Virus record (IMG/VR): IMGVR_UViG_2740892270_000011
Reading direction: 5' to 3' (one strand)
Length of the DNA: 8,247 nucleotides
Source of the DNA: a virus
Lineage: Duplodnaviria > Heunggongvirae > Uroviricota > Caudoviricetes
Shown in pieces: positions 1 to 8,247 of this stretch. The notes below the pieces were generated by a model that had not been told where the DNA came from, did no database searches, and was given only the letters and a program-made list of their open reading frames with translations. The position numbers were made by a program, and so were the translations under genes. The stretch's first letter is position 1. The number at the start of each line of letters is the position of its first letter.

Positions 1-61
1 CATCAGATGGCTGCTTAAAAAAAGAACAAATGGTAGTGTCCGCTATTGCCAGTACACCTCA
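1..61. repeat. Left arm of a perfect 61-bp inverted repeat (partner 8150..8210); abuts the window edge so may extend further left
   Basis: Reverse complement of 1..61 equals 8150..8210 at 61/61 positions; identity breaks at 62 versus 8149. Confidence 0.9.
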
Positions 62-203
62 GGGTATAAGGGGTTATGGCCACCGGACTACCAAACGGCT
101 GCCAGCCCTCTTTCAGTTTATGTGTCAGCTTTTCCGCAAGATCTGACGGCGGCGCCGCCCTGACAACATCATAGTGTTTAAATGCCATGGTTCTTTCCAC
201 CAT
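15..203 (-). CDS. Small late-region phage protein, 57-62 aa, resembling the DUF1737-type proteins found just upstream of lysis genes; start is ATG at 203 or more likely ATG at 188
   Basis: Open frame with TAA at 15..17. Sequence MAFKHYDVVRAAPPSDLAEKLTHKLKEGWQPFGSPVAI fits the DUF1737 pattern as recalled (Y.VV...LE..L.EGW.P.GSP); not verified. Weak SD-like GGTGGAAAG precedes the ATG at 188. The last 14 codons and stop lie inside the inverted repeat. Confidence 0.5.
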   Translation of the reverse strand: MVERTMAFKHYDVVRAAPPSDLAEKLTHKLKEGWQPFGSPVAITPYTLRCTGNSGHYHLFFF

Positions 204-448
204 CTGAAAAATAATTCTTTAAAATACCTGACATGTAATACAGAAAAAACACAAAACCATACCTTAAATAAAAACCTGATTATCAAGCAGATATGCATGG
301 ATAAACTACAAGACGAGATATAAACCACCCTGCATTTAAATAAACAATAAACAACATCAGAAAAATAATTCTGCTCTATGGTTTACATTCAAAAATATCA
401 TTTATACTTTTCAGAACATCACCAGCAAGGCATAAACAAGGAAACTAA

Positions 449-784
449 ATGAAGTGGATTGTGATTGATACAGTTATCCAGCCATCATGCGGAATATCTT
501 TTTCAGTCATATGGAGTAAAATAAAATTAATAATCTGGTATCAATCGGATGCTTTCTTACCTCCTGAAAGTATATTTACACTGACTCACACAGGCATCAT
601 GCTCAATAACAAAGTGCTACCTGTAACCATTTACAACGTAGTACCATTCAATAAAACATTCTGGAATTCAATCAAAAATAGCCAGGAATGCCCTACAAAT
701 ACAGATAACGTATTGAATGAATGCTTTAATAACCGTTGCACTCTGCAAATATGTCCTTATGGACTAAAACAACAAAGTCCATAA
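449..784 (+). CDS. Hypothetical 111-aa protein in an AT-rich island, with a C-terminal Cys pattern C-x10-C-x4-C-x4-C; no family recognised
   Basis: SD AAGGAAA (438..444) lies 4-6 nt before ATG 449. A 111-codon open frame is unusual in DNA this AT-rich. Opposite strand to the late operon. Confidence 0.4.
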
Positions 785-787
785 GGA
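754..787. repeat. 12-bp perfect inverted repeat (tccttatggact / agtccataagga) with a 10-nt spacer, spanning the last codons and stop of ORF 449..784
   Basis: Direct reading: 754..765 is the reverse complement of 776..787. Confidence 0.7.
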
Positions 788-804
788 GTTTACTCACATC
801 TGAC

Positions 805-840
805 AAAATCAATATAAACAGCCCCTCCGGAGAGGGGCTG
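805..840 (-). terminator. Candidate intrinsic terminator for minus-strand transcripts (9-bp GC-rich stem, 4-nt loop, then a T-rich tract)
   Basis: Stem cagcccctc (819..827) pairs with gaggggctg (832..840). On the minus strand it is followed by TTTATATTGATTTT. Confidence 0.35.
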
Positions 841-1079
841 GAGAGTGGCGCTATGTGCCATTGCATGGTGCCGGGTGCCTCCCGGTGAATTCAGTACCAG
901 CACCTGAATCCGCGATTATCCCATATACCTACTCGCTGATTGCCCCTCCGCACAGGGGGATTCACCATGCCAGTTTCTTTTAACAAACTCCCCGCAAAAC
1001 AGACAACTGTCAACCGTCTGAATTGTGAAGTATTTAAAAATTTCTCCCGCTAACTGATACCCGGCTAACAGTCTGGCGT

Positions 1080-1329
1080 NNNNNNNNNNNNNNNNNNNNN
1101 NNNNNNNNNNNNNNNNNNNNNNNNNNNNNNNNNNNNNNNNNNNNNNNNNNNNNNNNNNNNNNNNNNNNNNNNNNNNNNNNNNNNNNNNNNNNNNNNNNNN
1201 NNNNNNNNNNNNNNNNNNNNNNNNNNNNNNNNNNNNNNNNNNNNNNNNNNNNNNNNNNNNNNNNNNNNNNNNNNNNNNNNNNNNNNNNNNNNNNNNNNNN
1301 NNNNNNNNNNNNNNNNNNNNNNNNNNNNN
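1080..1329. other. Run of 250 N (masked or unsequenced); hides the 3' part of the ileZ-like tRNA
   Basis: Literal n characters. Confidence 1.
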
Positions 1330-1382
1330 CCAGCGACCTGGCGATTATGAGTCGCTCGCTCTCACCACTGAGCTAAAGGGCC
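1330..1382 (-). tRNA. Partial tRNA (5' 53 nt visible, 3' part inside the N block), ileZ-like tRNA-Ile2/Met type with anticodon CAU
   Basis: Minus-strand sequence GGCCCTTTAGCTCAGTGGTGAGAGCGAGCGACTCATAATCGCCAGGTCGCTGG shows acceptor, D-arm, and anticodon loop CTCATAA (CAU). It closely resembles E. coli tRNA-Ile2 as recalled. Confidence 0.6.
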
Positions 1383-1422
1383 GGGAGCCGCATAATAACG
1401 ACGCGTAATTAATTCTTCAATA

Positions 1423-2481
1423 TCATCCGTTCTGGCTGACTAAATCCTGTACTTCCCGAACCGTCTGCTCAAAACGTTCAGTCTCCAGCTCAACGCCAAT
1501 TGCACGACGCCCGAGCGCCAGTGCCGCTTTCACTGTCGAACCCAACCCCATGAAAAAATCTGCAATCAGGTCACCCGGACGACTGCTAGCGCTGATTATC
1601 TGCTGCAGCATTTCTGCCGGTTTTTCGCACGGATGTTTCCCGGGATAGAACTGCACCGGTTTATGCGTCCACACATCGGTATACGGCACCTGCACCGTCA
1701 CGCCAAAATACCGCCGCAGATGTTTATATTCACTCAGCAGCTCCGCATACTGCCGGTTCAGTGAGGTATACGTATCCACCAGCTGGTGGTGGAGCTTTTC
1801 CAGTTCACCACGCCGATGCTTCTCTTCTGCCACCCGGGCAAACAGCGCCTGTAATTTCAGATAATCGCTTTCATTCGGCAACTGCCACTGACCGGCACTG
1901 AACCAGTGCGACACCATGTTTTTCTTTCCTGTGGCATCTGCAATCTGTTTTGCCGTTATCCCCAGGGCAGCTCGCGCATCACGAAAGTAAGAAATCAGCG
2001 GGGCCATCACATGCTGTTTCAGTGCACTGCCCTTCGCCGCATACCCGGCATCTTTCGGACGATACGGCCCCTGATAATGTTCCGCGAACAGAATGCGCTC
2101 TGTGGCGGGGAAATACGCCCGCAGGCTTTCCTTGTTGCATCCGTTCCAGCGTCCGGACGGCTTCGCCCAGATAATATGGTTCAGCACACTGAAGCGTTCA
2201 CGCATCATGATTTCGATATCAGATGCCAGGCGATGACCACAGAACAGGTAAAGACTTCCGGCAGGTTTCAGCACCCGCCAGAACTGCGCCAGACACTGGT
2301 CCAGCCACTTCAGGTAATCATCGTCGCCCTTCCACTGGTTATCCCAGCCCTCAGGCTTCACTTTAAAGTACGGCGGGTCCGTGACTATCAGGTCAACAGA
2401 ATTTTCGGGTAACGACCGGATAAATTCCAGGCAGTCGGCGTTGATTAACTCACAACTGGATATTTTTACAGTATTAAGCAT
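1423..2481 (-). CDS. DNA N6-adenine/N4-cytosine methyltransferase, beta-class order (DPPY motif before the AdoMet FxGxG motif), 352 aa; prophage cargo
   Basis: LIVTDPPYF near the N-terminus and DFFMGLGST near the C-terminus. A central segment (ITAKQIADATGKKNMVSHWF) looks like a helix-turn-helix insert. Full-length open frame. Confidence 0.9.
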   Translation of the reverse strand: MLNTVKISSCELINADCLEFIRSLPENSVDLIVTDPPYFKVKPEGWDNQWKGDDDYLKWLDQCLAQFWRVLKPAGSLYLFCGHRLASDIEIMMRERFSVLNHIIWAKPSGRWNGCNKESLRAYFPATERILFAEHYQGPYRPKDAGYAAKGSALKQHVMAPLISYFRDARAALGITAKQIADATGKKNMVSHWFSAGQWQLPNESDYLKLQALFARVAEEKHRRGELEKLHHQLVDTYTSLNRQYAELLSEYKHLRRYFGVTVQVPYTDVWTHKPVQFYPGKHPCEKPAEMLQQIISASSRPGDLIADFFMGLGSTVKAALALGRRAIGVELETERFEQTVREVQDLVSQNG

Positions 2482-2490
2482 GGATCATTA

Positions 2491-2600
2491 AGCCTGTCTC
2501 TGATAGGCTCATTCTGCTTTTGCGCAAAGCAGTGGGCCTGAGGTTTGCTTGTGAACCCAACGCATGAGCAGATGGCTGGTGGGTGCCCCTAACACCCACC
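2491..2600. promoter_or_regulatory. Cluster of three palindromes in the 5' leader of the methyltransferase gene; candidate operator or RNA structure
   Basis: agcct..aggct (2491..2509); near-perfect 19-nt palindrome ctgctttTGCGCAaagcag (2514..2532); 8-bp stem ggtgggtg / cacccacc (2578..2600). None is followed by a U tract. Confidence 0.35.
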
Positions 2601-2608
2601 AGCCGCCC

Positions 2609-2872
2609 NNNNNNNNNNNNNNNNNNNNNNNNNNNNNNNNNNNNNNNNNNNNNNNNNNNNNNNNNNNNNNNNNNNNNNNNNNNNNNNNNNNNNNNNNNNN
2701 NNNNNNNNNNNNNNNNNNNNNNNNNNNNNNNNNNNNNNNNNNNNNNNNNNNNNNNNNNNNNNNNNNNNNNNNNNNNNNNNNNNNNNNNNNNNNNNNNNNN
2801 NNNNNNNNNNNNNNNNNNNNNNNNNNNNNNNNNNNNNNNNNNNNNNNNNNNNNNNNNNNNNNNNNNNNNNNN
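2609..2872. other. Run of 264 N (masked or unsequenced); hides the 3' end of the unknown cargo gene
   Basis: Literal n characters. Confidence 1.
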
Positions 2873-3146
2873 TGTTGTACTCCTGAACAAGAGCAAATAA
2901 TTCTGAATTAGCAACCATGAACTCATCGCAAACCCTCTGTATAGCATCACTATTCAGAATAATAACGTCTCTTCCCGAAAGACGATCAGGAGTACAGAAC
3001 AAAACTGTCAAACGGCTGAAGGCCTTTGCTCGTGCTGCATTGACTATATCAATACGCTGCCTAAGGATGAAACACCCCGACGCCTCATCAATATTCACTC
3101 TACCCACACCATATGAATGATAAATATTTAATGCTGAAAAAACCAT
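2873..3146 (-). CDS. Hypothetical protein, N-terminal 91+ aa visible with the C-terminus inside the N block; AT-rich; no family recognised
   Basis: Frame open from ATG 3146 (the track extends to a TTG at 3173) down to the N block: MVFSALNIYHSYGVGRVNIDEASG... No convincing SD, so the start is uncertain. Confidence 0.3.
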
Positions 3147-3283
3147 TAGACCGTATAACAAACACTCAATCAATACTTAACAGAACTTTTATTTTTGACA
3201 AACATAAAATATTTTCAACAATATCCTGAGCCAGGTATATTTCAGTATAAGGCTCTGCCGGAAGGAATCTGGAAGAATGAATA

Positions 3284-3360
3284 TGGCGCGCTGTACTGGA
3301 TTCGAACCAGTGACCGATTGCTTAGAAGGCAATTGCTCTGTCCGGCTGAGCTAACAACGC
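3284..3360 (-). tRNA. tRNA-Arg with anticodon UCU (reads AGA), the argO/argN-like rare-codon tRNA typical of lambdoid late regions
   Basis: Minus-strand 77-nt cloverleaf: acceptor GCGTTGT / ACAGCGC, D-arm GCTC..GAGC, anticodon stem ATTGC / GCAAT with loop CTTCTAA, T-arm ACTGG-TTCGAAT-CCAGT, encoded CCA. Confidence 0.85.
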
Positions 3361-3399
3361 TGAATACCGATAATGGACCGCCATCGGGGACCCGCCCCC

Positions 3400-3659
3400 N
3401 NNNNNNNNNNNNNNNNNNNNNNNNNNNNNNNNNNNNNNNNNNNNNNNNNNNNNNNNNNNNNNNNNNNNNNNNNNNNNNNNNNNNNNNNNNNNNNNNNNNN
3501 NNNNNNNNNNNNNNNNNNNNNNNNNNNNNNNNNNNNNNNNNNNNNNNNNNNNNNNNNNNNNNNNNNNNNNNNNNNNNNNNNNNNNNNNNNNNNNNNNNNN
3601 NNNNNNNNNNNNNNNNNNNNNNNNNNNNNNNNNNNNNNNNNNNNNNNNNNNNNNNNNNN
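3400..3659. other. Run of 260 N (masked or unsequenced) between the tR'-like terminator and tRNA-Arg; could hide further tRNAs
   Basis: Literal n characters. Confidence 1.
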
Positions 3660-3730
3660 ATAACTCTTGTCGAAAAAGCCAGCAAGCTGAAAGACAGGTA
3701 TTCACCGCCACCAGCGCGTTTACTGTACTG

Positions 3731-3760
3731 ACGCGATTTCAGTCATAAAAAACCCGCTCG
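3731..3760 (-). terminator. Intrinsic terminator downstream of the Q-like gene (tR'-like position)
   Basis: 7-bp stem aacccgc (3741..3747) / gcgggtt (3754..3760), 6-nt loop; on the minus strand it is followed by TTTTTTAT. Confidence 0.6.
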
Positions 3761-3833
3761 GCGGCGGGTTGTAGAAACTCTTCTAACGTCAGGCATAAAA
3801 CGCCCATCGTTATAACGAATTTACCACAGATTC

Positions 3834-4164
3834 CGGAAAAATCAACCTTGTTACCTAGTTACCTTTTTTANNNNNNNNNNNNNNNNNNNNNNNNNNNNNN
3901 NNNNNNNNNNNNNNNNNNNNNNNNNNNNNNNNNNNNNNNNNNNNNNNNNNNNNNNNNNNNNNNNNNNNNNNNNNNNNNNNNNNNNNNNNNNNNNNNNNNN
4001 NNNNNNNNNNNNNNNNNNNNNNNNNNNNNNNNNNNNNNNNNNNNNNNNNNNNNNNNNNNNNNNNNNNNNNNNNNNNNNNNNNNNNNNNNNNNNNNNNNNN
4101 NNNNNNNNNNNNNNNNNNNNNNNNNNNNNNNNNNCGGAAAAATCAACCTAGTTACCTTTTTTAA
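3834..4164. repeat. Near-identical direct repeat immediately flanking the N block 3871..4134 (copy 1 at 3834..3870, copy 2 at 4135..4164)
   Basis: Both copies read cggaaaaatcaacc-tagttacc-tttttta. Copy 1 carries an extra ttgttacc 8-mer. Copy 2 is in-frame coding sequence of the Q-like gene. Confidence 0.8.
3871..4134. other. Run of 264 N (masked or unsequenced); hides the 3' end of the Q-like gene and any late promoter
   Basis: Literal n characters. Confidence 1.
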
Positions 4165-4965
4165 CTGCCGCTCAGCCCATGCTTCTTCAATATCAAACCG
4201 AGTCACCAGCGCATCATAGAATTTCTTAACTGTTTTTTCCCATGACGCGCGTGTTATCTGGTTTGTCACCTCGCATATAGCATTAAATGCCTCCGTTGAT
4301 GGTAGTCTTTCATAGCCACGACCACCACAACGCTGGCAGTCTCTGATAACAGGCATACCACGTTTTACCGACTCTTCACGATGAATGGCGACACCACGCC
4401 CACGGCAATCCTTACAGGCGGTGGAAACCTCACCCTTTCCGCCACACTCCGGACAGGCAACTTTTACCACCTCCCTGACTTTTTTCCATTCTTCCCAGTA
4501 AGACGGATACACACCTTTCGTACACTTTGCCCATACCGGCGGCTTACCATCCGGATACTGGATCTTGTTTGTAAAAACCTCGCTTTCAATAAATTTTTTT
4601 CCGTGACAGCAGGGGCACTGTTTTTTGCTCGCCGCGCTACGGGCATAATCTTCAAACGCATACGAAGCCATAATACGCATCACTGCCGGTTTTATTTCTG
4701 CCGGGAGTTTTCTTAACGCCGCCACGCGATCACACCGACTGAGTGCATATTCTGTCAGCAATTCTGTTGCCCGCTCTCTGTCATTCATACTAATGCCCAT
4801 TTTCCCAAGGAACGCAGAAACCCCCATCTCAGCCCGATTCTGTGTCATGCCCTGCGCGGCCATCACATCAGTGATACTCAGCGCATCTTTCGACGTTGAG
4901 GCCGATGCATCAGTCAGGCCGGGGGATTTTGGGGAGTAGTATTTCGGTAAATCTTCCAGTTTCAT
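4135..4965 (-). CDS. Q-like late antiterminator with a DnaJ-type zinc-finger module; 277 codons visible, 3' end inside the N block
   Basis: Four CxxCxGxG repeats (CPCCHGKK, CPECGGKG, CKDCRGRG, CQRCGGRG). N-terminus MKLEDLPKYYSPKSP resembles Q proteins of Qin-type prophages as recalled (unverified). Start ATG overlaps the rusA stop (ATGA). Sits in the canonical Q slot between rusA and the terminator/tRNAs. Confidence 0.65.
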
Positions 4966-5253
4966 TTTTTGACCTGCCCTTCAAGCATTATGGGATAAAT
5001 CTTCACCCCCAGACGTCCACCAGATACTGGCTGAGCACGAACGATATTGATTTCATCAAACTGCTCATCGTCCATTAGCAACCCCGCATGCGTCAGCGCA
5101 TCCAGCGGCGCTTTCAGAATATTGTCCAGGTCACGGCGGCGCTTATCCGGTGGTTCTGCAATAATTTTTATTGCCAACCTTCCGGACAGGCTTAATTTCA
5201 GCCGCTGCTGGCGAACAATAAGCGCCACTGCCCGGCGATAACGCTCCCCGGCT
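4962..5253 (-). CDS. rusA: Holliday-junction resolvase RusA; C-terminal 97 aa visible, 5' end inside the N block
   Basis: PDKRRRDLDNILKAPLDALTHAGLLMDDEQ...GGRL matches the RusA catalytic core of E. coli RusA ([30 protein letters not shown], from memory). Stop TGA at 4962..4964. Confidence 0.85.
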
Positions 5254-5503
5254 NNNNNNNNNNNNNNNNNNNNNNNNNNNNNNNNNNNNNNNNNNNNNNN
5301 NNNNNNNNNNNNNNNNNNNNNNNNNNNNNNNNNNNNNNNNNNNNNNNNNNNNNNNNNNNNNNNNNNNNNNNNNNNNNNNNNNNNNNNNNNNNNNNNNNNN
5401 NNNNNNNNNNNNNNNNNNNNNNNNNNNNNNNNNNNNNNNNNNNNNNNNNNNNNNNNNNNNNNNNNNNNNNNNNNNNNNNNNNNNNNNNNNNNNNNNNNNN
5501 NNN
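5254..5503. other. Run of 250 N (masked or unsequenced); hides the rusA start and the end of the DUF968-like gene
   Basis: Literal n characters. Confidence 1.
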
Positions 5504-6407
5504 CAGCCTTTGTTCCCATCCCTCCCAGTCCATGACCAATGATGTGATGCGGATCATCTGCCTGATTGCCACACGTCATGCATTTCTGCGTTTTTACCCA
5601 GCGCGTGTATACAGGCATCTCTTCCCGTTGTGATTTCTGGCGCTGGAGATACTGAGCCGGTGACTCCGGATCAACGGCAATGCTGACCACCGTCTTTTCC
5701 TGTGGTGGGTTCTGTTGCTGGTGGACGTGAGGCAGTAACGCAATATTTTTTGTGCGCTGCTTCAGTATGCTGGTGGCTGTCTGCTCTCCCGGTATGATGT
5801 CGCTTTCACTGTACACAGAGCGAATTTTTTCCGCACGCAACCCCAGCGAACGACGTAATACCGCTTCCGGTAGCGCGTCCGCCACCTGATTGCGGACCGC
5901 CCACCAGGATAATTCAGCCAGAGATAATTCACGCTCCTGCGTACCGCTTATTGCGTGACCGATGACGTCAATCATCCATGCTGACAGGTTTTGATGAGCA
6001 AGTTGCTCGAGTGATTCGGATGTCTGGTCACGCAGCTGGTTGTCGCAGTGCCAGCACAACACCATTGCGCCGGTACCATAACGGTGAATGACGGTTTCGC
6101 TGTGATGATAATCGCCGTGTGGCCACTGGCAGGATTTAATATGGCGCAACAGCCAGTCAGACAATGCACCAGCACCACCAGCAGCACGAATCACCCGTGC
6201 GTTACTGAAAAACGGCAGCAATGTTTTGTCTTCCACCAGCGGCTGGCGAGCGGCAGGAACGACCCCGGACGGCAGATTACGCATGCTTTTTGGTTCCGGC
6301 TCCACCAGTATTCTGCCGTTATGGAATGCTGACATTGATTCACGGCCTGGCTTAACGATAACCAGACCGAGTTCCGGTACCAGAACAGGTCGAAGTAATA
6401 CCCGCAC
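5504..6407 (-). CDS. Lambdoid nin-region protein, DUF968/YdfU-like (family name from memory); 301 codons visible, 3' end inside the N block
   Basis: Long open frame starting at GTG 6407 behind GGAGG. Cys/His cluster CMTCGNQADDPHHIIGHGLGG just before the N block. Position immediately upstream of rusA. Confidence 0.65.
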
Positions 6408-6482
6408 ATTACCTCCAGATCCGTTGCTGGAATGTGCGGGACGGACGCGTTGGCCGTTCGGAGTAAGGGAGCCTGACGGAGA

Positions 6483-6764
6483 TTATCCAGTGACGGTAGT
6501 CGAGGCTAAGGGCTTTTTTAACCTCGCATCCGCGCCTGCGGTAACACTGAATGAGCCATTCGGCCTGTTCTTCAGTGCATGGGGGATGCTGGTACCAATC
6601 AGATTTAAATGCGTGAGAGCGCCGCCCGTGCCTGCTGGCAAAGACGGCTGAATTATCAGAATTGTGTAGTCTGGAAGGCAGTGGCTGACAATAGCGCCAT
6701 TCTCAACGCGCACAGTATAGAGGCCATCTTCACTAAAAATTTCACGTAATTCTTCGATTTTCAT
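6483..6764 (-). CDS. Hypothetical small protein (93 aa) between hok and the DUF968-like gene; C-terminal half is low-complexity and may be frameshifted or over-extended
   Basis: ATG 6764 preceded by GGAAGGA with an 8-nt spacer; N-terminus MKIEELREIFSEDGLYTVRVENG looks protein-like. Confidence 0.4.
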   Translation of the reverse strand: MKIEELREIFSEDGLYTVRVENGAIVSHCLPDYTILIIQPSLPAGTGGALTHLNLIGTSIPHALKNRPNGSFSVTAGADARLKKPLASTTVTG

Positions 6765-6846
6765 CAACAGAATCCTTCCAGATAAATAGCACTCCCCTGT
6801 TCGGGGTCCATCCCTCTTCTCCCTGCGCGCTACTTAAGTATTTTTG

Positions 6847-6876
6847 ATTCTATTCCGGCACCATCTAAAACTTCAA
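6847..6876 (-). promoter_or_regulatory. Candidate sigma70 promoter (TTGAAG, 18-nt spacer, TAGAAT) reading leftward into ORF93, DUF968-like, rusA and Q-like
   Basis: On the minus strand the -35 is at 6871..6876 and the -10 at 6847..6852, immediately downstream of the hok terminator. Confidence 0.35.
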
Positions 6877-6884
6877 ACGCGTTG

Positions 6885-6916
6885 AAAATAAAAACAAAAA
6901 CCCGCCGAAGCGGGTT
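6885..6916 (-). terminator. Intrinsic terminator downstream of hok
   Basis: Stem aacccgc (6899..6905) / gcgggtt (6910..6916) with loop cgaa; on the minus strand it is followed by TTTTTGTTTTTATTTT. Confidence 0.6.
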
Positions 6917-6984
6917 AAGTGTGGGTGCATTGAGGATGCCTGCCCCATCAGAGGTGGCGAGGGATTTCTCCCCCGCCTGGTCTC

Positions 6985-7140
6985 TTACTCCTCAGGTTCG
7001 TAAGCTGTGAAGACAGCGACCTCCGTCTGGCCGGTTCGAATTCGTACCTCGCAGAGGTCTTTCCTCGTTACCAGTGCCGTCACTATGACGGTTAAACAGA
7101 TGACGATCAGGGCGATTAACATCGCCTTTTGCTGCTTCAT
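6985..7140 (-). CDS. hok: Hok-family type I toxin (51 aa, single transmembrane helix); an in-frame upstream ATG at 7197 would give a 70-aa mok-like extension
   Basis: MKQQKAMLIALIVICLTVIVTALVTRKDLCEVRIRTGQTEVAVFTAYEPEE carries the Hok signature (LTRK.LCE.R, EVA.F.AYE). SD AAGGAG lies 9 nt before ATG 7140. Leader resembles hok mRNA leaders as recalled. Confidence 0.85.
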   Translation of the reverse strand: MKQQKAMLIALIVICLTVIVTALVTRKDLCEVRIRTGQTEVAVFTAYEPEE

Positions 7141-7188
7141 AGCCTGCTTCTCCTTGCCTTTCGGCACGTAAGAGGCTAACCTAGATTT

Positions 7189-7260
7189 GCCGTTCATAGA
7201 TTGAGCCTCAGATTAATGTTAAGCGTCTTGCCGGACGCGTAATGTTAACTGGGGCTTTTC
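7189..7260 (+). ncRNA. Candidate Sok-like antisense RNA opposite the hok leader and mok-like start; boundaries approximate
   Basis: Plus-strand promoter-like TTGCCT (7154..7159), 17-nt spacer, TAACCT (7177..7182) lies inside the hok 5' region in the position expected for sok. No clean terminator found. Confidence 0.25.
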
Positions 7261-7316
7261 TCTATCTGCCTTTTGGTGTTCATGCCTGAGACAGATAGCC
7301 TCAAGCACCCGCTGCA

Positions 7317-7344
7317 ATTCTACTTAACTCTCCTTTTCCCGCAA
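7317..7344 (-). promoter_or_regulatory. Candidate hok promoter (TTGCGG, 16-nt spacer, TAGAAT) with predicted transcript 5' end near 7310
   Basis: The -10 is at 7317..7322 and the -35 at 7339..7344 on the minus strand. The predicted mRNA begins GGGUGCUUGAGGCU..., resembling the 5' end of plasmid R1 hok mRNA as recalled. Confidence 0.45.
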
Positions 7345-7431
7345 ACCGTTTTTATCCCCAGCGGCAAATCGAATACACCACCAGCGCCACCGCCATCGCA
7401 ATTCCTACCGTTGTTAATGCTTCAGGCCAGG

Positions 7432-7776
7432 TCATCGTAAAATATCCTCCACGCTTATCAGTCCGTTCCGCTCCAGATAACTCATCGCCTTATCCGGTAA
7501 TTTGCAGTCTGGCTTCGCTTTCCTCAGTTGCCAGGTTAACTGCTTTACCAGCATGGTTAACTCATCGACCAGACGCTGATATCCCACTGGTTTGTATTCA
7601 TGCAATTTACCGGCTGGCTCTGCTGCCAGCGATACCAGTGCGATTTCCAGAACAGCAATATCCATCTTATATGTGCGGATGATGTCATGGTCGATTGTGC
7701 CCGGTATGCACAGTCTCTGTGCTTCAATAGTCTCCTCTGCGTGAGCTATTAACTGCTCTCTGGTAAAAGTCGTCAT
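7432..7776 (-). CDS. Hypothetical small protein B (114 aa), paralogous at its N-terminus to upstream gene A; unknown function
   Basis: ATG 7776 preceded by AGAAGGGG with a 7-nt spacer; start overlaps the stop of A (ATGA). Sequence [12 protein letters not shown]...[10 protein letters not shown]... Confidence 0.55.
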
Positions 7777-7940
7777 GCCGTAGCCCCTTCTTGATATTTT
7801 TCAAACCAGAACACAACCGGCTCTGCTTCCAGCGATGCCAGCGCAATCCGTGCCAGTTCCATTTGTTCACCACGGGTAAGCCCGTTTTCAAGCGGGTTTT
7901 TAATGAACAATTCAATACGTTCTTTGGTAATAGTGGTCAT
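7773..7940 (-). CDS. Hypothetical small protein A (55 aa), translationally coupled to B; absent from the supplied ORF track because it is short
   Basis: ATG 7940 preceded by AAGGAG with a 6-nt spacer. Hand translation [55 protein letters not shown] with TGA at 7773..7775. Confidence 0.5.
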
Positions 7941-7950
7941 GTGTTACTCC

Positions 7951-8181
7951 TTAACCCGCAGTGCTTTCAACTGATGAGGGGAACAAAATCTTTTCATCAA
8001 ACCCTGCATTCATATCATGAACAGCAACACACCAATCCATCGACGAACGATTATCAAGAGCCTCCATGATTTCATCCATGCGGCGTAGGTCATACAGGTA
8101 AATGCTTTTATCGCCAATGGTGTAAAAGCCAATTTTTTTCGGTGATGGATGAGGTGTACTGGCAATAGCGGACACTACCAT
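7951..8181 (-). CDS. Hypothetical ORF76; its first 10 codons lie in the right arm of the inverted repeat, so it may be a truncated or chimeric gene
   Basis: Open frame whose TAA stop (7951..7953) sits inside the SD region of gene A, an operon-like arrangement. No clear SD before ATG 8181; coding quality uncertain. Confidence 0.35.
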   Translation of the reverse strand: MVVSAIASTPHPSPKKIGFYTIGDKSIYLYDLRRMDEIMEALDNRSSMDWCVAVHDMNAGFDEKILFPSSVESTAG

Positions 8182-8210
8182 TTGTTCTTTTTTTAAGCAG
8201 CCATCTGATG
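8150..8210. repeat. Right arm of the perfect 61-bp inverted repeat (partner 1..61); carries a detached copy of the 3' end of the DUF1737-like gene
   Basis: Plus strand here encodes ..RCTGNSGHYHLFFF* as at the left arm, but the frame is closed by TGA at 8143..8145 just upstream. Confidence 0.9.
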
Positions 8211-8247
8211 ATATTTTTCCCTGAAGGCTGCCGGGGAGATATTCCCC

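Follow-up and report, generated by a model that had tools for sequence, protein, structure and literature searches.

IS600 termini and probable scaffolding of two prophage remnants in a Shigella sonnei-type sequence

A lambdoid regulatory region between inverted arms

The window, that is, the whole stretch of 8,247 nucleotides analysed here, has as its interior the regulatory region of a lambdoid prophage, interrupted by five runs of N. The genes inside, as given by Pfam, include a DUF1737 remnant, IraM, DUF3927, a methyltransferase, an antiterminator, RusA, DUF968, Hok and several small ORFs, and the genes of the window are 95-100% identical to those of E. coli and S. sonnei prophages. Judged by identities of 99.7-100%, the window comes from a Shigella sonnei-type genome. 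The interior was divided into pieces typed by identity and alleles to two paralogous S. sonnei prophage remnants, which we will refer to as A and B; L numbers denote the sequences used for comparison.

1-61, plus strand: IS600 copy 1, IRR terminus by 100% identity to annotated IS600; element end ...ACACCTCA at 61
1-18, plus strand: last 5 codons and stop of the transposase orfB (HQMAA*), by translation
15-203, minus strand: chimeric ORF62, DUF1737 remnant codons 1-48 followed by 14 IS600-encoded codons and a stop (RCTGNSGHYHLFFF*), by comparison with E. coli L001
62-1079: piece a, prophage-A type, 99.7% identical to L003-L010; DUF1737 remnant, iraM, STnc100 sRNA and the start of DUF3927
449-784, plus strand: iraM, in piece a
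810-999, minus strand: STnc100 sRNA (Rfam match)
1080-1329, 2609-2872, 3400-3659, 3871-4134 and 5254-5503: the five N runs (N1 to N5), all inside 1080-5503
1330-2608: piece Y, prophage-B type, 100% identical to L011-L018; 3' part of tRNA-Ile and the methyltransferase
1423-2481, minus strand: N6/N4 DNA methyltransferase (Pfam PF01555)
2873-3399: piece X, prophage-A type, 100% identical to L003-L009
3284-3360, minus strand: tRNA-Arg(TCT), in piece X
3660-3870: piece Z, B allele of the spacer that lies downstream of the antiterminator, including an 8-nt insert, ACCTTGTT
4135-5253, minus strand: Q-like antiterminator and 3' part of rusA, 100% identical to L107 and L148
5504-8149, minus strand: DUF968, small ORFs, hok/sok, ORF114, ORF55 and truncated ORF76, prophage-B type (Pfam, Rfam); 99.96% identical to L011 and 100% to L107
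6985-7197, minus strand: hok, within the 5504-8149 block
7135-7310, minus strand: sok of the same hok/sok pair (Rfam match)
7951-8181, minus strand: chimeric ORF76, an IS600-encoded start (MVVSAIASTPH) joined to the 3' part of an 87-aa prophage gene
8150-8247, minus strand: IS600 copy 2, IRR terminus by 98/98 identity; 5'-TGAGGTGTACTGG starts at 8150
8194-8196, minus strand: orfB stop codon TAA, with C-terminal orfB codons filling the bases up to 8247

The lambdoid Q/nin region is ordered hok, DUF968, rusA, Q-like antiterminator, (methyltransferase, tRNAs) and late genes. The genes of this region are present in the window, but the X and Y blocks are swapped with respect to every relative, and the five N runs intervene. 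In L001, L003, L107 and L176, X is found between a and Y or the antiterminator, a position unlike that in the window. The N runs make up 15.6% of the 'block'; they went unmentioned in the sequence-only reading of this DNA. The antiterminator starts at 4965, and its C-terminal tail is hidden in N4.

At its two ends the window carries a perfect inverted repeat, 1-61 against 8150-8210, with 61 nt at 100% complementarity and 8,088 nt between the arms. A repeat search together with direct reading of both window ends confirmed this repeat as it had been described, with identity ending at 62/8149, and the next best inverted pair in the window has 34 nt at 71%. The expectation of a perfect 61-mer inverted repeat arising by chance in 8.2 kb is effectively zero.

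Identity of the repeat arms

Both arms, over 61/61 and 98/98 nt, are identical to features annotated as "IS3-like element IS600 family transposase". Nothing but the window edge truncates the left arm, and the right arm continues to 8247, its 98 nt all identical to annotated IS600 copies; the suggestion that the repeat is truncated at the edge and longer than 61 bp is thus borne out, full copies being present in finished genomes. IS600, which the 61 nt match, occurs in 2,887 of 5,426 E. coli genomes, at up to 43 places per genome. The arm tips (...ACACCTCA and TGAGGTGT...) coincide with the points where homology to IS-free relatives stops: E. coli relatives devoid of the element match exactly 59-8149, the homology ending at the IS tip. 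On this nucleotide evidence, both arms are the right (IRR, transposase-stop) terminus of IS600, in opposite orientations.

IS600, an element of 1,264 bp that was originally reported from Shigella sonnei, belongs to the IS3 group of the IS3 family and has multiplied massively in Shigella. The reference copy in L002 has 1,264 nt, TG...CA ends and a GCG target duplication, and its orfA/orfB frameshift is annotated by RefSeq as "programmed frameshift". A comparison of IRL and IRR gives termini of 5'-TGAGGT...ACCTCA-3', imperfect terminal inverted repeats that start with TG and end with CA. A full-length 1,264-nt IS600 is found at the exact site of the left junction in finished S. sonnei chromosomes (L003-L006, L179-L188), and a full copy at the right junction in L011-L018; these junction copies are 99.7-99.9% identical to that of L002 over 1,264 nt. 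The gene calls for IS600 at the junctions in L003-L018 are a 100-aa HTH_Tnp_1 protein plus a 272-aa rve protein, or a 385-aa fusion. Arms and junction copies thereby agree with IS600 in sequence, termini and orfA/orfB, and the element itself shows no differences, the window holding only the last orfB codons and no other part of orfA/orfB.

The two ORFs that run into the arms had been read as a DUF1737-like gene closing with RCTGNSGHYHLFFF* (15-203, minus strand) and as a gene opening with MVVSAIASTP... (7951-8181, minus strand). Both are literally present, and Pfam PF08410 is recorded for a protein identical to ORF62, but the codons in question are encoded by IS600 and are not native. We assign to the element both the 14 "last codons" and the opening "ATG plus 10 codons", because intact E. 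coli homologues differ there: in the uninterrupted relative the DUF1737 remnant runs on as ...PYTL-MQAIAAEGDVVVSGATEPE*, a different 3' end, and the ORF76 homologue begins MATLTKKEQAWLNELQDVLDRC-PSPKK..., the native first 22 codons of the 87-aa gene (L001 12358-12621) being missing from ORF76. Comparison with these homologues identifies the IS tails of ORF62 and ORF76 as belonging to two prophage genes truncated by IS600.

It follows from the shared IRR terminus that the right arm is not a detached 3' fragment of the DUF1737-like gene, as had been proposed. The proposal of a native DUF1737-like 3' end and a detached copy, left by an inversion between prophage late regions, draws on ORFs that do read as described and on the existence in prophage B of another gene with a DUF1737 domain, encoding an esterase of 617 aa. 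However, the DUF1737 remnant aligns with the 617-aa gene at 92% over 59-189 only, the arm not being covered; the 61 nt match IS600, and intact DUF1737 relatives end differently. These results refute the proposal, to which we give practically no chance of being correct.

Order of the interior and the N runs

In finished S. sonnei chromosomes the two junctions belong to different loci. The left one is that of remnant A (cmoAB side ... IS600 / DUF1737'-iraM-DUF3927-tRNA-Arg-antiterminator A-rusA-IS21), and the right one is that of remnant B (IS600 / ORF76'-hok-DUF968-rusA-antiterminator B-methyltransferase-tRNAs ...). In CP022457.1 they are located at 3,362,490-3,362,609 and 4,096,893-4,097,049, both on the plus strand and 734 kb apart; the two IS copies are inverted, and A and B themselves are direct repeats. 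All 33 long contigs with iraM show the A context only, ORF62 contexts behaving likewise, and every one of the 25 contigs with ORF76 shows the B context only, with the same near flanks (DUF977 side, DUF1737-SASA side). The two junctions are found together on short draft contigs only.

The window alternates A/B/A/B, each switch falling inside an N run. Mixed alleles are also found within pieces: the A-type piece a carries prophage-B alleles at 999, 1008 and 1017, and in the antiterminator piece the alleles are of A type over 4135-4219 and of B type from 4563 on, the crossover falling within 4220-4562, a stretch of 343 nt identical in A and B. Furthermore, 4135-4163 repeats 3834-3870 as the other allele, so that both alleles of a 29-37-nt stretch flank N4. 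The order a, Y, X, Z corresponds to an A path (a, X) and a B path (Y, Z) interleaved by distance from the shared contig, a match of order that would arise by chance in 1 of 6 cases. In other drafts the passage from A to B takes place within different identical stretches, one of 343 nt (antiterminator) and one of 69 nt (tRNA-Arg).

The N runs have the character of gaps in a scaffold, and not of masks over sequence in its natural place. N5 spans 250 nt, 6 nt more than the natural spacing of 244 nt, which is shared by 76 of 76 IMG/VR contigs as well as 8 S. sonnei loci, and is ruled out as a mask of natural sequence by this invariance. For N1-N4 the same idea lacks support, the adjacencies a-Y, Y-X, X-Z and Z-antiterminator having zero occurrences in IMG/VR (76 matches for the control pattern). 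Masking of tRNA genes was likewise discarded, since the tRNA-Arg gene at 3284-3360 carries no mask. Piece ends cannot all be explained as simple de Bruijn unitig ends with a k-1 overlap either, the overlaps being inconsistent (about 60 nt at two ends, 18 and 98 nt at others). No comparable N runs were present in the other loci retrieved for comparison.

The order of the 8.1-kb interior in the window is therefore a probable assembly artefact, and misassembly, which the sequence-only reading had listed as a possibility, is probably involved. Most likely, six short contigs of a short-read draft would have been scaffolded into the interior, the paralogous A and B paths being collapsed and interleaved and the assembly short-circuiting from A to B across shared sequence. 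Repeat-induced chimeric contigs and scaffolds from short reads present the same features as the window: ends in a multicopy IS, gaps at every paralogue switch, bubble alleles placed in series, mixed alleles within a piece and assembly-dependent crossovers. The window differs from them in its oddly uniform gaps, whose lengths of 250-264 fall in a narrow range, atypical of scaffolder gap estimates.

A real compact hybrid module would be another explanation, namely a sub-lineage in which recombination or gene conversion put the left part of A into B, anchored on IS600 and on the 343-nt identical antiterminator stretch, leaving a 6-8-kb piece of prophage with a genuine inverted IS600 copy on each side; on this view the window would represent that locus plus additional B-type pieces or masks. 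Contig L107 (6,236 nt, no N) does carry both junctions, 6.0 kb apart. It shares with L148 the hybrid antiterminator, 100% identical to window 4135-5253, and is also identical over 5504-8247, the private base 6943C included. The hybrid A/B antiterminator protein is found in 366 S. sonnei contigs, which could mark a real sub-lineage, and the longest of them, at 84 kb, must read through at least one IS600. Perfect identity over 343 nt at the crossover is a natural recombination substrate too, and in most finished genomes locus B already lies between inverted IS600 copies separated by 6,365 nt. On the other hand, no contig beyond 84 kb has the hybrid, whereas the pure forms are on finished chromosomes of up to 5.04 Mb; the 33 iraM and 25 ORF76 contigs all lie in separate contexts; another draft crosses at a different place; and the window retains Y and Z, B-type pieces that ought to be absent from a hybrid, in an order without parallel elsewhere. 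A reciprocal crossover of A and B is disfavoured as the hybrid's origin, since direct repeats 734 kb apart (CP022457.1) would lead to the deletion of 734 kb. We therefore hold a real hybrid module to be unlikely. That some S. sonnei sub-lineage may carry a compact hybrid of the two remnants, through gene conversion anchored on IS600 and on the 343 nt, is in our view a rather slim prospect; if true, the hybrid would be a recent and traceable IS-anchored conversion from prophage to prophage, the segment being invertible by homologous recombination.

The IS600 copies as recombination joints

Simple IS600 insertions leave a 3-bp target duplication. The arm copies in finished genomes are flanked by CCC/IS/CTA and TTT/IS/TCC, with no such duplication, whereas the polymorphic IS600#2 of L011 (TCC/IS/TCC) and the L002 copy (GCG) both have one. 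The missing half of the GGA duplication is located 2.2 kb away, inverted. The absent duplication is read as later recombination, and not as evidence against IS600 identity. In contig L147, the right junction is joined to 2,229 nt of the outer flank of the A copy (99.9%); these flanks are the combination that would be expected after an inversion between the copies. Inspection of L011 found no IS remnant at the end of the inverted block beside ompW. What the two IS600 copies form is not an 8-kb switch but the homologous-recombination joints of a large segment, because both are without target duplication and the flanks in L147 are exchanged.

The expansion of IS600 in Shigella and IS-flanked inversions have been described (PMC7373316; PMC12795559). 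In the large IS-mediated inversions and deletions of Shigella, it is inverted IS copies that provide a portable homology (Hawkey et al. 2020, PMC7373316; reference set PMC12795559), and the 734-kb IS600 bracket of CP022457.1 and the exchanged flank of L147 are of the same kind. They differ in that the portions of PMC7373316 and PMC12795559 available to us do not name the present IS600 pair, and in that the inversion suggested here comes from a single prophage-region contig.

The inversion geometry that had been attributed to the repeat is valid insofar as inverted homology is a substrate for inversion; an 8.1-kb flip-flop is unsupported, with no invertase, one orientation and junctions 734 kb apart. 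A composite transposon or programmed invertible segment, in which 8.1 kb would move or flip between the inverted IS600 copies, would fit the inverted IS pair around a segment, which resembles Tn5- and Tn10-type composites, and the IS600 copies at these sites do recombine. Nonetheless, the Pfam lists contain no site-specific recombinase or invertase inside, and the segment was not found at any other IS600-flanked locus. The near outer flanks are constant (25 ORF76 contigs for the right copy, 33 iraM contigs for the left), and a contig-level comparison of the 25 ORF76 contigs gave no second orientation. In addition, both copies are without a target duplication and no duplication could be matched up from one end of the unit to the other; the outer flanks show no relationship, and finished CP022457.1 has 734 kb between the arms. 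Switches such as Hin/Gin/Pin or fimS have their own dedicated recombinase and short specific repeats, whereas the repeats of the window are IS termini; with Tn5 and Tn10 the window shares two inverted IS around a DNA segment, but it is without signs of unit mobility, flanking duplication or selective cargo, and its arms are far apart in the finished genome. Such a unit is accordingly very improbable. Taken as a whole, two IS600 IRR tips, a scaffold tangle of A and B, and IS copies serving as recombination joints seem to us the likely explanation of the window.

The finding is an ordinary one, combining already known biology with a probable assembly artefact. Where a genome is rich in IS, as in Shigella, perfect inverted repeats at contig edges are usually tips of a multicopy IS where the assembly broke, and ORFs running into them are chimeras and not native gene ends; assemblers can also stitch paralogous prophage remnants together. 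Apparent blocks bracketed by inverted repeats therefore need to be checked against finished genomes before a switch or mobile unit is proposed. The underlying biology is standard Shigella genome decay, in which IS600 truncates prophage genes and supplies the homology for large inversions.

Identity of the inverted arms

The 61-nt inverted repeat proposed in the sequence-only reading is real, and chance is excluded: the reverse complement of nucleotides 1-61 is identical to 8150-8210, both in a repeat search and on direct reading of the two window ends, and the second-ranked inverted pair in the window comprises 34 nt at 71%. When the complete window was compared by megablast with 5,426 complete E. 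coli genomes, the top matches spanned exactly 59..8149, i.e., the DNA between the arms, with the arms outside. The right arm and the bases after it (8150-8247) are present in 2,887 of these genomes, at up to 43 places per genome, and are 100% identical to features annotated as "IS3-like element IS600 family transposase". The reference IS600 copy of E. coli E2865 (L002; 1,264 nt) lies inside ninF with a GCG duplication at both sides, starts at 5' with TGAGGTGTACTGG..., ends at 3' with ...GGCTACCTCA, and carries a frameshifted transposase. At both junctions, homology to an IS-free E. coli prophage (L001) stops in the alignment exactly at the IS tip. Because of this stop and of the identity to annotated IS600, both arms are the IRR (transposase-stop) end of the element, with the two copies pointing inward; sequence, termini and transposase identify it as IS600. 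The left arm measures only 61 nt because the window ends there, bearing out the earlier suspicion that the true repeat might be longer. In S. sonnei 53G (HE616528.1; L181, 7637-9411) the left-junction IS600 is itself split by IS1.

Chimeric ORFs at the junctions
15-203, minus strand: ORF62, reading MVERTMAFKHYD...PYTL-RCTGNSGHYHLFFF*
7951-8181, minus strand: ORF76, reading MVVSAIASTPH-PSPKK...

By translation comparison, the L001 counterpart of ORF62 goes on after PYTL as ...PYTL-MQAIAAEGDVVVSGATEPE*, and the L001 homologue of ORF76 reads MATLTKKEQAWLNELQDVLDRC-PSPKK.... The last 14 codons had been taken as native to the DUF1737-like gene, an ATG plus 10 codons as the opening of ORF76, and the right arm as a detached 3' gene fragment; both sets of codons are IS600 sequence joined to two truncated prophage genes, and neither arm is a gene fragment.

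Genomic location of the two junctions

Each chimeric ORF was used as a unique tag of its own junction. On S. sonnei chromosomes, Ss046 (CP000038.1) among them, ORF62 occurs in a single context, prophage remnant A, and the look-up of iraM placed 33/33 long contigs there. ORF76 belongs to a different context, remnant B.

Gene order of the two remnants
Remnant A (ORF62 context): cmoAB-yecN-pin-dam-...-203 aa, IS600, DUF1737'-iraM-DUF3927-antiterminator (284 aa)-rusA (124 aa)-85 aa-IS21
Remnant B (ORF76 context): ompW-...-DUF977, IS600#1, ORF76'-55-114-hok-DUF968-rusA (126 aa)-antiterminator (273 aa)-methyltransferase-tRNAs-(IS600#2)-DUF1737/SASA esterase-holin

The finished chromosome CP022457.1 was returned by both look-ups, with the left junction at 3,362,490-3,362,609 and the right one at 4,096,893-4,097,049. 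Both lie on the plus strand, and therefore the two IS copies are inverted and bracket ~734 kb, a segment whose start resembles the left end of the window and whose finish resembles the right end.

A composite transposon or programmed invertible switch of 8 kb is unsupported: no recombinase gene was found inside the segment among the genes of contexts A and B, no second site or second orientation was seen in either context look-up, and comparison of the IS flanks gave no target duplication around the whole unit. The distance between the arms in CP022457.1 also speaks against a mobile or switching unit, and the earlier flip-flop interpretation is likewise unsupported.

Composition of the window interior

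Features of the window
1-1079: A type, 99.7% (piece a, 62-1079)
1330-2608: B type, 100% (piece Y)
2873-3399: A type, 100% (piece X)
3660-8247: B type, 99.5-100%, except A alleles at 4135-4219 (includes piece Z, 3660-3870)
1080-1329, 2609-2872, 3400-3659, 3871-4134, 5254-5503: five N runs (N1-N5), 250-264 nt each
810-999, minus strand: STnc100 sRNA, full-length Rfam match (133.6 bits), between iraM and DUF3927
821-837 and 942-958: GC-rich hairpins within the STnc100 match
6985-7310, minus strand: hok/sok type I toxin-antitoxin locus (Hok ORF and Rfam sok)
6985-7197, minus strand: Hok ORF
7135-7310, minus strand: sok, Rfam match (112 bits)

A 29-nt direct repeat (7616-7644 and 7819-7847, 86%) codes for a motif common to the adjoining 114-aa and 55-aa ORFs, which hence resemble paralogues.

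BLAST against both loci shows the window switching back and forth between A and B, always within N runs. Block X, with tRNA-Arg, is misplaced, as it lies between DUF3927 and tRNA-Ile in L001 and in S. sonnei A. N5 is 250 nt long, 6 nt more than the 244 nt that separate the two flanking sequences in 76/76 IMG/VR contigs and 8/8 S. sonnei B loci; gapped pattern searches for the four other adjacencies gave zero matches in IMG/VR. The 29-37 nt left of N4 carry a B allele with an 8-nt insert, and the same stretch right of N4 is the A allele. Within the otherwise A-type piece a, B alleles occur 9 nt apart at 999, 1008 and 1017, explained either by a popped bubble in the assembly or by gene conversion over a small patch. 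For all these reasons, the interior is unfaithful to any one natural locus. N runs of such size were absent from the other loci of an initial set (174 in all).

Sorting the pieces of the A path (a, X) together with those of the B path (Y, Z) by distance from the shared downstream contig gives a, Y, X, Z, exactly the window order, a match expected 1 in 6 times by chance. Most probably, six short contigs were scaffolded into the window, with collapse and interleaving of the two paralogous prophage remnants; a genuine hybrid sub-lineage is the less likely alternative.

Both junctions occur together on some contigs. L107, which is 6,236 nt long and free of N, and L148 have the order a-X-antiterminator-...-ORF76' and are 100% identical to window 4135-5253, L107 also over 5504-8247; an 8,160-nt scaffold (L171 + L176) has the canonical a-X-Y-Z, with one N exactly at the position of N4. 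The A-to-B crossover falls within 4220-4562 in L107, L148 and the window; the 8,160-nt scaffold instead crosses over inside tRNA-Arg, within 69 identical nt. The 343 nt of 4220-4562, part of the antiterminator gene, are 100% identical between A and B, versus 94.7% in the surrounding 1.1 kb, which suggests past gene conversion between the remnants. The hybrid antiterminator protein occurs in 366 contigs (the longest of 84 kb), and the pure A and pure B proteins in at least 1,000 contigs each, including 5.04-Mb chromosomes. At 3814 and 6943 the window has private single bases, differing from every finished S. sonnei locus; L107 also has 6943C, so the window's source and L107 are closely related or belong to one lineage. 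Several IMG/VR contigs (L130, L174, L171, L178) are concatenations with single N separators in which one prophage segment recurs with differing alleles, and thus the region is commonly mis-scaffolded in drafts. Overall, the repeat is real, its explanation ordinary, and the scaffold probably artefactual.

Target duplications and probable recombination between IS600 copies

IS600#2 of locus B is a simple insertion (TCC-IS-TCC) downstream of the methyltransferase (16398-17661 of the B locus L011); found in 6/8 B-locus contexts shown and missing from L012 and L017, it is a recent polymorphic insertion. Locus B with this copy holds a 6,365-nt segment between inverted IS600 copies. The arm-forming copies are without matching duplication (CCC-IS-CTA and TTT-IS-TCC), and the GGA half-site that the right copy lacks is found 2.2 kb past it, in an inverted block. 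This block (L011, 6543-8768) has the opposite orientation to the rest of prophage B. It contains DUF4014, DUF977 and the 5' part of ORF76, and begins with the GGA triplet pairing with window 8147-8149; an IS remnant was looked for at its far end, beside ompW, and none remains. In contig L147, the 2,229 nt next to the right-junction IS600 match, at 99.9% identity, the DNA flanking the left-junction IS600 on its outer side in L003, the combination that would be expected if homologous recombination had inverted the DNA between inverted IS600 copies. The absent target duplications mark later recombination, not another IS family. The flank exchange of L147 fits published accounts, which count IS600 among five IS that have expanded across all Shigella and describe inversions flanked by IS in S. 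sonnei (PMC7373316, PMC12795559).

Follow-up and report, generated by a model that had tools for sequence, protein, structure and literature searches.

An iraL anti-adaptor gene in the AT-rich cargo region of an IS600-bracketed lambdoid-prophage remnant

IraL was described as the fourth RssB anti-adaptor by Hryckowian et al. (2014, mBio 5:e01043-14, PMC4045071), who reported its gene to be enriched in Shigella. [quoted passage not shown] A later paper gives the locus tag of CFT073 iraL as c1429, and published RNA-seq or proteomic work on CFT073 shows a signal for this gene, which rises in a fur mutant and on a temperature shift from 23 to 37 C. Two further anti-adaptors, IraD and IraP, also inhibit RssB and so stabilise sigma-S, each answering to its own inducing signal; both are unrelated to IraL in sequence and in fold. 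IraM (YcgW) of K-12, in contrast, has 61% protein identity to IraL and shares its family model (NF007393), its fold and its four-cysteine tail, while IraL has four added C-terminal residues (QQSP). The iraM gene adjoins e14, outside any lambdoid late region, and its upstream region is unlike that of iraL; it is induced by PhoP/Mg2+, as Bougdour et al. 2008 are said to have found. IraM contacts both domains of RssB, whereas IraL is reported to bind the N-terminal domain only. A more remote likeness, in fold only, is to PmrD (PDB 4HN7, 2RQX), which has 14-19% identity to IraL, acts on PmrA instead of RssB and is without the four-cysteine tail.

By its location, iraL also belongs with the lambdoid morons (stxAB of the Stx phages, bor). 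It shares with them the cargo site downstream of Q and the tRNA genes and upstream of nanS-p/DUF1737 and holin, where the Stx phages carry stx and nanS-p, as well as an atypical composition and a benefit to the host instead of a phage function. Unlike stxAB and bor-type morons, it stands on the opposite strand, so that it cannot be expressed by read-through of the late operon, and it depends on its own constitutive promoter.

We analysed one stretch of tailed-phage DNA of 8,247 nucleotides (the window). An earlier note, made from its letters alone, had drawn attention to a markedly AT-rich island at 204..800 that holds a 111-codon plus-strand open frame with a good Shine-Dalgarno sequence, and had suggested an independently expressed moron of foreign origin. 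That frame is iraL, a gene already known, described and tested in 2014. The island comprises the following two parts:

204 to 448, no strand assigned: AT-rich spacer that separates iraL from the divergent DUF1737 remnant, with the iraL promoter within it; 28.6% GC; 99% identical to the upstream region of CFT073 iraL.
449 to 784, plus strand: iraL coding sequence, ATG start, 111 amino acids and a TAA stop codon (782-784); it encodes an IraM/IraL-family anti-adaptor of RssB.

The compositional claim is borne out by our counts. GC content is 32.3% over 204-800 and 50.0% in the remaining unmasked window; along the sequence it drops to 27-35% between about 200 and 800 and is about 50% to the left and right; the iraL frame itself has 34.5% GC, and its GC3 is 0.33 vs 0.60 in the adjoining methylase gene. 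The frame starts with ATG, and the Shine-Dalgarno sequence that had been noted is AAGGA (438-442). Three other open frames in the island, at 125-328 (minus strand), 174-323 (plus strand) and 726-866 (minus strand), are without any support and were treated as chance frames.

The identification as iraL rests on several concordant comparisons. Gene, promoter, mapped transcription start and downstream hairpin are the same as in CFT073, with about 99% DNA identity over window positions 59-1079, the homology beginning at 59. The protein is identical to CFT073 IraL at 110 of 111 residues (S74 here, L74 in CFT073). Hryckowian et al. (2014) separated iraL from iraM by a nucleotide identity to CFT073 iraL of 95% or more over the whole coding region and of 96% or more in the promoter/regulatory region; the coding region in the window has 2 substitutions in 336 nt, and positions 316-448 (-100 to the ATG) agree at 131 of 133, the only differences being at -1 (A415 here, G in CFT073) and in the 5' UTR (T446 here, C in CFT073). 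The NCBIfam model NF007393, 'anti-adapter protein IraM', is matched at 162 bits (cut-off 121; E 4.7e-48) by residues 1-110, aligned to profile positions 1-113 of 114, and IraL matches phrog_4407 over its full length at 240 bits. That PHROG is still labelled 'unknown function' in PHROGs v4, despite the characterisation of IraL in 2014. A Pfam scan of the 111-residue protein found no family, returning only a chance match to Nairovirus_NSm (E 0.056).

The gene is widespread. Of 5426 complete E. coli genomes searched by megablast with window positions 1-1079, 1374 matched over 80% or more of the query, and in these matches the frame is always annotated 'anti-adapter protein IraM' and lies between DUF1737 and DUF3927 genes. 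The frame is conserved in 1446 of the 5426 genomes (best iraL match there, 99.4%) and in relatives across the Enterobacteriaceae. Since NCBI annotation names iraL (as IraM) in more than 1000 E. coli genomes, we attach no weight to the identification as a discovery. It is useful for calibration: from the letters alone the earlier note had recognised a prophage cargo gene with transcription of its own and had set the start within a few bases of the mapped site, though it named neither the gene nor its function. An exact protein look-up returned the allele as 'MULTISPECIES: IraM [Shigella]', on at least 999 contigs; Shigella is fixed for the exact window allele, whose identity fits both the IS600 ends of the window and the published enrichment of iraL in that genus. 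The serine at codon 74 (window 668-670) is thus the form of the Shigella-wide allele. [quoted passage not shown]

The surroundings of the gene are those of a reduced prophage, with the following supported features:

1 to 61, no strand assigned: IS600 (IS3 family) terminus, the perfect reverse complement of 8150-8210; the window edge truncates the left arm.
15 to 203, minus strand: divergent DUF1737 open frame (Pfam PF08410, E 1.5e-15), what remains of the N-terminal part of a nanS-p-type esterase gene.
3284 to 3360, minus strand: tRNA-Arg.
6985 to 7197, minus strand: Hok open frame (Pfam PF01848), in a hok/sok type I toxin-antitoxin module at 6985-7310.
7135 to 7310, within the hok/sok module: sok antisense RNA (Rfam RF01794, 112 bits).
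8150 to 8247, no strand assigned: the other IS600 terminus, in inverted orientation to that at 1-61; it matches at 100% within features that carry the annotation 'IS3-like element IS600 family transposase'.

The window contains a mosaic of genes from lambdoid prophages: an 8.1-kb prophage remnant between two inverted IS600 copies, inside which iraL and its promoter are intact. The CFT073 prophage, of which the window prophage is by comparison a reduced piece, and phage vB_EcoS-640R1 both have the order Q, tRNA(s), small open frames, iraL (on the opposite strand), DUF1737, holin, lysozyme and Rz; in CFT073, too, DUF1737 lies on one side of iraL and STnc100, DUF3927, tRNAs and Q on the other. 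The right-hand side of the window keeps this order, with STnc100, tRNA-Arg, an N6/N4 methylase, Q, RusA, DUF968 and hok/sok. IS600 cut the DUF1737 gene on the left, whose full-length homologues are annotated as NanS/SASA esterases, after about 48 codons at 59-61, and its PHROG matches are confined to residues 1-49; the last approximately 15 codons of the open frame are read from the IS600 end. In CFT073 the nanS-p-type gene is truncated at the same point, with other sequence beyond. The same IS600 bracket surrounds the iraL segment in E. coli ECMA0423 (4987-5085 and 11700-11797), and recombination between the IS600 copies could invert the segment. Five blocks of about 250 nt are masked with N in the window (1080-1329, ~2620-2890, ~3400-3650, ~3870-4130 and ~5255-5495); the genes they interrupt are Q, those at the DUF968/RusA junction and, probably, additional tRNA genes, and open frames fused across them, such as 4962-6407, are masking artefacts.

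In lambdoid prophages, and in genomes deposited as phages, iraL takes the position expected of a moron, lying in the CFT073 prophage and in phage vB_EcoS-640R1 between Q/tRNA and DUF1737-holin-lysozyme-Rz and outside the functional modules of the phage, and it has the composition of one (32.3% vs 50.0% GC; GC3 0.33 vs 0.60). All other supported genes of the window (the DUF1737 remnant, STnc100, tRNA-Arg, the methylase, Q, RusA, DUF968 and hok/sok) are on the minus strand. The statement in the earlier note that the frame opposes the whole late operon holds for the genes of the window and for the intact relatives; the lysis and structural part of that operon is absent from the window. The broader suggestion of an independently expressed foreign moron is supported by a published promoter of its own, by the prophage cargo site, by the opposite strand and by the AT-rich composition.

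The signals for expression of iraL lie within the spacer:

382 to 387, plus strand: best -35-like hexamer, TTTACA, at a short 15-nt spacer from the -10.
403 to 408, plus strand: -10 hexamer TATACT of a sigma-70 promoter, 7 nt 5' of the published start; the choice of hexamer is our own reading of the sequence.
416, plus strand: iraL transcription start from published 5' RACE, giving a 33-nt 5' UTR (416-448).
438 to 442, plus strand: Shine-Dalgarno sequence AAGGA, 6 nt 5' of the ATG, read from the sequence.

The 5' end of the CFT073 iraL mRNA was determined by 5' RACE in LB log phase as ACATCACCAGCAAGGCATAAACAAGGAAACCA, starting ACATCACCAGCAAGG (PMC4045071). It matches window positions 416-447 with one difference (T446 for C), so that the 5' end that had been predicted at 415-420 coincides with a mapped one; in the complementation construct of the same paper, too, the leader stops at '+33', ahead of the ATG. 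In K-12, sigma-S is raised by a fragment that spans -100 to the gene end (PMC4045071), and iraL therefore carries its own, self-sufficient promoter. The -35 element is weak or unusually spaced; a generic promoter scan requiring a 16-18 nt spacer did not find the iraL promoter because the spacer of the best -35 is 15 nt. Since iraL rises in the CFT073 fur mutant, we also looked for a Fur box upstream of the gene; the best match (11/19) was reached by 959 of 1000 shuffles, and the site was rejected. Above chance is a 21-nt direct repeat at 198-218 and 352-372, CA(C/A)CATC(T/A)GAAAAATAATTCT, identical at 19 of 21 positions, a match reached by 0 of 200 shuffles. One copy overlaps the start codon of DUF1737 and the other covers -64 to -44 in the promoter region of iraL; the two may be a pair of regulator sites.

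The 3' end of the gene lies close to a convergent small-RNA gene:

754 to 787, plus strand: perfect inverted repeat, arms 754-765 and 776-787 of 12 bp with a 10-nt loop, spanning the stop codon; RNA folding energy -16.7 kcal/mol.
810 to 999, minus strand: STnc100 prophage sRNA gene (Rfam RF02076, 133.6 bits vs a gathering threshold of 47, full length), convergent with iraL.
840 to 819, minus strand: STnc100 terminator hairpin, then TTTATATT; a terminator-like site from the scan.

The 12-bp perfect inverted repeat around the gene end was described correctly: its arms are 100% complementary and the TAA lies inside it. When 150-1079 was shuffled 2000 times, only 5 of the shuffles gave a perfect 12-bp inverted repeat with a loop of 3-60 nt. 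The hairpin is not a canonical intrinsic terminator, because it is followed by GUUUACUC and not by a U-tract, and a terminator scan found no canonical plus-strand intrinsic terminator after iraL; it may define the 3' end of the mRNA or stabilise the mRNA. Other iraL alleles keep it, with one G-U and one terminal mismatch variant, which says little given their overall identity of 98-99%. In K-12 iraM the same CPYG codons carry another palindrome, GCCCATATGGGC, and a canonical terminator stands separately further downstream, so that the hairpin of iraL is not a feature of the family. On the 3' side of iraL we found only two hairpins, the U-tract-less 754-787 and the convergent STnc100 terminator at 819-840, which lies 35 nt beyond the iraL stop codon; the iraL and STnc100 transcripts may overlap at their 3' ends.

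The published activity of IraL can be placed on a structure. Residues 1-78 match PDB 8TWD (IraM(1-78) bound to RssB) at E 6e-31, and the AF2 model of the window protein, made with a 50-sequence alignment, reaches a pLDDT of 84.8 and has the fold of IraM(1-78) in 8TWD: an antiparallel beta-barrel with a beta-hairpin and one alpha-helix. This run supersedes an earlier one with a 16-sequence alignment (pLDDT 59.9), in which Foldseek matched 8TWD weakly. Among the contact clusters of IraM as defined by Brugger et al. [quoted passage not shown]

Taken with the published work, these observations make it almost certain that iraL is a horizontally acquired cargo gene of lambdoid prophages in E. coli and Shigella, with its own sigma-70 promoter starting at 416 and a product that blocks RssB and stabilises sigma-S. 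Transcribed from that promoter apart from the phage late operon, the gene would supply IraL protein in the lysogen during exponential growth. The IraM/PmrD-type beta-barrel and helix would dock on the receiver (N-terminal) domain of RssB, most likely occluding, by analogy with IraM, the same alpha4-beta5-alpha5 face that sigma-S needs. RssB so bound would be unable to hand sigma-S (RpoS) to the ClpXP protease; sigma-S would live longer, and the general stress regulon would be partly on even in log phase. We infer that the copy in the IS600-bracketed remnant is expressed as well. No observation contradicts the identification, which is limited by the serine at codon 74, the -35 element, the lack of a canonical plus-strand terminator and the location of this copy in a remnant between IS600 ends.

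Alternative readings differ from this one in regulation, in target or in the state of the gene. As a member of the same protein family (NF007393), iraL might behave like iraM, silent in rich medium and induced through PhoP/PhoQ on Mg2+ starvation, and a PhoP-box-like direct repeat, TGTTTA-N5-TATTTA, does lie at 337-353 on the minus strand, 63-79 nt upstream of the start, with 11 of 12 specified bases. An equally good match, however, occurred in 62 of 1000 shuffles of the AT-rich spacer, so that the box is not above chance and is a weak lead only; the upstream regions of iraL and iraM have no alignable sequence in common; and the iraL start was mapped, and the deletion phenotypes were seen, in LB log phase. 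We regard this kind of regulation as improbable. That IraL could be a PmrD-like connector whose true target is a response regulator other than RssB is very improbable: its published partner is RssB, the sigma-S phenotype is specific to the RssB pathway, the RssB-contacting residues of IraM are conserved in IraL, and the Pfam model of PmrD (PF11183) does not match IraL at E <= 1, the distant relatives scoring 12-18 bits against a cut-off of 21.2. A precomputed PF11183 tag on IraL homologues was not reproduced at threshold.

The IS600 ends on both sides and the truncated DUF1737/nanS-p gene alongside might suggest that the window copy is a decaying, unexpressed relic, or even a chance frame in AT-rich DNA. 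Against this, the open frame, Shine-Dalgarno sequence, -10 and start-site region are intact, with the agreement at 131 of 133 positions extending over -100..+33; Shigella is fixed for the exact allele, and in S. sonnei, which carries this allele, deletion of iraL has a phenotype; and the frame is conserved across genera down to 20% identity. We consider both readings extremely unlikely. The small size and the cysteine-rich tail might also suggest a peptide that is secreted or sits in the membrane, for example a toxin or bacteriocin-like product, and the earlier note had allowed for a signal peptide. The N-terminus is instead the first strand of a cytoplasmic beta-barrel, residues 1-78 forming the RssB-binding barrel in the crystal structure of the homologue, and among the family matches none points to export; export of this protein is scarcely conceivable.

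The C-terminal part of the protein carries a conserved motif:

689 to 763, plus strand: C-terminal motif C-P-x9-C-x4-C-x3-I-C-P-Y-G, codons 81-105; conserved in the 50-member alignment.

The earlier note had seen in the translation the ending C-x10-C-x4-C-x4-C, and the cysteines are indeed there, as C81-x10-C92-x4-C97-x4-C102, after which the product ends in PYGLKQQSP. A word-indexed search for relatives gave only 20 clusters, all Escherichia-like; an exhaustive profile search gave 97 hits, of which about 50 span the full length with 20-40% identity; and a related-locus search seeded with close relatives gave loci of Escherichia, Shigella and Citrobacter only. The distant relatives that NCBI names IraM come from Salmonella salamae, Citrobacter, Enterobacter, Klebsiella pneumoniae, Cronobacter, Kosakonia, Intestinirhabdus and Dryocola. 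In an alignment of 50 sequences, chosen for full-length coverage and therefore favouring intact tails, the only invariant columns are C81, C97 and C102 (50 of 50, down to 20% identity), followed at 98% by C92, P103, P12 and W72; C92 and P103 are thus identical in 49 of the 50. IraL has the family form of the tail, C-x10/11-C-x4/5-C-x4-C-P-(Y/F)-G, at C81, C92, C97, C102 and P103. The looser pattern C-x8-18-C-x4-7-C-x4-C is present in 40 of 52 hits of full-length size; most of the 12 others are visibly frameshifted, and two differ slightly in spacing. Mean conservation is 0.44 in the tail vs 0.46 in the barrel, but no residues in the family are more conserved than the cysteines.

The structural paper on IraM and RssB treats this part differently: residues 79-107 were deleted from the construct as proteolysed and were called less conserved and flexible, full-length IraM being proteolysed in the tail and insoluble on purification. 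Our literature search found no paper discussing these tail cysteines. The conserved cysteine tail may be a new point, the structure having been obtained with a tail-less construct and the tail labelled as less conserved. Our tentative proposal, to which we give rather less than an even chance, is that the four-cysteine tail (81-105), far from being a dispensable flexible appendage, is the most constrained part of the family and forms a metal or cluster site, or a redox switch, by which the anti-adaptor is controlled in vivo in its stability or activity. The candidate role is backed by the invariance of the cysteines and by the AF2 model, in which the tail reaches a pLDDT of 65-73 with the 50-sequence alignment vs less than 50 in the 16-sequence run. 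Proteolysis of the IraM tail and the insolubility of the full-length protein fit a metal or redox reading without proving it.

The iraL gene illustrates how a prophage can rewire a core stress pathway of its host through one small added protein. The cysteine tail is a point of interest for the groups that study RssB anti-adaptors: if the proposed role is true, anti-adaptors of this family would have a post-translational input, hidden from the structure because the construct was tail-less.

Follow-up and report, generated by a model that had tools for sequence, protein, structure and literature searches.

The toxin gene stx is the classic lambdoid moron, located between Q/pR' and the lysis cassette, and the M.EcoGII enzyme family has been well studied and is already a commercial reagent. 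M.EcoGII, which has a paralogue, M.EcoGI, in E. coli O104:H4 C227-11, is a non-specific adenine DNA methyltransferase that is prophage-borne, is not expressed in the lysogen, and is toxic if constitutively expressed (PMC5778455); the methylase of phage 1720a-02 has been named as a close relative of this enzyme (Murray et al. 2018, PMC5778455). In Stx2 phages such as Stx2a_1447 (AP012536), Q is followed by a gene for a 65-aa protein (the 65-aa gene), a DNA methylase gene, ileZ, argN, argO, stx2A, and stx2B.

We compared with these systems a window of 8,247 nucleotides, which is the whole stretch of DNA analyzed here (IMG/VR virus record IMGVR_UViG_2740892270_000011). A sequence-only reading had described, downstream of a Q-like gene and its terminator, a tRNA-Arg(UCU) and a partial ileZ-like tRNA(CAU) flanking two genes, an AT-rich open reading frame (ORF) and a full-length β-class DNA methyltransferase, placed where Stx phages carry stx. 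All of these elements were indeed detected and are listed below. However, they almost certainly do not stand as neighbors in the order of the window because the pieces come from two loci, A (L004–L013) and B (L014–L023), which are separate prophage remnants of Shigella sonnei, and every switch between the two lies inside an N-run.

1–1079: piece P1, from locus B, 99.7% identical to L014/L018 (S. sonnei CP049169, CP000038)
1–58: IS3-family IS end, within P1
15–203, minus strand: truncated DUF1737 gene, within P1
449–784, plus strand: IraM gene (NF007393, E 4.7e-48)
810–999, minus strand: sRNA STnc100 (Rfam, 133.6 bits)
1065–1079, minus strand: 3' end of the DUF3927 gene, within P1
1080–1329: N-run, switch from locus B to locus A (by flank matches)
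1330–1382, minus strand: ileZ-type tRNA gene (anticodon CAU), 5' 53 of 76 nt, the 3' 23 nt being in the N-run; 100% identical to L004 7152–7100 (full tRNA gene at L004 7100–7175, ARAGORN)
1423–2481, minus strand: orphan β-class N6-adenine DNA methyltransferase of the M.EcoGII family, 352 aa (PF01555, E 7.9e-42)
2482–2608, minus strand: structured methyltransferase leader with three hairpins (RNA fold)
2609–2872: N-run, switch from locus A to locus B, the supposed link between methyltransferase and small ORF
2873–3098, minus strand: orf92 (phrog_2873), 75 codons visible and the last 17 missing; 100% identical to L014 7919–7694
3099–3283, minus strand: AT-rich spacer from tRNA-Arg to orf92 (31% GC by count)
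3218 to 3191, coding strand: sigma-70-like site (promoter scan, consensus match only)
3284–3360, minus strand: tRNA-Arg(UCU) gene of the argN/argO type, locus B copy (ARAGORN; Rfam, 68 bits)
3400–3659: N-run, switch from locus B to locus A (by flank matches)
3660–3870, minus strand: late-promoter and tR' region of locus A, downstream of Q, 99.5% identical to L004 5619–5409
3770–3751, minus strand: intrinsic terminator, within 3660–3870
3871–4133: N-run of 263 N; its two flanking pieces overlap in locus A
about 4140–4965, minus strand: Q antiterminator gene (PF03589 on the 273-aa product in L004–L013; window 4146–5253 is 99.8% identical to L004)

The window alternates between the two remnants: positions 1330–2608, 3660–3870, 4135–5253, and 5504–8247 match locus A with 99.5–100% identity, and positions 1–1079 and 2873–3399 match locus B with 99.7% and 100% identity, respectively. 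There are four A/B switches. At the N-run at 1080–1329, for example, the left flank matches locus B only and the right flank locus A only. In locus B itself, which lacks a methyltransferase, only 205 bp separate the equivalents of window positions 1079 and 2873. When the pieces were sorted by their distances from the Q piece in loci A and B (−37, +263, +428, and +995), the order of the window was obtained exactly. Further, no sequence bridging the N-run at 2609–2872, that is, leading from the methyltransferase to the small ORF, was found in viral_contigs, genome_contigs, or metagenome_contigs, and none of 5,426 complete E. coli genomes had the two flanks adjacent as in the window. The window would probably have originated when short-read scaffolding fused two IS-bounded loci that are paralogous to each other. 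The near-constant length of the N-runs (250–264), unlike usual gap estimates, counts against a scaffold-gap origin, and the pieces did not end where exact repeats common to loci A and B begin or end, which counts against a simple de Bruijn-graph break model because this model predicts that they would.

The order of the window could instead be real if a rearrangement, illegitimate or IS-mediated, had placed tRNA-Arg(UCU) and orf92 between Q/tR' and the methyltransferase in a single S. sonnei strain, with the N-runs masking real sequence of equal length. Such an event would fit with the heavy rearrangement of S. sonnei prophage remnants by IS elements and with the existence of N-free hybrids such as L034, in which a locus A left arm is joined to a locus B right arm, but it would need at least three non-homologous junctions, each hidden in N-runs that together cover 15.6% of the window. 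The run of 263 N at 3871–4133 can be read both ways: its length equals a true locus B distance, that from Q to the tRNA-Arg/orf92 piece (the equivalents of these two pieces are 263 bp apart in L034), but the pieces that flank it in the window overlap in locus A, where L004 5409–5426 is matched by both window 3853–3870 and window 4146–4163. Similarly, the 250 N at 5254–5503 stand for 244 bp in locus A amid sequence that is 99.8–99.96% identical, which argues against masking of equal length. Moreover, L104 and L100, which are N-joined IMG/VR scaffolds with pieces 100% identical to the S. sonnei loci, interleave both loci in exactly such fashion at single-N joins, whereas N-free sequence with the ORF between Q and the methyltransferase was not found in the 5,426 complete E. 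coli genomes, in the 14 IMG/VR loci that contain the two genes, or in three scans of whole collections. We consider a real rearrangement unlikely. Overall, we favor, with a probability of about 0.8, the reading that the window is a stitched picture of two lambdoid S. sonnei remnants joined at N-runs and really represents two ordinary late-operon modules, one with the methyltransferase and the other with orf92; the adjacency of methyltransferase and small ORF is almost certainly an artifact of assembly or scaffolding.

The N-free loci gave the natural order of these genes as Q, pR'/tR', the 65-aa gene (phrog_331), the hairpin leader, the methyltransferase, ileZ, argN (and argO), and cargo. All 14 of the N-free IMG/VR loci with both genes were ordered Q, 65-aa gene, methyltransferase, tRNAs, and orf92, and the E. 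coli locus L001 had the same order, with the methyltransferase before the tRNAs and the tRNAs before orf92. In locus A, the 65-aa gene comes next after the equivalent of window 3660–3870, and the methyltransferase comes after that; locus A has three tRNA genes and locus B two. The methyltransferase was upstream of ileZ/argN in every N-free locus, including those of Stx2 phages, where stx2AB is downstream of the tRNAs. This natural order makes the methyltransferase a backbone gene upstream of the tRNAs that coexists with stx in Stx2 phages, and the block of 65-aa gene, leader, methylase, and ileZ in these phages is 94.6% identical in DNA to window 1330–2608. The logic is common to both, as everything lies behind pR'/tR' and is Q-dependent, and in this respect the claim of late-operon cargo stands for whatever follows Q, pR', and tR' on the strand. 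The difference is that the window has no stx and that the post-tRNA slot of native Shigella and E. coli loci holds orf92, DUF3927, and STnc100 in place of stx2AB. If the stx slot is defined by a late-strand position past the phage tRNA cluster, it is natively occupied by orf92 and not by the methyltransferase. Thus, the proposed stx-equivalent position applies to orf92, which directly follows tRNA-Arg(UCU) in native loci, but not to the methyltransferase, which precedes ileZ/argN and occurs together with stx2AB.

The proposal of a functional two-gene module, in which an orphan methylase has orf92 as its anti-defense, defense, or virulence partner, did not survive this comparison. Each gene is late-operon cargo, the two share a strand, and 493 complete E. 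coli genomes have them inside a stretch of about 2 kb; however, where both occur, two tRNA genes separate them, with the methyltransferase first, and neither the 5,426 complete E. coli genomes nor the 14 IMG/VR loci gave any N-free sequence in which the two adjoin. The methyltransferase was found in 2,021 and orf92 in 1,314 of the complete E. coli genomes (compare with the 493 that have both). Each also occurs by itself: orf92 without the methylase in L003, L014–L023, L034, and phage mEp460, and the methylase without orf92 in S. sonnei locus A. Of 50,697 phage records, just 1 has orf92; the query stretch was matched by 291 records, chiefly of Stx phages with the methyltransferase, and 290 of these lack orf92. 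The constant neighbor of the methylase is instead the 65-aa phrog_331 gene. The two genes are distributed independently, and a functional pair is extremely improbable.

The product of the methyltransferase gene has the β-class order, with TDPPYF at residues 33–38 in the N-terminal part, a central helical recognition domain, and FMGLG (FxGxG) at residues 310–314 in the C-terminal part; PF01555 spans residues 29–340, and the PADLOC family MTase_II also matches (E 4.6e-163). It is identical to M.EcoGII in 324 of 349 residues (93%), a value that is probably slightly below the true identity because the reference sequence (PMC11551740 Table S1, the SUPREM paper) is machine-read text with a few errors. 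The β-class layout and the lambdoid prophage location are shared with M.EcoGII. In contrast, the window allele has 352 rather than 349 aa with another C-terminal tail, and it differs by ∼20 substitutions, of which several fall in the recognition domain and one, S to L, turns the FMGSG of motif I into FMGLG. The phage 1720a-02 methylase is 95% identical to the protein of the window, and S. sonnei locus A encodes the same protein sequence. No gene for a cognate restriction endonuclease was found beside the methyltransferase in the natural loci, where it is preceded by the 65-aa phrog_331 gene and followed by tRNA genes, and it is therefore an orphan, as the sequence-only reading had held. A characterized orphan enzyme as close relative, together with such ordinary neighbors, is what that reading had itself named as speaking against its proposal. 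As judged from these identities, the methyltransferase can be regarded as another allele of an already known and characterized prophage enzyme family.

By homology to M.EcoGII, the enzyme would methylate adenine in essentially any sequence context. In the lambdoid late operon, its gene comes after Q and an intrinsic terminator; because it is located behind tR', it would be silent in the lysogen and would be made only once Q antiterminates after induction. We propose that such timing may shield progeny DNA from many adenine-methylation-sensitive restriction systems.

Three palindromes had been noted between the ORF and the methyltransferase. Three stem-loops do lie at 2491–2604, upstream of the methyltransferase, and include a perfect 12-bp inverted repeat at 2574–2604. 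As coding-strand RNA, the 127-nt leader folds with −57.8 kcal/mol (z = −3.87), and none of 200 shuffled sequences was as stable. Their position next to the ORF did not hold, because natively they separate the 65-aa gene from the methyltransferase; in Stx2 phages (94.6% identity over 1330–2608) and in all IMG/VR loci, leader and methyltransferase form one uninterrupted stretch. By this arrangement, the hairpins belong to the methyltransferase module.

The AT-rich ORF, orf92, is open from 3146 or 3098 into the N-run at 2872 and has 43–44% GC, compared with 53% for the methyltransferase and 31% for the spacer upstream of it. The conserved core begins at GTG 3098 and not necessarily at ATG 3146 (ATG 3146 and TTG 3173 are in-frame alternative starts); the frame upstream of GTG 3098 stays open in both clades with in-frame indels, and distant homologues begin at the core. 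In line with the description of an ORF of no recognizable family, no Pfam, NCBIfam, or PADLOC family was assigned to orf92, and phrog_2873, to which it belongs, is listed as of unknown function in PHROGs v4. This profile matched residues 1–92 on positions 17–108 (E 5.6e-58) and also matched the divergent clade (E 4.2e-46). Its 108 positions correspond to the ATG-start version, whereas the core common to distant members is 92 aa. A Pfam match to RHIM was sub-threshold and was rejected.

It could be argued that the ORF is no gene at all: an AT-rich spacer may happen to contain an open frame, or the region may be regulatory or code for an sRNA, and PGAP would skip it for that reason. A RefSeq annotation is absent from every near-identical copy listed, Pfam and NCBIfam hold no family for it, and, as identity reaches 99% or more in most E. 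coli copies, conservation within the clade is uninformative. Comparison with a clade at 67% nucleotide identity, which has the same 92-codon length and no indels, gave a different picture: dN/dS was 0.27 in the orf92 frame compared with 1.18 and 0.82 in the other frames, changes by codon position were 25/23/43, a third-position excess, and no stop occurred across the 92 codons. The family is already in PHROGs, and a profile search of 1.84 billion representative proteins yielded 20 members of similar length (91–106 aa), down to 22% identity, that share the motif ERAxAFSxLTVxYxTPDR...ANxEL..LVxEYN. AlphaFold2 modeled a two-helix hairpin (pLDDT 84) and was confident from 6 sequences only. A chance frame or noncoding region is thus very unlikely; orf92 is a genuine, selectively constrained gene, which is predicted to encode a small cytoplasmic two-helix hairpin.

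In its native loci, orf92 starts 186 bp after tRNA-Arg(UCU) (L014), with a like layout in L001, L003, L030, and L033, and the order continues as DUF3927, STnc100, and the lysis genes. Phage mEp460_ev081 has a gene of the orf92 family in the same position, and in Citrobacter braakii such a gene is just upstream of the lysis genes. The gene is confined to Enterobacteriaceae prophages and is present in 24% of complete E. coli genomes (1,314 of 5,426). Like lambdoid morons, orf92 is lower in GC than the DNA around it and is preceded by an AT-rich spacer of its own that contains a promoter-like site. Its location, between phage tRNAs and lysis genes, is also moron-like, and rare codons read by those tRNAs are abundant in it (AGA/AGG for 5 of 10 Arg and AUA for 3 of 9 Ile). 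Unlike stx, however, it has no predicted toxin, effector, signal peptide, or membrane segment, and Foldseek searches against PDB and BFVD returned generic helical hairpins only (E above 0.3). Our best guess is that orf92 would be a late-expressed accessory protein (moron) that binds a host or phage protein and would be neither an enzyme nor a partner of the methyltransferase. It is possible, though rather unlikely, that this stx-slot accessory gene gives rise to a two-helix hairpin from the Q-dependent late transcript, and perhaps from its own promoter too, and that the protein inhibits a host defense or stress pathway by protein binding, i.e. is an anti-defense or lysogenic-conversion factor.

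Overall, the apparent cargo pair between two tRNAs calls for caution, as it is almost certainly the product of joining paralogous prophage remnants across N-runs, so that no biology should be built on the adjacency of methyltransferase and orf92. The loose end is orf92 itself, a small gene that is constrained and widespread, holds the stx-equivalent slot, and is passed over by standard annotation, and it is among small late-operon genes that anti-defense and host-modulating functions are often found.

The genes of interest in the window all lie on the minus strand, in the late-regulation region of a lambdoid prophage, and every element named in the sequence-only reading is present, as listed below. 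The arrangement that it described, with a methyltransferase and an AT-rich ORF (orf92) adjacent between two tRNAs, is in our estimate (probability roughly 0.8–0.9) an artefact of assembly or scaffolding, in which two Shigella sonnei prophage remnants, loci A and B, were mixed at runs of N.

Features of the window (coordinates, strand, feature)
6985–7310, minus: hok/sok type I toxin-antitoxin module (Hok ORF 7197–6985; sok RNA 7310–7135, 112 bits)
Between hok/sok and Q, minus: DUF968 and RusA genes
About 4965–4140, minus: Q antiterminator
3770–3751, minus: intrinsic terminator
3360–3284, minus: tRNA-Arg(UCU)
From 3146 or 3098 into an N-run, minus: AT-rich ORF (orf92)
2604–2491, minus: three hairpins
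2481–1423, minus: methyltransferase, 352 aa
1382–1330, minus: ileZ-type tRNA, first 53 nt
Beyond the N-run left of the ileZ fragment, minus: DUF3927 gene, end only
810–999, minus: STnc100 sRNA (full-length family match, 133.6 bits, E 4.5e-30)
449–784, plus: IraM homologue (NF007393, E 4.7e-48)
Abutting the IS end at the window's left: DUF1737 gene, truncated

The prophage IraM, an RpoS-stabilising anti-adaptor protein, sits on the opposite strand within the late region. Positions 1–58 and 8153–8212 (extending to 8247) form an exact inverted repeat of ~60 bp, with no match in the E. coli relatives. The window ends are the termini of two inverted IS3-family copies (ORFs of 100 and 272 aa with PF01527 and rve domains), perhaps IS600, as the ORF sizes suggest; it follows that IS elements bound the window as a whole, which is typical of an S. 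sonnei short-read contig or scaffold.

In a related E. coli locus (L001), the order is Q, the late terminator tR', a 65-aa gene, hairpins, methyltransferase, ileZ, tRNA-Arg(UCU), AT-rich ORF, DUF3927 and IraM; relative to this order, window segments 1330–2608 and 2873–3399 trade places. Look-up of the exact methyltransferase protein led to S. sonnei chromosomes carrying locus A (L004–L013), which reads IS, hok, DUF968, RusA, Q, 65-aa gene, methyltransferase, three tRNAs and IS, and from which the AT-rich ORF is absent. Look-up of the 62-aa product spanning the IS/DUF1737 junction at the left end of the window led to locus B (L014–L023), which reads IS21, RusA, Q, ileZ, tRNA-Arg(UCU), AT-rich ORF, DUF3927, IraM, truncated DUF1737 and IS, and from which the methyltransferase is absent.

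Origin of the window pieces (window coordinates, matching locus, identity)
1–1079: locus B, 99.7%
1330–2608: locus A, 100%
2873–3399: locus B, 100%
3660–3870: locus A, 99.5%
4135–5253: locus A, 99.8% (first dozen bases B-type)
5504–8247: locus A, 99.96%

Each of the four switches between the loci falls within an N-run, and N-runs amount to only 15.6% of the window. Further, ~30 bp of the Q 3' end flanks the 263-N run on both sides (window 3832–3870 and 4134–4165), one copy with the 8-bp duplication ttgttacc of the locus A type and the other without it, as in locus B, indicating that the Q piece (4134–5253) begins as locus B and goes on as locus A. The same hybrid Q piece occurs at 100% identity in an N-free contig (L034).

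As masks, the N-runs do not preserve length: one of 263 N divides two pieces that share an 18-bp overlap in locus A, another of 250 N takes the place of 244 bp in locus A (flanks 99.8–99.96% identical), and the equivalents of window 1079 and 2873 lie 205 bp apart in locus B, compared with 1,793 bp in the window. A simple assembly-gap model fits poorly with the near-constant length of the N-runs (250–264) and with their edges, which do not coincide with exact-repeat boundaries. Measured from the Q piece, each in its own locus, the pieces lie at −37 (A), +263 (B), +428 (A) and +995 (B), and sorting them by this distance gives the exact window order, which is what merging two alternative paths by distance would produce.

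Independent collections bear on the adjacency. In none of 5,426 complete E. coli genomes did the 5' end of the methyltransferase lie within 950 bp of the ORF, and no pattern bridging the N-run at 2609–2872 was found in IMG/VR, 185,579 species-representative genomes or JGI metagenome contigs. Among 124 IMG/VR loci, mostly gathered around this methyltransferase allele, the natural order was seen in all 14 N-free loci with both genes. The sole two exceptions among the 124 (L104 and L100) are scaffolds with single-N joins, whose pieces are the S. sonnei loci at 100% identity, with locus B contigs spliced into locus A as in the window.

The proposal that the methyltransferase and the AT-rich gene form a pair fails as well, because the two occur together in only 493 complete E. 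coli genomes (of 5,426 in all, 2,021 have the methyltransferase family and 1,314, including CFT073, have orf92), each is common without the other, and in loci with both genes the methyltransferase comes first, with two tRNA genes between it and orf92.

The methyltransferase is not new. It belongs to the PF01555 N6/N4 enzymes, its motifs follow the beta-class order DPPY, recognition domain, FxGxG, and its sequence shares 93% identity with M.EcoGII across 349 residues (reference sequence from Supplementary Table S1 of PMC11551740) and 95% with the phage 1720a-02 methylase, itself cited as a very similar relative of M.EcoGII (Murray et al., PMC5778455). M.EcoGII is prophage-encoded and methylates adenine in any sequence context; the lysogen does not express it, and constitutive expression does harm (Murray et al., PMC5778455). 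The window enzyme has no restriction-enzyme neighbour and is thus an orphan. The query stretch matches 291 phage records, the majority Stx2 phages, in which the methyltransferase is followed by ileZ, argN, argO and stx2AB; it is therefore a backbone gene upstream of the slot after Q and the phage tRNAs where stx is carried, and not cargo within that slot, as had been suggested. The gene lies behind tR' and would thus be transcribed only once Q antiterminates after induction. Judging from homology, Q would carry transcription past tR' into the methyltransferase, which may then broadly methylate replicating phage DNA and shield it against restriction.

The 65-aa gene (phrog_331; L001 6914–7111, L004 5653–5850; absent or hidden in the window) lies directly upstream of the methyltransferase in every locus reaching that far, Stx2 phages included, and these two genes are the real conserved pair. 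The 65-aa product gives weak winged-helix matches (e.g. TrmB, E 0.004) and might regulate the toxic methylase as a small DNA-binding protein. Between the two genes, a 127-nt leader (window 2482–2608, minus strand), for which there is no Rfam family, is predicted to fold into three hairpins (−57.8 kcal/mol, z = −3.87; 0 of 200 shuffles equally stable), the last stopping about 10 nt short of the AUG; this leader may restrain translation or make the mRNA more stable.

orf92 is a real gene, whose full-length copies have 92 codons counted from a GTG (window 3098), with possible in-frame upstream starts at ATG 3146 and TTG 3173. A second clade at 67% DNA identity has exactly 92 codons and no indels, and Nei-Gojobori dN/dS is 0.27 in frame, while the two alternative frames give 1.18 and 0.82; differences number 25, 23 and 43 by codon position. 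In a divergent-clade copy (L024, 4990–5082), an IS2-like element is inserted directly upstream of the core GTG, leaving the core intact with an IS-derived N-terminal extension (119-aa product P0017).

The argument from the stx slot holds for orf92, though only in native loci, where it starts 186 bp past tRNA-Arg(UCU), the true stx-equivalent slot; to that extent the earlier interpretation is supported. GC content is 44% in orf92 versus 53% in the methyltransferase. In orf92, AGA/AGG account for half of the Arg codons and AUA for one third of the Ile codons, and it is these codons that the adjoining phage tRNAs read. In the native locus (L014 7574–8385), orf92, DUF3927 and STnc100 seem to be transcribed together as a single small unit. 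STnc100 lies directly downstream of the DUF3927 gene and has a strong terminator at its end.

orf92 falls into none of the Pfam, NCBIfam or PADLOC families, and there is no RefSeq annotation under it among the near-identical copies listed. When 1.84 billion representative proteins were searched with a profile, only 20 family members came up; homologues are 91–106 aa long, as low as 22% identical, and have the common motif ERAxAFSxLTVxYxTPDR...ANxEL..LVxEYN. Of 50,697 phage records, one (mEp460_ev081) carries it. Species representatives with orf92 are only E. coli, Citrobacter braakii, where it likewise lies immediately upstream of the lysis cassette, and a contig binned as a Bacillota MAG (L031; JAEWMQ010000075.1, 2,736 bp; 62% identical), probably a mis-binned enterobacterial prophage fragment. 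The AlphaFold2 model (mean pLDDT 84) has two long helices with the conserved TPDR loop as joint, and fold searches with it returned generic hairpins only; our best guess is that orf92 may act as a small protein-binding accessory factor. By its end-to-end profile match (E 5.6e-58), orf92 is assigned to an existing family lacking an assigned function, phrog_2873, and this uncharacterised gene is the only residual novelty of the locus.

Follow-up and report, generated by a model that had tools for sequence, protein, structure and literature searches.

Downstream of a rusA-like gene in a caudoviricete virus sequence (IMG/VR record IMGVR_UViG_2740892270_000011), an open reading frame occupies the position of the late antiterminator gene Q and carries cysteine motifs recalling those of the chaperone DnaJ, raising the question of which of the two proteins it encodes and whether its synthesis is tied to the recombination gene that it overlaps. 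We analyzed the whole stretch of 8,247 nucleotides, termed the window. On the minus strand, the frame starts with an ATG at 4965–4963 and stays open to position 4135, where it enters a run of N (N-run; 3871–4134). The gene order is DUF968, rusA and then Q, with rusA itself running into a further N-run (5254–5503).

4135–4965, minus strand: readable part of the Q antiterminator gene, codons 1–277 (open reading frame, PF03589, Q-lambda match, Foldseek)
4962–4965, minus strand: ATGA overlap of the Q start with the rusA stop, with the same 4-nt overlap annotated in the related contigs L001 and L002
4962–5253, minus strand: 3′ part of rusA, Holliday-junction resolvase (PF05866, 1.7e-11; RefSeq annotation of relatives)

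The encoded protein matched the Pfam family 'Antitermination protein Q' (PF03589) with 179.1 bits against a cut-off of 26.7 (E = 1.8e-53), and PHROG 127 ('anti-termination protein Q-like') covered residues 1–273 at 4e-112. PF03589 is the Q-lambda family, one among three unrelated Q families together with Q21 (PF06530) and Q82 (PF06323) (PMC9388147). Likewise, a phmmer search of PDB sequences returned Q-lambda (7UBM/7UBN, 4MO1 and 7UBJ; best 3.6e-41). We also obtained an AF2 model, built from 50 homologs with a mean pLDDT of 79.7, for which the best eight PDB matches in Foldseek were all Q-lambda chains (E 3e-13 to 9e-7); the match to 7UBN had an E value of 3.2e-13 and a TM of 0.73 on target. 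An overall fold with a four-helix body and a helix-turn-helix (HTH) is in line with these matches. Both checks proposed in the first-pass annotation, a profile comparison of the Q family with the DnaJ cysteine-rich domain and a structure prediction, thus came out in favor of Q, with PF03589 above and DnaJ_CXXCXGXG below its cut-off. The reading as a late antiterminator is fully supported, the PF03589 gene being followed by a promoter, a pause element and a terminator. We assign the gene, with a probability of roughly 0.85, to a Q-lambda-family late-gene antiterminator of a lambdoid prophage, co-transcribed with the nin-region genes; by analogy to Q-lambda, it would act in antitermination.

The similarity to Q-lambda (4MO1, 7UBJ–7UBN) extends over the N-terminal 'torus' segment, the helical HTH body and the C-terminal VTR, at about 30% identity overall. 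Only residues 1–122 and 182–273 were aligned by phmmer, including the equivalents of G39 and of L202/T206/R207 as well as both CxxC pairs. The first of these segments matched Q-lambda 1–123 with 92 bits, G39 included, and the C-terminal L..VTR is kept. In Q-lambda, the N-terminal segment (1–44) forms the nozzle of the RNA-exit channel, onto which the C-terminal helix docks (PMC9388147). As the alignment falls into these two pieces, the protein contains about 60 extra residues (123–181), comprising two cysteine knuckles and a long β-hairpin that Q-lambda lacks.

4594–4617, minus strand: cysteine motif 1, CPCCHGKK, residues 117–124 (C117/C120 conserved in at least 90% of 50 homologs)
4432–4455, minus strand: cysteine motif 2, CPECGGKG, residues 171–178 (C171, C174 and G176 invariant in 50 homologs)
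4393–4416, minus strand: cysteine motif 3, CKDCRGRG, residues 184–191 (Q-lambda C118/C121 in the 7UBM/4MO1 alignment; invariant)
4315–4338, minus strand: cysteine motif 4, CQRCGGRG, residues 210–217 (Q-lambda C144/C147 in the 7UBM/4MO1 alignment; invariant)
4423–4599, minus strand: insertion of about 60 residues (123–181) relative to Q-lambda (phmmer gap, AF2 secondary structure, tip variation)

Four evenly spaced CxxCxGxG motifs had been described for this protein. Four CxxC knuckles are indeed present, but their starts lie unevenly 54, 13 and 26 residues apart, and while motifs 2, 3 and 4 are exact, motif 1 is degenerate and ends in KK where the family consensus reads CDCCxGxG. None of 20,000 protein shuffles contained four or more CxxCxG, and across the 50 homologs (Escherichia, Salmonella, Klebsiella, Citrobacter, Serratia, Enterobacter) all eight cysteines show little or no variation, indicating that the motifs are not due to chance. 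C184/C187/C210/C213, invariant in the same homologs, correspond to Q-lambda C118/C121/C144/C147 with an equal spacing of 22 residues; the CxxCxGxG-22-CxxCxGxG zinc ribbon, second in order along the window Q, is common to both proteins. The insertion is located at the transition from the Q-lambda body to the zinc-ribbon 'arm' and is flanked by motifs 1 and 2, between which the AF2 model places a long β-hairpin (strands 125–136 and 159–170). The tip of this hairpin (~137–158) varies strongly among homologs in length and sequence, whereas the knuckles do not.

Since motifs 3 and 4 form one zinc site by homology to Q-lambda, motifs 1 and 2 would form the other, yielding two putative zinc sites whose metal binding and pairing we deduce from the sequence. 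Motif 1 would then represent the first knuckle of an extra zinc ribbon, with motifs 1 and 2 closing the base of the inserted hairpin as a second ribbon beside the Q arm. This inserted ribbon probably adds or changes contacts to DNA, sigma region 4 or RNA polymerase (RNAP). We also considered whether the insertion arose by tandem duplication of the ribbon, an origin that we do not claim: a comparison of the two halves gave a BLASTP E value of 0.002 over 29 residues, and hhalign of the family sub-alignments aligned the 12-residue knuckle alone with a probability of 37%.

The likeness to DnaJ is real but shallow. The Pfam profile DnaJ_CXXCXGXG (PF00684) matched residues 171–218 with 30.1 bits, below its cut-off of 32.7, and NCBIfam TIGR02349 (DnaJ_bact) reached 28 bits against a cut-off of 377. 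Neither Pfam nor NCBIfam detected a J domain or C-terminal substrate-binding domains in the frame, so that of the DnaJ-type zinc finger originally proposed a partial, sub-threshold match stands, unaccompanied by other DnaJ domains. The same profile also matches Q-lambda through its own two motifs (23 bits) and the Escherichia coli K-12 protein YdfT, which passes the cut-off (35.4 bits), identifying the motif as a trait of the Q-lambda-type arm rather than a captured chaperone domain. In E. coli DnaJ the motifs are spaced roughly 17/22/14 and the zinc centers are nested, with motifs 1+4 and 2+3 pairing. The 54/13/26 spacing of Q is different, as is its deduced 1+2 and 3+4 pairing, although the DnaJ cysteine-rich domain (PF00684), along with anti-TRAP, ranks among the closest known systems.

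These data bear on the idea that Q took up a true DnaJ cysteine-rich domain and functions in a chaperone-like manner or as a holdase, besides or in place of antitermination. Beyond the profile matches of the window Q and YdfT, it could draw on a homolog (P0029) named 'chaperone protein DnaJ' by its source, a label that we consider a mistake. We regard such a capture as extremely improbable, as the G/F region is absent along with the other DnaJ domains, both scores lie under their thresholds, motifs 3 and 4 are orthologous to a Q-lambda arm that is itself a weak DnaJ match, and homology to Q-lambda implies a 3+4 pairing that differs from the DnaJ arrangement. The sole match of a literature search for DnaJ-like motifs in Q was an annotation remark on gp45 of Acinetobacter phage Loki (PMC5313236).

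Within the Q-lambda family, the closest parallel in architecture is given by K-12 YdfT, also termed QuuQ (b1559; Qin cryptic prophage), which combines the four-motif design with PF03589 and DnaJ_CXXCXGXG matches, and by the RefSeq 'antitermination proteins' WP_115208794.1 and WP_072646276.1. The neighborhood of ydfT is as in the relatives of the window, with DUF968/ydfU upstream and hokD further up; YdfT differs in its length of 250 residues, a shorter hairpin tip and the lack of an upstream rusA. Same-architecture homologs occur in Salmonella, Klebsiella, Citrobacter, Enterobacter and Serratia, and Q DNA was matched in 3,154 of the 5,426 complete E. coli genomes; the PGAP annotation there lists an 'antitermination protein' adjacent to a 'RusA family' gene. 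The four-motif form, including QuuQ, is the widespread one in Enterobacterales, and a Q with four cysteine motifs is ordinary and already known, as thousands of E. coli genomes, K-12 among them, have it annotated. A literature search on the function of QuuQ/YdfT returned nothing, and to our knowledge all structural work on the PF03589 family concerns the two-motif Q-lambda. A 337-residue homolog (P0001) was considered as the full-length form of the window Q and rejected, as it is a different Q with a partial internal duplication, in which the part extending from MRIMASY to motif 2 also precedes residue 20 of a second copy. We take this duplication as another sign of recombination inside Q genes.

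At its 5′ end, the Q start indeed overlaps the stop of rusA as ATGA, an arrangement that L001 and L002 share, and the upstream frame is RusA. The further claim, that the overlap ties Q synthesis to the recombination gene, found no specific support. In its strict form, Q synthesis would depend on rusA translation through termination-reinitiation at the ATGA, so that recombination and late-gene expression would be linked in their regulation. Aside from the conserved overlap itself, the comparison with other Q genes speaks against this: lambda, where Q has the equal gene position, shows an overlap of the same 4 nt between the nin gene ninI and Q, and ydfT starts after a 13-nt gap behind ydfU with no rusA upstream. 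In addition, the Q start has a weak Shine-Dalgarno sequence (AGG) 7 nt upstream of the ATG in an A-rich region, and RNA structure hiding the start was not detected, the region having no more structure than shuffled versions of it (z +0.96). Strict dependence on rusA is therefore unlikely; the overlap is normal tight operon packing, as part of which translational coupling of the two genes is plausible.

At the 3′ end, the true stop lies under the N-run, as had been pointed out for the C-terminus as a whole, but only about eight codons remain beyond the readable part according to contigs with an identical junction. Six IMG/VR contigs share this junction, and all six read on as GAATCTGTGGTAAATTCGTCATAA into LIFPESVVNSS-stop, giving a protein of 284 residues. 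L004 and L007, two of these six, show 100% identity to the window across 4135–5253, and from 5504 onward L004 continues at 100% to 8247 and L007 at 99.96% to 8200. From these two contigs, the Q stop would be codon 285 at about 4111–4113. For the masked bases, whose recovery had been suggested, both the Q stop and the continuation of the promoter are thus predicted from the six contigs and not read from the window itself.

4149–4156, minus strand: 8-bp unit T(T/A)GTTACC in single copy (present twice in the common allele, together with a TAA stop)

The extension originates from this unit. In the common allele (L001), Q ends in KKVTR followed by TAA after 273 residues, with the stop located inside a tandem 8-bp pair, TTGTTACC TAGTTACC. 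The window Q has one unit only; this abolishes the stop, and the frame runs on as VTRLIFP into the N-run, adding 11 residues at the C-terminus compared to Q-lambda and the common allele. The common RefSeq orthologs end at 273 residues as well, whereas WP_072646276.1 (strain H8) is a 284-residue read-through like that of the window. As the extreme C-terminus of Q-lambda is functionally important (PMC9388147), the 11-residue extension could alter activity. The one-unit frame of 284 residues also crosses its own promoter, PR′.

4141–4146, minus strand: PR′ copy A, −35 TTGATT inside the last Q codons (direct reading, six identical-junction contigs, lambda PR′ alignment)
3806–3870, minus strand: second module copy, fully readable, with Q end, 8-bp units, PR′ and pause element (direct reading)
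3851–3853, minus strand: second copy, TAA stop of the Q end
3848–3863, minus strand: second copy, both 8-bp units
3840–3845, minus strand: second copy, PR′ −35 TTGATT, followed by a 16-nt spacer
3818–3823, minus strand: second copy, −10 TAAATT, preceded by TGG
3806–3811, minus strand: second copy, sigma-dependent pause element AACGAT, followed by GGG
3744–3770, minus strand: tR′-like intrinsic terminator, AACCCGCCGCCGAGCGGGTT followed by TTTTTT (terminator scan; same element in L004)

The promoter had been described as masked. This applies to copy A beyond its −35, which lies under the N-run 3871–4134; the −35 itself is visible, and a complete second copy is readable. About 290 nt downstream of the first Q 3′ end there is another one, again accompanied by PR′, a pause element and a terminator, so that the window contains two late-promoter modules, as D1/D2 repeats spaced by 293–301 nt. 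The order of the cassette is TTGATT-16-TAAATT, 6 nt, AACGAT/AACTAT, GGG and the terminator at 3744–3770, in line with the canonical Q cassette of promoter, pause element and terminator downstream of Q (PMC9388147).

We identified PR′ by alignment to lambda PR′. A scan for consensus sigma70 promoters did not call it in 3660–5000 or in L004, because 8 of 12 positions match and the threshold is 9. The alignment showed the −10 hexamer TAAATT and the 6-nt spacing to the AACGATGGG pause element (AACGAT) to be identical in both sequences, whereas the spacer between −35 and −10, which in lambda contains the Q-binding element (QBE), differs, so that the Q-binding element of the window is presumably a different one. 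The PR′ leader is also much shorter, with the terminator about 45–70 nt downstream of the PR′ start compared to about 190 nt in lambda.

Taken from the Q-lambda mechanism (PMC9388147), the following sequence of events can be proposed. Q would bind a Q-binding element between −35 and −10 of PR′, just downstream of its own gene, as suggested by the homology to Q-lambda. There it would meet RNAP that sigma70 keeps paused on the AACGAT/AACTAT element and place its N-terminal 44 residues as a nozzle in the RNA-exit channel. The polymerase would then read through the nearby terminator into the tRNA and late genes. In Shiga-toxin phages, toxin output is controlled by the Q-PR′ module, making typing of Q/PR′ alleles of practical use. 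In the window, Q represents the regulator of the late switch in a common type of lambdoid prophage, with little importance beyond its correct annotation.

The surroundings of Q are composed of blocks that alternate between two paralogous late-region alleles, separated by five N-runs (1080–1329, 2609–2872, 3400–3659, 3871–4134 and 5254–5503). The blocks 1–1079, 2873–3399, 4135–5253 and 5504–8247 are of the L004 type (99.6–100% identity), and the blocks 1330–2608 (100%) and 3660–3870 (99.5%) of the L001/L008 type. This order is unmatched in the relatives found, leaving the local context of Q uncertain, and the alternation means that four of the five N-runs coincide with joints absent from every relative. 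In L004, just 263 nt, comprising tRNA-Arg, tRNA-Ile, the terminator and PR′, separate the equivalents of 3399 and 4135. Instead of masking colinear sequence, the N-runs may mark scaffold gaps where repeat contigs were interleaved; alternatively, the window may represent a real tandem mosaic as in L005 and L008, both of which contain truncated Q copies. The exact window junction was absent from the 5,426 complete E. coli genomes, in which copies with 293 nt of extra spacing were also not found, and searches of species-representative genomes with a gapped pattern across the N-run and with the junction 34-mer gave no match for either.

Such rearrangements could mean that Q is decaying in a cryptic or rearranged prophage, where a stop-removing 8-bp deletion and a scrambled late region render it non-functional or irrelevant. 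The allele is rare, with six one-unit read-through contigs of the window type against at least 120 two-unit contigs in IMG/VR; its exact junction is missing from the 5,426 complete E. coli genomes; the block order is without counterpart; related sequences hold truncated (L005, L008) or duplicated (P0001) Q copies; and the altered C-terminus is of importance in Q-lambda. The 277 readable codons are nevertheless intact with all conserved residues kept, the extension amounts to just 11 residues, and PR′, pause element and terminator are intact. Four complete genomes, among them E. coli H8, moreover contain an independent one-unit allele, annotated as a 284-residue antitermination protein. Decay is accordingly quite unlikely, and the assignment as a late-gene antiterminator is retained.

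On a far more speculative level, the four-motif Q branch may recognize the promoter or RNAP by means of an additional specificity arm formed by its inserted ribbon with the hypervariable tip, with 8-bp slippage at the stop toggling the protein between 273 and 284 residues, pushing the frame across its own target promoter and thereby tuning late-gene switching. We give this combined scheme a very low chance of being correct.

Lysis or structural genes were not found within the window. Downstream of Q, it contains a tRNA-Arg (anticodon TCT; 3284–3360, minus strand), which in relatives forms part of a cluster of Ile, Arg and Arg tRNAs like that of Stx-type lambdoid phages; the remaining members are probably located under the N-runs 3400–3659 and 1080–1329. 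The same downstream region encodes a DNA methyltransferase (1423–2481, minus strand; PF01555, 7.9e-42) and an open reading frame at 449–784 on the plus strand, which is probably IraM-like, as the L001 gene in the DNA matching window positions 59–1040 is annotated as anti-adapter IraM. Rfam identified the sRNA STnc100 (810–999, minus strand; 133.6 bits) and the sok antitoxin RNA (7135–7310, minus strand; 112.4 bits), the latter adjoining a hokD-type toxin frame at 6985–7197.

What the first reader, a model, noticed from the sequence alone, without database searches (positions are those of the whole stretch)
6885..7344. Self-contained hok locus with an in-frame mok-like start and a candidate sok promoter
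The Hok ORF (6985..7140) has its own candidate promoter (TTGCGG-16-TAGAAT), a leader beginning GGGUGCUUGAGGCU and a strong terminator, so it looks like an autonomous hok/sok-type module and not just the third gene of an operon. The upstream ATG at 7197 is exactly 57 nt (19 codons) from the hok ATG, so it is in frame and would make an N-terminally extended 70-aa Hok. In plasmid R1, as I recall, mok is in a different frame from hok. A plus-strand promoter-like element (TTGCCT-17-TAACCT, 7154..7182) is placed where sok would be expected.
Basis: partly seen in the sequence, partly recalled or inferred. Interest (0 to 1): 0.45.

Follow-up and report, generated by a model that had tools for sequence, protein, structure and literature searches.

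The report
Intact prophage hok/mok/sok toxin–antitoxin cassette

Summary
Window 6890-7344 (minus strand) is a complete hok/mok/sok type I toxin-antitoxin cassette. The 51-aa Hok is identical to K-12 HokD/RelF (Pfam HOK_GEF E=3e-23). The leader matches Rfam RF01794 over its full length (112 bits, E=1e-25), starting at G7310. The 5' tac element pairs with the 3' fbi element in the minimum-energy fold (z=-7.7), with compensatory changes in homologues, and an intrinsic terminator follows.

The plus-strand TTGCCT-17-TAACCT has the same bases as the sokW promoter of Sakai prophage 5. There, mutating TAACCTA abolished antitoxin activity (PMC8621323).

The 57-nt in-frame mok is not unusual. K-12 mokC/hokC has the same spacing and is annotated. 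So does the 70-aa 'gef homolog' ORF of Sp5, and so do 58 of 80 phage contigs encoding an identical HokD.

The cassette is a discrete mosaic block in phage genomes. Its exact allele occurs in more than 1000 complete E. coli records.

Verdict: interpretation supported, already known, low interest. One side observation is a hypervariable patch at the Sok 5' tail.

The parts
7339..7344 (-). hok promoter, candidate -35 (TTGCGG)
   Evidence: Read directly from the sequence. Only 3/6 match to consensus. Not conserved among phage contigs: most homology blocks end at 7327-7345, and diversity upstream is about 0.4.
7317..7322 (-). hok promoter -10 (TAGAAT), 16-nt spacer, 6 nt before +1
   Evidence: Aligns with the TATAAT of K-12 hokC and with TAGAAT of Sp5 hokW. 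Lies inside the conserved cassette block.
6893..7310 (-). Full-length hok (mok-hok) mRNA, about 415 nt; +1 at G7310
   Evidence: Rfam RF01794 model position 1 aligns to 7310. MFE -168.8 kcal/mol, z=-7.7. The 3' end is inferred from the terminator.
7299..7310 (-). tac element (GGGUGCUUGAGG), 5' end of the mRNA
   Evidence: Pairs with fbi in the MFE. Nearly invariant in 34 homologues, with a U-A to C-G compensatory change in 9 of them.
7282..7308 (-). 5' hairpin predicted for the nascent transcript (metastable tac hairpin)
   Evidence: Fold of the first 41 nt: nt 3-13 pair with nt 19-29, -17.1 kcal/mol. Assigned by analogy with the R1 metastable structure (PMC9841398).
7251..7255 (-). ucb / anti-SD (GCCCC within AAAAGCCCC)
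   Evidence: Near-invariant in 34 homologues. Pairs with the mok SD region in the consensus fold.
7206..7209 (-). mok Shine-Dalgarno (GAGG)
   Evidence: 8 nt upstream of the mok ATG and invariant. Base-paired in both the consensus fold and the single-sequence fold.
6985..7197 (-). mok reading frame, in frame with hok (70 aa: MNGKSRLASYVPKGKEKQA + Hok)
   Evidence: Same 57-nt spacing as K-12 mokC/hokC and the Sp5 70-aa ORF. Found in 58 of 80 phage contigs.
7150..7153 (-). hok Shine-Dalgarno (GGAG), overlapped on the other strand by the sok -35
   Evidence: Lies in the CAAGGAG block, which is nearly invariant in the 34 homologues.
6985..7140 (-). hok toxin gene, 51 aa, identical to K-12 HokD (RelF)
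   Evidence: Translations are identical. Pfam PF01848 E=3e-23. PHROG 251 'MokW-like host killing' E=3e-33.
6956..6977 (-). GC-rich 3'-UTR stem-loop, inferred stop point of 3' trimming
   Evidence: Predicted in the single-sequence fold and in the consensus fold, with compensatory pairs. The role is inferred from the R1 model.
6923..6935 (-). fbi element (CCUCAAUGCACCC), complementary to tac
   Evidence: Covaries with tac.
6890..6916 (-). Intrinsic terminator (stem 6916-6899, then T run)
   Evidence: The low-coordinate end of the cassette homology block falls at 6890-6898 in 64 of 71 contigs.
7154..7182 (+). sok promoter: -35 TTGCCT (7154-7159), 17-nt spacer, -10 TAACCT (7177-7182)
   Evidence: Same bases as in Sp5 hokW-sokW. 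There TAACCTA was mutated to GAGCCGG (primers YO-421/422) and antitoxin activity was lost (PMC8621323).
7189..7259 (+). Sok antisense RNA (inferred, about 71-75 nt): 5' tail 7189-7202, long hairpin 7203-7257, then U run
   Evidence: +1 mapped from RefSeq sokC, which starts 49 nt upstream of the hokC ATG position. Fold -33.9 kcal/mol, z=-5.3. sokW is reported as 71 nt complementary to the hokW leader. The ends are not determined experimentally here.

Best explanation
Window 6890-7344 is an intact hok/mok/sok type I toxin-antitoxin cassette of the hokD/hokW type. It sits as an independent transcription unit (a 'moron') in the nin region of a lambdoid prophage fragment.

Shown here: every sequence element of the plasmid R1 paradigm is present and conserved.

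Inferred by homology, the mechanism runs as follows.
1. A weak constitutive promoter (-10 TAGAAT) makes a stable mRNA of about 415 nt from G7310 to the terminator at 6916-6899.
2. While the mRNA is being made, a 5' hairpin hides tac.
3. In the finished mRNA, tac (7310-7299) pairs with fbi (6935-6923). The mok Shine-Dalgarno sequence is base-paired, so the RNA is neither translated nor bound by Sok.
4. Slow 3' trimming removes fbi. The RNA refolds, exposing the mok ribosome-binding site and the Sok target.
5. The unstable antisense Sok RNA (about 7189-7259, plus strand, from TTGCCT-17-TAACCT) pairs across the mok start. This blocks mok translation, and therefore the coupled hok translation, and leads to RNase III cleavage.
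6. When Sok is no longer replenished (loss of the element, transcription shut-off, or prophage induction), mok and then hok are translated. The 51-aa Hok depolarises the inner membrane.

Because mok is in frame here, ribosomes that start at 7197 would make a 70-aa extended Hok. The frame itself is probably irrelevant to the coupling.
For: Family and structure:
- Rfam RF01794 matches over its full length at 112 bits. The same model hits K-12 hokC and hokB, Sp5 hokW and an R1-type plasmid locus.
- Hok is identical to K-12 HokD and hits Pfam HOK_GEF and PHROG 251.
- tac-fbi pairing appears in the MFE with z=-7.7. It appears again in the consensus fold of 34 loci from Escherichia, Shigella, Kluyvera, Photorhabdus, Pantoea and Citrobacter, where 9 sequences carry a U-A to C-G compensatory change; 17 of 67 consensus pairs show compensation.
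- A nascent 5' hairpin is predicted.

Link to a tested locus:
- The cassette is about 92-93% identical to Sp5 hokW-sokW. The sok -35, spacer and -10 have the same bases.
- In Sp5, HokW is toxic. sokW expressed from that promoter neutralises it, and mutation of that -10 abolishes protection, which is partly rescued in trans. RNase III and Hfq contribute, and sokW disappears on mitomycin C induction (PMC8621323).
- The RefSeq sokC annotation maps Sok +1 to 7189.

Autonomy and spread:
- The cassette is a discrete mosaic block.
- The exact allele is widespread: at least 1021 E. coli records and at least 120 IMG/VR contigs. That argues for maintenance rather than decay.

The R1 mechanism as summarised here comes from PMC9841398.
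Against: - No transcript, processing or toxicity data exist for this particular allele.
- Both promoters are weak consensus matches. The generic scan did not flag them.
- The hok -35 is not conserved among phages.
- The MFE of a 3'-truncated mRNA kept the 5' hairpin rather than forming the tac-ucb pairing expected from R1.
- A preprint (10.1101/2025.08.07.668861) reports earlier work in which chromosomal hok loci from E. coli C, K-12 and ECOR24 failed to mediate post-segregational killing.
- The prophage here is only an 8.1-kb fragment bracketed by IS600 ends. A role in phage release, as found for Sp5, may therefore not apply.
Confidence: 0.88

Rival explanations
1. The cassette is an evolutionary relic. 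Its sequence is intact but it is functionally silent, like the chromosomal hok loci of laboratory E. coli. It persists only because it hitch-hikes in prophage DNA.
For: [quoted passage not shown]
- K-12 hokD is truncated.
- Here the prophage is a fragment flanked by IS600.
- Both promoters are weak.
Against: - All regulatory elements are intact and conserved, with compensatory changes.
- No stop codon or frameshift is present; Hok is identical to the toxic HokD/RelF.
- The sok promoter has the same bases as in the functional hokW-sokW.
- The allele is present unchanged in more than 1000 genomes.
Confidence: 0.1
2. Hok is expressed mainly as a passenger of the phage early-right (PR/nin) operon rather than from its own promoter. 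It lies on the same strand as the Q, RusA and DUF968 genes, so antiterminated read-through on induction would supply the hok message and interfere head-on with sok transcription. This can coexist with the main explanation.
For: - The orientation is the same as the neighbouring nin-region genes.
- The -35 of the hok promoter is not conserved.
- In Sp5, sokW RNA disappears and HokW rises after mitomycin C in a RecA-dependent way.
Against: - The -10 and the +1 are conserved with chromosomal hokC and hokB, which are not in phage operons.
- The cassette carries its own strong terminator and moves as a block to unrelated positions, for example near the right-hand end of the Sp5 provirus record rather than among nin-region genes.
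- The tac element must be at the 5' end for the R1-type refolding (PMC9841398).
Confidence: 0.15
3. The in-frame 70-aa Mok-Hok fusion is itself a functional product, either a distinct toxin isoform or a modulator, and not merely a by-product of translational coupling.
For: - The 57-nt in-frame arrangement is the majority state and is found across genera.
- The fusion ORF is annotated in several records.
- Codons 7-19 are conserved.
Against: - Cassettes encoding an identical HokD also occur with a 56-nt spacing. There mok is 19 codons long and ends in an ATGA overlap with the hok start (11 of 80).
- 58-nt, +1-frame versions occur in Kluyvera and in R1.
- Codons 2-6 are hypervariable.
- Codons 7-19 overlap the sok promoter and the hok SD, which explains their conservation at the nucleotide level.
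- For R1, it is translation of mok that matters, not the Mok product (PMC9841398).
Confidence: 0.07

Closest known systems
hokW-sokW of Sakai prophage 5 / Stx2 phage VT2-Sakai (Takada et al. 2021, PMC8621323)
   Same: - About 92-93% nucleotide identity over the cassette (window 6913-7435).
- Same bases at the hok -10, tac, the leader hairpins, and the sok -35, spacer and -10.
- Same 57-nt in-frame mok, giving a 70-aa ORF.
- Carried by a lambdoid phage.
   Different: - Hok differs at 4 of 51 residues, all in the C-terminal tail (...FTAYEPEE here...FVDYESEK in HokW).
- mok codons 2-5, which are also the Sok 5' tail, differ (AACGGCAAATCT here, CTGAACACATGT in Sp5).
- Homology stops at 6913, so Sp5 lacks this window's terminator hairpin.
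- Sp5 carries the cassette near the right-hand end of the provirus record, not among nin-region genes.
hokC/mokC/sokC (gef) locus of E. coli K-12
   Same: - Homologous promoter -10, +1, tac, leader, mok start and hok SD.
- Exactly the same 57-nt in-frame mok-hok arrangement, annotated as the 69-aa 'regulatory protein MokC'.
- SokC is annotated on the opposite strand, starting 8 nt inside mokC.
   Different: - Chromosomal rather than prophage-borne.
- The Sok-target hairpin is about 18 nt shorter.
- In K-12 an IS186 copy lies about 20 nt downstream of hokC, and no fbi-like match was found in the K-12-type hokC locus L019.
- Hok is 82% identical.
hok/mok/sok (parB) of plasmid R1
   Same: - Same set of elements: tac, fbi, ucb, mok, sok and a 3' stem-loop.
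- The Rfam model hits an R1-type plasmid locus at 87 bits.
- The R1 mechanism is the basis for the mechanism inferred here.
   Different: - HokW, the close relative of this Hok, is reported as 44% identical to R1 Hok.
- In R1, mok starts 58 nt upstream and is in the +1 frame (positions 116 and 174; PMC9841398). However, an IncFII plasmid with an R1-identical Hok has the 57-nt in-frame form.
- R1 is a plasmid and its locus has a plasmid-stabilising role.
hokD (relF) of the K-12 Qin prophage
   Same: - Identical 51-aa protein.
- Near-identical coding region, fbi and terminator, with the rem gene downstream.
   Different: K-12 shares homology only from about 18 nt upstream of the hok ATG, with relE and relB replacing everything further upstream. 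It has no hok promoter, tac, leader or mok start, and no sok -10 or Sok RNA region. The window carries the complete ancestral-type cassette and has no relBE.

Membership tests
[quoted passage not shown] | Small (about 50 aa) hydrophobic Hok/Gef-family toxin ORF | tested here: met
   Pfam PF01848 81.6 bits against a cut-off of 22, E=3e-23. PHROG 251 E=3e-33. Identical to K-12 HokD.
[quoted passage not shown] | Conserved structured hok mRNA leader from +1 to the hok AUG | tested here: met
   Rfam RF01794 matched over the full model (1-157) at 112.4 bits against a gathering score of 59. The same model hits K-12 hokC and hokB, Sp5 hokW and an R1-type locus.
[quoted passage not shown] | Long-range 5'-3' pairing (tac-fbi) that closes the full-length mRNA | tested here: met
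   12 of 13 positions are complementary. The pairing is formed in the MFE. In the consensus fold, 9 of 34 sequences carry a compensatory U-A to C-G change.
[quoted passage not shown] | Overlapping leader ORF (mok) with its own SD, starting about 56-58 nt upstream of hok | tested here: met
   ATG at 7197 with GAGG 8 nt upstream, 57 nt before hok. The position is conserved in 34 homologues.
[quoted passage not shown] | Cis-encoded antisense RNA (Sok) with its own promoter, complementary to the mok translation-initiation region | tested here: inconclusive
   At sequence level the feature is met. The promoter has the same bases as the mutationally validated sokW promoter. The position matches RefSeq sokC. 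A stable hairpin and U run are predicted. Whether this allele is transcribed cannot be shown with these tools.
[quoted passage not shown] | Toxicity of Hok, neutralisation by Sok, and 3' processing to an active mRNA | not testable with these tools
   Only indirect evidence is available. The homologue hokW-sokW is toxic and is neutralised by sokW (PMC8621323).
K-12-type hokD (relBE-hokD, truncated locus) | hok lies directly downstream of relB-relE and lacks the hok promoter, leader, mok start and sok -10/Sok RNA region | tested here: not met
   The alignment shows K-12 homology beginning about 18 nt upstream of the hok ATG, with relE beyond. The window has the full leader and no relBE. The upstream ORFs match only PHROG families of unknown function.
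Phage 'moron' (autonomous transcription unit inserted between phage genes) | Own promoter and terminator, with sharp mosaic boundaries and different flanking contexts in different phages | tested here: met
   Homology-block ends cluster at 6890-6898 (64 of 71) and 7327-7345 (50 of 76) in IMG/VR contigs. The Sp5 homology block (cassette plus a short upstream stretch, 6913-7435) lies at a different position in that genome. PHROG 251 is categorised as 'moron, auxiliary metabolic gene and host takeover'.

The most novel reading that the evidence does not exclude
The 15-20 nt that encode mok codons 2-6, and on the other strand the single-stranded 5' tail of Sok (about 7183-7203), form a hypervariable patch. 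Among phage cassettes that encode an identical HokD protein there are at least 14 alleles. Diversity there is about 0.34, against 0.03 or less in the hok coding region and about 0.02-0.15 in the rest of the leader. Length is kept in most alleles.

This could reflect diversifying selection on Sok-target recognition. Cassettes on different prophages in one cell would then not cross-neutralise one another, much as antisense-RNA loops define plasmid incompatibility groups.

My small test does not support avoidance of identical alleles within a genome: 8 of 10 co-resident pairs differ, against about 84% expected at random. Simple relaxation of constraint in this patch remains a sufficient explanation.
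Probability: 0.25. Interest if true: 0.35.

Novelty: already known. Interest (0 to 1): 0.1.

Why it matters
It matters little for discovery. hok/sok is the textbook type I toxin-antitoxin system. Its enrichment in Escherichia prophages has been documented (preprint 10.1101/2025.08.07.668861). A locus about 92-93% identical in DNA, hokW-sokW, has been tested experimentally.

The practical value is for annotation:
- NCBI's pipeline labels only the 51-aa 'hokD' CDS in the records I examined and omits mok and Sok.
- The Rfam family named 'sok' actually models the sense-strand hok leader.
- Unlike K-12 hokD, this copy is complete and should be regarded as potentially active.

Tried and rejected
1. 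Generic promoter scan. It did not flag either promoter, and hexamers of that quality are common in the window. I therefore did not count the hexamers as evidence and relied on homology and the Sp5 mutagenesis.

2. Fold of a 3'-truncated mRNA, to look for the R1-type tac-ucb switch. The MFE kept the 5' hairpin instead. This is inconclusive and was not used.

3. Weak Rfam isrK-like hit on the hok 3' UTR (25.8 bits, below the gathering score of 50). A distant BLAST of that segment against phages gave no hit to Gifsy-type Salmonella prophages; the only Salmonella phage listed matched just the terminator. I treat the hit as a chance hairpin-plus-terminator resemblance.

4. Hypothesis that co-resident cassettes avoid sharing a Sok-tail allele. 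8 of 10 pairs differ, against about 0.84 expected, so there is no support.

5. Apparent DUF968-RusA fusion ORF (4962..6407). It is an artefact of a 250-nt run of N.

6. This is correct for R1 itself. However, an IncFII plasmid with an R1-identical Hok has the in-frame form, so frame is not a stable family character.

Full report
**Observation**

I read the region on both strands and listed the ORFs.

- The 51-codon hok ORF runs 7140..6985 on the minus strand.
- An ATG at 7197 lies exactly 57 nt upstream and in frame, giving a 70-aa ORF.
- On the minus strand, TTGCGG (7344-7339), a 16-nt spacer and TAGAAT (7322-7317) precede GGGTGCTTGAGGCT, which starts at 7310.
- On the plus strand, TTGCCT (7154-7159), a 17-nt spacer and TAACCT (7177-7182) are present.
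- An intrinsic terminator (stem 6916-6899, then a T run) was found by the scan.

Neither promoter-like element passed the generic consensus scan. Matches of equal quality occur 39 and 20 times in the unmasked part of the window. As hexamers they are not better than chance, and their weight comes from what follows.

**Identity**

- The Hok protein is identical to K-12 HokD/RelF. It hits Pfam HOK_GEF (E=3e-23) and PHROG 251 'MokW-like host killing'.
- Rfam RF01794 matches 7310..7135 on the minus strand over its whole length: 112.4 bits against a gathering score of 59, E=1.2e-25.
- That model, although named 'sok', is in the sense of the hok mRNA. In K-12 it hits L004 502-654 on the minus strand, while RefSeq annotates sokC at 553-611 on the plus strand. 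The hit therefore defines the hok leader from +1 to the hok AUG, and Sok is its partial complement.
- Alignments with K-12 hokC and hokB, an R1-type plasmid locus and Sp5 hokW show homology from the -10 box through the leader, mok start, hok SD and hok.

**RNA architecture**

The 414-nt transcript 7310..6897 folds to -168.8 kcal/mol, against -125.5 +/- 5.6 for shuffles (z=-7.7).

- In that fold the first 12 nt (tac, 7310-7299) pair with CCUCAAUGCACCC (fbi, 6935-6923).
- I took 34 non-identical full-length loci: this window, Sp5, and loci from Escherichia, Shigella, Kluyvera, Photorhabdus, Pantoea, Citrobacter and Pseudocitrobacter.
- RNAalifold recovers the tac-fbi helix in this set. Nine sequences carry a U-A to C-G double change, one a wobble and one a mismatch.
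- It also recovers the leader hairpins, pairing of the mok SD with GCCCC, and the GC-rich 3' stem-loop. Of 67 consensus pairs, 17 show compensation.
- The first 41 nt alone form a hairpin that sequesters tac. This is the equivalent of the metastable structure described for R1 (PMC9841398).
- A 3'-truncated version did not switch to tac-ucb pairing in the MFE. I leave that step as inferred.

**Sok**

- By homology with RefSeq sokC, which starts 8 nt inside mokC and 49 nt upstream of the hokC ATG, Sok +1 falls at 7189.
- The 7189-7270 plus-strand RNA folds into a 5' tail, a long hairpin and a U run (-33.9 kcal/mol, z=-5.3).
- The decisive link is Sakai prophage 5. The whole cassette is about 92-93% identical to hokW-sokW. 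From the Sok -10 through the -35, the sequence has the same bases.
- Takada et al. showed that HokW is toxic and that sokW expressed from its own promoter protects. Mutating the sokW -10 abolishes protection, with partial rescue in trans. sokW is 71 nt complementary to the leader (PMC8621323).
- Their mutagenic primers convert the hok-sense TAGGTTA to CCGGCTC. The changes are synonymous in the in-frame mok reading frame.

**The in-frame mok**

This is not a peculiarity of this window.

- K-12 mokC (16960) and hokC (16903) are 57 nt apart and share a stop codon. RefSeq annotates the 69-aa 'regulatory protein MokC'.
- VT2-Sakai annotates the 70-aa 'gef homolog'. Stx2a_WGPS9 annotates both the 70-aa and the 51-aa products.
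- Among the 40 loci scored, the 57-nt in-frame form predominates. A 58-nt, +1-frame form occurs in Kluyvera and a few others, as in R1 itself (start positions 116 and 174).
- Of 80 IMG/VR contigs encoding a HokD identical to this one, 58 have the 57-nt in-frame form. Eleven have a 56-nt form in which mok is 19 codons long and ends in an ATGA overlap with the hok start.
- An IncFII plasmid whose Hok is identical to R1 Hok has the in-frame form.
- Frame therefore varies freely between near-identical cassettes. This fits the finding for R1 that translation of mok up to the hok start matters, not the Mok product.
K-12 hokD shares homology only from about 18 nt upstream of the hok ATG, with relE beyond.

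**Autonomy and distribution**

- In 77 IMG/VR contigs that carry this allele, the homology block containing hok ends at 6890-6898 in 64 of 71 informative cases. It ends at 7327-7345 in 50 of 76. These boundaries are just past the terminator and inside the hok promoter.
- The cassette is a mosaic unit of about 440 bp. In Sp5 the homologous block (cassette plus a short upstream stretch, 6913-7435) sits near the right-hand end of the provirus record rather than among nin-region genes.
- Some part of 6700-7500 matches in 4952 of 5426 complete E. coli genomes, where the feature under the match is annotated 'hokD' in nearly all rows listed.
- The exact 71-nt mok/sok core matches at 99% identity or better in at least 1021 records. 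The exact 36-mer occurs in at least 120 IMG/VR contigs.

**Context**

- The window is a lambdoid nin-region fragment. It carries a hypothetical 114-aa ORF, a 27-aa hydrophobic ORF, the hok cassette, a 94-aa ORF, DUF968/YdfU, RusA, Q, tRNA-Arg(UCU), a DNA methylase, STnc100 and IraM.
- It contains five runs of N, which create false long ORFs.
- Its two ends are a perfect 61-nt inverted repeat made of IS600 termini. Homology to E. coli prophages spans exactly 59..8149.
- The cassette therefore sits in a prophage remnant. For this copy, that makes an addiction or exclusion role at least as plausible as the lysis-assisting role shown for Sp5.

**Side observation**

- Among cassettes that encode an identical HokD, nucleotide diversity peaks at 0.34 in 7203-7189, which covers mok codons 1-3 and the Sok 5' tail. 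It is 0.03 or less in hok and 0.02-0.15 elsewhere in the leader. There are at least 14 alleles.
- This could reflect diversification of Sok specificity.
- Co-resident copies differ in 8 of 10 pairs, about what random sampling predicts. I do not claim selection.

**Verdict**

The object is a complete member of a thoroughly characterised family, with a near-identical homologue that has been tested experimentally. It is already known and of low interest. Its value is for annotation: mok and Sok are not annotated in the E. coli records I examined, the Rfam family name is misleading as to strand, and this copy, unlike K-12 hokD, is intact.

Noticed in passing
window 1-61 and 8150-8210 (IS-like sequence to 8247): A perfect 61-nt inverted repeat lies at the two ends of the window. 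Both arms are termini of IS600 (IS3 family). Homology to E. coli prophages spans exactly 59..8149. The 8.1-kb nin-region segment is therefore a prophage fragment bracketed by inverted IS600 copies, or a contig that breaks in them.
   Followed up: partly
window 1080-1329, 2609-2872, 3400-3659, 3871-4134, 5254-5503: Five masked runs of N total 1288 nt. ORFs that span them are artefacts. Examples are the apparent 481-aa DUF968+RusA fusion at 4962..6407 and the 365-aa Q-like ORF at 3868..4965.
   Followed up: yes
window 7183-7203 (mok codons 1-6 / Sok 5' tail): A hypervariable patch. There are at least 14 alleles among 70 phage cassettes that encode an identical HokD. Diversity is 0.34, against 0.03 or less in the hok CDS. 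Co-resident copies differ in 8 of 10 pairs, which is no more than random expectation.
   Followed up: partly
L183 and 10 other IMG/VR loci; L006: The mok frame is not fixed. Eleven of 80 cassettes with identical HokD have a 19-codon mok whose TGA overlaps the hok ATG (ATGA). An IncFII plasmid with R1-identical Hok has a 57-nt in-frame mok, unlike R1 itself.
   Followed up: partly
window 7135-7310 (-); L004 502-654 (-) against sokC 553-611 (+): Rfam RF01794, named 'sok antitoxin (CssrC)', models the sense-strand hok mRNA leader from +1 to the hok AUG, not the antisense Sok RNA. Its hit in K-12 is on the strand opposite to the RefSeq sokC and sokB features.
   Followed up: yes
window 7352-7435 (-): A 27-codon hydrophobic ORF ([27 protein letters not shown]). 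Its ATG overlaps the stop codon of the upstream 114-aa ORF (ATGA), and it ends 7 nt before the hok -35. The same ORF start lies upstream of hokW in Sp5: primer YO-432, with homology reaching 7435. It has no PHROG hit.
   Followed up: partly
window 6895-6976 (-): The hok 3' UTR (GC-rich hairpin plus terminator) gives a weak full-length match to the Salmonella Hfq-binding sRNA isrK: 25.8 bits, below the gathering score of 50, E=0.022. A distant BLAST against phages gave no hit to Gifsy-type Salmonella prophages. This is probably a chance resemblance.
   Followed up: partly
window 810-999 (-) and 3284-3360 (-): STnc100 sRNA (133.6 bits, E=4.5e-30), and a tRNA-Arg(UCU) gene next to the Q antiterminator and DNA methylase genes. 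E. coli strain 131 carries a tRNA-Arg and a tRNA-Ile in the equivalent region.
   Followed up: no
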